This document shows positions 1-64,000 of a stretch of 64,000 nt of DNA, piece by piece. Positions within the stretch are counted from its first letter, which is position 1; each line of letters starts with the position of its first letter. This stretch comes from Candidatus Bathyarchaeota archaeon. GTDB lineage: Archaea > Thermoproteota > Bathyarchaeia > Bathyarchaeales > Bathycorpusculaceae. Under the pieces are notes generated by a model. That model had not been told where the DNA came from and ran no database searches. It was given only the letters and a program-made list of their open reading frames with translations. The DNA is taken from contig CAVYXJ010000010.1 of NCBI GenBank assembly GCA_963772455.1, positions 160,001-224,000 on the forward strand, given 5' to 3'. The translations under genes and the position numbers were made by a program.

Positions 1-310
1 CTGGCAATTTGAGTTCAGTCATTATTTTCTTAACTGAATCTGTAACGAGAAACGGTAAAGTTGGAATCTTTGCTCTTTTCGCGCGCAAGAGAAGAATTGG
101 TATTCTGCTTGAATCAATAATGTTTTCACATGAAGGAATAACGTTGTTGCCTAAAACTTCCGCGTGTAAGGACACATAATAACCTGTTTTTAGGTACCGA
201 TACTCGTTGTTGATGTTGAGGGTGGTATCTTTAATCGATGATTCAAGAAACTGTGAAGGTTTTAGAGCTTTGAGCTCATCTTTAAGGTCGAAGTTAGAGA
301 CGACCAACAC
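1..310 (-). CDS. RimK-like ATP-grasp N-terminal (RLAN) domain protein, runs off window edge; not in ORF track
   Basis: Manual translation from GTG at 310: MLVVSNFDLK...NINNEYRYLKTGYYVSLHAEVLGNNVIPS; YRYLxxGYYxSLxAExxGxxVIPS is the RLAN signature; GGTG upstream. Confidence 0.75.
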   Translation of the reverse strand, partial: MLVVSNFDLKDELKALKPSQFLESSIKDTTLNINNEYRYLKTGYYVSLHAEVLGNNVIPSCENIIDSSRIPILLLRAKRAKIPTLPFLVTDSVKKIMTELKLP

Positions 311-421
311 TCATAGTGCACCAGTTAATTGGAAGGCGTTATTCGTAGAGCTATATTTAAAATTAACTATACACAAATACAGCATCTTAAGTTAACGCTA
401 AATAAAAAAGAGGCAAAATCA

Positions 422-1609
422 ACGTATAAACCGCTTGAAGTACTCGGACCGGAACATGAATACTCGCTCGTAGACAAGAATCTAAAGCCAATGCCAATTA
501 GCGATAAAATCATCAAAGATTATTGCGGAAAAATAATAAATTTCATCGAACTGCCCTCTTTTACATTTGGTAAAGAAATGCAAATGCATGTAATGGAGAT
601 CAAAGCCAATCAACCCTTCAAAACACCCTCTGAATTTGAAGAAACTATGCAAACCGCTGTCTCAACGCTAAATCAAATCGTGCAAAAACATGGCGCCATG
701 TTGCTTGGAACAGGCATGCACCCCCTCCTTGAACTGGAGGAAACTGGCATCTGGTCTCATTACCACAAAAAAATTTACCAGCAATACGGAAAAATCTTCA
801 ACTTAAACCAGCACGGATGGCTAAATATCCAGAGTTTTCACCTAAATTTGCCTTTTCAAAAAGAAGCCGACGCCATTCAAACTCATAACATACTCGCTAA
901 CCTGTGCGCTTATTTGCCAGCAATTTCTGCTTCTTCACCAATTTATGAGGGCAAAAATGGTCCAGACGTTGATAATCGCCTGCAATTCTATAAGTTAAAC
1001 CAGAAGGAAATCCCGTCAATAAGTGGAACTGTCATCCCAGAATATGTTTTTTCAATTGACCAATACAAGCGAGATGTTATTGAGCAATACTCAAGGGATT
1101 TAGCTAATGCGGGAGCAGACAAAACTTTGTTGCACCGAGAATGGGTTAACTCAAGAGGAGTAATTTTCCGCTTTGACCGTTGTGCTCTTGAAGTTCGAGT
1201 AATGGATGAGCAGGAATGCTTGAAGTCGGATGTGGCTTTAGCTTGTTTTGTGCGTGCTGCTCTTAGAGGTTTAATTGCTTTGAATGTTGAACTTTTAACG
1301 CATGATGTTCTAATTGATGATTTCAACAAAGTCATTAAGGATGGCTTAAGTGCAAAGGTTTTAAGTTCACATGGAAAAACAGCAAGGCAAGTTTGCCAAT
1401 ATTACCTCAAAATAGCCTTAGAATATGCGACTGAAGATGAGAAAAAGTATCTATGGCTTGTCAAGAAGCGCATTGAAGAAGGCAATCTTTCAGAGCTTAT
1501 TCGTGAAAGAGTTTTGAGGCGATCTCAGAAAACAAGTTTCCATCAATCTATCATTGATGTTTATTCAACTCTTATTAAGTGCCTAATTGATAATCAACCC
1601 TACCTCTAA
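422..1609 (+). CDS. Glutamate--cysteine ligase family (GCS2) carboxylate-amine ligase; start uncertain (TTG 329 or ACG 422)
   Basis: GPEHEYSLVD, HVMEIK, LLGTGMHP, QSFHLNLP, SASSPIYEG, RFDRCALEVRVMDEQEC motifs. Confidence 0.85.
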   Translation, partial: TYKPLEVLGPEHEYSLVDKNLKPMPISDKIIKDYCGKIINFIELPSFTFGKEMQMHVMEIKANQPFKTPSEFEETMQTAVSTLNQIVQKHGAMLLGTGMHPLLELEETGIWSHYHKKIYQQYGKIFNLNQHGWLNIQSFHLNLPFQKEADAIQTHNILANLCAYLPAISASSPIYEGKNGPDVDNRLQFYKLNQKEIPSISGTVIPEYVFSIDQYKRDVIEQYSRDLANAGADKTLLHREWVNSRGVIFRFDRCALEVRVMDEQECLKSDVALACFVRAALRGLIALNVELLTHDVLIDDFNKVIKDGLSAKVLSSHGKTARQVCQYYLKIALEYATEDEKKYLWLVKKRIEEGNLSELIRERVLRRSQKTSFHQSIIDVYSTLIKCLIDNQPYL

Positions 1610-1615
1610 AAATGG

Positions 1616-2167
1616 GTGAAAAAAATGCCAGAAGACAACAAAGGAACAACCTACTCGTATGACGTGTGCAGTGAATGTAAAATTATCTGTTGCCAAGACG
1701 CTAAGCCACCAGTAAGTGAAAGCCGAAAAAAAATAATAAAAGAATATTTACAAGAACAGAAAATAAACGTTGAATCACCTTTCGCAAAAGAAAACTATTC
1801 TTACCCTTCAATTGATGAAAATCTACTCTGCAAGTTTAACAGTAAAGAAACCAAGAAATGTATTGTTCATTCAGTTAAGCCTGAAACCTGTCGAGCTGGA
1901 CCAATTACTTTCGACATTAATTTTAAAACAAATAAAGTCGAGTATTTCTTGAAAAAATCAGAAATCTGCGCTTATGCAGGGGAACTCTATAAGGATAAAT
2001 CCGCTTTCAATAATCATTTTGAAGTTGCCAAGAGAGAAATTATGCGGCTGGTTAAAGAATTGGATGCGAATGAGTTGCGGGAGCTTACGAAAATTGAAGA
2101 ACCGCTAACATTCAAAGTAGGTGAAGAAGATTTGCCTTTTGAAGTGGTTAAGAAACTTGGTTTATAA
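1616..2167 (+). CDS. YkgJ/CxxCxxCC family Zn/Fe-chelating protein
   Basis: CSECKIICC, LCKF, KCIVHSVKPETCRAGP. Confidence 0.8.
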   Translation: MKKMPEDNKGTTYSYDVCSECKIICCQDAKPPVSESRKKIIKEYLQEQKINVESPFAKENYSYPSIDENLLCKFNSKETKKCIVHSVKPETCRAGPITFDINFKTNKVEYFLKKSEICAYAGELYKDKSAFNNHFEVAKREIMRLVKELDANELRELTKIEEPLTFKVGEEDLPFEVVKKLGL

Positions 2168-2491
2168 AAAGCCAGCATCTCTTAGTTTGAGTGCTACGCC
2201 AATGTCGCCTCTAAAATGAACTTTTCCTGTGAAGAAGGCTTTTTCGGGACTCAATTTGCCGTTAACCATGTCCATAAAATCGTTCTCGTTCATTTTCAAT
2301 GTTAACGTTGGGGCTTCATGGGTTCCCTCGGTAACTTTAATTTTCTGGTCTTTTAAAATAACCATCCAGTTTCCGCCTTCTGGTCCAGTTATATTTAGTT
2401 GAGTTATGACATTGATACCTGCTGCTTTTTCTGGTTTAAACCTGGTGGGTAAGGCTTTTTCGAAGAATTCTCTGGGGGTATTTGTCTCCAT
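2162..2491 (-). CDS. SCP2 sterol/lipid-carrier domain protein
   Basis: GPEGGNW, DFMDMVNGKLSPEKAFFTGKVHFRGD; ATG at 2491 chosen. Confidence 0.85.
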   Translation of the reverse strand: METNTPREFFEKALPTRFKPEKAAGINVITQLNITGPEGGNWMVILKDQKIKVTEGTHEAPTLTLKMNENDFMDMVNGKLSPEKAFFTGKVHFRGDIGVALKLRDAGFL

Positions 2492-2551
2492 GATCTCAGC
2501 CCGTTGATTTTTAATCATTTTACACATTTGGGTTATTGAACGTTTGGTAAT

Positions 2552-3310
2552 TTACCTAAAGAGGTCTCTTTCTTTGGCTCTTGTTAGAGAAGTTGCTGAA
2601 GCGTTTTCGTCTGTTTGATAGTTGTAACCTCGAATGATAGCGACTGGAATTCCTTCGTTTGCTTGGCCAATTACAAGTTCTGCAGCAGAAGAAAGTTCGT
2701 CTGCGATAGCAGTTTGTTTTATTCTAAGAGTGTAGCCAAAGAGGTCTTTTTCGCCCCGCCTGTCCCGTATTGGTTTAAATCCTGCCACTCCAACGGCCAC
2801 GTTAATCTCGCCTAGCCTAAACGGTCTGCCATGAGTGTCAGAAATAATAACTGCCACGTTAGCGGATGTTAAACGTTTTATTTCTTTTTTTATATTCTCT
2901 GCCGAAGCGCTCGGATTTTTTGGCAAGGGAACAACATTTCTGTCTCCTGATACATTGGATCGATCAACTCCTGCATTAGCGCAAATAATACCGCTGACGG
3001 TTTCAGTTATAATGCTGTTTTGACCAACGCGAACGATGTCTTTGGTTTCCTGCAAAATAACCTCAACTAATGCGGGGTCTTTGTTGGTTTTTTGAGCTAT
3101 TTCCTTTGCTTTCTCTGAGGGCTTAACTGTGTCTAGATCGATTACGTTTCCTTCTGCCTTCGAAACCACGACATGCGTAACTACTACAATGTCTTTTTCT
3201 TGGATTGGATTACTCTGTTTTTTTGCTGCTTCAACAATAAGCTTCCCTAAGTTGTCCCCTTTCTTAATTAAAGGTAAGTTTTCAACAGCGAATACTTGAA
3301 TAGGATTCAC
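2552..3310 (-). CDS. cofE: Coenzyme F420-0:L-glutamate ligase
   Basis: VSKAEG, ICANAGVDRSN, IISDTHGRPFRLG, AIADELSSAAELVIGQANEGIPVAIIRG. Confidence 0.93.
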   Translation of the reverse strand: MNPIQVFAVENLPLIKKGDNLGKLIVEAAKKQSNPIQEKDIVVVTHVVVSKAEGNVIDLDTVKPSEKAKEIAQKTNKDPALVEVILQETKDIVRVGQNSIITETVSGIICANAGVDRSNVSGDRNVVPLPKNPSASAENIKKEIKRLTSANVAVIISDTHGRPFRLGEINVAVGVAGFKPIRDRRGEKDLFGYTLRIKQTAIADELSSAAELVIGQANEGIPVAIIRGYNYQTDENASATSLTRAKERDLFR

Positions 3311-3440
3311 GCATTTTGCCTCTTCTAAACTTGCTAATTAAGCTATAGAACTTAAGTATATCTCGGAAAAAGTTTGGAAAGATAAAAATTGAAAAAAGAA
3401 TGATGGGACCGTAAAGGTCTCATTTGTTGGTTTGGGTTTT

Positions 3441-4166
3441 TTAGCTTCTGAATTTCTGTAGTTTCTGAAGCATTAGTTTGTCGCCTTCAGCATCGCCTGC
3501 GCATGTAGCGATAATGCCGTCGACGAGTCCTACAAGCTTGCTTGCTTTTTCTTCAACTGTATCCATGGTTGCAGCAACTGGCCATCCGATCATTTTGACG
3601 GTTTCTACGTTTTTGTCTGTTCCAACTAGGAAGTATGCGAACAATGGCTTATTGAGTTTCTTGCATTCTGCTGATACTGCTTTGAGGGCGTCAAATGAGT
3701 CGTCGGTTAGCCTCATGAAATACACGAAGTCCCATGGCTCCCGTACCCGTTCAAGAGTTTCTTCTATTGAACGTCTTGCTGTTAGCAAGCAGCCGAGTTT
3801 GAGGTTCTTGGTCTTTACATTAGTTCGTATAAAGTCTCTTGCTGCTTCGGATGAGGGCAGCATTGTTATGGGTTGACCAAACTTTGGGTTGTCTCCCATA
3901 GTGACTGCTAAGCCGTCTAAACCAATTATGTCCGATGCTAAAGCTAAGCCTCCTACTTCAACTGGTCCTTTATACTTTAGAATGAAAATTGGTACGACGT
4001 ATTTTTCTGGGTACTTGTATTTGAGTAAGCAGCTTACGACTACTCCGCTTGGAGCTGGGTAACCTGCTGCACCGTCAGTTACGTTCCATCCATCTACTAA
4101 GTCTTTGAGTTCGTCTGCAAGCTTTAGGAATTTACGTGTTGGCACAAATTCATTTAGTATTTTCAT
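3441..4166 (-). CDS. metF: MetF-like methylene-tetrahydropterin reductase, short archaeal type
   Basis: N-terminal EFVP, NVTDGAAGYP, TMGDNPKFG match the MTHFR FAD TIM-barrel pattern; divergent. Confidence 0.6.
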   Translation of the reverse strand: MKILNEFVPTRKFLKLADELKDLVDGWNVTDGAAGYPAPSGVVVSCLLKYKYPEKYVVPIFILKYKGPVEVGGLALASDIIGLDGLAVTMGDNPKFGQPITMLPSSEAARDFIRTNVKTKNLKLGCLLTARRSIEETLERVREPWDFVYFMRLTDDSFDALKAVSAECKKLNKPLFAYFLVGTDKNVETVKMIGWPVAATMDTVEEKASKLVGLVDGIIATCAGDAEGDKLMLQKLQKFRS

Positions 4167-4281
4167 GGAGATTTCATCTCAGCTTAATGGGTGAGATGTT
4201 TGGGTTAAAAAGGCTTTTGCATTCGATGCATTGGTTTTTCAGAAAAAGTTATTTCTGGAGCAACATGTTCAAAAACAAGCA

Positions 4282-5139
4282 TTATTTATCCGCATTTAGG
4301 GCAACTAAAGTTTTTTTGGCGCGTTCCATCTTGAATTTGGATAATCTGACGACTTCCTCTTTATCAATTCCTTCTATCGCAGCATCCAAGTTTTTCACCA
4401 GTTCTACCCCTACCTTTGATCTAACAACCACACTTGAAAACCCAGGTTTACTCCCAACGGAACCAACTGAAATGTCAGCGAAACGCGATGCGAAATCATC
4501 ACAGTAAAGGCACGCTTTCTCTGCGGCGCAGTTAAGATCATTTACTTTGCAACTGTATTCTTTTCCGTGGGTAAAGGCTATGAATTTTCCATGCCGAATC
4601 TGTGTTTTTTCAACCTTGTCCAAGTCGATGCCCAAACGTGTACACATTTCTTTTTTCAGCTTTGTCTTGTTGAAAGCTTCAAAGCAGAATAAGCCGATAA
4701 CCGTGATTTCGCATTCATTCTTTAGCGATTGCTGTATTTTTCTGGCAGCTTTTGCTTCGCAAGGCGTGCAAACGATGGCTACCCTTCTTTTTCCTTGGTC
4801 GATTAGTTCACGCAGCTTCTTGGTAACGTTGACTCTGAGGTATATAGTTCCCCCTGCGGCCTTAGCTTCCTCGGCATTCGTGGCTACGACGACTTTTGCA
4901 TTGTACCCATCTCCGCGGTAAACGACAACAGCAGCATCAAAAATGTGCTCTTCAAAACCCTTCACTAAAAGAGCCGTAACCACCCCACCGTCTTGCCCCC
5001 CAAACCCACTTTTAGACGAAAACATATTGCAGTAAACTCCGAGGTTTGGGTCTTTTGAGCCTTCTAGAAATTGCTGTTCAATTTTAATTTCGTCTTGAGT
5101 TTTGTAGTTTTGGTTTTTTTCTGTTTGTTCATTAGGCAA
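4282..5139 (-). CDS. FrhB/FdhB-family F420-reacting flavoprotein, no N-terminal ferredoxin module
   Basis: GQDGGVVTALL, VCTPCE, IGLFCFEAF, ACLYCDDF, ADISVGSVGS..GFSSVVVRS. Confidence 0.88.
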   Translation of the reverse strand: MPNEQTEKNQNYKTQDEIKIEQQFLEGSKDPNLGVYCNMFSSKSGFGGQDGGVVTALLVKGFEEHIFDAAVVVYRGDGYNAKVVVATNAEEAKAAGGTIYLRVNVTKKLRELIDQGKRRVAIVCTPCEAKAARKIQQSLKNECEITVIGLFCFEAFNKTKLKKEMCTRLGIDLDKVEKTQIRHGKFIAFTHGKEYSCKVNDLNCAAEKACLYCDDFASRFADISVGSVGSKPGFSSVVVRSKVGVELVKNLDAAIEGIDKEEVVRLSKFKMERAKKTLVALNADK

Positions 5140-5340
5140 TTATGAGTTCAACCAATTTTTTCTTAAGTTTAAGGTGGGGTTTTCGGGCAAATAAAGCTTT
5201 AAACTTTTGGACAACCAGTTTTGTAATTAATTCGGTTATGTTATTTAATGAAAAGTCGCGATTACCAAATTCTTGATTTTGGTCTACTAAGGAAACGTAA
5301 ATTAATTCGGGAAAGAAATTATCTGTAGTTTGTGATTGTT

Positions 5341-6120
5341 ATGAAAGTTGCTGTTTCTGGTAAAGGTGGCGTTGGCAAGACCTTGATTGCTGGTGGTTTA
5401 GCGAGTGGTTTTGTTGATCGCGGCTTAAAGACTATAGCTATTGATGCTGATTCTTCTCCAAATCTTGGTTTAACACTTGGGTTGTCAGCAGAGGAAACTC
5501 GTAAAATAGTGCCCATAACGGAAAACAAACCTTTGGTGGAAGCTAAAACTAGCACTGGTTACAACAGTATTTTTAATTTAAATTTCTCTGTAGACGACAT
5601 TGTTAAAGACTACTCTATATCCACTCCGCTTGGAGTAAATCTGATTGTCATGGGCACTGTGCAGGCGATGGAAGCAGGATGTATGTGCGCCCCAAACGCT
5701 GTCATCCGGGCTCTGCTACGACACCTTGTGGTTGATCGAAATGAAGCTGTTGTTATGGATTTAGAGGCGGGCGTAGAGCACATTGGCAGAGGAACTGCAA
5801 GACAAGTAGACGCCTTACTCACAGTTGCCGACTCTAACCTAAAATCCTTAGAGATCGCCAAACACATACACGATTTAGCATCTGCGGCAGGTATGAAAAA
5901 AATCTACCTCATTGGAAACAGAGTAATGAACGACGCTCAAAAAGAAGCAATTCAAAACTTCGCTGACAAGAATGGACTTAATTTGCTTGCTTTAGTACCC
6001 TTCGACCAAAAGGTGATTGAGGCAGATATGCTCGGAATAACCCCGTTGAAAAACAAGGAAATCGCAGCAGTTAAAGCCATAGATGATATCTGTGAGCTGT
6101 TGATTAATAAAACAGTATAA
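5341..6120 (+). CDS. cooC: CO dehydrogenase/ACS nickel-insertion ATPase (CooC/AcsF)
   Basis: GKGGVGKT, IDADSSPNL, GCMC, DLEAGVEHIGRGTA. Confidence 0.92.
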   Translation: MKVAVSGKGGVGKTLIAGGLASGFVDRGLKTIAIDADSSPNLGLTLGLSAEETRKIVPITENKPLVEAKTSTGYNSIFNLNFSVDDIVKDYSISTPLGVNLIVMGTVQAMEAGCMCAPNAVIRALLRHLVVDRNEAVVMDLEAGVEHIGRGTARQVDALLTVADSNLKSLEIAKHIHDLASAAGMKKIYLIGNRVMNDAQKEAIQNFADKNGLNLLALVPFDQKVIEADMLGITPLKNKEIAAVKAIDDICELLINKTV

Positions 6121-6244
6121 TCCTTTTCACTTTTTTGATAGTTACTTAGATAATTACCAATCTTTTCATTTTTTGGTTATCTGAAAATAACATAAATTAA
6201 AAAATATTTGTTTTCAAATAAGATTTCAAGTAGGTGGTTGTTTT

Positions 6245-6835
6245 ATGAGTCTTGATTGGAAAAAATGGGCAAAAAATGACTTAATCTTTGGAATTATCCT
6301 TCCGGTAATCGCTGTTTTCATTATTGTGCTGATTTCAAAACTTCAGTCATTGGTCGGTGGGGAACCAGGAATCGTTCTAGGACTAACAATGGAGATACTA
6401 GAACTAGTTGTAATAGTCGGTGTTCCCTTAGCGCTTGGTTTATTGTGGAATCAGTGGGCTGGTGGAGCTTCTGGCTTCTTAATGGGTACCTTCTATGCTT
6501 TTTATTGGTCAAATAGTTTTCATGGGATTGCAGGTTCCGGGACGGTCTTGTTAGCATACGTTCTTAGTCCAATGTTGATAGGTTATATAGCTGGAGCGTT
6601 AAATAAGCGATCTGACAATTTCAAAAGACTATTAATTTCCGCCATTGTCGCTTCAACAATTGGAGGCATAGTGCTATTTACTATATTCCAAATGTCAACT
6701 GCCAACGTAGTTACCGGATACATTGGATTTGCATTGACCGTCTTAGCTCGTATGCTCGCCGCTGTTCTTACCGCTATTGTAGTGAAAGTCTTCTTCTGGT
6801 ATGGCATGGGTGCTCACAAAGAACCAAATATTTGA
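6245..6835 (+). CDS. Integral membrane protein (about 6 TM), resembles an ECF S-component
   Basis: 196 aa hydrophobic; PLALGLLWNQWAGGASGFLMG and GYIAGAL patterns. Confidence 0.55.
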   Translation: MSLDWKKWAKNDLIFGIILPVIAVFIIVLISKLQSLVGGEPGIVLGLTMEILELVVIVGVPLALGLLWNQWAGGASGFLMGTFYAFYWSNSFHGIAGSGTVLLAYVLSPMLIGYIAGALNKRSDNFKRLLISAIVASTIGGIVLFTIFQMSTANVVTGYIGFALTVLARMLAAVLTAIVVKVFFWYGMGAHKEPNI

Positions 6836-6965
6836 TAACACTTTTTTACGCCATTTTGAGACAAATTTCTTGGCTTTAGTCATTAAATGAAAAACTGAGA
6901 ATATTAATCTGTGTCAAAAATATCAAATAAAAGAAATGGACGTAAGAGGCTAAACATTACCGGTT

Positions 6966-7132
6966 TTAAGCAATGGTCATTATCGCAATTGCAATGTGAC
7001 CTGCCGAGTTGCCACCAATATATTTTTGGGGTTTGCTTCAAAGGATTTTTTTGCATCCTGGAGCATAAAAATAATAGTATTTGCCTTGGTAGATTTTTTG
7101 TACTTTACAGTTTTCTCGTTTACCACTCCATT
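6966..7132 (-). pseudogene. Degraded YHS-domain metal-binding protein
   Basis: Across frameshifts reads VNEKTVKYK/IYQGKYYYFYAPGCKK/SFEANPK/YIGG, matching YHS; DPVCGM lost and FC changed to FY. Confidence 0.6.
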
Positions 7133-7339
7133 TTCGGTCTTCAAAAATTAGAGTTCTTATTTTGCCAAAAGAATTTAATCATTTAAAACTTTTCCAGGAA
7201 CTTTAGGTCCAATTTGATAAGAGGCAAATAAGGTTGAAAACTCTCCATTTTAAAATAATAGTATTAAAGCTCTGGAACCATAGACAATATATTCGAGTTT
7301 TTGCTTAAGAAAACACCGTAAACTTTGAGGTTATTTTAT

Positions 7340-8104
7340 ATGAAAACTTTGGTTACAGTTGGTCGCGGTGGAACAGGAAAATCCAGCTTCACCGCTCTAA
7401 TGGCTAAAAACTTCATTGAGGCAGGACAGGCACCTTTACTTTTAGTTGATGCCGACCCAGATCAGAATCTGGGTGAAATGATTGGGGTAGACCTCAAAGA
7501 AGTGGGAAAATCAACAATAGCTGACCTTATCGTGAGCACATTTATTGAAAAAGGAGGCACCACAGTCGGTGTACCACCAAGGGAACGCATCGAAAGTCGT
7601 ATTTGGGAAAACGGCCTCTATGAAAGCAAAAGCTTCGATTTTCTTTCGGTTGGCACCAAATGGGTTGAAGGATGCTATTGCATGCCCAACTCCGCCCTTA
7701 AGGCTGCTTTGGAATCGTTGACTAAAACTTACAAGTACGTACTCGTTGATTCTCCTGCAGGCCTTGAAAATTTGAACAGACGAATAACCTCGGATGTTAA
7801 CGATATCTTTGATATTCTTGATCATTCAAAGAAATCACAAGATCATGTCAGAAGAGCAATCAAAATAGCTAAAGAAGTTGACATGAAATTTGAAAACTTT
7901 TACTTAGTTGGCGGTTACCGTTTTCCAGCTGAGCTAGGAAAGCAAGCGGAAGATGACTTGAAATACAAGTATTTGGGCAAAATCGAAGCGGATGATCAAC
8001 TTGATGAGTTTGTTTTAAATGGAAAATCGTTACTTGACTTGCCAAACAACAACAAAGCGTATCTTTCAGTGCAGAATATCCTTAAAACCCTGGGCTATAT
8101 GTAG
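7340..8104 (+). CDS. cooC: Second CooC/AcsF-type Ni-insertion ATPase
   Basis: GRGGTGKS, VDADPDQNL, EGCYCMPN, DSPAGLENLNRRI. Confidence 0.88.
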   Translation: MKTLVTVGRGGTGKSSFTALMAKNFIEAGQAPLLLVDADPDQNLGEMIGVDLKEVGKSTIADLIVSTFIEKGGTTVGVPPRERIESRIWENGLYESKSFDFLSVGTKWVEGCYCMPNSALKAALESLTKTYKYVLVDSPAGLENLNRRITSDVNDIFDILDHSKKSQDHVRRAIKIAKEVDMKFENFYLVGGYRFPAELGKQAEDDLKYKYLGKIEADDQLDEFVLNGKSLLDLPNNNKAYLSVQNILKTLGYM

Positions 8105-8179
8105 CTCAAAGGGTTTTACACAATTTCTTTAAACCCTTGCATTTCTATAACTACAACGTGACTTTTGCGTAAGAAATCT

Positions 8180-8196
8180 GGAAAGGTTTAAAAAGT
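8180..8196 (+). promoter_or_regulatory. Putative BRE/TATA promoter of cdh operon
   Basis: GGAAAGG-TTTAAAAA about 50 bp before cdhA start. Confidence 0.5.
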
Positions 8197-8239
8197 ATGT
8201 CATTAAGGGATGTTGTAAACCTTTACAGAGGTTTCACAT

Positions 8240-10588
8240 TTGACAAGTAAAAACGTCCATGTAAAAATTGACGAAATGAAGACCAATAGCGGTCTCATTA
8301 AAAATTTTGAATTATCTATTGGCAAGGTTATGAATGACAACTATAACGAGCCAATGGGTCCAACCCCAATGCCCTCCATGACAACTCTCCGGGATTGGGA
8401 CATGAAACTTCTCACCAAGTACAAGCCCTTCTATATGCCCGATTGTGATCTTTGCTGCCTTTGCACTTTTGGCAAATGCGATTTGACAGCTGGAAAACGC
8501 GGCGCATGCGGCTTAGACATTGCAACCCAATCCTCCCGTATTGTGATGTTGGCTTGTGCAATTGGATCAGCATGTCACTCAGCTCACTCACGTCACCTTG
8601 TCCATCACTTAATTGAAAAATACGGTCGCAGATACCCCTTAGACATCGGCGGATTAAACATCAAAGTTGAAGCACCAATCACCCGTCTTGTCACCGGTAT
8701 AAAACCTGAAACACTAGGCGACCTTGAAGATGTTTTATCTTATGTTGAAGAACAAATTACTCAAGTTCTCGCAGTAGGCCACACTGGTCAAGAAGGCTGC
8801 AACTTAGACTTTGAATCCAAAGCAATGCACGTTGGTATGATTGACCACGTAGGAATGGAAGTCGGCGACATCGCACAGATTTCAACTTTAGGTTATCCAA
8901 AAGCAGATCCAGAAGCACCACTCGTAAAGCTCGGCATCGGAAGCGTCGACCGAACAAAACCAGTTATTATGGCAATTGGTCACAACGTCGTTCCATCAGT
9001 CGGAATAATCGATTACGCAAAAGACAACAAAGTTGACGACAAAATCGAAGTAGTCGGCTTATGCTGCACATCACACGACATGACAAGGTATTACAACCGC
9101 GCAAGAATTGTCGGTCCAATCAGCTGGGAACTTAGGTTCGTACGCGCAGGATTAGCAGACGTAGTTGTACTCGACGAACAATGCATCAGAACAGACATTT
9201 TCGACGAAGCCAGCAAAGTCAGCGCTCCAGTAATTGCAGCATCAGAAAAGAATTGCATGGGCTTCAAGAACCGCACAAACGATCCAGCAGACGAAATAGT
9301 CGCTGACCTCGTAAGCGGCAAAGTCAAAGGTGTCCTAATTCTCGACCCAGAAAAAGTCGGCGAAGTCGCAGTCCGCGTAGCACAACAAGTCGCTCCAGTC
9401 CGCAAGAGAAAGAACGTTCTTCCAAGCTTAGAGGAACTTACACAAATCGCAAAGAATTGCACACAATGCAGTAAGTGTCAACGTAACTGCCCACAAGACT
9501 ACGCCATTCCAGTAGCTATGAAAGCAGCAGGACAAGGAGACTTAACATTACTAACAGACCTCTATGAGACCTGTATCGGATGCGGAAGATGCGAAGAAGC
9601 ATGCCCACAAAAAATCATGATCCACAGTCTAATCATTAAAGCAGGCGAAAAAGCCATGCTTTGCGAAGACAACCTATGCCGCGTAGGAAGAGGCGCAGTC
9701 TCAGACGTCGAAATCCGCAACGTTGGTAGCCCAATCGTCCTCGGAGAAATCCCAGGTATCGTTGCAATCGTTGGCTGCAGCAACTATCCAAAAGGCGGCA
9801 AAGATGTCTATGACATAGCAAGAGAATTTGCAAGCAGACGATACATCGTCGTTGTGTCTGGATGCTCAGCTATGTCCGCAGGCAGCTACCGCAACAGCGA
9901 AGGCAAAACCCTCTACGAAGAATTCCCAGGCGGATTCGAAGCTGGAGGAGTTCTAAACGTCGGCTCATGCGTCGCAAACAGCCACATCGCCGGTGCAGCA
10001 ATCAAAGTAGCAAACATCTTCGCAAAACGCTCCCTAAGAGGTAATTATGAAGAAATCGCAGATTACATCCACAATCGCTTAGGTGCAGTTGGTTTAGCTT
10101 GGGGTGCATACTCACAGAAAGCCGCAGCAATCGGCGCAGGATTCTGGCGCTTAGGTGTACCAGTACTTGTCGGTCCACACGGGGTCAAATACAGACGTAT
10201 GCTTCTTGGCAGAAAAGAAGATCCAAAGAACTGGGAAGTCCTCGATGCACGCACAGGTAACACAGTTAACGTAGGACCAGCACCAGAACACCTCTTCAAC
10301 ATAGCTGAAACTAAGGAAGAGTGTATGGTTGCAATCGCAAAACTATGCATCAGACCAAACGATACATGGAAAGGACGCAGCATAAAACTAAGCCACTATG
10401 TTGACTTAAGCAAACGCTACCTTGGAGTAATGCCCAATGACCTACACCTGTTCGTGAGAACAATGGCTGATGTCCCGTCAACAATGAAGGACGAGTTTGT
10501 CAAGATACTTGAAGAAAACAACTGGCAAGAAACAGTAATTCCGGATCCAACCTTGCTTCCAAGAATGGTCCGTAAAATGAAGGAGTAA
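8240..10588 (+). CDS. cdhA: ACDS/CODH alpha subunit
   Basis: CDLCCLCTFGKC, GACG, IGHNV, GLCCTSHD, two CxxCxxCxxxCP, GSCVANSH, WGAYSQKA. Confidence 0.97.
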   Translation: MTSKNVHVKIDEMKTNSGLIKNFELSIGKVMNDNYNEPMGPTPMPSMTTLRDWDMKLLTKYKPFYMPDCDLCCLCTFGKCDLTAGKRGACGLDIATQSSRIVMLACAIGSACHSAHSRHLVHHLIEKYGRRYPLDIGGLNIKVEAPITRLVTGIKPETLGDLEDVLSYVEEQITQVLAVGHTGQEGCNLDFESKAMHVGMIDHVGMEVGDIAQISTLGYPKADPEAPLVKLGIGSVDRTKPVIMAIGHNVVPSVGIIDYAKDNKVDDKIEVVGLCCTSHDMTRYYNRARIVGPISWELRFVRAGLADVVVLDEQCIRTDIFDEASKVSAPVIAASEKNCMGFKNRTNDPADEIVADLVSGKVKGVLILDPEKVGEVAVRVAQQVAPVRKRKNVLPSLEELTQIAKNCTQCSKCQRNCPQDYAIPVAMKAAGQGDLTLLTDLYETCIGCGRCEEACPQKIMIHSLIIKAGEKAMLCEDNLCRVGRGAVSDVEIRNVGSPIVLGEIPGIVAIVGCSNYPKGGKDVYDIAREFASRRYIVVVSGCSAMSAGSYRNSEGKTLYEEFPGGFEAGGVLNVGSCVANSHIAGAAIKVANIFAKRSLRGNYEEIADYIHNRLGAVGLAWGAYSQKAAAIGAGFWRLGVPVLVGPHGVKYRRMLLGRKEDPKNWEVLDARTGNTVNVGPAPEHLFNIAETKEECMVAIAKLCIRPNDTWKGRSIKLSHYVDLSKRYLGVMPNDLHLFVRTMADVPSTMKDEFVKILEENNWQETVIPDPTLLPRMVRKMKE

Positions 10589-10603
10589 ACGGAGGAAAAA
10601 ACT

Positions 10604-11146
10604 ATGTCCTGTGAACCATGGCAATGTGCAGAAATAGCAGCAACTAAAAAAGCAAACCCCATAACTAAACCCGAGATAGCAGTAGCGATGATCAAAAAAG
10701 CTCAACGCCCACTTCTTATTGTGGGAAGCAATGCTACTGAAAGATACATGGAAGGCAAACAATTGATCGAATACTTAATCGAGTTCGCTAATGCCTCCAA
10801 AGTGCCAGTTGTCGCAACCGCCCACATGGTTGGTGAATTTATAAAACGCGGATACCAACCTGCGGCATTTATGAATGCAATGGAAATTGGCCAAAGAGTG
10901 GTAGACCCAGAATGGATGGGAATCGACGGCAAAGGACACCCAGACCTAGTTTTGTTAGTCGGGTTACCTTATTACGTTGAATCATTGATGCTCTCCGGAA
11001 TGAAACATTTTGCACCAGATCTAAAAACCATGACCCTCGACAACCTATTCCATGTACACGCAAGCTGGTCTTTCCCAAACACAACCCTCGAAGAGTGGGC
11101 TGCAAACCTCAAAGTAATGACATCAAAATTTAATGGAGGAAATTAA
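10604..11146 (+). CDS. cdhB: ACDS epsilon subunit
   Basis: MIKKAQRPLLIVG, DGKGHPDLV, HASWSFPN; position after cdhA. Confidence 0.93.
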   Translation: MSCEPWQCAEIAATKKANPITKPEIAVAMIKKAQRPLLIVGSNATERYMEGKQLIEYLIEFANASKVPVVATAHMVGEFIKRGYQPAAFMNAMEIGQRVVDPEWMGIDGKGHPDLVLLVGLPYYVESLMLSGMKHFAPDLKTMTLDNLFHVHASWSFPNTTLEEWAANLKVMTSKFNGGN

Positions 11147-11149
11147 AAA

Positions 11150-12571
11150 ATGTCTATGTTTAAAGATATACCCGTTGAAGTTGGCGTAATATTCGAAGGA
11201 GAACGTATTCGAAGAAATGATATGCAAGTAGAACTTGGCGGTCCAACCGTTAAGCAAAAGTTTGAACTTGCAAAAGTAAAACCCCTTGACCAGATCGAAG
11301 ATGGAAAAATAACCATTATCGGTCCAGACCTAAAAGACTTGAAAGCAGGCGGCGCATACCCATTCGGAATTCTTGTTGAAGCTGCAGGCGCAAAACTCGA
11401 CGCAGGTCTTGAAGGTGTTATTGAAAGACGCATTCATGGATACCTAAACTATATTGAAGGCTTCATGCACCTAAACCAGCGCTACGACATCTGGATTCGC
11501 ATAGGCAAGAAATCCTTCCAAAAAGGCTTGACCAGCTTTGATGCAATCGGCAAAGTCCTCTATCGCTTATTCAAGAGTGAACTGCCAATTATTGAGAAAG
11601 TTCAAATTACTTTCATAACAGACACAGCAAAACTAGATGAAATGACTCCTGAAGCCATTCAAGCATACGAATCACGCGACGCAAAAGCCAGAGGTCTAAA
11701 AGACTCAGAAGTAGACACATTCTACGGTTGTGCACTCTGTCAGTCATTCGCACCAAGCCACGTTTGTATTATCACACCTCAAAGATACAGCAACTGTGGT
11801 GCAATCAGCTGGTTTGATGGCAAAGCTTCAGCAAGCATCGATCCTAAAGGACCAGTCTTCGCAATCCCAAGAGGCGAAATGATCAACGAAGAAAAAGGCG
11901 AATTCTCAGGCGTCAACGAAGCTGCCAAGAAACGCACCATGGGCGAAGTTAACCAAGTTTGGCTATACACTGCGTTCGATCACCCACACACATCATGTGG
12001 ATGCTTCGAAGCTGTAACCTTCTACATTCCAGAAGTCGACGGATTCGGCGTCGTCAACCGCGCTTTCAAAGGAGCAGCCGTAAACGGCTTACCCTTCAGC
12101 ACAATAGCTGACTCAGCTGCAGGCGGAAGACAAATCGACGGATTCCACGGAATGTCCATCGAATACATGCGAAGCAAAAAATTCTTTGCAGCAGACGGTG
12201 GATGGAACCGAGTTGTCTGGGTACCAAAAGAAGTCAAAGAAAAAATTAAAGAATTCATCCCAGCAGACATCGTTGACAAAGTCGCAACAGAAGAAGATGC
12301 AAAGAACATTGACGAACTCAAAGCTTTCCTAAAGGCAAAGAACCACCCAGTCGTTGCAAAATGGGAATCAGAAGCAGCACCAGCAACAGAAACAACAGCT
12401 ATCCAAGTTAACGAAGAAGCAGCAGGCACAATGATGCCAGTTGCAACTATGAGCTCAATGCCAATCATGGCCGGCGGATTCAAAATCATACTCAAAGACG
12501 CAAAAATCTACGCTAACAAAGTCATCATAACAACAGTCAAAGACAGCAAAGACAACAAAGACAAACGGTGA
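11150..12571 (+). CDS. cdhC: ACDS beta subunit (acetyl-CoA synthase)
   Basis: FYGCALCQSFAPSHVC, CGAISW, PHTSCGCFE A-cluster motifs. Confidence 0.97.
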   Translation: MSMFKDIPVEVGVIFEGERIRRNDMQVELGGPTVKQKFELAKVKPLDQIEDGKITIIGPDLKDLKAGGAYPFGILVEAAGAKLDAGLEGVIERRIHGYLNYIEGFMHLNQRYDIWIRIGKKSFQKGLTSFDAIGKVLYRLFKSELPIIEKVQITFITDTAKLDEMTPEAIQAYESRDAKARGLKDSEVDTFYGCALCQSFAPSHVCIITPQRYSNCGAISWFDGKASASIDPKGPVFAIPRGEMINEEKGEFSGVNEAAKKRTMGEVNQVWLYTAFDHPHTSCGCFEAVTFYIPEVDGFGVVNRAFKGAAVNGLPFSTIADSAAGGRQIDGFHGMSIEYMRSKKFFAADGGWNRVVWVPKEVKEKIKEFIPADIVDKVATEEDAKNIDELKAFLKAKNHPVVAKWESEAAPATETTAIQVNEEAAGTMMPVATMSSMPIMAGGFKIILKDAKIYANKVIITTVKDSKDNKDKR

Positions 12572-13800
12572 TTCAAACGCCCCAAAACGACAACGACAAA
12601 AAGAAAGACGCTGAAGGACTACAGCTAAGCGACGACCTATTGGAAGCACTTGCAAAATTCCAGACAATCGAGCTGGAAGACTTCCAAATGGACGTCAAAG
12701 ACCTAGAAATCATCTTCGAAGCAGGCGCAGCAGGACAAATAATGCCCAAACTAAAACTTCCAAGCATCGCAGGCGGAAAACCAACCAGCATGCTACAAAT
12801 TCCCTTCTTACCACCAATTGAAACATACCCAAACAAAATCTCTGAAGTAAAACTTGGGGCAACAAGAAGCGAAGGCGGCACCCGCGGACGATCACTAACA
12901 ATCGGCGGAGAAGTATCTCCCGCTTTTTACACTTTTGAGCGACCTATGCCACACAAACCAGTCATCACCTTAGACGTTTTCGACATGGAAGTTCCTCTGA
13001 GCAAAGCAGTCAAGATGCACGTTAAAGACGTGGTCGGTGACCCAGCAGCTTGGGCAAAACTTGCAGTCGAAAAATTCGGTGCAGACATGGTTACAATGCA
13101 CTTAATCAGTGTTGACCCACTACTCAAAGACGCATCCCCCAAAGACGCATGCAGAACCATCGAGAAAGTCCTGCAAGCTGTAGATGTACCACTAGTCATC
13201 GGCGGATGTGGAGACCCAGTTAAAGATACAGCTGTCTTTGAGGAAGTATGTGCACAATTTCCAGGCGAACGCTTCTTAATCAGCTCAGTCACACGCGACA
13301 TGGACGTAGAGAAATGTGCCAAATTCATCAAGAAAGCAGGCCACGCAATCCTCTCATTCACACCCATGGACCTTAACTTGGCACGTGAACTCAACAGACG
13401 CCTCTACGACTATGTTGGCAGAGAAGACATCATTATGGACTTAACAACTGCAGCTCTCGGCTACGGCTTAGACTATGCATTCACAAACATGGAACGCGCA
13501 CGCATGGGCGGTTTAATGGGCGACGCTGAATTGGCACACCCAATGTCCTCAGGTACAACTAACGCTTGGGCAGCAAGAGAAGCATGGCTAAAAATGTCAG
13601 CTGAATGGGAACCACGCGAACTCAGAGGTCCACTTTGGGAAGTAACAACTGCAATAACCCTGTTGCTTGCAGGCGTAGACTTATTCATGATGATGCATCC
13701 AGCAGCCGTAAAAACACTAAAAGACGTAACCAACTACTTAACAAGCGCTAAAAAAGCAGACCCATCAAAATATGCAAATTGGGTCACGGTAAAAGCTTAA
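12568..13800 (+). CDS. cdhD: ACDS delta subunit (CoFeSP small subunit)
   Basis: AVDVPLVIGGCGDP, DLTTAALGYGLDYAFTNMER, NAWAAREAW, MMMHPAA. Confidence 0.96.
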   Translation: MIQTPQNDNDKKKDAEGLQLSDDLLEALAKFQTIELEDFQMDVKDLEIIFEAGAAGQIMPKLKLPSIAGGKPTSMLQIPFLPPIETYPNKISEVKLGATRSEGGTRGRSLTIGGEVSPAFYTFERPMPHKPVITLDVFDMEVPLSKAVKMHVKDVVGDPAAWAKLAVEKFGADMVTMHLISVDPLLKDASPKDACRTIEKVLQAVDVPLVIGGCGDPVKDTAVFEEVCAQFPGERFLISSVTRDMDVEKCAKFIKKAGHAILSFTPMDLNLARELNRRLYDYVGREDIIMDLTTAALGYGLDYAFTNMERARMGGLMGDAELAHPMSSGTTNAWAAREAWLKMSAEWEPRELRGPLWEVTTAITLLLAGVDLFMMMHPAAVKTLKDVTNYLTSAKKADPSKYANWVTVKA

Positions 13801-13806
13801 GGAGAC

Positions 13807-15240
13807 ATGAATGATATGGCAGAGAAGAAAAAAGGCGGATTAAAAGAACTTAGCCCCATAACGATTTACAAAAGCTTGCCAAAAATTAACTGCAAAGAAT
13901 GCGGCGTCGACAATTGCATGGCATTCGCAACAAAAATTGTCAACCGCGAAATTGAACTCGATAGCTGCAAACCACTACTAAAACCAGAAAACGCCAAATC
14001 TTACGCTATTCTCAAAGAGCTTCTAAAACCAGCAGTCAAAGAAGTCATAATCGGCGTTGGCGACAAAGCCAAGAAAATCGGCGGCAAACTAGTCATGTAC
14101 CGTCATGAATTCACATACAAAAATCCCACAGCCATAGCAATCGATGTAACAGACGAAATGTCTGATGCCGAAATTGTTTCACGCGTTCAGAAAACAGATA
14201 ACTTTACTTTCGAATATATCGGCAACACCCTAAAACTTGACATGATAGCAGTCAGATGCACTTCTGGAGATGCAGACAAATTCAAAGCAACAGTCAAAAA
14301 AGTCTCCGAAACCACAAAACTACCAATGATCTTGTGCACCTTGAGCCCATCAATAGCTGAAGCAGGCTTAATGGCAGCGCCAAAAGCAAGACCCCTCCTA
14401 TACGCGGCAAACTCAACCAACTGGAAAGACATGGCTGAATTAGCCTTAATGTACAGCTGTCCCATAGTTGCATCTGCTCCAAATGACCTAAACACACTCG
14501 TCTCACTCGCAAAGACCCTGATGGCTTACGGCGTAACCGACATAGTTCTTGACCCAGGCACCTTCATAAATGAAGGCTTACCAGACACAATCAACAACTT
14601 TACAATGCTCAGAAGAGCAGCAACTAAAGGCGGCGAAGAACTTGCAGGCTTACCTCTACTCGGCGTACCAATGGTCGCTTGGGTAGACAAAGGCGAAATG
14701 GCAGACGACCTAGTCAAATGGCGAGAAGCATACGTTGCATCAATGCTCATAGTTCGATATGCAGATGTATTAATTATGCACGAAAACGACGGATGGGCTC
14801 TACTACCAATGACAGTACTACGCCAGAACATTTACACTGACCCACGTAAACCCGTAGCAGTTGCACCAGGACTCAAAGTTTACGGCACACCAGACGAGAA
14901 CTCACCAGTGCTCTTCACATCAAACTTCGCATTAACATACTACACCGTAGCATCAGACATCGAAAGCAATAAACTCAATGCCTACCTCATCGTCGTCGAA
15001 ACAGAAGGCTCAGCAATCGACAGTGGAGTTGCGGGGCGCAAACTAACAGCCGAACGAGTTGCAGACGCAATCAAAGCAAGCGGTATCGAACAAAAAGTCA
15101 AACACCGCAAAATAATCATTCCAGGCAAAGCATCACGCATTAGCGGCGAAATCGAAGAACTCAGCGGCTGGAAAGTCCAAGTTGGACCACGCGACAGCAG
15201 TGAGATACCCAAGTATCTCATAGAGAAATGGCAACCATAA
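13807..15240 (+). CDS. cdhE: ACDS gamma subunit (CoFeSP large subunit)
   Basis: LPKINCKECGVDNCMAFA, LRQNIYTDPRKP, TSNFALTYYTV, VGPRDSS. Confidence 0.97.
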   Translation: MNDMAEKKKGGLKELSPITIYKSLPKINCKECGVDNCMAFATKIVNREIELDSCKPLLKPENAKSYAILKELLKPAVKEVIIGVGDKAKKIGGKLVMYRHEFTYKNPTAIAIDVTDEMSDAEIVSRVQKTDNFTFEYIGNTLKLDMIAVRCTSGDADKFKATVKKVSETTKLPMILCTLSPSIAEAGLMAAPKARPLLYAANSTNWKDMAELALMYSCPIVASAPNDLNTLVSLAKTLMAYGVTDIVLDPGTFINEGLPDTINNFTMLRRAATKGGEELAGLPLLGVPMVAWVDKGEMADDLVKWREAYVASMLIVRYADVLIMHENDGWALLPMTVLRQNIYTDPRKPVAVAPGLKVYGTPDENSPVLFTSNFALTYYTVASDIESNKLNAYLIVVETEGSAIDSGVAGRKLTAERVADAIKASGIEQKVKHRKIIIPGKASRISGEIEELSGWKVQVGPRDSSEIPKYLIEKWQP

Positions 15241-15246
15241 GCCATC

Positions 15247-15282
15247 CCTTTCTTATTTTATTTTTATTTTTTTGTTCATTTT
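15247..15282 (+). terminator. Oligo-T archaeal terminator after cdh operon
   Basis: Several consecutive T runs immediately after the cdhE stop. Confidence 0.55.
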
Positions 15283-15337
15283 GGCTTTAAGTAATTCTTT
15301 TATAATTCTATGGATTTCTAGAAATTGGTGATTTTTA

Positions 15338-15739
15338 GTGGATCATACAATTGTACATTTTGAAATTCCAGCCAACGACATTGAAAAAATCAAGAAATTT
15401 TATATGGATTTGTTTGGTTGGACGATGAATAAGTATCCTGGATCAACCGTCTACTATCTTGTGGGCACTGTTCCTGTGGATGAAAAAACGATGATGCCTA
15501 TTCGACCAGGCGTCAACGGTGGACTCTATGATAGGAAAGATTCCACGATGCCTGAGATGGCTAAGCCTACAAACTACATCTCGGTGGAGTCGGTGGAGGA
15601 GTACAGCAAGAAGGTTATGGATTTGGGCGGCAAGGTTGTGGTGCCAAAGATGGAGATTCCTGGTTTGGGCTGGTGGGCTCTTGCGCTTGACCCTGAGGGC
15701 AATCATTTTGGTATGTTGGAATATATGCAAAAACCCTAA
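15338..15739 (+). CDS. VOC/glyoxalase-family protein
   Basis: IVHFEIPA, GVNGGL, NYISVESV, ALDPEGNHFG. Confidence 0.9.
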   Translation: MDHTIVHFEIPANDIEKIKKFYMDLFGWTMNKYPGSTVYYLVGTVPVDEKTMMPIRPGVNGGLYDRKDSTMPEMAKPTNYISVESVEEYSKKVMDLGGKVVVPKMEIPGLGWWALALDPEGNHFGMLEYMQKP

Positions 15740-15886
15740 TCTTTTCTTTTTTGTTCATTTCTGTTTCTTGTTGATATCAATCTGTAATATGTTAAAAATC
15801 CCATGCTTTTTACTTAAATTTGTACTAAAAGCGTATAAACCCCTTCATAACATCTATGAGCATTTACTGCTAGAAGGGACTGAAAA

Positions 15887-17368
15887 ATAGGCTGCGGTAT
15901 CTTTGGCGCAATAAATTATGAAAAACAACCAGTTTTTCCGTATGTTTATTGGGGATTACGTGCCCAAAATCATCGAGGTCACCAGTCACACGGTTTCCTC
16001 ACAAGCAACAATAACGAGTTTTTCACGTACAAAGCCTTAGATTTGGTTCCAAGACTAAAAACAAGTGTCATTCACGAATGGTTCGGTCGCCTACCCGGAT
16101 CCATCGGCATCGGCAATGTACGGTATACAACCTCAGGCAAATGCGACGACGTCTCCATAATAGACGGGACCCAACCAGTTGTCGCCTCCGTAGACGGAAT
16201 AAAACTCGCCCTCTCCTTTAACGGTAACATCGTTAATACTTTGCCGCTCAAAAAAGAAATATGTGAAAACTTCGATGATTTCCTCTACAACTGCGACTCT
16301 GACATCGTTTGCCACAAAATGCTCCTTGCCTTAAAACAAGGTCAAGACTTATCCTCAGCCGCCCGAACAGTCATGGAAAGCTTAGACGGCGCATTCTCAG
16401 TAATTGGTATAACAGGCGATGGTCAATTCTTCGCCTTCAAAGACCCGCACGGCATAAAACCCCTGTGCGCTGGGCATGACCCCGAAACCAAGACATTTGC
16501 GTTTTCCTCCGAAACTGTGAGCTTGGACATGAACAGTTTTGTTAGAGATTTTGAGTTGGAGCCGGGTGAACTTGTTACGGTTTCAGAAAACGGTTTTAAA
16601 CGCACCCAACTTATTGAGAATCCGCGTGAAGCCTTCTGTTGTTTTGAATACGCTTATTTTGCAAGACCCGACTCGCGCTTTGACGGAAAATACGTTTATG
16701 AAATCCGAGAAGATTACGGGAGAAATCTTGTTAAAGAGTTCCCTGAAATCGTCAAGGACGGCGACATCATTATGTCTGTGCCTGAAACTGGCGATGACTC
16801 AGCCATGGGAGTTCATGAAGCTTCAGGTTTACGATGGGAACGCGCATCAAGGCGTCACCGTTATGTTACCGAACGAGCCTTTATTTTGCTTAACAATGAA
16901 CGTTACTCAACTATCGACAAAAAAATTAACATCTTAGGTAGCAAAGTTGCGGGCAAACGAGTTATAGTAACAGAAGACAGCGTTGTCCGAGGCGACACCA
17001 CCAAGGTTATCATAGAAAAACTCCGCAAGGCAGGCGCCAAGAAAGTTTACCTCTTCGTAACTTTTCCACGTATCATCGGACCTTGCTTCTATGGTATTGA
17101 CATGTCAACTTACGGGCAACTCGTCGGTTCCCGACATAATGCTGAGGAAATCGCTAAAATCATAGGTGCAGACGCCGTTTGCTATCAGTCCATTGAAGGA
17201 TTAGTACGTGCTAGTGGCCAAACTGAAGATCAGCTTTGTATGGCGTGCATTACAGGTAAGTATCCGACGCCGTGTGCGCAAAAGATGTCGGACATAATGA
17301 AGAAACGTTTCCAAGATGGATACGAAGAAAAAACAAGAATCTACGAATCCGAAGAAGCTCAGCCGTAA
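15887..17368 (+). CDS. purF: Amidophosphoribosyltransferase; N-terminus extends upstream of ORF-track call to an ATA start
   Basis: In-frame ATA GGC TGC GGT ATC TTT GGC = xGCGIFG (catalytic Cys), QNHRGHQSHG, GNVRYTTSG, CFEYAYFARPDS, EDSVVRGDT, PCFYGID, CMACITGKYP. Confidence 0.95.
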   Translation: MGCGIFGAINYEKQPVFPYVYWGLRAQNHRGHQSHGFLTSNNNEFFTYKALDLVPRLKTSVIHEWFGRLPGSIGIGNVRYTTSGKCDDVSIIDGTQPVVASVDGIKLALSFNGNIVNTLPLKKEICENFDDFLYNCDSDIVCHKMLLALKQGQDLSSAARTVMESLDGAFSVIGITGDGQFFAFKDPHGIKPLCAGHDPETKTFAFSSETVSLDMNSFVRDFELEPGELVTVSENGFKRTQLIENPREAFCCFEYAYFARPDSRFDGKYVYEIREDYGRNLVKEFPEIVKDGDIIMSVPETGDDSAMGVHEASGLRWERASRRHRYVTERAFILLNNERYSTIDKKINILGSKVAGKRVIVTEDSVVRGDTTKVIIEKLRKAGAKKVYLFVTFPRIIGPCFYGIDMSTYGQLVGSRHNAEEIAKIIGADAVCYQSIEGLVRASGQTEDQLCMACITGKYPTPCAQKMSDIMKKRFQDGYEEKTRIYESEEAQP

Positions 17369-17416
17369 TCGCTATTAAGCGTTCCCTCCAATGTCTTAGC
17401 AGATAGGTGTCTTTGG

Positions 17417-18829
17417 ATGGAAAAAATCGGTGTCCTAGTTGTTTCTTATGGCGCACGAGAAGTTGCCATGGCGGATGCTCTTCTAAGAAGCAAAAAATAC
17501 CAAGTGGAACTCTACGTCGCCGACAAACAATGCAACCCCTACAATGCTAAAAACGCAACAAAACAAGTAGTTATTCCAACCCTAGACATAAACGAAATCT
17601 GCAAGTTTGCAGAGACAAACAAAGACAAACTCGACTTTGTTATGGTTGGCTCCGAGAAACCTATAATCGAAGGAATCAGAGACCTAATCGAGAAACAAAC
17701 AGGTATACCCGTAATCTGTCCAACCAAAGAGTACGCAATTGAGGAGAGCAAGATTGCTCAGCGAATTCTTTTCGAGGAGATAGCGCCCGAAGCGAACCCA
17801 CGGTTTAAAATTTTTCATCCTTCAGATTACAAAGGCAAAGATATTCAAAAATCAGTTTATCAATGGCTGGACGAATTGGACAATCAAGCTGTGGTCAAGC
17901 CCGATAAGCCTGCATTGGGTAAAGGTGTGGGCGTTTGGGGAGACCACTTCGCAAATCGGGAGCAGCTTTTTGAGCATTTCATGTCCAACTTCAAATATGG
18001 TTCAGTTCTAATAGAAGAAAAAATTGACGGAGAAGAATCCAGTTGCATGGGCTTCTGCGACGGCAAACACTTCATTTCCCTGCCTGACACACGCGACTAC
18101 AAACGTGCCTTTGACGACGACAAGGGACCCAACACAGGTGGTATGGGTTCCTATAAAGACGTAGTCGATTACCTGCCCTTCCTCACTGCCTCTGAACGCG
18201 AACAAGAACTTGCGTTAGCTGATAGGGTTTTTAGAGGATGGAAAACAAAAATCAAAGACGACACGGCGCTAAGAGGTGTCCCACTGTACCTTGCCTTCAT
18301 GCACACAGGCAAGGGTATCAAAATCCTTGAAATCAACAGCCGCCCAGGTGACCCCGAAATCATGAACCTTCTTGCAATCATAAAAGAAGACTTCGTCGAT
18401 GTCTGCCTCAAAATGGTCAATGGAAACCTAAATGGTGTTGCAATGGAAAAGTTGGCGACAGTATTGACTTACAAGGTTCCATCAGATTATGGTGGATACG
18501 CTGATGCGTTTCCTGACAAAGTGGATAAACAAGCAGTCAACATGCCTGTTGACCTCGATAAGGCTGAGGCACTTGTCGAAAAATTCGGCGAGAAAATCCG
18601 CGTATATCCTGGCTCTATGGAGCTGCGCGATGGCAAAAACTATGCTCTCAAATCCCGAGCCATAGGTATCCTTGGCATCGGTGGAAGCATCGAGGAAGCA
18701 CGTCAAATCAGTCAGGAAGGAGCTAAAGCAATAACTGGTGGTGCGCTCTGGAACCGAACAGATGTTGCCTCAAAGCAACATATTTCTAAAAGCATTAGGC
18801 ACATGGAGCAGTTGAGGCAAAAGCCTTGA
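17417..18829 (+). CDS. purD: Phosphoribosylamine--glycine ligase
   Basis: GARE, VVKPDKPALGKGV, DYKRAFDDDKGPNTGGMGS, LEINSRPGDPE. Confidence 0.95.
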   Translation: MEKIGVLVVSYGAREVAMADALLRSKKYQVELYVADKQCNPYNAKNATKQVVIPTLDINEICKFAETNKDKLDFVMVGSEKPIIEGIRDLIEKQTGIPVICPTKEYAIEESKIAQRILFEEIAPEANPRFKIFHPSDYKGKDIQKSVYQWLDELDNQAVVKPDKPALGKGVGVWGDHFANREQLFEHFMSNFKYGSVLIEEKIDGEESSCMGFCDGKHFISLPDTRDYKRAFDDDKGPNTGGMGSYKDVVDYLPFLTASEREQELALADRVFRGWKTKIKDDTALRGVPLYLAFMHTGKGIKILEINSRPGDPEIMNLLAIIKEDFVDVCLKMVNGNLNGVAMEKLATVLTYKVPSDYGGYADAFPDKVDKQAVNMPVDLDKAEALVEKFGEKIRVYPGSMELRDGKNYALKSRAIGILGIGGSIEEARQISQEGAKAITGGALWNRTDVASKQHISKSIRHMEQLRQKP

Positions 18830-19908
18830 CCTGTATCTTTGTTTCCGACTGCGAAGGACCAATATCCAAAAATGATAATGCCTTCGAGTTAGCTGAGAAC
18901 TTTATTCCAAACGGTGACAAATTTTTCACACTCATAAGCCTCTATGATGATGTCTTGGCAGATGCAATCAAGAAACCTGGTTACACTGCGGGCAGCACTC
19001 TCAAGTTGATTTTGCCCTTCTTCAAAGCGTATGGGATAACGGACAGCCAAATGGAAGATTTCTCAACTAATAATATTCTGCTAATCGCCAACAGTAAAGC
19101 AACACTGAACTACATACAAAGAATTGCTGGCTCCTTTATCGTTAGCACAAGCTATGAACACTATATCAAAGCCTTCTGCAAAGCGGTCGATTTTCCACTC
19201 AAAAATGCGTATTGTACAAAAGTGAAACTCGACAAATGTCCCATCACACCCCAAGAAAAGGAGCGCTTAAGAGAGATGGCGCAAGAAATCGCGCAAATGC
19301 CCCCAATCGCCATTCCACCAAACGCTAAAACCATTGAGGATTTTTCAAACCGCGATCAGGCAATTATCAAGCGGTTAGATGAGATTTTTTGGAGTCTAAT
19401 TCCCAAGATGTTTGTTGGCAAGTTTCTCACAGATGTAGTTACCATTGGCGGGGAACATAAAGCCGAAGCCATTCGTGACATAGTCAAACGTTTAGGTAGT
19501 GAGCTGGAGAATGTGTTGTATGTGGGAGATAGCATAACAGATGTGGACGCATTCAAACTAGTACGCTCCAATGGTGGCTTGGTGGTCTCTTTCAACGGGA
19601 ACAGTTATGCAGTAAGGGAAGCTGACGTGGCAGTTCTGTCGGATAGTAACCTTGTTACAGCTGTGATAGCTGATTTGTTCTGTAAGTTGGGCAAAAAACA
19701 AACCCTTAAAGCTCTTGGTTTATGGAGCTATGATGTTCTTAAAAAAAATCAGATAGACGAAGTTTTACTAAAACAGTTATCAACGTTGTATCCTGATGTA
19801 TTGCCCAAAGTTCAAATAGTTACAGCCAAAAATATGGAATCACTAATAAAAGAGAGCAGCGAGTTTAGGAAGAAGGTTCGCGGAGTAGCCGTGGGGAGAC
19901 TTGGATAA
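18826..19908 (+). CDS. HAD-superfamily hydrolase, EhaR-like
   Basis: FVSDCEGPISKNDNAFEL (motif I DxE), IVSTSYEHY, YVGDSITDVDAF, SFNGNSYAV; TTGA overlap with purD stop. Confidence 0.8.
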   Translation: MTCIFVSDCEGPISKNDNAFELAENFIPNGDKFFTLISLYDDVLADAIKKPGYTAGSTLKLILPFFKAYGITDSQMEDFSTNNILLIANSKATLNYIQRIAGSFIVSTSYEHYIKAFCKAVDFPLKNAYCTKVKLDKCPITPQEKERLREMAQEIAQMPPIAIPPNAKTIEDFSNRDQAIIKRLDEIFWSLIPKMFVGKFLTDVVTIGGEHKAEAIRDIVKRLGSELENVLYVGDSITDVDAFKLVRSNGGLVVSFNGNSYAVREADVAVLSDSNLVTAVIADLFCKLGKKQTLKALGLWSYDVLKKNQIDEVLLKQLSTLYPDVLPKVQIVTAKNMESLIKESSEFRKKVRGVAVGRLG

Positions 19909-20817
19909 ATGCCTAAAGCAAAAATCGAAGACACTTATGCAGAAGCGTTCACTGGGATTTATTGTCGTGTAATCGTAACTGCGGACGACGAGCCAACGCT
20001 TCGCAAAGCCGCCGAAGACTCCACTGCAACGCCATCAGTAGTGATTGGAAGAACCGAGGGCGGTGTTGAAAAATACCTAACTCCAAGTGAAACACCAGAC
20101 AAACGCATGGGCGCTATATTGCAGTTCTGGGGAGAAATCAACCCAAAAAAAACCTTCGAGGAATCACTGAAAAAGTTTGAAACTGAACTGTCTTATCGTA
20201 TTCGCCAGGATATTCTTGTTAAACCCTTTACGGCAATTTTCGATGCAATGCCAAGGGCTGAGGGCAAGTTAGATATGATGGAGAGTGTGGGGCATTGCGG
20301 CGACGGTTACGAGTGGGTTGAGAAGCGTTATGGCAGGGAAGTCATTGTTGTTCCTTTAATGGTTCCGGACTTTATCATCGAACACTATCTTGGTTACGCG
20401 AAAGGTGTTATGGGCGGCAATTTTTGGATAATGTGCAAATCAAAAGAAGCACTCAAAGAAGCGGGCGCTAGAGCACTAAAGGCAATTCATAAAGTGTACG
20501 GGGTCGTGAACACTTTTGACATATGTTCAGCTGGCTCCAAACCAGAAACGCACTTTCCCAAAATAGGACCCACTACCAACCACCTATATTGTCCATCGCT
20601 CAAATCGCGCTTAGGTAAAGAATCCAAGGTTCCAGAAGGCGTCGGTTACATAGCCGAAGTCGTCTTCGACGGCATTTCTTTGGATGCAGTTAAAGAAGCC
20701 ACCAAAACAGGAATCAAAGCGGTTTTAGAAGTTGATGGTGTTGTGCGGGTTTCCGCCGGCAATTACGGTGGCAAACTAGGCGAATATAAAATCCAATTAA
20801 AGGAGTTATTTCCATGA
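19909..20817 (+). CDS. ftr: Formylmethanofuran:H4MPT formyltransferase homolog, divergent FtrII/EhaS-like type
   Basis: [48 protein letters not shown]; variant segments [12 protein letters not shown] and CSAGSKPET. Confidence 0.9.
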
Positions 20818-21728
20818 CAAAATTTGATGTAGTCGGTTTCGGGGCACTCAACGTTGACATGCTCTTCAAAGTCGAGCGACTTGCAACTGCGGAAGAAGAA
20901 AGCTTTATTGAAAATTACACAGAAGCTTGCGGTGGATCAGCCGCAAACACAATTGTTGGATTGGCTAGGCTTGGTTGTAAAGTCGGTTTCATAGGCAAAG
21001 TTGCTAACGACCGTGAAGGCCAAATGCAACTTGATTGCTTCCAAACAGAAGGAGTGGACACAGGCGGCATAATTGAGACAACCAAGGGAAGAAGCGGTTC
21101 GGTTATGGGTTTTGTGGACAGAAAAGGTGCAAGGGCTCTCTACATTAATTCAGGCGTCAATGACTTAGTTGAGCTTAGAGAAATTAAATATGAATACATT
21201 TCTCAAACTAAACTCCTTCATTTATCGTCCTTCGTTGGTGAAAAATCGTTCCGTGCACAAAAGAAGCTCTTAAGCGCTTTGCCTGAAGGGGTTGAAATAA
21301 GTTTTGACCCAGGTTCATTGTACGCTCAAAAAGGTTTTGCAGTCATTGAGCCTATCCTTAAGAATTCTCATGTTATGATGCCAAATGCAATTGAACTTGA
21401 ACAATTAACCGGTGAAGAAGATTACCGCAAAGGAGCTGATTTCATGATTGCTATGGGTGTTAAGATCGTGGCTGTTAAGCTTGGCAACAAAGGTTGCTAT
21501 GTAACGGACGGTAATGAAAAGCTTAGTGTAGAACCATTCAAAGTTAAAGCAATCGACACAACTGGGGCAGGCGACGCTTTCAACGCAGGCTTCCTCTATG
21601 GCTTAATCCAAAACAAAAGTCTCTATGAATGCGGTCAATTGGGCAATTTTGTAGCTTCCCGAAGCGTTATGGCAATGGGTGCCCGCGCAGGCTTACCCTA
21701 TGCTAAAGATTTAGCACTTCTTAGTTAG
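20814..21728 (+). CDS. PfkB/ribokinase-family kinase, EhaT-like
   Basis: [29 protein letters not shown]; ATGA overlap with ftr stop. Confidence 0.92.
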
Positions 21729-22529
21729 CTTGTCGATTATGCTTTGGAAGATTAGTTTTCCATCGCCATACTGGAGCATTTGTTGTTCGCGCGTCCAGTT
21801 GGGTTGTTGCCACCAATACATCGCCCTCTCAGGATGAGGCATCAACCCAAAGATGTTGCCTTCTTTGTTGCAGATTCCAGCAATGTCGTAGAATGAACCG
21901 TTAGGACAGATCGGGTACTTGCCGTCAGCGACTTTGCCATTTTTGTCGCAGTAGCGGAACACCAACATGTCCTCATCGATGAGTTTCTTTAGCAGTGCCT
22001 GCTCTTGTTCTTTTGGAAATAGTAATCGCCCTTCTCCGTGTGCGATTGGTAAGCTAATGACTTTTCCTGGTGGAATTTTGTTTGTAAATAAACATTTACC
22101 TTTGTTTTCTTGTTTGAGGTAGATCCATTCGCATTTGAAACCTGCAGGTTCATTGGTGGTCAATGTGGCTTCTGGGTAGGCGCTCAGTCCTTTGAAGCCT
22201 GGAAGCAAACCGTATTCGACTAGGATTTGGAAACCGTTACAGATGCCCAAGATTGGTCTGCCTTCATCGATGAATTTTCCCATTTCTTTGGCGAGGTTCG
22301 CGGAGAGGTGTCTTGCAAAAATCACGCCTGAACGAACATAGTCGCCGAATGAAAAGCCGCCAGGAAAAACTAGAATACTGTAATCCAGCAGGTTTCGGTG
22401 TTTGATTAACTCGTTAACATGGACAGATTCTGCTTGTACGCCTAGTTCTTGGAAGGCACGCAGGGTTTCTGCGTCGCAGTTGGTGCCGCCGACTCGCATT
22501 ACGCAGACTTTGATTTCTTCGGTGTTCAT
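21711..22529 (-). CDS. purQ: FGAM synthase glutaminase subunit
   Basis: GTNCD, PGGFSFGD, GICNGFQIL, AHGEG, MPHPER. Confidence 0.97.
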   Translation of the reverse strand: MNTEEIKVCVMRVGGTNCDAETLRAFQELGVQAESVHVNELIKHRNLLDYSILVFPGGFSFGDYVRSGVIFARHLSANLAKEMGKFIDEGRPILGICNGFQILVEYGLLPGFKGLSAYPEATLTTNEPAGFKCEWIYLKQENKGKCLFTNKIPPGKVISLPIAHGEGRLLFPKEQEQALLKKLIDEDMLVFRYCDKNGKVADGKYPICPNGSFYDIAGICNKEGNIFGLMPHPERAMYWWQQPNWTREQQMLQYGDGKLIFQSIIDKLTKKC

Positions 22530-24913
22530 TGTGGTGCCTCCTCTTGGTTTAAGGTTCTTTTCCAGTTGTGTCTTAGGTTTTCAAGCTTAGCATCAATTGC
22601 GCTTTTTCCATTCAGCCCCGTAATGAGTAGTTTTGGTTCTTTGGTTACTTTGCCGATTAAAGCGCAGTTCTTGCCTTTCATTAGAGTCTCAAAATCTTCT
22701 TTGTCTGCTTCTGCAACTTCGATTAGAAAGCGACTGTTTGATTCTGAGAACAACACAAAATCGTTTCGCGCCATTTCTTTGGCTGGCACTTTGGATAGGT
22801 TTATTTCTAAGCCGTAGTCGCTTGCAAATGCCATTTCGGCTGCTGCTACTGCTAAGCCGCCTTCCGAGAGGTCGTGGCATGATTTAATTAATCCTTCGTC
22901 AATGGCGTCAATAACTGCTCTGAAGGTGCGTTTGGCTTTTGCTCCTTTTACTTTGGGTACGTTTGCGCCAAGGTAGCCTTTGAGTTTGTAGTATTCTGAG
23001 CCGCCTAGTTCGTTGTATGTTTCCCCGATGATGTAGAGTAGGTTGCCGGGGGCTTTGAGTTCCATGGAGATGGTTGATTGAATGTTTGGAATTACGCCTA
23101 CTGCAGTGATTAGAAGTGTGGGTGTTATTGGCCCGAGGGGCGATTCATTGTATAAGCTGTCTTTTCCTGAAATGAACGGTGCCTTAAATGCCACAGAGAA
23201 GTCGAAGCATGCTTGACACGCTCTCACAAGCGATCCCAATCGCTCTGGTTTCTCGGGGTTTCCCCAAGTGAAATTGTCTAGTAGTGAGACTCTTCTTCCG
23301 CCCACTGCAACGTTGTTTCGGATTGCTTCGTCAATGGCTGAAGCTGCCATCCAATAAGCATCAATCTTGCCATAATTCGGGTTCATACCGCAAGAAATCA
23401 CTAAACCCTTCCATGAATCGTCAAGTGGTTTTAAGACGGCGGCATCGTTTGGTCCTGCGTATTCGCCTTGTAGTGGTTTGAGGGTTGTGTTGCCTTTGAC
23501 TTCATGGTCGTAAGTGCGAATTACGCTTTCTTTGCTTGCTATGTTTGGGGCTGCGAGTAGTAGGTGCAAGGTTTCAGTTAGGTTTGATGGTTCTGGGAAT
23601 TCTGGTTCGGTAAAGGTTGTTTTTTCGATGGTTGCTATTTTGCTGCTTGTGCAAGGGTTGAAGAGGAAAGTCATGTTTATGTCGCTGACGGTTTCTCCGT
23701 TGTAGGTGAGTTTTAGTTGTCTCTCTGGTGTTAGTGTTCCGATGGCTGTTGCAATAACGTCTTCTTTTTCGAAAACAGCCATGACACGCTCCAGATTCTC
23801 GCAAGGCACCGTGATTAACATGCGTTCTTGTGATTCTGATAGGTAAATTTCCCATGGTGCCAAATCCGGATGCTTCAAGGGTACTTTAGCTAAATCTGCG
23901 ATTACTCCGCAGTTAAAGCGTTCTGCTGTTTCGCCAACTGCTGAAGATAAGCCTCCGCCGCCAATGTCAGTCACTGCTGAAGCGAGTTGTAGGTCGCGGA
24001 TCTCTATTATTGCTCGTTTAACTTTTTCTTCTTCTATAGGGTCTGCTATTTGGACTGCTGGGCGCGAGACTGTTTCCGATTTCTCGGTTAATTCTGCGGA
24101 TGCGAAGGTTACTCCGTGGATGCCGTCGCGTCCGGTTTTTCCGCCTGCTAAAACTACTATGTCGCCGACTTTAGCGTTTTTTGCATATTTGTTTAGAGGT
24201 AAAAGTCCAATGCAGCCGCAGTATACTGTGACGTTGCCTGTGTAGGATTCGTCGAAGTATATTGCGCCGTTTACGGTTGGGATGCCCATGTTGTTGCCGT
24301 AGGCGCTGATGCCTGCGGTGACACCCATATAAACGTATTTTGGATGTTTAACGCCTGCAGGAAGCTTCTTGTAATCGTAATCTAAAGGTCCAAAACCTAA
24401 GACGTCAGTGCAAGCGATTGGGTCAGCCCATACGCCTAGTATGTCGCGTATAACGCCACCAACTCCTGTTGCTGCGCCGCCAAATGGCTCAATCGCAGAT
24501 GGATGGTTGTGAGTTTCAACTTTTGCTGCTATGCCAAAACCCTTGTCAAACTTGACGATTCCCGCATTGTCTTCAAATACACTTACACACCAAGGTGCTT
24601 TGATTTGTTTGGTGGCTTTTGCAATGTATGTTTTGAAGAGACTGTCGATTTCTTTACCATCGATTTGGATTTTTCCTTTGAAGGTTTTGTGGCAACAGTG
24701 CTCTGACCATGTTTGGCTAATGGTTTGTAGTTCTAAATCAGTCGGATTTCTTTTTTCTTCTTTAAAATAAGCTTGGATGTTGCATAGTTCTTGTTGGCTA
24801 AAACCCAAGGATAATTCGCTGTTGAATTCGGCAAGTTGTTCTTGGGTAGCTTTTGCTATAGCAACTTCTAAAACTGGGCTGGTTTTGCGTTGGGTGTAGA
24901 GGTTAGCGTTCAT
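22526..24913 (-). CDS. purL: FGAM synthase large subunit
   Basis: WSEHCCHK, KVETHNHPSAIEPFGGAATGVGG, GRDGIHG, LSESQERM, SGKDSLYN, HDLSEGGL. Confidence 0.98.
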   Translation of the reverse strand: MNANLYTQRKTSPVLEVAIAKATQEQLAEFNSELSLGFSQQELCNIQAYFKEEKRNPTDLELQTISQTWSEHCCHKTFKGKIQIDGKEIDSLFKTYIAKATKQIKAPWCVSVFEDNAGIVKFDKGFGIAAKVETHNHPSAIEPFGGAATGVGGVIRDILGVWADPIACTDVLGFGPLDYDYKKLPAGVKHPKYVYMGVTAGISAYGNNMGIPTVNGAIYFDESYTGNVTVYCGCIGLLPLNKYAKNAKVGDIVVLAGGKTGRDGIHGVTFASAELTEKSETVSRPAVQIADPIEEEKVKRAIIEIRDLQLASAVTDIGGGGLSSAVGETAERFNCGVIADLAKVPLKHPDLAPWEIYLSESQERMLITVPCENLERVMAVFEKEDVIATAIGTLTPERQLKLTYNGETVSDINMTFLFNPCTSSKIATIEKTTFTEPEFPEPSNLTETLHLLLAAPNIASKESVIRTYDHEVKGNTTLKPLQGEYAGPNDAAVLKPLDDSWKGLVISCGMNPNYGKIDAYWMAASAIDEAIRNNVAVGGRRVSLLDNFTWGNPEKPERLGSLVRACQACFDFSVAFKAPFISGKDSLYNESPLGPITPTLLITAVGVIPNIQSTISMELKAPGNLLYIIGETYNELGGSEYYKLKGYLGANVPKVKGAKAKRTFRAVIDAIDEGLIKSCHDLSEGGLAVAAAEMAFASDYGLEINLSKVPAKEMARNDFVLFSESNSRFLIEVAEADKEDFETLMKGKNCALIGKVTKEPKLLITGLNGKSAIDAKLENLRHNWKRTLNQEEAPQ

Positions 24914-25161
24914 TTAATTTCAACAACGCTTATAGTGTAGTTGTCTTTGGTTGGGTTTGCCAAAAGACGTTTGCTCATATCTTCTGCCTTCGCTTTGGCT
25001 TCAGTTAGCGTTGATGCATCAAGAGTCACGGTGTAGACTTTGCTTACGTCGACCGCTTGAACCTTGTAGCCGAGTTCCACAAGTAAACGTGCAGTTGTTT
25101 CGCCTTCCGGGTTGCTATGTCCGGGTTTGAGGCTGACTTCAATTTTGGCAGCGTATTTCAT
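24910..25161 (-). CDS. purS: FGAM synthase PurS subunit
   Basis: LKPGHSNPEG, RLLANP; overlaps purL start. Confidence 0.93.
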   Translation of the reverse strand: MKYAAKIEVSLKPGHSNPEGETTARLLVELGYKVQAVDVSKVYTVTLDASTLTEAKAKAEDMSKRLLANPTKDNYTISVVEIK

Positions 25162-25218
25162 AAGCCACTAAATTATGATTTGGAATTTAAACGCTTTCGT
25201 AAAGAAAAAAGCAATACT

Positions 25219-26301
25219 TTATGTGAAAATCATATGTTTGGTCTTGTAATCTATTTCCACGACTTTTTGTTTGTTAGTTATCTTGCCGATAATCTCAGGG
25301 TTCTCGCCAGCGTGCTTTAGAGTGTTTAATGTGTTCTCAATATCTGCCTTGTTAACCACAATGGCAAATCCCCAGCCCATGTTAAAGGTCTTAAACATCT
25401 CCTCATCAGATATTATAAATCCCAGATCAGCCGCGGTTTTCTGGATTAATCCAAATATTGGATGCGGCTTGAAATTGTTGAATTCAAAACCGATGCCTGG
25501 AGAGTAGTTGGCAAGGTTATTGAATTTCAAGTAAGCATCGCCCGTAATGTGGACAGCTCCCTTAATTTTGACTTCTTGAGCAAGTTTTAAGAAAGGTTTA
25601 ACGTAGATTTTCGTGGGTTTCAAAACCTCAAGAACCACTTCCCTGTCTATCCCTTCTGGGATGTCGTAGGGTGAGTATTTTCCGCCCCATTGTTTGAAGA
25701 GGATTTTTCTTGCAAGTGTGATAGCGTTGCTGTGCAAGCCGCTGCTGGGCAAACCGATAATTGGGTCTTCCGGCTTGATGTTTTCGCCAGTGATGATTTT
25801 TTTGCGTTCAACACTGCCGACCGAAGAGACAACCATATCGAACCCTGCGTTTTCCGATAAGCCCTTGATTAATTCAGCTACGTCTCCTGTTTCGCCACCT
25901 GTAACTGGGCATTCGGATTCGTGCGCGCCTTGGATGATGCCTTTTAGCCACTCGTTTACTAATGTGGGTTCGCTGGCCTGCGCATGAATGTTATCCGCTA
26001 CGGAAAGAGGTTTGGCGCCAGAGCGAATCACATCATTAACAGCCATCGCAACAGCGTCTACACCTATTGTGTCGTATTTTTGTGCTAGTTGAGCAACAAG
26101 AACTTTGGTGCCTACACCTTCAATTACTAAATCCAAAAAAGTGTTCTCGCCGATTGGAAAAATGTTTCCGTAAGGTAGATGCATTACACCGCTAAAGAGG
26201 CTGTGCTGGTAGGTTTCCTGCAGATTCTTAAGTTGTTTTTTGGATTCTACGCGTTGTTTGCGATTTACTCCTGCATCCTCGTAAGTGTAGTTTTTGGGCA
26301 C
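25219..26301 (-). CDS. purM: AIR synthetase
   Basis: TYEDAGV, EGVGTK, AMAVND, GGETG, SSGLHSN, HITG, TFNMGWG. Confidence 0.96.
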   Translation of the reverse strand: MPKNYTYEDAGVNRKQRVESKKQLKNLQETYQHSLFSGVMHLPYGNIFPIGENTFLDLVIEGVGTKVLVAQLAQKYDTIGVDAVAMAVNDVIRSGAKPLSVADNIHAQASEPTLVNEWLKGIIQGAHESECPVTGGETGDVAELIKGLSENAGFDMVVSSVGSVERKKIITGENIKPEDPIIGLPSSGLHSNAITLARKILFKQWGGKYSPYDIPEGIDREVVLEVLKPTKIYVKPFLKLAQEVKIKGAVHITGDAYLKFNNLANYSPGIGFEFNNFKPHPIFGLIQKTAADLGFIISDEEMFKTFNMGWGFAIVVNKADIENTLNTLKHAGENPEIIGKITNKQKVVEIDYKTKHMIFT

Positions 26302-26415
26302 GAGCTTGTTTCTCCTTGCACGCTAAATGTGTAGGTTTCTGTCTGATAACGATTTTGTTTGCAAAAACCCAAAAAGGTTTTTGTGCTCAGAATGATTGAT
26401 TAGCCATTGATCTTC

Positions 26416-27252
26416 GTGCAAACAACTCCCAAATACCACATCTATGTAGAATACGTTGAACCAGACAAATCAGGCATCAGATTCAATGTTCCCCAAGAAG
26501 AACTTGTGCGCACTTTCTCCTCCCCCTACACCATGGGGCAACCTTTCTGGTTTTTGGGCAAACTTCTCAACCCCAACAAAGTAACTAAAGTTGTCATATT
26601 CTGGTCCTACCAAACAGCCGACAAACTAAAACTTCCAAACCAAGAAAATCTTGTAGCCGCCAAAGACAAAAAATACCTAATCGAAAATATACTCAAAGGC
26701 AAAGTCAAAGGCGCTTACCTGTGCACTGAAAAATTCTTATCTTCAACCGAAAAAACCACGGCTCCCTCTAAACAGTCAATATCTGGATCGGATGTTAGGC
26801 GAAGGGTTTTCGTAGTCTGCGGCACAGATGGCGAGATGAAGCAAGCTGTCACTATTTCCTTAACCAGACTCAAACTTGTACCGATAGTTGTGTGTGAAGA
26901 GCCAAGTCAAGGTAAAAAAATCGTTGAACGATTCCAAGAGTATTCCGATGTTGGTTTTGCGGTAGTTTTGCTTTCGCCGGATGATTGCGTATACGTTAAA
27001 GATGAACCGCCCACAAAACGCACGCTAAGACCTAGGCAAGACGTGATTTTTGAGCTTGGTTTCCTTTTAGGAAAACTTGGTAAGAATAACGTACTTGTCT
27101 TCTTCAGAGAGTGCGCAAACTTTGAAATTCCCACAGATTTTGAAGGTATAAAAATCGCTGCGTTCGATAATCGTGATAGCTGGAAGCTTGCACTCATTCG
27201 TGAACTAACAAACTGTGGATACGATTTCGACGCTAATAGTCTCGAAAAGTAG
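26416..27252 (+). CDS. TIR-like (CAP12/Pycsar effector-type) nucleotide-binding protein with unknown N-terminal domain
   Basis: VFVVCGTD, FAVVLLSPDD, RPRQDVIFELGFLLGKLG, EIPTDFEG. Confidence 0.8.
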   Translation: MQTTPKYHIYVEYVEPDKSGIRFNVPQEELVRTFSSPYTMGQPFWFLGKLLNPNKVTKVVIFWSYQTADKLKLPNQENLVAAKDKKYLIENILKGKVKGAYLCTEKFLSSTEKTTAPSKQSISGSDVRRRVFVVCGTDGEMKQAVTISLTRLKLVPIVVCEEPSQGKKIVERFQEYSDVGFAVVLLSPDDCVYVKDEPPTKRTLRPRQDVIFELGFLLGKLGKNNVLVFFRECANFEIPTDFEGIKIAAFDNRDSWKLALIRELTNCGYDFDANSLEK

Positions 27253-27361
27253 GATAACAAATTAATTTGTAGATTTTCAATTTTAATATGACAAAAATTC
27301 TCTTCAAAGTCCTGACAATTTATTAAAAAAATGATTTGGTTTAGCGAATTATTTTTTTTAG

Positions 27362-27378
27362 CGAAAAAGGTTTATACA
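27362..27378 (+). promoter_or_regulatory. BRE/TATA promoter of Cren7-like gene
   Basis: CGAAAAAGG-TTTATA about 40 bp upstream of ATG 27412; GAGG RBS. Confidence 0.55.
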
Positions 27379-27411
27379 ACATGGTTTCAATCCTAAAATG
27401 AGGAATGTTAA

Positions 27412-27573
27412 ATGGCAAAATGCCCACAATGTGGAAAAGAAGTTGAACCCAAGAAATCATGGAAAATGGCCGGCAGACCAGATAAAACTGGAAAAAGGAC
27501 AGAATTAACAATTGGCCTTTGTGAATGCTGCGGCAAAACCTTCAGAGCAACATTAGCCAAAAAGAAAATATAA
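27412..27573 (+). CDS. Cren7-like chromatin protein with Zn-ribbon cysteines, 53 aa; not in ORF track
   Basis: MAKCPQCGKEVEPKKSWKMAGRPDKTGKRTELTIGLCECCGKTFRATLAKKKI; P-K-x-W...IGL...GK-FR matches Cren7. Confidence 0.75.
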   Translation: MAKCPQCGKEVEPKKSWKMAGRPDKTGKRTELTIGLCECCGKTFRATLAKKKI

Positions 27574-27590
27574 GACTTCTAAAAAACTTC

Positions 27591-28929
27591 CTATCTTTTC
27601 TTTCCTTCATTTTTATTTTTCTTAGCGACCAAAAACCCAGTTGCAACTACCATTAAACTAAGCAGCAAAGGGATTGTCCAAAATGCAAACTCTGGTACTG
27701 TTGGTGAGGGCGAGCCTGTTGGCGATGAAGAGGCTGATTGCTGATTGGTAATTGTCCCAATGGCGTAAATGTAATAGTCGTTTGAACCTATGTAGACCAC
27801 GCCGTTAGCAACAGAAGTAAAGGATTCCACGTCGTCGCCAGTTTTGTAACTCCATATTTTTTCGCCTGTTTTAGCCTTCAAAGCATAAACATAATCATCT
27901 TTAGAGCCAATGTAGACTACTCCATTAGCAACAGCTGCATAGGAATCTATTGCATCTCCAGTTTTATAATTCCAAACTTTTTGGCCTGTTCTAGCATTCA
28001 GGGCATAAACGTTTTGGTCGTCGGAGCCAAAATAAACAATGCCCTCTGCAACAGCTGGTGATGATGTTACATAATCGTTTGTTGTGAAATTCCAAATTTT
28101 TGCGCCACTTTCTGCATCCAAAGCGTATAGAGTTGTGGTCGTTTGAGCCAAAGTAAACCACACCGCCGACAACTGCGGGGGAAGAATACATCGAATCCTT
28201 CGGTTTGAAACTCCATATTTTATTTCCTGTCGAAGCTTCTAAAGCATAAACATAGTCCCAAGATGTAACATAAACAACGTCGTTAACTACTGCTGGAGAA
28301 GACCACACAAAGTTGCTGGTTTGAAAGCTCCAGATTTTGCTGCCGTCTTCTGCCTTTAATGCATAGACGTAATGATCGTTTGAGCCGATGTATACCACTC
28401 CATCGACAACGTTAGGAGAAGAATAAACTTGGTTTCCTGTTTTGAATTTCCATATTTGGTTTCCTGTTTTAGCGTCTAAGGCGTAAACGTTGTTGTCAAG
28501 CGACCCAACATAAACAACGTCGTTAACAACTGTGGCAATTGATTTAATTGAATTACCTGCAGTGAAGCTCCAAATTTTTTCACCCGTGTTAGCATTCAAT
28601 GCATAAAAAGTGCGATCCTGCGAGCCGACATAAGCAACTCCATTTACAACTGATGGGGAAGAATACTCTACAGAATTGCCGGTTTTGAATTTCCATAGTG
28701 TTTGATTGGTCAGCGGTCCGGTCGACGTAGAGTAACCTGAGTGGGCTGAGTCATAATGGAACGTGGGCCAATCGTCGACTGAAGGTTGTTGAGCCTTAAT
28801 TTCCTGAGTGCAGGATAGGAGCGTGGGTAGTAACATTAGTGCTATTATTATTGTGAATTTTTTATGGTTAATTCTCTCATCTTCCTTCTTATTGGTTGGA
28901 TAATCCAACCAGAATATATGTCTTCTCAT
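27591..28929 (-). CDS. Secreted PQQ-like beta-propeller protein with PEF-CTERM tail; one +1 frameshift near 28130
   Basis: Signal peptide, repeated SSPAVxxGVVYxGSxDxxVYALxAxTGxKIW, C-terminal SPSPTVPEF-TM-KKNK; two ORFs join across the frameshift. Confidence 0.85.
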
Positions 28930-29114
28930 AATTCAAGAAAAATTATGTCTATCAAATAAACGAAAAATTAAATTTTTCAGCAAAATTGCAGCCTTAGCGG
29001 GGAAGATTTTCCTTAATATATTTAGCGTGCAATTCGGCGAATGCATCAAAACTATTTACAAATTGAAAAAAAAGATAGACCAATTCTATCACACAAATCA
29101 TTTTGATTTCTTGC

Positions 29115-29957
29115 TTAATCGATTTTTGTTTTTCTCGATTTTTTCCATCCCAATAATCCTATTGGAATAATGCTGATAACGAAGATTAGATAAATCCAGC
29201 TGTTAGCCCCAGACCAGTTGACCTCACCAGCGTAGCGAACCAGAGATACTGCCTGAAGTGTGCCTAGTAAGGTGTAACTTATGTATGCGATTCTGTTGCG
29301 TTGATGGTCGTTTTCCCATGTCATATGCAATGCTATAACGCTGATTCCAATGAGCCAGGCTCCAATTGCGCGGCTCGTCAGCGGGGTTAGCGCCCAAGGC
29401 CAAAAGGTGGAAGCTGTCGATGGAGATATGAATAAGACGATGCCCGTAACCAGCATTATTGTTCCTTGGGTTGCAAGGGCGAGGCGCATCAAGGAGGGTA
29501 ATGTTGCTTTTCGTTTCGGTGTCGAGCCTTGGAGCCTGATTTGATGAATGAGAAGAATCAGCATAGCAATGGGTACAGCAATGTAAATGGCTAACCAAAG
29601 ATAAGCGGCCACCATTGCTGAAAATATTGGGCTGTTGAGGTGGAATTTATCGAGGTGCAATAAGGTTACAACTAAAGTCAGAGTTGTAAATAAGAAAACT
29701 GAAGGAACAGCTATTCGAGCGTTGGCCCATGTCTTCTCTCGATAGGCAAGAAATTCCAGGATAAAGCTGGAAAGATAGCCCGCGCCAAGGAAAGCAGCTG
29801 TCATAAAGGACTGGATGGTCCAAGCGAAGCTTGTGGCAGTCTGCTCAGTGAGAAATGTGAGATCGAGCCCTGCTGAAAGAACAAGAATACTGGCTGCTAG
29901 CAAAATAAGGCGCATGCCCTTCGAAAGCTTAGGTGAAGTTGCTTGAAAAATTGTCAT
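29115..29957 (-). CDS. Hypothetical polytopic membrane protein with internal duplication
   Basis: FAWTI...AAFLGAGY and WPWALTPLTSRAIGAW halves; about 8 TM. Confidence 0.65.
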   Translation of the reverse strand: MTIFQATSPKLSKGMRLILLAASILVLSAGLDLTFLTEQTATSFAWTIQSFMTAAFLGAGYLSSFILEFLAYREKTWANARIAVPSVFLFTTLTLVVTLLHLDKFHLNSPIFSAMVAAYLWLAIYIAVPIAMLILLIHQIRLQGSTPKRKATLPSLMRLALATQGTIMLVTGIVLFISPSTASTFWPWALTPLTSRAIGAWLIGISVIALHMTWENDHQRNRIAYISYTLLGTLQAVSLVRYAGEVNWSGANSWIYLIFVISIIPIGLLGWKKSRKTKID

Positions 29958-30052
29958 TGTTCGTCGTCGTATTTCTCATAGACTGTTGTGGAATATTAAA
30001 GTTTCAGTGTTTCGCATCCGCGAGTTCTTTTCGAGAGGCGCTAATTTAGTGC

Positions 30053-32257
30053 TTATTGTTTGCTGTGGGGTTTTTCGTTTTCGATGCATTTCCATAACAA
30101 TGGTAAAACTTCTTTTTGTGAAGAAAGACTGTATCGTGCTTTGCTTGGAGTTACTCCCACTTTGATTGAGTATGCTTCTTTGGGAAGAGCTGCAAAGAGG
30201 TCTTCGTCGGTGTTGTCGTCTCCTATTGCAAGAATGAAGGTGTATTGTTGTTTTGAAAGCCAGTTCTGTGCTGCTCGTCCTTTATTAATTAGGGAGCTTT
30301 TGATTTCGATTACTTTGTTTCCATTTAGTACTTCTAGGTTAAGGTTTGATATTGATGATAGAATGTTATCTTTGAGTTCTTTAGCGCGTAGAGCGCCAAG
30401 GGTAGGTTCGGTTGCGCGGTAATGCCAAGCTAAAGAAAAATCTTTCTCTTCCACGAAGCTGCCGGGTGTTCGGTCAGCGTATGTTTCAAGAATTGGAAGA
30501 ATTTCTTTTTTCCATGCATCGGAAAGTTGTTCAAGGACTCTCCAGTCTTCTGAACGTTCTTTAATCCATGCTCCATGCTCTGCAGCTAATCCAACTTTTA
30601 GGGATTTGAACCACTCGTCAATGGTTTTTTTGTCTCTGCCGCTGATAAGAACAATTTCGTTAGAAGATGATTTACTAAGCTTGCTTAGCATTTTAGTTAC
30701 ATCTTCGGTAGGTACTGCTTTTTGTGGTTTGGTTGCGAAAGGCACTAGTGTGCCGTCATAATCTAGTAGAATTAGTCTTTTTTTGCTTCTGCTGTAGCTT
30801 TCGACTAGTTCCGTTCGATTAGCTGGAGTCATGATTTGTTGAGCACTTTCTTGTTGTTTGATATAAGCGTCATTTAAGCGGTTGAGAAAATCGTCTGCCC
30901 ACCGTTCAACATTATAACGTGATAATCGTTTTTGCATAATGCGATTTCGTTTTATTTGTTCTTCTATAGGCATAGCGAGAGCTGTTTCTAAAGCTTCAAT
31001 TATGTCTTCTTGATCGTTGGGGTTAACGATAATTGCCTCTCCAAGTTCTTGCGCCGCGCCTGTCATTTCCGATAGTATTAGTGCTCCTAAACCGTTGATT
31101 TTAGTTGCTATGAACTCTTTGGCCATAAGGTTCATGCCATCGCGTAATGGTGTCACTAAACCAACGTCGGCAATTCCATATAGAGCTATTAAAGTTTCAA
31201 AAGGAAGGAATCTTGAGAAATAGCTAACGGGCGTCCAATCTGTGGTACCGTACTTTCCGTTTATTCGACCTACTAATTCATCAATTTGTTTCTTCAATGT
31301 TTGGTATTGACTCACGTTAATTCTTGAAGGAACTGCGACCAATATGAAGGAGACTTTTCCTCGATATTCTGGTTTATTTTCAAGCAGGGTGGCGAAGGCT
31401 TCGAGTCGAAGTGGGATTCCTTTAGTATAGTCGAGGCGGTCAAAAGAAAGAATTATTTTTCGCTTTCCAATCTTTCGTAGAGTGTGTGCCATCTCTTTTT
31501 GAACAAGTGTATTGTTGCCTGCATCTGAAAACCGTTTATAATCTATACCCATAGGAAAGATATCGACTTTTGTTTGCTTTGACCCTATTTGAATTTCCCC
31601 AAGGTAATTTTCGTTTCCTAAAATACGACGAATACATGAAAGAAAATGAAAAACATAATCGTAAGTGTGGAAACCAATTAGGTTTGCACCAAGTAAGCCT
31701 TCAAGTATTTCTTCCCGCCAAGGAAGAAGTCTAAAAATTTCATGCGATGGAAAAGGGATATGATGGAAATACCCTATCTTTGCATCAGGTAAATGTTCCC
31801 GTATCATTTGTGGGAGCAGCATGAGTTGGTAATCATGAATCCAAATAGTGTCGTTAGGCTTAGCGACCTTTATTATTTCGTCACAAAATTTTTGGTTGAC
31901 TTTTTGGTAAGTCTCCCAATTTTTGAGGTCATATGTTGCATAGAGGTTAAAATAATGAAATAAAGGCCATATAGTATTATTTGAGAACCCTTCATAATAG
32001 TATTTTATTTCATGTGGTGTAAGAAAAACTGGATGATACTTTTCATTGCTTAATAAATCAACAATTTGTTTTCTCTCTTCCACCTGTTTTTGATTAAGGT
32101 AGATTCCTGGCCAACCAATCCAAAGGCTGTTGCCTAATTTGTGAATAGAATTAACACCAGTTGCCAATCCTCCTGTGGTAGGTTGAATCTGAAGTGTAGA
32201 ATTCTTTTTATGTATTTGAATCGGTAACCTATTTGAAACAATCAAAATTCTATCCAT
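30053..32257 (-). CDS. Fused trehalose-6-phosphate synthase/phosphatase
   Basis: VSNRLP, GGLATG, WIHDYQL, HIPFP, DRLDYTKG, RDGMNL, LDYDGTL, IGDDNTDEDLF. Confidence 0.96.
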   Translation of the reverse strand: MDRILIVSNRLPIQIHKKNSTLQIQPTTGGLATGVNSIHKLGNSLWIGWPGIYLNQKQVEERKQIVDLLSNEKYHPVFLTPHEIKYYYEGFSNNTIWPLFHYFNLYATYDLKNWETYQKVNQKFCDEIIKVAKPNDTIWIHDYQLMLLPQMIREHLPDAKIGYFHHIPFPSHEIFRLLPWREEILEGLLGANLIGFHTYDYVFHFLSCIRRILGNENYLGEIQIGSKQTKVDIFPMGIDYKRFSDAGNNTLVQKEMAHTLRKIGKRKIILSFDRLDYTKGIPLRLEAFATLLENKPEYRGKVSFILVAVPSRINVSQYQTLKKQIDELVGRINGKYGTTDWTPVSYFSRFLPFETLIALYGIADVGLVTPLRDGMNLMAKEFIATKINGLGALILSEMTGAAQELGEAIIVNPNDQEDIIEALETALAMPIEEQIKRNRIMQKRLSRYNVERWADDFLNRLNDAYIKQQESAQQIMTPANRTELVESYSRSKKRLILLDYDGTLVPFATKPQKAVPTEDVTKMLSKLSKSSSNEIVLISGRDKKTIDEWFKSLKVGLAAEHGAWIKERSEDWRVLEQLSDAWKKEILPILETYADRTPGSFVEEKDFSLAWHYRATEPTLGALRAKELKDNILSSISNLNLEVLNGNKVIEIKSSLINKGRAAQNWLSKQQYTFILAIGDDNTDEDLFAALPKEAYSIKVGVTPSKARYSLSSQKEVLPLLWKCIENEKPHSKQ

Positions 32258-32421
32258 AAAAACTCGGCTCGGAATGATCATTAAAGTAAATTTTCTTGAA
32301 TAAGTTTTGTGGCTAAACTTATTGAATAGTTAAAAGCCAGAAACTTGACAAACATTATTATCCGCGTGCAGTGATATTAATTTGTCGCAAGCGCGCCATC
32401 GAATTTCTGAAGGTTATTTTT

Positions 32422-33654
32422 ATGTTACATGTAGAGCAACTTAGGAAAATCAGTCTTAACGATTATGTAGCAGTTGTTGGAGAAGAAGAAGTCAATTCGG
32501 TTAAGGCTTTAGCCGAGAAACTGAAGGGAAAATCTGTTACACACGTCAATTCTACTGCTTACGGGGGCGGAGTAGCTGAAATGCTCCACAATCTGGTCCC
32601 GTTAATGAAGGATGTAGGATTGGATGTTCACTGGGAAGTCATCAAAGGATCATTAGATTTTTTCAATGTAACCAAAAAAATTCATAATGCCCTCCAAGGA
32701 ATGAACATAGAACTTACACCCGAAGAAATCAGAACATACCTGGAGTATAACAGACAAAACAGCGAATCGACAATATTGAATACTGATTTTGTAGTGATTC
32801 ATGACAACCAGCCGGCTGCTATGATTCAGTTTCTTCCAGCAAGGAATGACAAATGGATTTGGCGATGCCACATAGACCTTTCAACTCCGAACACGTCAGT
32901 TTGGGGTTTTCTTGAACCCTACATAAGTCGCTACGACGCAGCAATATTTACTTCCGAAAAATACGTCATCCCAAGTTTAAAGGTTCCAAAAATACTCATA
33001 AGACCGCCGTCAATTGACCCTTTAAGTGACAAGAACAAGGAAATTCCCGCAGAGACGGTTTCAGCGGTCTTAGAAAAGTTCGGTGTAAACCCTGAAAAAC
33101 CTATTATTACTCAGGTTGGGCGTTTTGACCCTTGGAAAGACCCCTTGGGAGTCATTGACGTTTACAGATTAGTGAAAAAGGAAATTCCTCAGGTTCAATT
33201 GCTACTCATCGCAGGCATGGCCACAGATGACCCTGAAGGATGGACTTACTTTGAGAAAACAGCCCGGCACGCAGGAGACGACAACGATGTTCACCTCTTA
33301 ACAGACCTTAAAGGCGTCAACGACATTGAAGTAAACGCTTTCCAAAATGCTTCGGACGTGATGCTTCAAATGTCCACTCGAGAAGGCTTCGGACTTACCG
33401 TAACTGAATCCCTATGGAAGGGCATTCCGGTAGTAGGAAGGCCTGTCGGAGGAATACCACTGCAAATAATCAACGGTACAAACGGTTACCTAGTGAATAC
33501 AGTGAACGAAGCAGCCGAAAAAACAATCCATCTGCTAAACCACAAAGAGGAAGCTCAACAGATGGGTGCAAAAGGCAAGGAACACGTCAAAAACAACTTC
33601 TTAATTGTTAATGATTTAAAAGATTACCTTAAACTTTTCATTGATCTCTTATAA
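32422..33654 (+). CDS. treT: Trehalose glycosyltransferring synthase
   Basis: HVNSTAYGGGVAEML, WRCHIDLS, PSIDPLSDKN, RFDPWKDP, REGFGLTVTE. Confidence 0.92.
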   Translation: MLHVEQLRKISLNDYVAVVGEEEVNSVKALAEKLKGKSVTHVNSTAYGGGVAEMLHNLVPLMKDVGLDVHWEVIKGSLDFFNVTKKIHNALQGMNIELTPEEIRTYLEYNRQNSESTILNTDFVVIHDNQPAAMIQFLPARNDKWIWRCHIDLSTPNTSVWGFLEPYISRYDAAIFTSEKYVIPSLKVPKILIRPPSIDPLSDKNKEIPAETVSAVLEKFGVNPEKPIITQVGRFDPWKDPLGVIDVYRLVKKEIPQVQLLLIAGMATDDPEGWTYFEKTARHAGDDNDVHLLTDLKGVNDIEVNAFQNASDVMLQMSTREGFGLTVTESLWKGIPVVGRPVGGIPLQIINGTNGYLVNTVNEAAEKTIHLLNHKEEAQQMGAKGKEHVKNNFLIVNDLKDYLKLFIDLL

Positions 33655-33823
33655 TTTTGAAAATTTGGCAAAAATTCGGATAGATCGATTCAAACTGCAG
33701 AGAAATCAAACCCCAACGTATGCAATGTCTGATTGTACTTGACAATGAAAAAGGTTCATATTGAAAGTCAAAGATTTTGCTAAACCCTTTTATTGGAAAT
33801 ATTATTTTGGTATTCGTTAAGGT

Positions 33824-34009
33824 ATGAACATGGTAGAAATCAAAGTTAATGAAAAATGCAATGGATGCGAAACTTGCGTAAACGTCTGCCCAGTATGCGT
33901 TTATGAAATGAAAAATGGCAAATCTGTACCTGTTAGGGCCAGTGACTGTATAGTCTGCCGCACTTGCGAATCCTCATGTCCACAAGGCGCAATTCAAGTA
34001 ATAGAATAA
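33824..34009 (+). CDS. 2[4Fe-4S] ferredoxin
   Basis: CNGCETCVNVCP and CIVCRTCESSCP. Confidence 0.93.
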   Translation: MNMVEIKVNEKCNGCETCVNVCPVCVYEMKNGKSVPVRASDCIVCRTCESSCPQGAIQVIE

Positions 34010-34289
34010 GACTAAGATTTCAATTTCAAGTCTTTTTTTTGTCTATTAGTATGGTCTACTATTGAACATGTATAGTGGGAAAAAGCTCAAAAGGACCAGT
34101 GACCTCTCTGGCACTGATTGTAGAGCCTTTAGGAGTATAGCTACAAATTATCTCGTGCGTGAGCTTTCTAACTGTGGGTTGGCTGTTGACGTTGACAATA
34201 TCTAAAACGACTTTTTAGTTTTGATAGTAAAGTTTCTATATCAAATGAACTATCCCTATGCAATGGGCTATCGCGGGTAGTAGGTAATC

Positions 34290-34365
34290 GCGGTTGTAGT
34301 CTAGTTCGGTAGGACTGCAGCTTCCCAAGCTGTCGACTCGGGTTCAAATCCCGGCAACCGCACCA
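34290..34365 (+). tRNA. tRNA-Gly (CCC), intronless, CCA encoded
   Basis: GCGGTTG/CAACCGC acceptor stem, GCAGC-TTCCCAA-GCTGT anticodon arm, CGGG-TTCAAAT-CCCG T arm, ACCA end. Confidence 0.96.
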
Positions 34366-34421
34366 CCACAATTATCGGTAATGATTTGGGTTTGGGTCGC
34401 CTTTCTTTTTCCCATTTATTT

Positions 34422-34971
34422 TCATCTTGGAACCACTGTAACAAACTGTTCAGGTGATAGTTCCACAGTTGCGTAAACTGCTAGGGCTATGCTCCAGAAG
34501 ACATCGTCGTGTGTCCCATTGGGGTATGAGTAGCCTATATTGCCATCTTTACGTAAATCGTAACGTTCAACGTTTAACTCAGTGCATATGTCTCCTCGAT
34601 AGGGCTTTTCCCAACTTAGAGGCGGATAAAAAAACTTGTCATTCGACATTCGCTGTTTTAGCAAACTTGCTATTTCGCTTTTTCGGGGAACGCTAAAATT
34701 TACGCCTTCAGCGTTGTCTATGCCAGAATTTACCATTTCATTGATTATGCTTGGTCCTTCACGGGTGTAATCGACGCGGATTTTATCAAAACCGCCAAAA
34801 CGATCTTGAACCAACTTGATAAATCCCAATACATGCGCGTATGTGGTAGGTTGATGAAAAATCTTCAAGAACCGCAAATAAATCCTATCATTAAGGCTTT
34901 CCACAACGCTAAAAACGCAGTAATAGCGAGTTTGCGCAAGATTCTAAACCACCAAAGAACCTGCCCTCATA
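34422..34971 (-). pseudogene. Terminase large subunit nuclease-domain remnant
   Basis: FFGGL/(D)LAQTR.YCVFSVVE across a frameshift near 34942, RVDYT..G, HDDVFWSIALA; no ATPase domain. Confidence 0.75.
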
Positions 34972-35146
34972 GACTTTTTAAGACAATGGTGGGCAAAGGT
35001 GCATTCTTTTTGAGTTTAGCCCTAAAGGTGTCAACATCAATAGGACAAGGCGCAGATGCAGAGCTAACAGTGGGATGATGGTCTATGATTGGAACCTGAA
35101 AGGTGATATGATCAGGGGGTGCATGGTCGATAATGGGTTCGGGAGT

Positions 35147-35180
35147 TGATGCAACTGATGCAATTGATGCAACTGATACA
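35147..35180. repeat. 9-bp tandem repeat (TGATGCAAY), about 3.5 copies
   Basis: TGATGCAAC TGATGCAAT TGATGCAAC TGATACA. Confidence 0.7.
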
Positions 35181-35258
35181 GCAGTGGTGGGGGAAACTGC
35201 TGCTGCATCAACTACAGATAGAGAATTAATAATTCATTCTTGTTAAGCTGTTTGAAAG

Positions 35259-35450
35259 TTAAGTTTTTTCTTCTTTGTTTGAAGATAAAATTATTGTTAC
35301 TATTAAAGCTACAAAAACTAATGCTCCAACTGGAAGAAATACTCCAAACAGAATATCTCCAAGTGACTCAGCAAACACTATCATATAAACGGTAGCTATA
35401 ATGGCTACAGAAAACCAACAACTTACAATTGCTGCTGTCTTGAATTCCAT
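35259..35450 (-). CDS. Small two-TM membrane protein
   Basis: 63 aa, two hydrophobic helices, AGGA upstream. Confidence 0.6.
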   Translation of the reverse strand: MEFKTAAIVSCWFSVAIIATVYMIVFAESLGDILFGVFLPVGALVFVALIVTIILSSNKEEKT

Positions 35451-35620
35451 AAAACATTCCTAAACCTCTTTAGAATATCAGACTATTTATAGTTGGTTCT
35501 AGGTAAACAAACCACATTGGCTTAAGATATCGCTAATAATGTAGAGAATTTTATTCTAACGTGCATTCGTTTTATCCACAATAAAATAGATTGTTTCTGA
35601 TGATATTGGATGATGATCAC

Positions 35621-35821
35621 TTAATCTGCTTGCTTCTGTCCGCATTCTGGGCAAAAATGCATTGTAGAATCTATTCGAGTACGGCATTTAGGACATATTT
35701 TAAGAATAATCGGTTGATGTAGTAGTGTGCCGCAAAAGTTGCAGTAGTTAGAAATCGAAGCTACTTGAGACCTGCATTTTGGGCACTCAATAAATTGAGA
35801 ATTAGTTGGGACGGGCAACAT
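35621..35821 (-). CDS. Double zinc-ribbon protein
   Basis: CPKC, YCNFCG, CPKC, FCPECG. Confidence 0.8.
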   Translation of the reverse strand: MLPVPTNSQFIECPKCRSQVASISNYCNFCGTLLHQPIILKICPKCRTRIDSTMHFCPECGQKQAD

Positions 35822-35874
35822 GATGAATGCAGAAAAAATCTTCTAACACCACACAATAAAGAGTGAATCGATGG

Positions 35875-38209
35875 TTATTTTAGGATTTTGAAAATGACGT
35901 ATCGGTCGTTTGAGTAGATTAGCTGTAAAAGTTTACTTTTAATCATTTGAGTGTCAAGTTTATTTCGATCGTAAACGATGAAGCCTATTTGGTTTTCTTG
36001 GATATAATCACGGAAACTTCGAGATGCCACAGTGAATGGGGCTGGTTCAAAATTGAATAATCCTTGCAATGTATCCTGCGAAAGTGTTGGAAAACTGTTT
36101 TTTGACATAGTTAGAACTTGGTAAGAACGCGAAACAGTTTGGTTCACGTTTAGGTCGTTGAATTGATATTGGAACCTGACTGCGTCAATCTGCCGATTTG
36201 CCAAAACGCCGATGTTTCCCCATTCGGGCAAATCATTAAATTTAAACGCAAAAGCCAAATCATCTTCGCTGTCATAGACTCCAATGTAATTATCTTTCAA
36301 GTTTGCATTTGCAAAGCTGGCTACAGCCCAGTCAGTTCCATCAGCGGTCTTTATCGGTGAAGGTGCATCCCATGGGTTAACCCAATCCAACAAACCAGGA
36401 ATTTGGACCTTGTCAAAGTGATACTTAAGATCAAAGAAAGTGCTCAAATAAAGTGAAGCATTCACGATTTCACTCTTTATTGGCGTTAGCATCCAAGATA
36501 CTTTAAGCGGATAACTTGTATTTTCAACAACCACCGTCTTTGTTAAAACAATAAAATCGTTAGAGTAAATATACTCAATCTTTTTTGGCATACTTTGCTC
36601 ATCAAAAATAAGTTGTTTACTCAAACTCGAGAGTTTAAGTTCATAATCTGTGCCATTTACGGTGTAGGCAAGTAAGTCTCCAGTGCCTGAAACAAAAGAA
36701 ATCCTGCTCCAAACCTGATCAATAGAAACATAGGTTTCTTCAGCAATGTCGCCTTTGGCCTCATAACCTCTAATTAGAGTATTTGGATGCTCAACTTCAT
36801 AAGACAGACTCAAAACTGACTCAGCAATTTCATTTCTCTGCACCGTATGATCTGTTTGCGCAATCACGCTCTTGCCTGAAAACTCTTGGAACCAAAAACC
36901 AGGAACCTCAGTCACAGTAACATTGCCATTAAATTCAGGGTAATTGGATCTTAACCAAACTCCAGCATCATACGCTTTCAAGTCTGTAGTAGAATAGAAA
37001 ACACTGGCTTCCATAATTTTTCCATAAACTATGTCGGAACGATAAACCACCATCACAGACAACAAAACAATTATGGAGACAGTGATTATTTTCACCCAGT
37101 TTTTCTTAAAAATCTGTCTTTTTCTAAGATAGTAAGCTGATACTTTATCAGACTATGAAAACAACGGAAATGCTTGCAAGAATCGCCATCAAAGGCGTCA
37201 AGTAATAGACAAACCAACTAAAAGGCATGTACAAACCAAAAAGATACGATTCAGCAAAGAAAAACGGCACAAAAAAACCAAGAAACAAAGTGACAAAGAG
37301 AATGAGTTTCTTCTGTTTCTTTAAAACATAATAAGAAACAAAAATACCGCCCAACGCCAAGAAAAATATAAAGCCAAAATTAATTATAAAAGCGTTAAAA
37401 CTTACAGCAGGAATCTGATACGCGTAGGCTTTTATTGCGAAAAACACGTATTCAATAACAATATCAAGATAACCAATCATGGCTTGAAAATAATAGAGGA
37501 AAAACGCTATTCCTCCACCTAAAATTAATGCCAAAACAACTTTTAGGTAAGCGCCTTTGGATTTTATTAACATAAAAATCAAAATCGGCGGCATTATGAA
37601 AATTGAGAGAAACGCTGCAAGCTGATGAGATAAAACAACTCCGAAAGCCGCAAAAAAAGTTACAACCAAGAATCCAAAACGCTCAACCGCCAAGGGTGTA
37701 TAGAGAAAAACCAAAACCATAAACGCCAAAGCTAAAACGGTAGTATAACCGCCGAATTGGTTAACCTCAAACATAGGAAAACACATCAACAATAAAACAG
37801 CAGCTACAGCCCCAACTCTTCTGTCAAAAAATCTTCTACCAATCAAATAGACAGAGAGAAACAATAGCCAATCAACTATTACTGCTAAAATTTTAACTAA
37901 AAAGATCATTTGACCAATGTCGGTTGCTCCTGTAAGAGAAACAAACATTGCAAGCACAATCTCATAGAGCGGCGGAGTCCAACCCAGATTAGCTAAAGGA
38001 ATTTTTCCAGTATTTAAAAAAATTTGTGCTTTTTCAAGGTGAACTGCAGGATCATTTCCTAAAACCACACCGTTCATTGATATGAGCACATAGAATATGG
38101 CAAAGATCAATGCAGAAAAAATCGCAACGAAAGCAAACTCGATTTTTTTCTCACTATACTTTGCACGCAAAGAGGCGATAATGCCAACTTGACTACTTGA
38201 GGTTCCCAT
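35875..38209 (-). CDS. Large polytopic GT-C-like (PMT/ArnT/STT3-like) protein; +1 frameshift near 37150
   Basis: LGNDPAVH after TM1, WTPPLYE, SHQL, many TMs, then soluble domain ending LIYSNDRYVIFKI. Confidence 0.65.
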
Positions 38210-40591
38210 TGACTTTAAAGATGGCGATTTCGTTGTTAATAACTTTGCTACTTTCCGCATCATTCATGTATACCAAGCTAAATGAGGGGTCTTTGAGGAA
38301 TTTGGGATACAAGTCTGGATATCGGCATGCAATGTATGAAACGTTATAGCTTTTTATTTCTGCTTTGTAATTGAAGACTTGCTCAAAATCTACGTTTTCT
38401 GTACTTTGATAAGAATTCAGGTTGAGAGCCAATTGATTGTTTAATAAACTGCTTTTTCTTGCTTGATCACGATAAATACTCAAGTCATCAGAAATTGAAT
38501 AAGCACTAGCCGAAATTTGCGTTTGCGCATGTTGTTTTCCTTCCAAGTTGTATTGTAATAGTATAATGCTGCAATGGATTTCCAAGAAATATAGGTCTTT
38601 CTCTGGTTGATTTGAAGTAAAGATTAATTGACCAATAACTTTGACATCTTCAGCCAACAAACCAATCGTCTTCGGGTCACCAATTGAAATTTATTCTTTT
38701 CCATTACTCTTTACGTTTACAATCAAGCCAATCCAAAACAACCCCAGGAACAGTAGAATCTATTGTCGTTGTTAAATTCACAAAACGTTGTCCCCTCATG
38801 GACAGTAGTTTGCTGAGTATAATTGAAGTATTCGTTGCCTCTGATAACTGTTGTAGTTGCCTCAAGAATGAGACTTTGATTGTAATCAGCAACTGTTGTT
38901 TTCATGCCCATCTCTTTTACTTCAAGAGCATCAAGATACACCGATTGATTGCAACGTTTCATTGAATTCCATTAATATGATACCTGATTTGGGTTTCATT
39001 GCTGCTAAAAATAAAGAAAGAATAGGGGTAATACGTCCAGTTAAGCGTCGCCAAAATCTCAGGATTATGCCTTACAAGGTATCCGCCATCTTCTCGAACT
39101 TGAACCAACCCATTATCAATCAAATAATCCGTATCGAGTAGGTTTCTGGCAAACAAGGTTTTGTTGTATTCATCATTATTCGTTAAATACTGTGGATCAA
39201 CAGCACTATAGGTGGGTCGCTGAGCAAAACCCGCCAAACCACCAACCATACAATGCGTCGGAGACAAAAGTTGCATCTGTAGGTGTATTGGTTTTTGCCC
39301 ATTGAATTGCTTCAAAACCCTGATCATCCATAGTTTGATAGAATTGCTGAATTGATTGTCCAGCATTATATACTGGACCCATAAAAATAGGCAATGCAAC
39401 AAAAGAGATGAGAAGGAAAAACAAAACAAACACTGAATAGATTCTCTTTTGCGTTAAAGATGATAAGAAACGTGTAATCCTTACATTGGTAACTTTGTCT
39501 GCTCTATTAACCAAAGGAATTAACTTGTTTACGACCTCTGCAAAAAAACCCGAACCATGCTCAATTAATACAGCTGTAAAAATAATTAATGGCAAAATTA
39601 GGTAGTATAGAAAACGGTTAGAATCAATCGGGAACCCCACCAAATAACTAAATGTCATCACTAAGGGCACAAAAAGCCACATGGACAAAACAAACGTTGG
39701 CAAAACAAGAAAACGCCCAAAATATTTTTTTGAGAAAACAAGAAATCCAGCAAGGACACCAAAAAGAGGTAACAATAATTCAATCGGCCACGTTTGGGTT
39801 GCAATAGTCGCTAAGTCAATTGTGTTTGGACTTGCAGGATCAACAGACAACGAAGAATTATGCGATAGATAAACAGGAACAGCTTGAATAATGAACGGAG
39901 CAACCAGGATAGCACCAAAAACAACTGGTAAAAGCCAATAGAACCCCGTTTTTCGAGTGGTTCCCAACCTTTTAGGCGTTATGAACACAAAAAGCACTGA
40001 GAAGAAGATTAAAGCAACAAAAACAGCTGCACTTAATGAATGCGTTAAAAATATTGAACTTGCAAAAATCGAACCAGTAACCAAGAAAGGTACTTTTGAA
40101 AAGCGCTCTCTTTGTACATACAAGTACAATGTCAAGGGGATTAACAGAAGTGTTATGACGTTTGGGTATCCCCCCCACATAAGCATTTCAATGTCGAAAC
40201 GCGAAATCGCCGCTAAAAAAGCAACGATGTAAGCTGCTGGCTCTGACCAAACAGATTTAGTGATCAAAAATGCAGCAAAAACAATCAATGAAGAAAACAA
40301 CGAAACAACTAATGTTTGGGCTATATAATCAGGTAAACCAGTCATCAATATTATACTCGAAGTAAAAATGTGGTATCCTGGAAAAGTAAGTGATATTCCT
40401 CCACCCATGTGAAAAAAATTATAGAAGAAATCAACGTTTCCATGACCAGTAATTGAGTAAATTACGCTATTATGTAAACCAATATCAGCGCCAGAAGGAA
40501 AACCATCCCACAGCATCAGAACCAAACGATAAATGAAGGAAAAAGTAAAGATTAACAACAATAAGAGATACTTTCTGTTTACTTTGAGCAT
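38193..40591 (-). CDS. Paralogous GT-C-like membrane protein, broken by several +1 frameshifts (38680-39240)
   Basis: PSGADIGLH, FPGYH, WGGYPN, THSLS, EAIQWAKTNTP, SDALYGWWFGGF; five ORF-track pieces are collinear with the downstream paralog. Confidence 0.6.
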
Positions 40592-40698
40592 TTACTTTCC
40601 TGCTTGGTCGCTTACTATGGACTTGTTGGTAAAAGGTTAAATATTGATTTCGAGTATAAAAAGCCCAGAGTATCTAAAAAGGAAAAAAAGGTGTTTAA

Positions 40699-41124
40699 AT
40701 GTCTTGGCTTAAATCTATGATGGAAAAAGAACCACCAGAACCAGAAAATCCAATCGGCATAGTCGTAATCGGTAACATCGAACCAGACATGCACGACACT
40801 GCAAAAGAAGCAGTCAGACGCTCACTAAAACGCGCAGGATTCAAAACAATTGACGTTGGAAAAAGTGTTTCACCACAAGTTTTCATTGACAAAGCAAAAG
40901 AAAACAATGCAAACTTGATTGCAATTTCAGTTAACACTGTTCCAGCAAAAAACAACATCGCAAAACTTGATGAACTCTTAAAAGCAGCAGGTCTCAAAGA
41001 CAAAGTCGGCATAATCATGGGCGGCGCAGCAGTCAAAAAAGAAGATGCAGACGCAATCGGTGCACTTTTCGGCAAGAACAAGGAAGAAGCTCCTGAACTT
41101 GCAAAGAAAGCATTGAAGAAATAA
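40699..41124 (+). CDS. Stand-alone corrinoid (B12-binding) protein without cap domain
   Basis: DMHDTAK (DxHxxG-like), IDVGKSV, IAIS, IIMGGAAV. Confidence 0.85.
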   Translation: MSWLKSMMEKEPPEPENPIGIVVIGNIEPDMHDTAKEAVRRSLKRAGFKTIDVGKSVSPQVFIDKAKENNANLIAISVNTVPAKNNIAKLDELLKAAGLKDKVGIIMGGAAVKKEDADAIGALFGKNKEEAPELAKKALKK

Positions 41125-41143
41125 ATCCATCAGATGTGGAAAA

Positions 41144-42055
41144 ATGTCCTTTAAATTCAATACCCCACAAAAAATATATGACCTCGCCGGAGCAAAAATA
41201 GGCGGTCAACCGGGAGAAAATCCAACCTTTTTGATCGGCTCCATCTTTTGGCTAGGCCAAAAAATGGTTACCGATGCAAACAAAGGAATTTTTGATGCTA
41301 AAGCAGCCGAACAAATCATTAACACATGCCAAACCCAAAGCGACATAACCGGAGTCAAATTTGCACTAGACATCGTCGGCACAACAGAATTAGCATTCGA
41401 AAAATACATCGACTTCGTACCGAAACACACTGATGCACCACTCATGCTAGATGCAATGAGTCCAAAGACCCGTATGGGCGCAGCAACATTAGCAAAAAAG
41501 ATGGGTCTAGCAGACAGATGCCTCTACAACTCCGTCTACAAAGGAGTTATGGATGCTGAACTTGCAAACCTAAAAGACAGTGGCATCAAGATGTCCATTG
41601 TTCTTGCTGACGATCCAAAAGACACTACACTAGAAGGCAAAATGAAAGTAATTGTTGAAGCACTCGCACTAGCAGACAAAGGCGGCATCACAAAACCCCT
41701 AATCGACACAGCCATCCCAGCATTCGAACCAGACATGGGCACAGCCGTCAGAACCATACCAATAATGAAAGAAAAGTACGGTCACCCTGTAGGCTTAGGC
41801 AGCGGAAACGTTGTCACAACCATGGGTTGGGTCAAAGCAAACGTCGCAAAAGAATTCCGCCCAGGATGCAGAACAGCAACAAACTCAATCATGCAAATGG
41901 CAGGCGCAAACTGGCTAATGATCGGTCCAGCAGAACAGGCAGAATGGGTATTCCCAGCAGTCGCAGTCACAGACACATACATCGCTTCAGCAGCCGGTGA
42001 CCTTGGAACAAGGCCTCTCGAAGAATCTCATCCAATCTACAAGATGTTCATGTAA
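41144..42055 (+). CDS. mtrH: Methyl-H4MPT:corrinoid methyltransferase, MtrH family
   Basis: KIGGQPGENPTFLIGSIF, LYNS, KPLIDTA, YGHPVGLGSGN, GANWLMIGP. Confidence 0.92.
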   Translation: MSFKFNTPQKIYDLAGAKIGGQPGENPTFLIGSIFWLGQKMVTDANKGIFDAKAAEQIINTCQTQSDITGVKFALDIVGTTELAFEKYIDFVPKHTDAPLMLDAMSPKTRMGAATLAKKMGLADRCLYNSVYKGVMDAELANLKDSGIKMSIVLADDPKDTTLEGKMKVIVEALALADKGGITKPLIDTAIPAFEPDMGTAVRTIPIMKEKYGHPVGLGSGNVVTTMGWVKANVAKEFRPGCRTATNSIMQMAGANWLMIGPAEQAEWVFPAVAVTDTYIASAAGDLGTRPLEESHPIYKMFM

Positions 42056-42104
42056 AAATTTTCTTCCTTTATTTTTTATTTTTTTTAAATTTTGAGGTAA
42101 AAAT

Positions 42105-42515
42105 CTGAAACCAATAAACTGGTTTGAAATAATCTTAGGTTTTACAATTTTAACACTACTGACTGTCTATCTTACCCCAAACAATACAGATTTATCAATT
42201 ACCTTAGTTCCAAGATATATTCTAAGTTTTATTTTTATCTCTTTTTTACCAGGTTACTGCCTTGTAAACATTTTATTCTTAGGAAAAAACAGCATAGATC
42301 TTGTAGAACAATTAGTGTTGTCAGTTGCTCTAAGTTTTGGGTTAACAGGGTTGATAGGTTTATTCTTGGGGTTATCGCCTATCGGGATTAATTTTACTTC
42401 AATCACAGTTTCACTTAGCCTGTTAGTTCTAATTCTAGCAACAATTGCATTGATTAGAAAAAGAAGAGAATTATCAAGGTCTAATGTGCAGGTACCTGAG
42501 CAAGTAAGCGCCTGA
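42105..42515 (+). CDS. DUF1616-like membrane protein; apparent CTG start
   Basis: RYILSFIFISFLPGYCLVNILF...IDLVEQLVLSVALSF; in-frame TGA at 42093, GAGGT RBS before CTG. Confidence 0.7.
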   Translation: MKPINWFEIILGFTILTLLTVYLTPNNTDLSITLVPRYILSFIFISFLPGYCLVNILFLGKNSIDLVEQLVLSVALSFGLTGLIGLFLGLSPIGINFTSITVSLSLLVLILATIALIRKRRELSRSNVQVPEQVSA

Positions 42516-43853
42516 AGTTTTCACTGCAGCGATACCATAGACATTGCCTTTGAGCAGCATCTTAAACACATAGCTAACTCGTAAATAGAAATCCTGGTAA
42601 GCCTTGTAACGAAGCTCAACTAGTTTCTCCATGCTTAAAGAAGGCGTCTCAAAAGTTGGACCAGCAGTATCATACTTATCAAAATCGGTAACTCTTAGCC
42701 AACCATTCTTCTTTACCAATTCATACATTGGTGTTCCAGGATAAGGCGTGGCAATATAGAAACCCACATCATCAGGATTCAACTCTTTAACGAAACGGAT
42801 AGTTTCTCGAGCAGTCTGTTCGGTTTCACCTGGAAACCCCAAAACAACATTAGCAATAGTCATCAATCCCAACTGATGCGCGGTCTTGTATGCCAATCTG
42901 GTTTGATCCAGCTTAATGCGTTTGTTCATAGCTCCAAGAATAGCTTCAGAACCAGACTCTACTCCTAACCAAACTGCAAAACAACCCGCATCCCGCATAG
43001 TTTTCAACAATTCTCGGTCAACCATATCAACGCGAGTGCCGCAATCCCATTTTATATGCAACTTTCTAGCTTGCAGTTCCTCACAAATTTTGATAACCCG
43101 GTTGCGGTCAACACTAAATGCATCATCATAAAACGTAACTTGGTCAACACCATACCTGTCATGGACCAACTGCATTTCATCTACAACGTTTTTAGGACTG
43201 CGCATTCGATAGCCTCTGCCAAACATGCGCACAGTGCTGCAGAAGTCACACCAAAAGACACATCCACGACTGCTTACCAACGGGAAAATTATTTTACCAT
43301 TATGCTTTAGACTTTCAAGCGGCATCAAGTGATGAGCTGGAAAAGGAAGAGAATCTAAATCTTCAATGAAAGGCCTATCTCCATTGCGAACAATTTTATC
43401 CGCGTTTCTATAAGTGATGCCTAACACCTCATTGAAGCTGGATTTATTCTGGATCTTATCCATAAGCTCAATGAACGTTTGCTCACCCTCTCGACGCACA
43501 ACAATATCTAAACTTTGAGATTCTTGAAGCGCGTTTTCATCCCAAAAGGACCCATGTGACCCGCCAAGCATCGTGACTGCTTGCGGCTGAACTTGTTTAG
43601 CAATTTCGATTAACTTCATTGCAGAATTATAAAGCAGCGTTGTTGCAGTTACCCCAATTATGTCAGATGGCGTATGTGAAATACGCTCGCGAAAGCTTTC
43701 ATAATTAAGTTTCTCAGCTTGACAATCGATTACTGTAACCTGGTGACCTGCATTCTCCGCAACAGCACCCAAATACCCTAATCCTAACGGAATAAACGGT
43801 GGATGCGAATGGCCACTTTGTGGATAAGGCGGATTAACTAGGGTAATTTTCAT
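42474..43853 (-). CDS. B12-binding radical SAM protein (class B methyltransferase/BchE-like)
   Basis: LVNPP, PLGLGYL, GGSH, SRGCVFWCDFC, FYDDAF, GVESGS, TPYPGT. Confidence 0.92.
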   Translation of the reverse strand: MKITLVNPPYPQSGHSHPPFIPLGLGYLGAVAENAGHQVTVIDCQAEKLNYESFRERISHTPSDIIGVTATTLLYNSAMKLIEIAKQVQPQAVTMLGGSHGSFWDENALQESQSLDIVVRREGEQTFIELMDKIQNKSSFNEVLGITYRNADKIVRNGDRPFIEDLDSLPFPAHHLMPLESLKHNGKIIFPLVSSRGCVFWCDFCSTVRMFGRGYRMRSPKNVVDEMQLVHDRYGVDQVTFYDDAFSVDRNRVIKICEELQARKLHIKWDCGTRVDMVDRELLKTMRDAGCFAVWLGVESGSEAILGAMNKRIKLDQTRLAYKTAHQLGLMTIANVVLGFPGETEQTARETIRFVKELNPDDVGFYIATPYPGTPMYELVKKNGWLRVTDFDKYDTAGPTFETPSLSMEKLVELRYKAYQDFYLRVSYVFKMLLKGNVYGIAAVKTSGAYLLRYLHIRP

Positions 43854-43990
43854 TTCAGATAGCCTGTGCAAAGGAGATTCTATGTTGGATTAAATATATT
43901 GCTTTCTTTAATTTCCAAAAAATAAGGCTCAATTGTTATTTGATATTTGATTTATTATGAATAAAAAATATTGAGTAAAGAAACGATTGT

Positions 43991-45377
43991 TTAGGAGAGT
44001 TTTATGTGCATTGCCCTAAGAGCATACGCCGCGGATGTTTTAAGTCCAGATCTCCCATATGTTCCGCCTTTGAGCATCATCTTAAACACGTAGCTAGGTC
44101 GCAAGTAAAACTTTTGATGTGCCTTGTATTTAATTTCCCGAATCTTTTCCATACTTAACTCAGGGGTCTCAAAAGTCGGGGTAGCTGTATCATATTTGTT
44201 AAAGTCGGTTACTCGAAGCCACCCGTTTTTAACTACTTGCTCATACATTGGGGTACCCGGATACGGTGTTGCTACATAGAAACCAATATCATCTGGGTTT
44301 AATGAATTGATAAAGTTGATTGTCTCCCAAGCAGTCTCCTCTGTTTCACCAGGAAAACCGATGACAGCACTGGCTATGGTCATCATACCAGCCTTCTGCG
44401 ACATCTTGAAAGCTGCGCGGACTCCTTCAGGCTTTATTTTTTTATGCATCTGATCTAAGATTCTTTCTGAACCAGACTCAACACCAAACCATATGGTTAT
44501 GCATCCAGCATCATGCATTTTTTCAAGTAATTCTTTGTCAACGGCATCAACTCGGGTTTCACAATCCCAAGTAACATCTAATTTACGGGCTTTGATATCC
44601 GCGCACATTTCAAGTGTATGCTGACGGTTAACTGTGAATGCGTCGTCGTAAAATGTGAATTGGCTCTGCCCATACTTGTTATGCAGCATCTCCATATCGT
44701 CTACAACCATTTTGGGACTACGTACACGGTAACCTCTGCCAAACATTCGTACTGTGCTGCAGAAGTCACACCATTGGACACATCCACGACTGGTTACTAT
44801 TGGAAAAATAGTTTTTCCCATGCGGTGATAGGAGTCCAAGAGGAAGCAAATGATAAGCTGGAGAAGGCAACGAATCTAGTTCGAGCAGGAAGGGTCTGTC
44901 TTCATTACGTATGATTTTTCCGTTGCTCCCACGGAATGTGGTGCCTAAGACTCCTTCAAAATTCTTTTTCGCTTCAATACGCTGCAATAATTCAAGAAAC
45001 GTCAATTCGCCTTCACGACGCACAATTACGTCAATAGCCTGAGATTCGTTTAGGGCGTTTTCATCCCAAAAGCTCACGTGGCTTCCGCCAATCATTGTAA
45101 CTGCGTTTGGCTGTTCTTCTTTTGTAATTTCCATTATTGTTTTAGCTGAATTATAAAGAAGCGTAGTTGACGTTACTCCAACTACTTCAGATGGAACCTG
45201 CTTAATTTTTTGTCTGAAGGTATCATAAGTTAATTTTTCACCTTGGCAGTCGATTACTGTGACTTGGTGTCCTTCTTTTTCGGCGACTGCTCCCAGATAG
45301 GCTAAGCCCAATGGGATGAAGGGTGGATGTGAATGTGCATTTGGAGGATAGGGTGGATTAATGAGAGTAATTTTCAA
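43991..45377 (-). CDS. Paralogous B12-binding radical SAM protein; +1 frameshift near 44838
   Basis: Two ORFs join into one protein collinear with 42474..43853 (SRGCVQWCDFC). Confidence 0.88.
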
Positions 45378-45646
45378 GGTAGTTTCGCCCTTTTAGTGAT
45401 GGTTGTACGCTAGATGGATTATATAGTTTTCTAAATAAAACCAAAAACACGAAAAACCATGCTTTAAGAAGAAAAGGCTCTTAAAACAAATCGGTTAATG
45501 GTGTCTAAAAGAAAGAAGGCAATGTCCACTTGTTTAATTACGATTAGGGTTCATCTTGGTGATGCTAGTGCTCAAAGCGAACTGTCTAACCCATTTTTAT
45601 CAGTTGCTATCTGACTTTTTGTTGAGTAAGCTAAAAGTTTGGGGGT

Positions 45647-45781
45647 TTAACGCCTGAAGGTAAGCATGTGTGCTTTATGAGTAACCATTCGGTGATTGCG
45701 AAGTTCCTCGGGATTTTGAAAACTTGATGAACAAATTCTGCATTTAAATTTTTCTTGGATTAATTTTTCGTAAGTATACAT
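45647..45781 (-). CDS. 44-aa C2H2 zinc-finger microprotein; not in ORF track
   Basis: MYTYEKLIQEKFKCRICSSSFQNPEELRNHRMVTHKAHMLTFRR: F-x-C-x2-C-x3-F-x5-L-x2-H-x4-H. Confidence 0.7.
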   Translation of the reverse strand: MYTYEKLIQEKFKCRICSSSFQNPEELRNHRMVTHKAHMLTFRR

Positions 45782-46004
45782 CAAATATAGCCTTCTCAAT
45801 TGTTCTCTTGCAAAAATAAGTCTTTTACAAGCTCATTAGATAATGGGTTCTGCATGCTTATAAATGCATGATGCTTTATTATCCAAAACAAGGTTAAACC
45901 AAGCGTTAATGCTTGATACGGTTTGTTCTAATAGGCATCCTAAATAGTTACGGTGTATAGTAATAGCTGAAATCCTGTTGGAAAGTCAAGGAGGGACAAT
46001 ACGA

Positions 46005-46169
46005 TTGAAGAAAAAGACCAAACTTAAGAGTAAAGGAACAAAATACTACCAGAATACTCACGGCAAAGTCTACAGAGTAAAACCAAACCCTAAAGCAAAC
46101 AAACGAAAGCTTTTGCAAAAACGCCAGAGAAAAATAGATGCACAAATTAAGGCAACTACAACAGCCTAA
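46005..46169 (+). CDS. Small highly basic protein, 54 aa
   Basis: GGAGG RBS then TTG; MKKKTKLKSKGTKYYQNTHGKVYRVKPNPKANKRKLLQKRQRK. Confidence 0.55.
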   Translation: MKKKTKLKSKGTKYYQNTHGKVYRVKPNPKANKRKLLQKRQRKIDAQIKATTTA

Positions 46170-46497
46170 ACTTTCCCCTTATAATTCCGACTTAATTATA
46201 ATTTTTATTTATTAATTCTATATTCTTGTTGCTTCATTTTACTAAGTGAAGAGTTTCATTTGTTATTTGGTTATATCAACTGAGCAATTGGTCATTTTCA
46301 AGTACCCCTCAAAAGGCAAATGATCAGCCTTGAATCTGACTATAAATTAATTGAATTCTATTCTGGGACGAAGCAATTTTGAGAAGAATCGGACAAAACC
46401 ATATCAACGAACAGGATGCAAAGGTTGCATTTACAAACCAAACTCTTTCTGATAGAACCAATGTCCCGTCAACATTTGGCTAACTCTAAACGAATGA

Positions 46498-46740
46498 TTA
46501 AACTGTACCATTTGGGTGTTTTAACATCCAACTCTCAGCAAACGTGTCAGCTTTAGATTTAGAGGGGTAATCAGGTGAGATTGTTTTACCTTCTTCCTTA
46601 CCGCTTTTTCCAGACTCGAAGAGCCGAACATGATAGTCGTTGCTGAAATCTTTTTTTGAAACAATTACAGTTTGCCCAGTTACATCGTTAAGGTAACCAC
46701 AATCGTGACTCAGCATCTTCCAACCCTTAATTATCTTCAT
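46498..46740 (-). CDS. Hypothetical protein, 80 aa
   Basis: ATG with AGGT upstream; protein-like composition. Confidence 0.6.
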   Translation of the reverse strand: MKIIKGWKMLSHDCGYLNDVTGQTVIVSKKDFSNDYHVRLFESGKSGKEEGKTISPDYPSKSKADTFAESWMLKHPNGTV

Positions 46741-46873
46741 ATTCTATCTTCACTACCTTATTTTTTTCAGTCTTTTGAAATATAAAATCTGCGCACAATC
46801 AAATATAATTAGGATACATCTAACTTAAAACTATAGAGCAAAAAAAATAAAAACTAAAAAGAAGAAAAGGAAA

Positions 46874-47776
46874 TTACTTGTAGAGTTTTTCCCAGCGGCT
46901 AAATAGATCCAATACTTCGTCGCCGCCGTGATCTTTGAGGAATTCACGTGTTTCCTTATCTTCGGCTGCTTCTTTCTGGAACTTTTGAATATATTCAGCT
47001 TTTTCAGCAAGGAAAATGATTCCATCAACGCCTTGTCTTGCAACTCGGGTTGCAACAGTCATGATCTGTTTTGTTGGTGCAACAGTATCCCAAGTTTCGT
47101 TTGGACCGCGAACGTAGAAATTTACAAAGACTGGCTTTTTGAGGAAGCTTTTGTAGCCTCTTGCGATTGTTTCCCAGTACCAAGGTGTTGGATATGCTTT
47201 GCTGAACATTGGTATGACAAAGTAGTCAGCGTATTGTGCCATGGCTTCAAAGTCATATCCGAAGCGTTCTTTGCCCATTAATGGGTCAGGAAGACAGTTA
47301 ACGAAGAGGGGTTTACCGGATACTACTTCTTTAACTTCAGCAAGGAAGTCAGTTACCACTTTTGCTCTCCAATCAACCCATTTTAAGCCACTTTTTCTTT
47401 GTTGTTCTATGCATCTTGGGCAAGTGCAGAAATGTTGGTCGGCAAAATGTTGGCTGCTGATGCTAATTCCTGGGGTGATTTTAGCAGTTTCAGCGATAAT
47501 TTTTAAGTTATATTCTCTGGCTTCTGGGTTAGTCATGCATACGACGTCCCAGCGCAAGTTAAAGCGTTTGTTTGTACGGAGTGCTGGACCAAAAGAGCTT
47601 ACCGATACCCAGTCAGGCCGTTTTGCAGCCATGTTATTGTCGCCGAAAACTGCGATGTTAGTGTACATTTTTGGATTTGGTTTTCCAACGATTCCTGATT
47701 CTGATTTTTGACGATAGAAGTTATAGTCGACGCCTTCAACAGGCTCGGGTTGATAGAGAAATACGCCGAATTTCAA
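46874..47776 (-). CDS. Uncharacterised TIM-barrel (GH-like) protein with CxCxxC, paralog A
   Basis: VCMTNPEAREY, HFCTCPRC, WVDWRAKVVTDF, ERFGYDFEAMAQYADYFVIPMFS. Confidence 0.7.
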   Translation of the reverse strand: MKFGVFLYQPEPVEGVDYNFYRQKSESGIVGKPNPKMYTNIAVFGDNNMAAKRPDWVSVSSFGPALRTNKRFNLRWDVVCMTNPEAREYNLKIIAETAKITPGISISSQHFADQHFCTCPRCIEQQRKSGLKWVDWRAKVVTDFLAEVKEVVSGKPLFVNCLPDPLMGKERFGYDFEAMAQYADYFVIPMFSKAYPTPWYWETIARGYKSFLKKPVFVNFYVRGPNETWDTVAPTKQIMTVATRVARQGVDGIIFLAEKAEYIQKFQKEAAEDKETREFLKDHGGDEVLDLFSRWEKLYK

Positions 47777-47845
47777 GTTTAATACACCATTTTTCTGTTG
47801 TTTTTGTTTACGGAATAAAAGTGCAAGTTATTTAAGTCTTTTCAG

Positions 47846-48883
47846 TTAAGGCGCAGATTGCGCGTTTCTAACAATATTGATCAAAGTATGTTTTAAGAAA
47901 GGAGGCAAATCTACAAATTCATAATTTGGTGTTTTTGTACTTTCAAGTTTGTTTTGTGTACACAGCCCAAAGAATTTACTTGTCTGTATCCAATCCTTAA
48001 AGTCAGCTGGCAAAAGGTTCTTTTTGAAGTCATCATCCATCTTCGCCGCCGCCAATAAGAGCATCAAATAAACATGGTTCTTTTTTAGAATTTCAGCCAA
48101 GCTCTCTGCGTTTACTGTTAACCCCTCTACTTTGGATATTTCAGACACCAACTTCTCAACTGAAAGATGGCGTTCCTTGAGTCTGTCCAACACAGTTCGA
48201 CATGCCCATACTGGTTCCTGCTTGAGCAACGCTTCTGTAACAGCTTTTCTTGTACAAAAACCCACAAGCTTGCCCAGCTTTGAGGCTGGACCCCCCAAAC
48301 TTAACGGTCTGCCTAAACAATTTGAAGCAATTGTAACGCTATCAGTTATCGAACCTGTCGCCGAATCACCTGTATACCTACTTCGAATATCAAAATCTCT
48401 TAGCACTGCCGATTTTGCTTCAGTAGCAGTGATTAATGCAGCGACCATACAACTCTCCGACGGGTTACCATCGATTAATACGATAATGTTTATTGTGCCG
48501 ACAATTTCTTGAACATCCATCTCTTCCCCTGATGACTCACCATGTGAACATCCAGCCGTTGCAATTACATTTACAGAAAAATCGGTATCTTTCTTTGAAA
48601 CTAAACTATAATTTTTTATTTTTGCAGCTGTGACCATCGCAAGGTAATCTTTAGTTAATCCAACCTTTGCCGCGGATGAAGTTATAAGTTCTAGAGGGTT
48701 AAGGTGCAAGGAACGGTCACTGTATCCTTCAGGTACGCCTACATTGAGGACGGCTTTAACCTGCTTGAACCCGCCATTATAGAAAGCTGAGCTAACTGTC
48801 TTTAAAGAAGAATCGCAGAAAACAGCTATAACATTTTCTTTAACGATAAGGTTAACGTTGTTTGCGAGGCTAATTTGCTCCAA
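47846..48883 (-). CDS. cbiZ: Adenosylcobinamide amidohydrolase
   Basis: VSSAFYNGG, AMVTAA, ATAG, GTINIIV, TATEAK, ATGSITDSV. Confidence 0.85.
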   Translation of the reverse strand: MEQISLANNVNLIVKENVIAVFCDSSLKTVSSAFYNGGFKQVKAVLNVGVPEGYSDRSLHLNPLELITSSAAKVGLTKDYLAMVTAAKIKNYSLVSKKDTDFSVNVIATAGCSHGESSGEEMDVQEIVGTINIIVLIDGNPSESCMVAALITATEAKSAVLRDFDIRSRYTGDSATGSITDSVTIASNCLGRPLSLGGPASKLGKLVGFCTRKAVTEALLKQEPVWACRTVLDRLKERHLSVEKLVSEISKVEGLTVNAESLAEILKKNHVYLMLLLAAAKMDDDFKKNLLPADFKDWIQTSKFFGLCTQNKLESTKTPNYEFVDLPPFLKHTLINIVRNAQSAP

Positions 48884-48904
48884 ATTCGCCCTAAGCCTCC
48901 AATC

Positions 48905-49123
48905 CTATTTTTTTTGGGTGCTAACAGTTATAGTGATGGCTTTACTAGGGCACAAATTCACACAAACTCCACACTTTGTACATTGAACAAGAGTGATAAC
49001 TTGGGGTTTTCTATTCTTGCCTTCTTCTAATGCACCCTGTGGACAAACACCAATACAGATTTGCCCCGTGCAGGGACCACATTTAGTTGCGTCAATTGTG
49101 ATTGGAGATTTATGCTTGTCCAT
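48905..49123 (-). CDS. Ferredoxin
   Basis: CGPCTGQICIGVCP and CTKCGVCVNLCP. Confidence 0.88.
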   Translation of the reverse strand: MDKHKSPITIDATKCGPCTGQICIGVCPQGALEEGKNRKPQVITLVQCTKCGVCVNLCPSKAITITVSTQKK

Positions 49124-49181
49124 TTGAATCAACAATTAAATAAGCGCCAAGAATATATTTGTTGCGAGCAAGGAATTGGGC

Positions 49182-50066
49182 ATGAAAATAGGCTTAGTCA
49201 CATACAAACCTGAATATGTTGAGGGCTTTGACCTTCACGTTTACTATTCCAAATGGGTCGACGGACAAGTTTTTCCTGCGGCAAAAGGCATGCAAAACGA
49301 TGTTACAGTTTTATGTGATGCCAAAGCAATCCGTGAAGACCCAAGCCTTGTCGCCCTTTCAAAAACCGGTCCGGCGCTGCGAAGCAATAAGAGAAGTCAT
49401 TTTGTCTTTGACTATGTTTGCCCGACACATCCAAGTTACCGGGCTAAAGTTATGGATTACATCGAAGGATTAAGCAAAGAAAAAATTCTTGGTGTAACAC
49501 TTAATCTCTATCATTTTCCAGACCAAGACTTCTGTATCTGCCCCAGGTGCACAGAACAAAGGCAGAAGAGCGGTCTAAACTGGACACAATGGCGAGCTCA
49601 AACAATCACAGAATTGCTAAAAGAAGCTAAATCGAAAATTAGTGGAACGTTTGCTGTTGAAATTTACCCCGATCCAGTTTTAGCTAAAGAACGTTTTGGC
49701 ATAGACCTTGAAGCAATCGGGAACCTGGTGGATTATTTCCATGTACCCTTATCCTCACGCGATTATTTAACAAGCTATTGGGTAGATATACTAACTCGGG
49801 ATTTCGTTGCAATCCTAAAAAAGCCAATTGTTGTTGAGTTGAGTGCCGAAATGCCAACAGATGAAAAACTCAACGCCCTACTTAGAACAACAGCTTATAT
49901 TTCACGGCATAACTTGGACGCAGTATTGCTACTTGTTCATGATTCTGAAAACGCCCGACAAGTCGCACAATTTGCTGTACACAACAGTGACTTTCGAGAC
50001 TGGATAGAAAAATACGAGTTTACAGAAATGCAACGCGTCGTGGATGGTTGGGCTAAACTTTACTGA
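49182..50066 (+). CDS. Uncharacterised TIM-barrel protein with CxCxxC, paralog B
   Basis: YVCPTHPSYR, DFCICPRC, WTQWRAQTITE, ERFGIDLEAIGNLVDYFHVPL; collinear with 46874..47776. Confidence 0.7.
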   Translation: MKIGLVTYKPEYVEGFDLHVYYSKWVDGQVFPAAKGMQNDVTVLCDAKAIREDPSLVALSKTGPALRSNKRSHFVFDYVCPTHPSYRAKVMDYIEGLSKEKILGVTLNLYHFPDQDFCICPRCTEQRQKSGLNWTQWRAQTITELLKEAKSKISGTFAVEIYPDPVLAKERFGIDLEAIGNLVDYFHVPLSSRDYLTSYWVDILTRDFVAILKKPIVVELSAEMPTDEKLNALLRTTAYISRHNLDAVLLLVHDSENARQVAQFAVHNSDFRDWIEKYEFTEMQRVVDGWAKLY

Positions 50067-50805
50067 GTTGTGCTCTGTAGTCTCTAAGCATTTTCATATC
50101 CAGATCCGCGCTCAATATGGAGTCTTTGGGTGAGTCAGCAACTTCACCAAGAACACCCCAAGGTGCAATGATGGCACTTCGGCCTCCCCGCATATTTGAA
50201 CAAACATTCCCAACTTTAAGTATATAGAAACCAAAGTTTTTTGCAATCCCAACTGTAAGTGGGTGGCCTTGAACAGTTGGGTGGGTCCCCATAGCAGCCA
50301 CTGGTAACGAGACAATTTCTGCGCCCAGGGCTGCAACAGCCTTGACAACCTCAGGGTTGAAGGTGTCTGCACAAACTATCATTCCTAACTTGCCAAAATC
50401 AGTGTTTACAACCATTGGTAAGGATCCTTTGGTTACACCCGCTTCAATTTCAGCTTTTATTGGACTAATTTTCTTATATTTTGCCAACAATTCGCCATTT
50501 CTCCAAAGAGTGCTTGTATTATAGTATTTTTCACATTCTTCTTCCAAAACCGTTCCACCAAGAAGATAAATGCCGTTGATAGTCTTGGAGATTTCTTTAA
50601 GGAAAGCTATAGTTTTTGAAGCGGTTTGTTTGCTGATTTTTGGGGCGTTGGTGAAGTCTGCCATACAATTTGGAACCGTGAAGTACTCTGGTAGAGCAAT
50701 TAATGCTGGGTTTTGTTCTGCGGCTTTAAGGACCGCAGTTTTGGCTGCTGTTAGGTTGTCTTCAAGTGTGTCACGGATTTCCATGTGGAGTATGCTTACT
50801 TTCAT
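50053..50805 (-). CDS. Nitrilase-superfamily C-N hydrolase
   Basis: LPEYF, YNT, KYKKI, IVCAD (E-K-C triad), GRSAIIAPWG. Confidence 0.9.
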   Translation of the reverse strand: MKVSILHMEIRDTLEDNLTAAKTAVLKAAEQNPALIALPEYFTVPNCMADFTNAPKISKQTASKTIAFLKEISKTINGIYLLGGTVLEEECEKYYNTSTLWRNGELLAKYKKISPIKAEIEAGVTKGSLPMVVNTDFGKLGMIVCADTFNPEVVKAVAALGAEIVSLPVAAMGTHPTVQGHPLTVGIAKNFGFYILKVGNVCSNMRGGRSAIIAPWGVLGEVADSPKDSILSADLDMKMLRDYRAQLSKV

Positions 50806-51021
50806 GTTAGAGCCTCAATTTATCGGATTATGACTTTTGTTTTTGAACATTTAAACTTAGTTGATGGCTATGTTAATTGATCATTTTGAATTATGAGTAG
50901 CATTATGTTCAAAAAACATGGTTATTTCTGCACAAATGTTTATCAATTACCGTCTTTTATATGCACGCGGATAAACTTATATACTGCCTGAACGACAAAC
51001 TCAGTAATGCGAGGGACAGAA

Positions 51022-52005
51022 ATGACAATTAATGAAACAGAAGTTAACAAACTCTTGCCTGAAGTAAGAACTTTAATCAATAAAGTCGTCAAGAAAAACA
51101 TGGCAGATGGCTTCCTCTTTTCTGCTGGAACAGACACCCAAATAATCGCTTATGAAGCAGTCAAATACAACCCAGACATCCCATGCCTTACCTTAGCCTT
51201 CAAACATGGACAACCCAAAGACACCGAATACGTCAAAAAGATGGTTGAACTCCTACATCTAAAGCATGAAACCTACCAATTTGGCAAAGAAGACGTAATG
51301 AAATTTTTCCCCAAAGTTGTAGAAGCACTCAAAAAATATGACCCAATGGAAATTCGAAACAGTCTCCCCGTATACATAGGTTTAACCCTTCTAAAACCAA
51401 AGGGTATAAAGACAGTTTTCACAGGAGACGCATTAGACGAACTTTTCGGTTACCCATGGCAATTCCACCTCTCAGAAGAACAATTCGCAGTAAAGCAACA
51501 AGAGATGTGGGCAGAAATGGGCTTTTCATCATTCCCAATGGCGGAATCTTTAGGAATGCAAATCAAAGCACCCTACCGAGACCCAGAATTTATGGCTTGG
51601 GCAATGAAGCTACCAATCAAATACAAAATTAACATGAACAACGGCGTAAAATACGGAAAATGGATATTGCGCAAAGCCTACGAAGACGTCATACCTAAGG
51701 ATATCATCTGGAGACCCAAAGCACCACTCGAAGCAGGAACCGGAACAGAAACACTTCGAACATACTTCAACGACATGATAACTGACAAAGAGTTTAACGA
51801 GAAGAAAGAAGCAATCAAAACAGCAGACGATGTGGAAATTCAGGACAAAGAACAGCTTCTTTACTACGAGGTCTTCCGCAAGAAATTCGGCAAACCCAAA
51901 GATGTCTTCCCAAAGATTGAAGGCGGAGTTCAGTGCCCCAAGTGCCACAGTTACATCAAAACTAAAATCCAGTTCTGCAAAACCTGCGGAGCTTACCCCA
52001 TCTAA
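51022..52005 (+). CDS. Asparagine-synthase-like ATP-pyrophosphatase domain, no glutaminase, C-terminal Zn ribbon
   Basis: LFSAGTDT, TGDALDELFGY, APYRD, KWILRKA, WRPKAP, CPKC...FCKTCG. Confidence 0.82.
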   Translation: MTINETEVNKLLPEVRTLINKVVKKNMADGFLFSAGTDTQIIAYEAVKYNPDIPCLTLAFKHGQPKDTEYVKKMVELLHLKHETYQFGKEDVMKFFPKVVEALKKYDPMEIRNSLPVYIGLTLLKPKGIKTVFTGDALDELFGYPWQFHLSEEQFAVKQQEMWAEMGFSSFPMAESLGMQIKAPYRDPEFMAWAMKLPIKYKINMNNGVKYGKWILRKAYEDVIPKDIIWRPKAPLEAGTGTETLRTYFNDMITDKEFNEKKEAIKTADDVEIQDKEQLLYYEVFRKKFGKPKDVFPKIEGGVQCPKCHSYIKTKIQFCKTCGAYPI

Positions 52006-52105
52006 TTTTCTTTCTATTTTTTAATCTTTTGAATATAGCTAATTTTGGGAAAACCTTAATTCTTTAGTTTTATTATTTGTGAAAACTAAAGAGAGAGAAT
52101 AATAC

Positions 52106-53149
52106 TTGGCTAATCTATCACAACTCAAATTTGCAATGGCAACATCTATTTTCTTATCAGCCTTCATATTTGGACTTCTAGTATTTGTCATAGTATACTT
52201 CTTGCAGTTAGACGTTTTTTCCGGTTTACTCTTAGCTTTAGGCGGCTCAGCATTATTCATTTTGTTTCAGTATGCGGTCGGTCCAGCTATCGTGGCTGCA
52301 ACAACCCATCTGCATTATCTAAAGCCCGGTGAAAACCTATGGCTTGAATCCACTGTCAAGGAGTTAGCTGACAAAAGCGGTCTACCTATGCCCAAACTAG
52401 CTACAGTTCCAAATAATACGCCAAACGCATTTACTTTTGGACGAACCACCAGCAGTGCAACCTTGGCTGTGCATGAAGGTCTTCTAAGACAGCTAAACGA
52501 AAACGAGGTAAAAGGAGTCATAGCCCACGAGCTGGGTCACATAAAACATAAAGACTACATCGTCATGACGGTGCTCTCAGCGTTACCACTGATTGCTTAC
52601 TATATTGCCCAAATTACGCTATATGCTGGAGCCTTTAGTGGTGGACGTAGAAACAGCAAAGATAACTCAGGAGCAGCTATCATTGCTATTGGCGTAATAG
52701 CGTTCATAGTTTACATAATTACATTTTTGATCGTCATGCGCCTTAGCCGACTCCGAGAACATTACGCAGACGCTTATTCCGCTTATGTGACTAACTCTCC
52801 CCGAGAACTCGAAAGTGCATTAGCAAAGATCACGTACGGTCTTTCCATCTCTCCCAAAGCACCCGAGGGAGCAAGAGCATTTTATATCGAAGACCCAGGT
52901 CAAGCAAAACAAGAAGTCCAACAAATAATGGACAAGAAAGACGCATACGATTTAGACCATGATGGTGTTTTAGATGAGCGTGAGTTGCACCTGGCAATGG
53001 AAAAAGAATCAAAGAGCACATGGGTTCAAATGAACAGCCTCTTTGCAACTCATCCACCCACATTTAAGCGCATTTTACTCTTACGCGAGATTGAACAAGA
53101 AATGCAAACAGGACAATACAGTAACGACAAAATGTACACTCACGTGTAG
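52106..53149 (+). CDS. htpX: M48 zinc metalloprotease HtpX
   Basis: PNAFTFG, AHELGHIKH, SRLREHYAD, FATHPP. Confidence 0.93.
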   Translation: MANLSQLKFAMATSIFLSAFIFGLLVFVIVYFLQLDVFSGLLLALGGSALFILFQYAVGPAIVAATTHLHYLKPGENLWLESTVKELADKSGLPMPKLATVPNNTPNAFTFGRTTSSATLAVHEGLLRQLNENEVKGVIAHELGHIKHKDYIVMTVLSALPLIAYYIAQITLYAGAFSGGRRNSKDNSGAAIIAIGVIAFIVYIITFLIVMRLSRLREHYADAYSAYVTNSPRELESALAKITYGLSISPKAPEGARAFYIEDPGQAKQEVQQIMDKKDAYDLDHDGVLDERELHLAMEKESKSTWVQMNSLFATHPPTFKRILLLREIEQEMQTGQYSNDKMYTHV

Positions 53150-53244
53150 AAAACCAGTTTTTTGGTTAAAATTGTTGAAAACTATGCGAAGACTAATATC
53201 TCTGCGGAATCGATTTACTATAAAACTTCCCTGAGCGAGAAATA

Positions 53245-53454
53245 ATGTCAACGACCTATTGTCCTGAATGCGGCGGAGAATGCCATTACATGATAGGCAC
53301 CAAACTCTATGTCTGCAAAAGCTGCGGTTTATCAGTAACTCAACAAGAACTCATGGATTTGCGAGAAAAAAACAGACCAAAACGAGAAACTGAGGACGAC
53401 GAACGAGAGAACCGCAGAAAAGACTACCTTAAATGGTGGCTAAGCAAGAAATAG
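53245..53454 (+). CDS. Small Zn-ribbon protein
   Basis: CPECGG...YVCKSCG, DYLKWWLSKK. Confidence 0.75.
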   Translation: MSTTYCPECGGECHYMIGTKLYVCKSCGLSVTQQELMDLREKNRPKRETEDDERENRRKDYLKWWLSKK

Positions 53455-53599
53455 ATTTGATTGGAAAAGAAAGCGACTCTTCTTGTTAGCCTTGACTCTG
53501 TTTATTAATTTTTTCAAAGTCATTATCAGATTAATAGCATAAATCAAGCAAACTGTATAAAAGAAAACAACAATAATTTTACAATTAAGGAAATCTATC

Positions 53600-54424
53600 A
53601 TGAAAGTAGACATTGAAATCATCTGCATTGGTAATGAACTCCTTATCGGAAAAGTAAAAGACACAAACGCATACTACCTATCCAAACAAGCCACTAAACT
53701 TGGTGCAAACGTTAAACGCGTAACTCTAATTCAAGATACGCTAGAAGAAATATCCAGTGCCATCCGCGAAGCGATTGCACGAAAACCCCGGTTCATAATC
53801 ACCACAGGAGGGTTAGGACCTACTTTCGATGACAAAACCCTTCAAGGTCTTGCCAAAGCATTAAACCGCAAACTAGAAGTAAACTCAAAAGCATTAGAGA
53901 TTGTTAAACAAAAATGCTTAGAATACGCAAGAAAACGTCAATTGTCAACAGAAATAGAATTGACTCTACCAAGAGTTAAAATGGCGACCCTACCAGAGAA
54001 AACTGAGGTTGTGAACAATCCTGTTGGGACTGCACCTGGAGTAAGTGTTGAGGTGCAGGGAACTGTTTTGTTTGCCCTTCCCGGTGTACCTGTTGAGACG
54101 GAAGCGATTTTTAATGAAACCATTACCCCACTAATCAAACAAGCAGTAGGTAGCAATGTGTTTTGTGAGCGAAGCATTTTTGCCGATAACATAATTGAGT
54201 CACGTTTAGCTCCATTAATTGACAAAGTAATGGTCGATAATGTTGAAGTCTATGTTAAGTCACATCCGATGCGTTCGGAAAATAAACCTCACGTTGAACT
54301 TCATCTGACAATTATAGCGAGTCAAGAACAGAAGCCCGCTGAAAAACTCGCTAAAGCCGCCAAAGAACTTACCAGTTTAATCGAGGCAAATGATGGATTA
54401 GTCATTGTTGATGTAGAGGAGTAA
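53600..54424 (+). CDS. CinA N-terminal / MoCF-binding domain protein
   Basis: IGNELLIG..DTN, TTGGLGPTFDD, NPVGTAPG, LPGVP. Confidence 0.9.
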   Translation: MKVDIEIICIGNELLIGKVKDTNAYYLSKQATKLGANVKRVTLIQDTLEEISSAIREAIARKPRFIITTGGLGPTFDDKTLQGLAKALNRKLEVNSKALEIVKQKCLEYARKRQLSTEIELTLPRVKMATLPEKTEVVNNPVGTAPGVSVEVQGTVLFALPGVPVETEAIFNETITPLIKQAVGSNVFCERSIFADNIIESRLAPLIDKVMVDNVEVYVKSHPMRSENKPHVELHLTIIASQEQKPAEKLAKAAKELTSLIEANDGLVIVDVEE

Positions 54425-54489
54425 TTTAGGTAAGAACTTTAACTAAAGTTTGAAAACAAAATAAAATAAAAAGTTAAGAAAAGGAAAAA

Positions 54490-55668
54490 TTAGGCTTTTT
54501 TGGCATTCTCAAGTTCTTTCTTGAGCAGCTCAGCTTTGTCAGTTTTTTCCCATGGAAAATCTGCATCTTCTCTTCCAAAGTGACCGAACACTGCTGTTTT
54601 CTTGTAAATGGGTCTAAGTAAGTTTAACTGGTCGATGATTGCTTTAGGTCTCATGTCGAAATATTTTATTACTAATTCCAAGATTTTTTCGTCAGATAGT
54701 TTGCCTGTTTCGTAAGTGTTTACTAGTACTGAGATTGGTTTTGCGACGCCGATAGCGTAGGAAATTTGAACTTCGCATTGATCAGCGAGGCCTGAGGCAA
54801 CTACGTTTTTGGCTATGTATCTTGCCATATAGCATCCTGAGCGGTCTACTTTTGATGGGTCTTTGCCGCTGAAACATCCGCCGCCATGGCTTCCAACTCC
54901 GCCGTATGTGTCGACGATGATTTTTCTTCCTGTTAATCCTGAATCAGCTAATGTTCCGCCGATAACAAATCTGCCTGTTCCATTGATTACATAATTTATA
55001 TCTGGCGCCATCATTTCAGCCGGGATGACGTTTTTAATTACTTTTTCAATTATATCATTTTTTAAGGTTTTATCATCAACAGTTCCATTGTTTTGAGCTG
55101 CAATTACTACTGTTTTGACACATTTTGGTTTGCAACAGTCGTATTCGACTGTAACTTGTGACTTGCAATCTGGGCGTAGATATGGCATGATTTTTGTTTT
55201 TCTGCATTCAGCTAAACGTTTAACAAGTTTTTGAGCCAACATGATTGGCAAAGGCATAAGCTCTTTTGTTTCATTGGATGCATAGCCGAACACCATTCCT
55301 TGATCACCGGCACCTTGTTCATGGCCTTTGGATTCGGTTACTCCCATAGAAATGTCCGGAGACTGTTCAGTTAATGAAACTAAAACGCCGCATGTTTCCC
55401 AGTCTAAGCCATCTTTTGCGTTGTCGAAACCAATTTCTTTGAGTGTTTGGCGAACAATTTTTGGGATGTTAACGTAGGAGCATGTTGTAATTTGACCCGT
55501 AATCATTACGGTTCCCTGCATAACAAGAGTTTCGCAGTCAACTCTTGCTTTTGGATCGCAAGTGAATATTGCGTCTAAAACGCTATCGGATATTTGGTCT
55601 GCAACTTTATCTGGGTGACCCTCTCCAACTGACTCGGATGTAAACAAATATTTACCGTTTTTTTTCAT
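54490..55668 (-). CDS. metK: S-adenosylmethionine synthetase, bacterial/eukaryotic type
   Basis: [54 protein letters not shown]. Confidence 0.97.
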
Positions 55669-55830
55669 TGGAATCTCTTCCTTCTAAACGTGTGTTAGCC
55701 ATAGTAACCTGCTTTTTTTCTTAAAAGGCTTTCGACAATATAAGCAATTAATCAATAGATAATTGCTCACCAAAGGGTTTGCAGAAACAATTTTAGATTC
55801 CGTTGACACACAAACCTCCAGAGGGATTAT

Positions 55831-56208
55831 GTGAAAAAATTTGTAATAACCTCGAATGCACCAAAACCAATTGGACCATACAGTCAAGCTATTGAAGCTG
55901 GAAATTTTCTGTATGTTTCTGGACAGTTAGCAATTGACCCAAAAGAAGGCAAAATAATTGTTGAGAATATCCAGCTCCAAACACGTCAAGTTATGGAAAA
56001 CATTAAAGCAATCTTGCAAGCAGCTGGGTATAGTCTAAAAGAGGTAGTTCAATCTACTGTGTATCTGTCTTCGATGGCATTGTTTAAGGAATTTAACAAC
56101 GAATATACGAACTACTTTGAATCAGATTATCCTGCTCGAGCAACAGTTGGTGCAGAACTTAAGGCAGGCGCACTTGTTGAAATTTCAGTCATCGCTTACA
56201 AGGACTGA
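55831..56208 (+). CDS. ridA: RidA/YjgF enamine deaminase
   Basis: APKPIGPYSQA, VSGQL, YPARATV, VEI. Confidence 0.92.
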   Translation: MKKFVITSNAPKPIGPYSQAIEAGNFLYVSGQLAIDPKEGKIIVENIQLQTRQVMENIKAILQAAGYSLKEVVQSTVYLSSMALFKEFNNEYTNYFESDYPARATVGAELKAGALVEISVIAYKD

Positions 56209-56267
56209 TTGCACTTCCTTTAAGAAGTTATAAAAACCAGTCAACGCTTAGTACAAATAGACAAGAC

Positions 56268-56894
56268 ATGGCTGCATCACTCAAGAAATTCATGCAACAA
56301 ATCGCTGGAAAAAAAGCTCCAGGACCATCAACATCATTCACAATATTCCATGTCTTCTATGCATTGGAGCTTATGGCACAAAAGCCACTTGGTAGAAATA
56401 AATTAGCGGAAAAACTTAACGTTGGAGATGGTGCTGTTCGTACAATTATTAGCAGACTCAGAGAAGCAGATCTTATTGAAACCTCAAAAGAAGGATGCAA
56501 CCTTACAAAAAAAGGCATAGAAATTTGGAAGCAATTTGAAGAAATTTTTCCAAAAAGAATCGAAATTCCACACTCAGAGCTGGCTGCATCTGAATTTAAT
56601 TTTGCTTTCTTAGTCAAGAATAGCGGACAGAAAGTTGGATCTGGAATTGACCAACGTGACGCTGCTATTATTGCTGGTGCACGCAAAGCCTTAGTAATTG
56701 TTTACCAGAATGGACATTTAATCATCGAGTCCGTAAGTGACTGTATTGAGCAAAAGTATCCTAAGGCCTCGAATTTAATTCTTAAAGAGTTAAACCCAAA
56801 TGACAACGATGTTATCATTATTGCTGGTGCTGAATCTATTTTGAAAGCTAAACGTGGAGCGTTTGCGGCAAGCTGGTCGCTAGTACAAGTTTAA
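56268..56894 (+). CDS. Winged-HTH protein (DUF4443-like)
   Basis: GRNKLAEKLNVGDGAVRTII, GIDQRDAAIIAGA. Confidence 0.75.
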   Translation: MAASLKKFMQQIAGKKAPGPSTSFTIFHVFYALELMAQKPLGRNKLAEKLNVGDGAVRTIISRLREADLIETSKEGCNLTKKGIEIWKQFEEIFPKRIEIPHSELAASEFNFAFLVKNSGQKVGSGIDQRDAAIIAGARKALVIVYQNGHLIIESVSDCIEQKYPKASNLILKELNPNDNDVIIIAGAESILKAKRGAFAASWSLVQV

Positions 56895-57652
56895 GTTGTA
56901 TATTTTTCTCCTTCGTTCAAAATTCGTTCAAGTAATGTGTTAACGTTGACCATGCCTTCGTTTGTTTTGGAAGAAACGGGCATTAATAGGAATTGTAAGC
57001 CCAATTTGTTGATTGCTTGCATCATGTTTCGACTGAAAAGTCGTTTTGTTCCTTCAAGCTTTTGTTCTATTGCATCTTCAAGAGCGTTGGTGTTTGCTGA
57101 CCAATTTGCTATTGCTTGTACATCCTTCTTTGGCACTAAATCGCTCTTTGAAAGCAGATGAACCTGCGGCTGGAAAAACCTGTTATATACTGCTGCAGCC
57201 AAGAACATGTTTGAAACATAATTTAATGGATTAATTGAAAAGACAGCGTCGAAGAGGTAGATTAGGGCTTTTGGCTCTTTTGTTAATTCATCAACGATGT
57301 ATGGTCCACTTGCGCGGAAAGCAAAAAGTTCCATTTGACCGGGAGTGTCTACAAGGACGAAGTCGGCGTGAGCGTCATCGATGTCTCTTGTTAAATTTTC
57401 TATTTCATCCGCAATCAAGTCAGCAGCCATAATCATGGCGCCATTGGGACCTAAACTGTATTTATCCATAATGTCATCAACATTAACATAGTTGCGCACA
57501 TCAACGTCCGGCTGATAGGGTAACTTTAGCGCACCAGGATCCAAATTAACAACGGCCACATCCTGTTTTGACATTTTTAGCCATTCGGCAAACGCAGCTG
57601 TGAAAAGGGATTTGCCTGAACCAGCAGTCCCAATAATAAATGCTAAAGGCAC
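56891..57652 (-). CDS. GPN-loop GTPase
   Basis: GTAGSGKS, VNLDPG, LGPNGA, DTPGQMELF. Confidence 0.93.
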   Translation of the reverse strand: MPLAFIIGTAGSGKSLFTAAFAEWLKMSKQDVAVVNLDPGALKLPYQPDVDVRNYVNVDDIMDKYSLGPNGAMIMAADLIADEIENLTRDIDDAHADFVLVDTPGQMELFAFRASGPYIVDELTKEPKALIYLFDAVFSINPLNYVSNMFLAAAVYNRFFQPQVHLLSKSDLVPKKDVQAIANWSANTNALEDAIEQKLEGTKRLFSRNMMQAINKLGLQFLLMPVSSKTNEGMVNVNTLLERILNEGEKYTT

Positions 57653-58110
57653 GATTTTATCTCCGCTTACGAGTGAACTGCGTTGGAAATAATAACCTTT
57701 CTACTTAGTGCCTTAGTCATTTTAGGAGCATATGCTCTTTTTATTTTTACTTGGATGTGCGGTTATTGTGGTCCCAAATTATTTCTTGAGAAAATTCTCA
57801 TAAAAAGATTCGCTGATACTGCTCGCTTGATTCAATTCTTTAGTCAATAAATATTGACTTGTTTTTAGTCAAGAAATCCTTACGAGAACCCTTTAATCCG
57901 CAAAACCCGGATTTTAAGTAGGGATTGGATATGGACTACATTAATGAAATATCCGATTTGAACCATAAACTGATTTTCCCTGACTTATACCTAAAGTTGA
58001 ATGTATCTTCTTGCGCTGAAGTAGCAAGGAGCTCTAGGCAAGAGTTCATTGTTAAGCAAATTACCGTTACTATTGAAAAGGCGAAACCTATTGCAAAGGG
58101 GCAGGGTTAA

Positions 58111-59214
58111 GTGGCGAAGCTCAATCAACTCAGAGGGCGCGCCGTTAACGTTGATCTAATTCGAACAATAGCTATGGTGGGAGTTCTCCTGCTTCATGCT
58201 TCAGGTCGATTCTCAATAACTCCTAATGAACTCAATCAACTGACTCCAGTAGAATTTGCCCGTTGGGGCGTCGTTGATATTTACCAAAGTGTAGCAGTTC
58301 CTCTGGGTGTTCCATTATTTTTAATGCTCAGTGGAGCACTTTTGTTGCAGCCTTCAAAAACTGATGAAAGCCTCCGAGTCTTCTTTAAGAAACGATGGGT
58401 AAGAATAGGTTTGCCCACTTTTTTTTGGGGCGTCGCCTATTTTGCGTGGGACTTCTTAGTACAAAAAATACCGTTTTCTGAAGCCGCAATTATCCAAGGC
58501 ATACTCAATGGTCCTTACACTCAGTTGTGGTACCTCTATGTGCTCGTTGGCCTTTATCTTCTGACTCCGCTCCTACGCGTAATTATAGCTCATGCAGATG
58601 AGAGTTTGATAAAATACTTTGTAATACTGTGGGTCGTTGGGGTAGCTGTCATACCTTTCTTCAGTTTATTTACATCATACCAGTTGAATAGTAATGTCTT
58701 TGTGATTTCAGGATATGCGGGATTCTTCGTTTTAGGCACATACCTATCAACAGTTCAAATACGTCGCAAAACTCTCTCGATTCTTATTATTCTTGGGATT
58801 GGTTTGACTGCGGTTGCAACCTACGTGTTAGCTGCGACTGTTGGAGGCAAGGAAATGTATTTCTTTCAACAATATTTTAGCCCCACAGTCATTTTAGCCT
58901 CAGTTATGTTGTTTCTGCTATTATTCACAGTGAAGCCTCCAGTCGTTCAGAAAGAAAATGAGAACCGCCCTGTCAAAGTCTCTGGAAGCAGTAGACTAAT
59001 TCAACTTATCAGCCAAAACACTTTAGGTATATTCTTCATCCACGTCATGATAATTGAATCTATTCAACTTGGCTACTTCGGTTTCTCGATTAACCGTAAC
59101 ATACTAGATCCAATCATTGAAATCCCATTATTGACAGCAATCGTATTGCTTGTTTCGCTTGCAATAATTCTTTTACTAAAAAAGATACCATATCTAAAGA
59201 GACTGATTGATTGA
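58111..59214 (+). CDS. Acyltransferase-3 family membrane protein
   Basis: DLIRTIAMVGVLLLH, VPLFLMLSGALLL, LWYLY, GIFFIH. Confidence 0.9.
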   Translation: MAKLNQLRGRAVNVDLIRTIAMVGVLLLHASGRFSITPNELNQLTPVEFARWGVVDIYQSVAVPLGVPLFLMLSGALLLQPSKTDESLRVFFKKRWVRIGLPTFFWGVAYFAWDFLVQKIPFSEAAIIQGILNGPYTQLWYLYVLVGLYLLTPLLRVIIAHADESLIKYFVILWVVGVAVIPFFSLFTSYQLNSNVFVISGYAGFFVLGTYLSTVQIRRKTLSILIILGIGLTAVATYVLAATVGGKEMYFFQQYFSPTVILASVMLFLLLFTVKPPVVQKENENRPVKVSGSSRLIQLISQNTLGIFFIHVMIIESIQLGYFGFSINRNILDPIIEIPLLTAIVLLVSLAIILLLKKIPYLKRLID

Positions 59215-59930
59215 AGACCCAGATTATTAAAAAACGAAAATTTCTGGTAATTGGCTTAGCAATCCTGTTCGTATTGTCAGGAATAACAGTGCACTTCATT
59301 TTGGACAACGCAAACAAAAACTCAGTTGCTCTCCGTGTTGCTTGTGTCGGCGACAGCCTCACACAGTCAACCGCTTATCCATATGACCTCTGGATGCTTC
59401 TTGGCAACACTGATTTTACTGTTCGCAACTTTGGCGCGGGCTCCACAACTGTTTTGCTTAATTCTGAGACGCCATACATGAAAACAAACATTTTTCAAAA
59501 TGCCTTGGAATTTCAACCTAACATAATAATCATTATGCTGGGAACCAACGATGCTCAACCAAGCCTTCACCGATACAATACAAGTTTCGTGGATGACTAT
59601 GTGAAGTTGGTTGCCGCTTTCCAAGGGCTTTCAAGTAAACCAAAAATATGGATTGTCCTGCCACCGCCAATTTTCAGCAATCAAGATAACAAAATCGATC
59701 AAGAATACTTCAAACTTACAATAATTCCAGCCATCGAACAGGTAGCACGTGAGACTAATTTGCCAATCGTCGATGTTTATTCAGCTTTGATCAGCCACCC
59801 TAATTTTTTTTCTGATGGTTTACACGTTAATAGCGAGGGTGCAAAATTAATTGCTGACCAGATATACAAGGCTATATTCCCAGTAACCCAACGAGAAGAT
59901 CAATTTATAGGTCAAACGGAAAAGAAGTAA
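59211..59930 (+). CDS. Membrane-anchored SGNH/GDSL esterase
   Basis: N-terminal TM, VGDSLT, LGTNDA, DGLH; TTGA overlap with acyltransferase. Confidence 0.9.
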   Translation: MKTQIIKKRKFLVIGLAILFVLSGITVHFILDNANKNSVALRVACVGDSLTQSTAYPYDLWMLLGNTDFTVRNFGAGSTTVLLNSETPYMKTNIFQNALEFQPNIIIIMLGTNDAQPSLHRYNTSFVDDYVKLVAAFQGLSSKPKIWIVLPPPIFSNQDNKIDQEYFKLTIIPAIEQVARETNLPIVDVYSALISHPNFFSDGLHVNSEGAKLIADQIYKAIFPVTQREDQFIGQTEKK

Positions 59931-59944
59931 AAGAAAAAGTTGAG

Positions 59945-61071
59945 TTACTGTTTGCCCATTGGGTTTTTGCGTAATGCTTCGATTGCTTTGGGATCTTCCT
60001 GCAAGATCTTAGGTATATAGTTGCATGCCGGATCTGATTCGAATAGGTCACCTGTGTAGAATTCTGCGCGTGTTCTGCATCCTCCGCATATCTCTCTATA
60101 TTCGCAAATTCCGCATCTGCCCTTGAGATTGCTCTTGTCACGTAGCTTAAGGTGTAATTCGCTCTTCTGGAGATTTTCCCATGCAGTTCGTAGTTTCGTT
60201 TCTTTGACATTGCCGATGCGGTAGCCTTCGTGGAAGCCGCAGCTTCGGTAGTCACCGTTTTCAGTGATGCCGATGTAGTTGCCGCCTATTGTGCATTTTC
60301 CAAGATATCCTTCGTTGTACCATTGCCAGAAGTCAGCAGGGTTTTTTTGTCGGACTATGCGCGCGTAAAAGGGTGCATAAACGTTGACTTTGACTTTTCC
60401 GTAGAGTTTACGTTGGATGTCGTAAATTTCATTGAACGCAGTTTCGTATTGTTCTGGTGTTGGAGCTATATCCTCCATGTGTTCTCCTGCTCTTCCGACT
60501 GGAACAAGGTTGTGGTAGACTAGCATGCGGGCTTTGTATTCTTCTGCGAGAGCAGCTGGATGAGCCATCTGATGGATGTTGTGCTTAGTCATGGTTGTGA
60601 CCAAGGCAGTCTAGCAACCCGACTTCACTAAGTTTTTTCATGGCGTGTAAGGCTTTGTCATAACCGCCTTTTCGTGCGGATCATGTCGTTTGTATCTTTG
60701 TTACCATCAATGCTGATTGCCGTGTGAACTTCATATTTGCGCAGTTTATCAAAGCGTTCCTCATCCCAAGCAAAGCCGCTTGTGATTAAGCTGACTTTCA
60801 TGCCGTGCTTTTTCTCTGCGTATTCGATAACTTCCCAAACGTCAGGTCTAACCAACGGTTCTCCGCCGCTAATTCCTAACCATTGCGAACCGAATTCTGC
60901 CATTTCATCAACCATATGTTTAGCCTGGGCAGTGTTCAGCTCTTGATCTTTTGCATATTCCTTGGTGTAACTACAATATGTGCAGCTGCCTACACAGTTG
61001 CGGGTGCATCGCCAAACAACCATGAACAATGGGGCTGTGATTGGATTCATTGAATTATTCATTGAATTCAC
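59945..61071 (-). CDS. Radical SAM/SPASM protein; two +1 frameshifts (about 60675 and 60605)
   Basis: CVGSCTYC, SGGEPL, ISIDG; bridging frame KGGYDKALHAMKKL; CTIG..GDYRSC, CGICEYREICGGCRTRA, DPAC. Confidence 0.85.
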
Positions 61072-61174
61072 AGAGTCAAGTTAAATTCGGCTAATCGATA
61101 TAAAACTTCCCCTAAAAAATTGAATTTCTATTTTTTTGTAAAAAATGCAGAAAATTCTGTTATGTTAGAAAAGC

Positions 61175-61630
61175 TTATTCTTTTTCAATTTGGTTTTTGC
61201 GTCTTTTTTGAAGCAATCCTTCTATTGTGAATACTGCCATTGCCAAACCTGTGATTAGTGTTAAGAGAAGAAAGAAAACTTTGAATTCTAGATTTTCACT
61301 CGAAAAATGAATGAATAAAACAACTAGTTCAACTAACAAAATTGATAAGAAAATCAGCGAATATAACCACATTTTTGGCATTAATCGATGTCCAAGCCAT
61401 AAATGTCCCTCAATTTGGGCTTTGCGTTTAACAGTATATTCACCATAATCATTTTTTTGCAGGTAACCTAAGTCTTCAAGTTTCTGTAGATGTCTGTAAG
61501 CAACACTTGGACTGCTGAGGTTGACTCCTTTCATAACGTCTCTGGGGCCTACAGGCTTCCCTTTTTTTACGGCGTGCAAATAGACATTTAACGTTATTCC
61601 TTCAAGTTCAACCTTATCGTTATTAGTCAA
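61175..61630 (-). CDS. Membrane-anchored winged-HTH protein
   Basis: GPRDVMKGVNLSSPSVAYRHLQKL then two TM helices. Confidence 0.8.
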   Translation of the reverse strand: MTNNDKVELEGITLNVYLHAVKKGKPVGPRDVMKGVNLSSPSVAYRHLQKLEDLGYLQKNDYGEYTVKRKAQIEGHLWLGHRLMPKMWLYSLIFLSILLVELVVLFIHFSSENLEFKVFFLLLTLITGLAMAVFTIEGLLQKRRKNQIEKE

Positions 61631-61951
61631 GTTATTTCACCTCATCTGAAGGATAATTACTTTTTGCGTGTATTAGCTTTACCTAAAAATTTTTTTTTCG
61701 AAGGTTTTGTCCGAAAAAGATTCTCTGAACACTTAGGTGCAATTCCAATCTGTACAATATTTCTTCGAAAGATTTCATTGAGAAAATATTTCTTCATGAA
61801 CGCACATTTTAAAACTGTATTTATAAATTTCAATATTTATCGGATACTGAGTAAGAAATTAAGTTAAATAACGCAAAAATCTTTCTCTTTCCGAAAGAGT
61901 TTAATATTTAACGCTTAGATAGCACTCTTAACATTTAAGAGGTAAAACAAA

Positions 61952-63067
61952 ATGAGCAAAGAAACCCCTCAAGATCTAGTTGTTAAATCCGCTCCCCACA
62001 TAACCGGTCCAATGTCCAAGAATCGTCTAATGCAATACACTTTTTTCGCCCTTCTTGCAGTTACAATCGTCTCAGCCGCTTTATGGTCTCAAACTACAAC
62101 TGTCTCAGGATGGAACTTAGGCTTAACCGTTGGTATCTGTGCACTATTAGCAGTCGGCATAGCCGTCGGAGTAGATTTGCTAATAGGCAAAATCACCTCC
62201 GATAGTGAAGTAAACACTTGGTCTGCAGCAGTCTTCGGCTTAATCGTGACTTGTTGTTATACACTGGGTACACCTTCCATGAACACTGAAGTAGGATTAC
62301 CCGTTGAAGCTCCACTAGCATTTGTCTATGTTGCCATAATTTCACTTTTAGGTATGCTGGTGTTTAAGAAACTTATGGGCTTAGCCGGCAGAAAGCTAGT
62401 AAACCCCGCAGCAGCAGCCAAATTCCTCGTACTTTTGCCAACTGTCACAACAACGCTTCTTGCAATCGACCACCTTAAATCAGGTCCCCTCCAAGTTCCT
62501 TCACTAGCAGGCGGAATCAGCGCATTATCAGTCATTTCAGGTAACGGCGGCGCAGCATTCGGCAGCTACATACAAGGATGTTATGCCAACCCATCCACAA
62601 TTGCCTCAGGTATGCCTGACATTACATCTTTAATGATCCTGGCAAAGTATCATGGATGGATAGGCGGAGCATCAAGCGTTGCAGTAATTATAGCTGGTGT
62701 AGCCCTCTTTATCTTGGCGCGAAAATACATCAAATGGAAAATTACCGTAAGCTACCTCGTCGCAATTGCAGTCCTTTCATTGATGTTCTCCTTCATCTTC
62801 GCAGACGGTGACTTAACCACAAGACTCCTCTTCGAGGTATTCATGGGTAGTTCGATATTCCTAGCGTTCTTCATGGCAACAGACCCTGCAACAACACCCT
62901 TAACTAGCATAGGACAAGTCATCTTCGGAATCGGATTAGCGATATTGACAATTCTTATACAGACATATCTGAACTTCTTCGGCGGTGCACTTATGGCATT
63001 ACTCATTATGAACTTGACAGTGCCACTCCTTGACCGAATAGGTATACACAAACCCTTTGGGAGATGA
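61952..63067 (+). CDS. rnfD: RnfD/NqrB-family membrane subunit
   Basis: SAPHI, SAAVFGL, NPAA, GWIGG, FFMATDPATTP, LLIMNLTVPLLD. Confidence 0.88.
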   Translation: MSKETPQDLVVKSAPHITGPMSKNRLMQYTFFALLAVTIVSAALWSQTTTVSGWNLGLTVGICALLAVGIAVGVDLLIGKITSDSEVNTWSAAVFGLIVTCCYTLGTPSMNTEVGLPVEAPLAFVYVAIISLLGMLVFKKLMGLAGRKLVNPAAAAKFLVLLPTVTTTLLAIDHLKSGPLQVPSLAGGISALSVISGNGGAAFGSYIQGCYANPSTIASGMPDITSLMILAKYHGWIGGASSVAVIIAGVALFILARKYIKWKITVSYLVAIAVLSLMFSFIFADGDLTTRLLFEVFMGSSIFLAFFMATDPATTPLTSIGQVIFGIGLAILTILIQTYLNFFGGALMALLIMNLTVPLLDRIGIHKPFGR

Positions 63068-64000
63068 ACAAAATGACAAACTATGTTGAAATAAAAGAAC
63101 ACAAAGAGAAAGCAAGAATCACACCCATAGAAGTATTCCCCGACCCAAAAGTCGCCATAGTCTTAACCTACCAACATACCGGAGCAATGAACAAACCTCT
63201 GGTCTCTGTTGGAGACACTGTTGCCATGGGACAAAAAATCGCAGACTCAAAAGAAAAAATAGCCGCTCCAGTACACAGCCCAATCTCCGGCAAAGTCATA
63301 AAAATCGGCGATATATACAACAGCTGCTACTCAGAATGCTCTGAAGCCATCTGGATTGAAAACGACAATAAAAACACAAAAGATAAGACACTAACACCCA
63401 TTGCTGAATCCGAACTTAAAAACACACCAAACGATGTTTTAATAAAACGAATACGGGACGCAGGTATCATAGGTTTAGGCGGTGCAGGATTTCCAACTAG
63501 CATAAAACTTTCAGTGCCCCAAGACAAACCAATAAAGACCCTTATCGTAAACGCTGCAGAAGGCGAACCATACGATACTGCCGACGAGAGGTTAATGATT
63601 GAAAAAGCTGAAAACCTACTTAGAGGCGTTAGAGTTGTTCGCAAAATCCTAGGAAACCCCAAAGTTATCGTTGCTACAAAAGTCAGCAAAATAGAAGCTG
63701 TACCTAAACTGGAAGCAGTCTTCGGCAAAGAACCAGACACACAAGTTATCGCTAAACACCTCAGTTACCAACAAGGTGACGCAAGCGTTCTCCAAAAAGC
63801 AATTTTGGGCTATGAACAACCACCAGGCAAACGCTCATACGAAAGCGGCACCATAGTGCAAAACGTTGCAACCCTAAACGCAATTGCAAACGCAGTTTTC
63901 GAAGGCGAACCATTAATCTCAAGAGTCACAACACTAAACGGCGACGTCAAAGAACCAAAGAACATACTTGTCAAAATAGGCACTCCAATAAGTAGCATCC
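63064..64000 (+). CDS. rnfC: RnfC-family flavoprotein, runs off window edge; not in ORF track
   Basis: QHTGA..KPLVSVGD.V..GQKIA, PVHSPISGKV, AGIIGLGGAGFPT, LIVNAAEGEPY; ATG at 63064 or 63073. Confidence 0.92.
   Translation, partial: MNKMTNYVEIKEHKEKARITPIEVFPDPKVAIVLTYQHTGAMNKPLVSVGDTVAMGQKIADSKEKIAAPVHSPISGKVIKIGDIYNSCYSECSEAIWIENDNKNTKDKTLTPIAESELKNTPNDVLIKRIRDAGIIGLGGAGFPTSIKLSVPQDKPIKTLIVNAAEGEPYDTADERLMIEKAENLLRGVRVVRKILGNPKVIVATKVSKIEAVPKLEAVFGKEPDTQVIAKHLSYQQGDASVLQKAILGYEQPPGKRSYESGTIVQNVATLNAIANAVFEGEPLISRVTTLNGDVKEPKNILVKIGTPISSI

Follow-up and report, generated by a model that had tools for sequence, protein, structure and literature searches.

The locus considered here raises the question of which enzymes convert GAR to FGAR, the third step of purine synthesis, in a Bathyarchaeota archaeon. 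The window, that is, the whole stretch of 64,000 nucleotides analysed, encodes the steps before and after. We consider it probable that a HAD-superfamily protein, an Ftr paralog (Ftr2) and a PfkB-family kinase together replace PurN and PurT at this step, most likely acting in gene order. In the best reading, the replacement applies to archaea whose C1 carriers are H4MPT and methanofuran, not folate.

The purine locus and its host genome

Genes were called from open reading frames and their Pfam and NCBIfam profile matches. On the plus strand, purF (amidophosphoribosyltransferase, step 1; 15887–17368; TIGR01134, 299 bits, and GATase_7) is followed by purD (GAR synthetase, step 2; 17417–18829), a long form of 470 aa with GARS_N/A/C matches that scores 233 bits against TIGR00877, under the cut-off of 288. 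On the same strand lie the genes for a HAD-superfamily phosphatase-like protein resembling AF1437 and EhaR (360 aa; 18826–19908; weak HAD Pfam matches), the Ftr-like protein Ftr2 (302 aa; 19909–20817; FTR 150 bits, FTR_C 180 bits) and a PfkB-family kinase (304 aa; 20814–21728; PfkB 175 bits). The minus strand carries purQ (glutaminase subunit of step 4; 21711–22529; NF002252, 316 bits), purL (step 4; 22526–24913; TIGR01736, 678 bits), purS (step 4; 24910–25161; TIGR00302, 68 bits) and purM (step 5; 25219–26301; TIGR00878, 253 bits). As read from the sequence, the purD stop codon TGA is overlapped by the HAD start TTG in TTGA (18826–18829), the HAD stop codon TAA is directly followed by the ATG of Ftr2 (19906–19911), and Ftr2 and PfkB overlap in ATGA (20814–20817). 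The original prediction of a single-strand run from purF to PfkB with coupled junctions, facing purQ-purL-purS-purM, agrees with both the reading frames and the junctions, and the profile matches bear out its assignment of steps 1, 2, 4 and 5 to the window.

The TTG open reading frame of purF (16043–17368, plus strand) was extended upstream to 15887. The frame is open after a TGA at 15881–15883 and reads AAA ATA GGC TGC, and therefore the codon at 15887 is ATA, two codons upstream of the catalytic Cys. Relatives carry ATA, ACG or ATG at this position, and a near-cognate ATA start is probable.

The absence of purN and purT, as first claimed for the window, holds across the host genome (24 contigs, 92.4% complete): a profile search of the whole genome returned zero matches to Formyl_trans_N (PurN), and the PurT model TIGR01142 gave weak ATP-grasp matches only (at most 44 bits). 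In the same genome no match to PurH was found, and the sole FTHFS match, with 17.8 bits, is not taken as FTHFS. FwdA, Ftr1 and Mch are all present, so that formyl-methanofuran and formyl-H4MPT should be available. The genome also harbors two adjacent PurP-like genes as well as two Ftr genes, the window copy and the canonical Ftr1 on contig 7; the window copy is hence not the sole ftr.

Distribution, gene order and a PurN-like variant

The survey covers 201 Bathyarchaeia genomes and counts are per genome, related genomes not being independent; statements on other phyla rest on the literature. Ftr2 was called at 272 bits or more, or as a 68%-identical fragment, and is clearly separated from Ftr1, which scores 210 bits or less. 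Ftr2 is found in 75 of the 201 genomes, all 75 of which also encode the HAD protein; the latter occurs in 82 genomes, the others being two cases at contig ends and five genomes with the PurN-like variant described below. Apart from two Ftr2 genomes, HAD was not found in any genome with a PurT-like or other Formyl_trans_N match. The distribution of the module is complementary to that of PurN and PurT: by a hand tally, the 165 genomes with PurD comprise 72 with Ftr2, 77 with PF00551 (Formyl_trans_N) only, 11 with a PurT-like match only, and 5 with none of the three. Two of these five (G153 and G193) stop at contig ends just after purD-HAD; the others (G050, G041 and G095) have PurD without any of the three options. 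Nine genomes of family codes f10, f14, f16 and f19 lack all three options and also lack PurD, and the module was not found where PurD was not found, save three exceptions. Within one family code (f11), the module is found in 2 genomes, a PurT-like protein in 7, PurN in 1 and none of them in 1.

Many of the PF00551 matches counted as a PurN option are candidates only (55–93 bits), chiefly in f18, where 47 of 50 genomes have a PF00551 match; no pur linkage of low-scoring matches was found in two sampled genomes. Co-occurrence of the module with purN or purT proved rare: among the 75 Ftr2 genomes, no more than two have a PF00551 or PurT-like match. One of the two is a 279-aa formyltransferase-like gene whose identity as PurN is not established, and tblastn detected none of the window's pur genes in the surrounding 6 kb; the PurT-like match in the other is PurK. 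About 90 of the genomes surveyed encode Ftr1 but neither Ftr2 nor HAD, and the module is therefore not needed for H4MPT and methanofuran metabolism as such.

For other archaea, a passage of PMC3261824 describes the GAR formyltransferase of Archaeoglobi, Methanobacteriales and M. kandleri as missing, which matches the gap stated in the original prediction for Methanobacteria, Methanopyrus and Archaeoglobi. A passage of PMC9012536 places the Ftr2 clade in ANME-1, ANME-2a/b, Archaeoglobales, M. kandleri and Methanothermobacter, and describes ANME-1, Archaeoglobales and Methanobacteriales as having neither PurN nor PurT. The same passage reports both Ftr2 and PurN in ANME-2a and ANME-2b, so that their mutual exclusivity is not absolute outside Bathyarchaeia.

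Twenty loci were taken from 13 family codes; purD-HAD-Ftr2-PfkB form an uninterrupted run in 15 of them, and pur linkage is conserved across these codes. The four genes are also contiguous in 71 of the 80 closest loci. Compared with the window, purD, HAD and Ftr2 of f7, f11 and f13 are 50–65% identical, whereas purF, purL, purM and purQ are only 34–41% identical. The long PurD type, which scores at least 486 bits against the window protein, is not confined to Ftr2 genomes: it accompanies the module in f7, f11 and f13, and is also present in f15 and part of f18, where neither HAD nor Ftr2 accompanies it. At L025 the module adjoins a PurD of another, more canonical type. In one genome (L120), Ftr2 and PfkB are fused in frame into a protein of 598 aa.

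Five genomes without Ftr2 carry a divergent PurN-like protein and FolD together with the retained HAD and PfkB, in the order purF-purD-FT-HAD-PfkB-FolD. The PurN-like protein (278–330 aa) has PurN as its top PDB matches and retains the NLHP and LDEGP motifs; its phosphate-binding loop reads GRD where PurN has G-S-N/D, which does not by itself imply a loss of phosphate binding. Its named relatives belong to Thermoplasmata, Thermodesulfobacteriota, Latescibacteria and Aerophobetes. Among 80 loci on metagenome contigs, 61 have HAD after the PurN-like protein, as do 36 of the 43 loci that extend at least 2.5 kb downstream; PfkB flanks the PurN-like protein in 38 of the 80, and a pur gene adjoins the trio in 4. 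On bacterial contigs the trio is surrounded by housekeeping genes, for example those for EF-P and a peptidase. The formyl-donor part can thus be swapped, with HAD and PfkB remaining constant. Their retention lends indirect support to a route by dephosphorylation, formylation and rephosphorylation.

The proposed route and its alternatives

The HAD protein matches AF1437 (PDB 1y8a) with 106 bits over residues 4–296 and retains motifs I–IV; across 15 sequences, D8-x-E10-G-P, S107/T108, K212 and G234-D235-S-I-T-D239 show little or no variation. The protein is proposed to act as a GAR 5'-phosphatase. The best NCBIfam scores of PfkB are all under the equivalog cut-offs (ribokinase TIGR02152, 175 bits, cut-off 300). 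It reads GGSAANT where PDB ribokinases have GGKGANQ, retains the DTTGAGD (GAGD) and N-x-D motifs, and is a proposed (formyl)glycinamide riboside 5'-kinase.

GAR is probably converted to FGAR by a third route, for which we infer the substrates, the formyl donor and the order of dephosphorylation and rephosphorylation. PurD would make GAR, the HAD enzyme would remove its 5'-phosphate, Ftr2 would formylate the riboside, and the PfkB kinase would restore the 5'-phosphate with ATP, yielding FGAR for PurL/PurS/PurQ. The formyl donor would most likely be N5-formyl-H4MPT, or formylmethanofuran, and the acceptor the glycinamide amine, the GAR-derived acceptor standing where the aminomethyl group of methanofuran stands in the ordinary Ftr reaction. 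The net extra cost would be one ATP, equal to that of PurT. A phosphatase/kinase cycle costs ATP and is thermodynamically unneeded in the folate variant, which counts against this reading. The original prediction that the triad makes FGAR from GAR is supported, as the checks on co-occurrence, on a sole ftr and on pur linkage all failed to refute it. If true, the route fills a purine step whose enzyme was missing for years in several archaeal groups; we found no paper that links Ftr2 or EhaS to it.

Public records annotate Ftr2 as Ftr, and its score against the NCBIfam subfamily model NF002554 (335 bits) exceeds the cut-off of 297; both would suit a second catabolic isoenzyme of the Wood-Ljungdahl pathway with unrelated neighbours. 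Such an isoenzyme is scarcely credible: Ftr2 remains under the equivalog cut-off of TIGR03119 (236 versus 292.6 bits), matches A. fulgidus Ftr (PDB) with 179 bits as compared to 298 bits for the contig 7 Ftr1, and lies outside the canonical Ftr group in a separate clade (support 1.0) with a branch length of 0.96 substitutions per site. Relative to Ftr1, 18 conserved positions are switched, a 9-residue insertion and one deletion are found, and 'PGG' is lost; the constant presence of HAD, the conserved pur linkage and the displacement of Ftr2 in place by a PurN-like enzyme likewise argue against a catabolic role. Across both paralog groups 58 positions are invariant, and Ftr2 retains the catalytic Glu, which aligns with the residue that stabilises the oxyanion in Ftr/FhcD (PMC6926001 for that residue). 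Ftr2 might also formylate free glycine, which too has a CH2-NH2 group, and PurD, its constant neighbour and of the long type in f7, f11 and f13, would then join N-formylglycine to phosphoribosylamine to give FGAR directly. We regard this as very improbable, since HAD and PfkB would be left without a role, the module is also found beside the more canonical PurD, and the long PurD type is also present where HAD and Ftr2 are not.

A further reading has Ftr2 formylate GAR itself at the nucleotide level, with HAD and PfkB as accessories that, for example, recycle dephosphorylated intermediates or regulate flux. Formyl transfer from formyl-H4MPT or formyl-methanofuran to a primary amine should be near isoenergetic, and with 4.4 kJ/mol for the Ftr reaction (PMC6926001) an ATP-driven cycle is not strictly needed; moreover, PurN uses GAR directly and the PurN-like replacement retains its catalytic residues. 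We nevertheless consider this unlikely, as an accessory role would not predict so strict a coupling: HAD accompanies Ftr2 in 75 of 75 and the PurN-like protein in 5 of 5 genomes, is not found with PurT-like or other Formyl_trans_N matches (the two overlaps apart), follows the PurN-like protein in most metagenome loci, and is encoded in a run from purD to PfkB whose starts and stops overlap or abut. Quite unlikely, too, is that the trio formylates and phosphorylates another ribosyl compound, such as a cofactor or salvage intermediate, with GAR formylated by another enzyme, for example a PurP-like ATP-grasp protein using formate. The two PurP-like genes of the host would suit this, as would the rarity of pur genes and the housekeeping neighbours at PurN-like loci; a passage of PMC3261824 describes the function of 'cluster II' PurP-like proteins as unproven, but also places both PurP-like clusters in archaea having PurT or PurN. 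The module is, however, complementary to PurN and PurT in PurD-positive genomes, is, but for three exceptions, confined to genomes in which PurD was found, is dispensed with by roughly 90 genomes that do have Ftr1, and lies directly 3' of purD over 13 family codes, beside two PurD types. In addition, the best solved relatives of the replacement enzyme are all GAR transformylases.

Comparison with known systems

PfkB-family kinases of purine-intermediate ribosides include adenosine kinase, which acts on AICA riboside, and the aminoimidazole riboside kinase of Salmonella. Both share the PfkB fold and phosphorylate the 5'-OH of such a riboside; for the window PfkB, the substrate is a proposal. 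The HAD protein has the motifs D-x-E-G-P, STSY, GDSIxD and FNGNxYA in common with AF1437 of Archaeoglobus fulgidus, a 'hypothetical protein' to which the PDB entry assigns no function.

The original prediction had placed the three proteins in the families of EhaR/S/T, which is consistent with a passage of PMC3087415 describing EhaS as Ftr-like and EhaT as ribokinase-like, and with an atlas in which one of the clusters nearest to the HAD protein bears the name 'EhaR' (score 0.97); the likeness is drawn from this description and the atlas cluster. EhaR/S/T are encoded at the end of the eha hydrogenase operon of Methanothermobacter, not in a pur cluster, and were read as hydrogenase subunits. With canonical Ftr (PDB 1ftr, 1m5h, 1m5s; FhcD 6s6y) Ftr2 has the two-lobe FTR/FTR_C fold family in common. 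Its identity is about 40% at most to characterised Ftr and does not exceed 47% to any of 21 Bathyarchaeia Ftr1, and its context is purine genes in contrast to the C1 catabolism of canonical Ftr.

The GAR transformylases PurN (folate-dependent) and PurT (formate- and ATP-dependent) occupy the same pathway slot as the module, which follows purD, and the fold of Ftr2 is unrelated to either. The route of the module would require two additional enzymes and pass through an intermediate at the nucleoside level, neither of which PurN or PurT is known to need.

The purine locus and its genome

ORF listing and family scans confirm the same-strand run of five genes described in the original prediction, which faces four further pur genes. 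On the + strand the run consists of purF (a TTG-initiated ORF from 16043, in a frame open from 15884), purD (17417-18829), a HAD-superfamily protein of 360 aa (18826-19908), Ftr2, a divergent Ftr paralog of 302 aa with both Ftr domains (19909-20817), and a PfkB kinase of 304 aa (20814-21728). Converging on it are purQ (21711-22529), purL (22526-24913), purS (24910-25161) and purM (25219-26301). The junctions claimed previously are found in the sequence, namely TTGA at 18826-18829, TAA followed by ATG at 19906-19911, and ATGA at 20814-20817. At the start of purF proposed at 15887 the codon is ATA, two codons ahead of the catalytic Cys. An in-frame TGA (15881-15883) precedes the gene, positions 15881-15895 reading TGA AAA ATA GGC TGC. 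The same site is occupied by ATA in many close relatives, sometimes by ACG, and by ATG in more distant ones; purF seems to use a near-cognate start codon. Beside purM lies a gene for a 281-aa protein with a CAP12/Pycsar-type TIR domain (26407-27252, + strand; PF10137, 90 bits; NCBIfam Cap12 matches are weak), possibly a defence effector gene. The sole Rfam match in the window at the gathering threshold is a tRNA gene (34290-34362, + strand).

The lack of purN and purT, originally noted for the window, extends to its whole genome (G000, 92.4% complete, 24 contigs). Formyl_trans_N has no match anywhere in this 92.4% complete assembly, and the best match to the PurT model is an ATP-grasp protein with 44 bits (cut-off 502), not a full-length PurT. 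PurH was not found in the genome, nor was FTHFS, whose sole match of 17.8 bits lies under the cut-off. The genome encodes two PurP-like proteins in adjacent genes, FwdA (800 bits) and Mch, the latter as a single match that spans two frames and contains an internal stop (contig 13, 59089-60028; loci L152 and L153), to be explained by a frameshift, a pseudogene or an assembly error. It also contains the second, canonical ftr that the proposal called for: two Ftr genes are present, Ftr2 in the window and Ftr1 on contig 7.

Distribution and genomic context of the module

We surveyed 201 Bathyarchaeia genomes, each at least 80% complete, with the Ftr2 of the window as query. The scores are bimodal: 74 genomes have a match of at least 272 bits and at least 51% identity, and one more carries a 68%-identical fragment (75 of 201 in total), with Ftr1 proteins matching the same query at no more than 210 bits and 45% identity. 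PurD (E <= 1e-20) was found in 165 genomes, a PurT-like protein (E <= 1e-40) in 12, the HAD protein (profile A1) in 82, and PF00551 in 89, the last being a count of PF00551 matches and not of established PurN (most of those in family f18 score 55-93 bits). By hand tally, 72 of the 165 PurD-positive genomes have Ftr2, 77 only PF00551, 11 only a PurT-like protein and 5 none of these three options; the counts include related, non-independent genomes and have no tree-based count of switches behind them. Two of the five genomes without any option (G153 and G193) have contigs that stop right after purD-HAD; the others are G050, G041 and G095. Ftr2 overlaps with PF00551 or a PurT-like protein in two genomes only. 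One (G130) has Ftr2 and a 279-aa PF00551 protein, with no pur gene of the window detected by tblastn in the surrounding 6 kb. In the other (G001) the "PurT-like" match carries a PurK_C domain, is hence PurK, and was rejected as PurT. The expectation that Ftr2 rarely co-occurs with PurN or PurT is thus borne out, with two overlaps among 75 genomes, one of them PurK. Three Ftr2 genomes have no PurD match to the query used: G063 is fragmentary, G052 has no PurD within 10 kb, and in G031 a different but bona fide PurD adjoins the module of HAD, Ftr2 and PfkB. Nine genomes (families f10, f14, f16 and f19) are without all three options and also without PurD. Family f11 is mixed, with the module in two genomes, a PurT-like protein in seven, PurN in one and none in one.

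The HAD protein is present in all 75 Ftr2 genomes, in the two genomes with contig ends after purD-HAD and in five genomes without Ftr2, and is found in none of the genomes that hold a PurT-like protein or a Formyl_trans_N match other than the module's own. HAD and PfkB might merely supply ribose phosphate or PRPP; for HAD we reject this explanation because of that absence. The long type of PurD was likewise considered as specific to the module, and was rejected: it occurs without HAD in f15 and in part of f18, and a second PurD type stands beside the module in one locus (L025).

The linkage of the triad to pur genes, as originally proposed, is conserved. Of 20 loci fetched around Ftr2, covering 13 family codes, 15 have purD-HAD-Ftr2-PfkB as an uninterrupted same-strand run. 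Two loci have PfkB at a distance of 1-3 kb, one has PfkB-Ftr2 and purD-HAD in divergent orientation, one has Ftr2-PfkB and purD-HAD separated by 16 kb within a single contig, and one lacks purD. In families f7, f11 and f13, purD, HAD and Ftr2 are 50-65% identical to those of the window versus 34-41% for purF, purL, purM and purQ, which suggests from sequence identity that the purD-HAD-Ftr2 block moves as a unit. In one locus (L020:7853-8755, genome G035) the Ftr2 gene has one in-frame TAA.

A scan of species-genome contigs with the HAD alignment A1 gave 552 relatives. The best 80 of these comprise 75 labelled as Bathyarchaeota or Bathyarchaeia-type archaea, the rest being labelled "uncultured archaeon", Nitrososphaerota or Thorarchaeota. 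The full four-gene run is found in 71 of these 80 closest loci and six are cut by contig ends; the remaining three (L090, L101 and L103) keep HAD without Ftr2-PfkB downstream, with purD upstream of HAD in two. Ftr2 and PfkB form an in-frame fusion of 598 aa in one genome (L120:6755-8551, G183), where the Ftr2 stop is lost and the junction reads ...LKELLL-MTFDVVGFG..., a single case for which an assembly error is possible. A search among longer proteins for fused forms of Ftr2 returned just one unrelated 559-aa protein.

The module proteins and a variant with a PurN-like enzyme

Ftr2 (the name comes from PMC9012536) has the two-lobe architecture of Ftr, with matches to FTR (PF01913, 150 bits) and FTR_C (PF02741, 180 bits). 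It falls under the equivalog cut-off of the characterised enzyme (EC 2.3.1.101; TIGR03119, 236 bits versus 292.6) and passes only the broader subfamily model NF002554 (335 bits versus 297). The Ftr of A. fulgidus (PDB 1m5h) is matched with 179 bits by Ftr2 versus 298 bits by Ftr1 of contig 7. In a comparison of 21 Ftr2 and 21 Ftr1 sequences, all from Bathyarchaeia, the two groups are split with a support of 1.0 by a branch of 0.96 substitutions per site; Ftr2 does not group with biochemically characterised Ftr proteins. Both groups share 58 conserved positions, a further 18 are conserved yet different, and relative to Ftr1 Ftr2 has a 9-residue insertion and lacks "PGG". A conserved protonated Glu, Glu252 in FhcD, is described as stabilising the oxyanion (PMC6926001). 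The corresponding residue is kept: the Glu of "IAEVV" in Ftr2 aligns with the Glu of "VYEIV" in the PDB Ftr, and E250 at this position is invariant in 18 Ftr2 sequences. A Formyl_trans_N domain with the Asn/His/Asp triad of PurN is absent from Ftr2. Because of the clade split, the switched positions and the retained oxyanion Glu, the ftr of the window is taken to be a divergent paralog, one with probable catalytic competence.

The HAD protein has motifs I-IV of its superfamily, D8 being at least 90% conserved and S107/T108, K212 and D235/D239 invariant in 15 sequences. Motif I is D8-x-E10-G-P, with D-x-E where D-x-D is standard, and the motif IV region reads GDSITD. No named HAD subfamily fits (all NCBIfam matches are at or below 26 bits, far under the cut-offs), and among solved structures only the uncharacterised AF1437 of A. 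fulgidus is closely related. In a language-model atlas the clusters nearest to HAD include one named EhaR, which we take as a lead only. In one genome (L026:7693-9507, G052) HAD lies inside a 604-aa frame in which the N-terminal ~180 residues resemble FAD/NAD-binding and 4Fe-4S motifs. Two genes upstream of this frame encode ferredoxin-like and FMN-reductase-like proteins, and these redox neighbours recall the redox context of eha.

The kinase belongs to the PfkB family (PF00294, 175 bits) and keeps the N-x-D motif. Its D248-T-T250-G-A-G-D254 segment, with the GAGD anion hole and the catalytic Asp, is invariant in 18 sequences except for the second Thr. The ribokinase (RbsK) model TIGR02152 gives 175 bits versus a cut-off of 300, and GGSAANT aligns with the ribose-binding signature GGKGANQ of PDB ribokinases. 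By its sequence, the kinase is not a canonical ribokinase, since it scores under the TIGR02152 cut-off and has GGSAANT instead of GGKGANQ. Catalytic motifs are thus kept in all three module proteins.

Five HAD genomes have no Ftr2, three of them in f8 (G002, G010 and G034) and two in f21 (G028 and G124). In all five, purD is followed by a 278-330-aa PurN-like protein that matches only the Formyl_trans_N core, with 42-66 bits over model positions 32-173. Among solved structures its top matches are without exception GAR transformylases, E. coli PurN ranking first, and the Asn/His and Asp motifs of PurN appear as NLHP and LDEGP. None of the five genomes has another PF00551 or PurT match. The order purF-purD-FT-HAD-PfkB-FolD (FT denoting the PurN-like formyltransferase) is found in G034 and G028 and, over two contigs, in G124; in G010 and G002 it is broken into purF-purD-FT and HAD..PfkB-FolD. 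Other members of f21 have HAD-Ftr2-PfkB in the same place. Neither the HAD tree nor the PfkB tree shows a clean split across the two module types. The part that sets the C1 carrier thus swaps (Ftr2 versus the PurN-like protein with FolD), and HAD and PfkB are constant. Such a swap would be expected if the acceptor is dealt with by HAD and PfkB and the donor by the formyltransferase.

Relatives of the PurN-like protein with ~50-57% identity have source names from Thermoplasmata, Thermodesulfobacteriota, Latescibacteria and Aerophobetes. In the top 80 metagenome loci that contain such relatives, a HAD homolog follows the PurN-like gene in 61 (36 of the 43 with at least 2.5 kb downstream), PfkB is located just upstream or downstream in 38, and pur genes are adjacent in only four. 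Some of these contigs are bacterial, with EF-P nearby. On one bacterial contig the PurN-like gene, which precedes HAD and PfkB, is directly adjoined at its start by a gene for a 217-aa PHP-domain (phosphoesterase) protein (L198:7348-8001), and a gene of like size occupies this position in L192, L185, L217, L210 and L232. The PHP-domain protein is a possible fourth partner.

Proposed role in purine step 3 and relation to known systems

Methanobacteriales, Archaeoglobi, Methanopyrus and ANME-1 make their own purines without folate. A curated survey from 2011 lists the enzyme of GAR formylation as unidentified in Methanobacteriales, Archaeoglobi and Methanopyrus: PurN and PurT were not found in two Archaeoglobi, four "Methanomicrobiales" (the species listed under this name are Methanobacteriales) and M. 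kandleri, and N10-formyl-H4MPT was not believed to be a formyl donor (PMC3261824). A paper of 2022 records the same gap and extends it to ANME-1 (PMC9012536). The latter work reports an Ftr2 clade from ANME-1, ANME-2a/b, Archaeoglobales, M. kandleri and M. marburgensis and, in a separate section, the lack of PurN and PurT in ANME-1, Archaeoglobales and Methanobacteriales; the passages concerned leave the two unconnected. ANME-2a/b has PurN besides Ftr2 (PMC9012536), which is a partial counter-example to exclusivity. Our literature search returned no paper tying Ftr2/EhaS, HAD and PfkB to GAR formylation, and no description of a microbial glycinamide-riboside route.

The original interpretation, that the module converts GAR to FGAR, survives every computational test set for it (distribution, second ftr and pur linkage). 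It gains unexpected support from the natural replacement of Ftr2 by a PurN-like enzyme, with HAD and PfkB retained. We consider it likely that the module supplies step 3 of purine synthesis with Ftr2 as the formyltransferase. A specific shuttle of phosphatase, formyltransferase and kinase is put forward tentatively, and the two statements combined are somewhat favoured. Purine-intermediate ribosides are known substrates of PfkB-family kinases, and riboflavin synthesis provides a case of HAD phosphatases that act in the middle of a pathway. In the proposed shuttle, PurD would first make GAR, HAD would convert GAR to glycinamide riboside, Ftr2 would formylate the riboside and PfkB would turn the product into FGAR; we infer this order because it matches the gene order PurD, HAD, Ftr2, PfkB. 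Formyl-H4MPT would be the more likely donor, since the acceptor amine would then replace the aminomethyl group of methanofuran and since the enzyme that can replace Ftr2 draws on formyl-THF, a pterin-bound form. The additional ATP of the shuttle would equal the cost of PurT, and could help to drive a formyl transfer that is near-isoenergetic (4.4 kJ/mol for the Ftr reaction, PMC6926001) in one direction, a rationale not needed in the folate variant.

A wider reading, which we regard as possible though somewhat less likely than not, is that HAD and PfkB bracket an interchangeable formyltransferase in a third, widespread form of step 3 that proceeds through nucleoside-level intermediates. In folate-free archaea (Bathyarchaeia and, by literature, Methanobacteria, Methanopyrus, Archaeoglobi and ANME-1) the formyltransferase would be an Ftr paralog that draws on formyl-H4MPT or formyl-MFR; in Thermoplasmatota and several bacterial phyla it would be a long PurN-like enzyme supplied with formyl-THF.

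The module would represent a variant of a known pathway step, assembled from known protein families whose functions are unassigned. The three-gene candidate is supported because it is complementary to PurN and PurT, conserved beside purD and naturally swapped with a PurN-like enzyme, and its concreteness makes the question directly testable. If the assignment is true, the long-missing archaeal GAR formyltransferase would be identified and a gap open since at least 2011 closed. The common annotation of Ftr2 as a catabolic formyltransferase would be corrected, as would reconstructions that treat a second ftr as Wood-Ljungdahl redundancy, and a so far unrecognised trio of PurN-like protein, HAD and PfkB would be exposed in bacteria and Thermoplasmatota. 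Among known systems, the module resembles EhaR/S/T, the three proteins that end the eha operon of Methanothermobacter, a likeness by description only that is drawn for EhaR from the atlas cluster and for EhaS and EhaT from published annotations. EhaR/S/T would then be re-assigned from "hydrogenase subunits" to purine enzymes, which would explain the odd tail of the eha operon and link the anaplerotic Eha hydrogenase with the withdrawal of formyl groups for purine synthesis.
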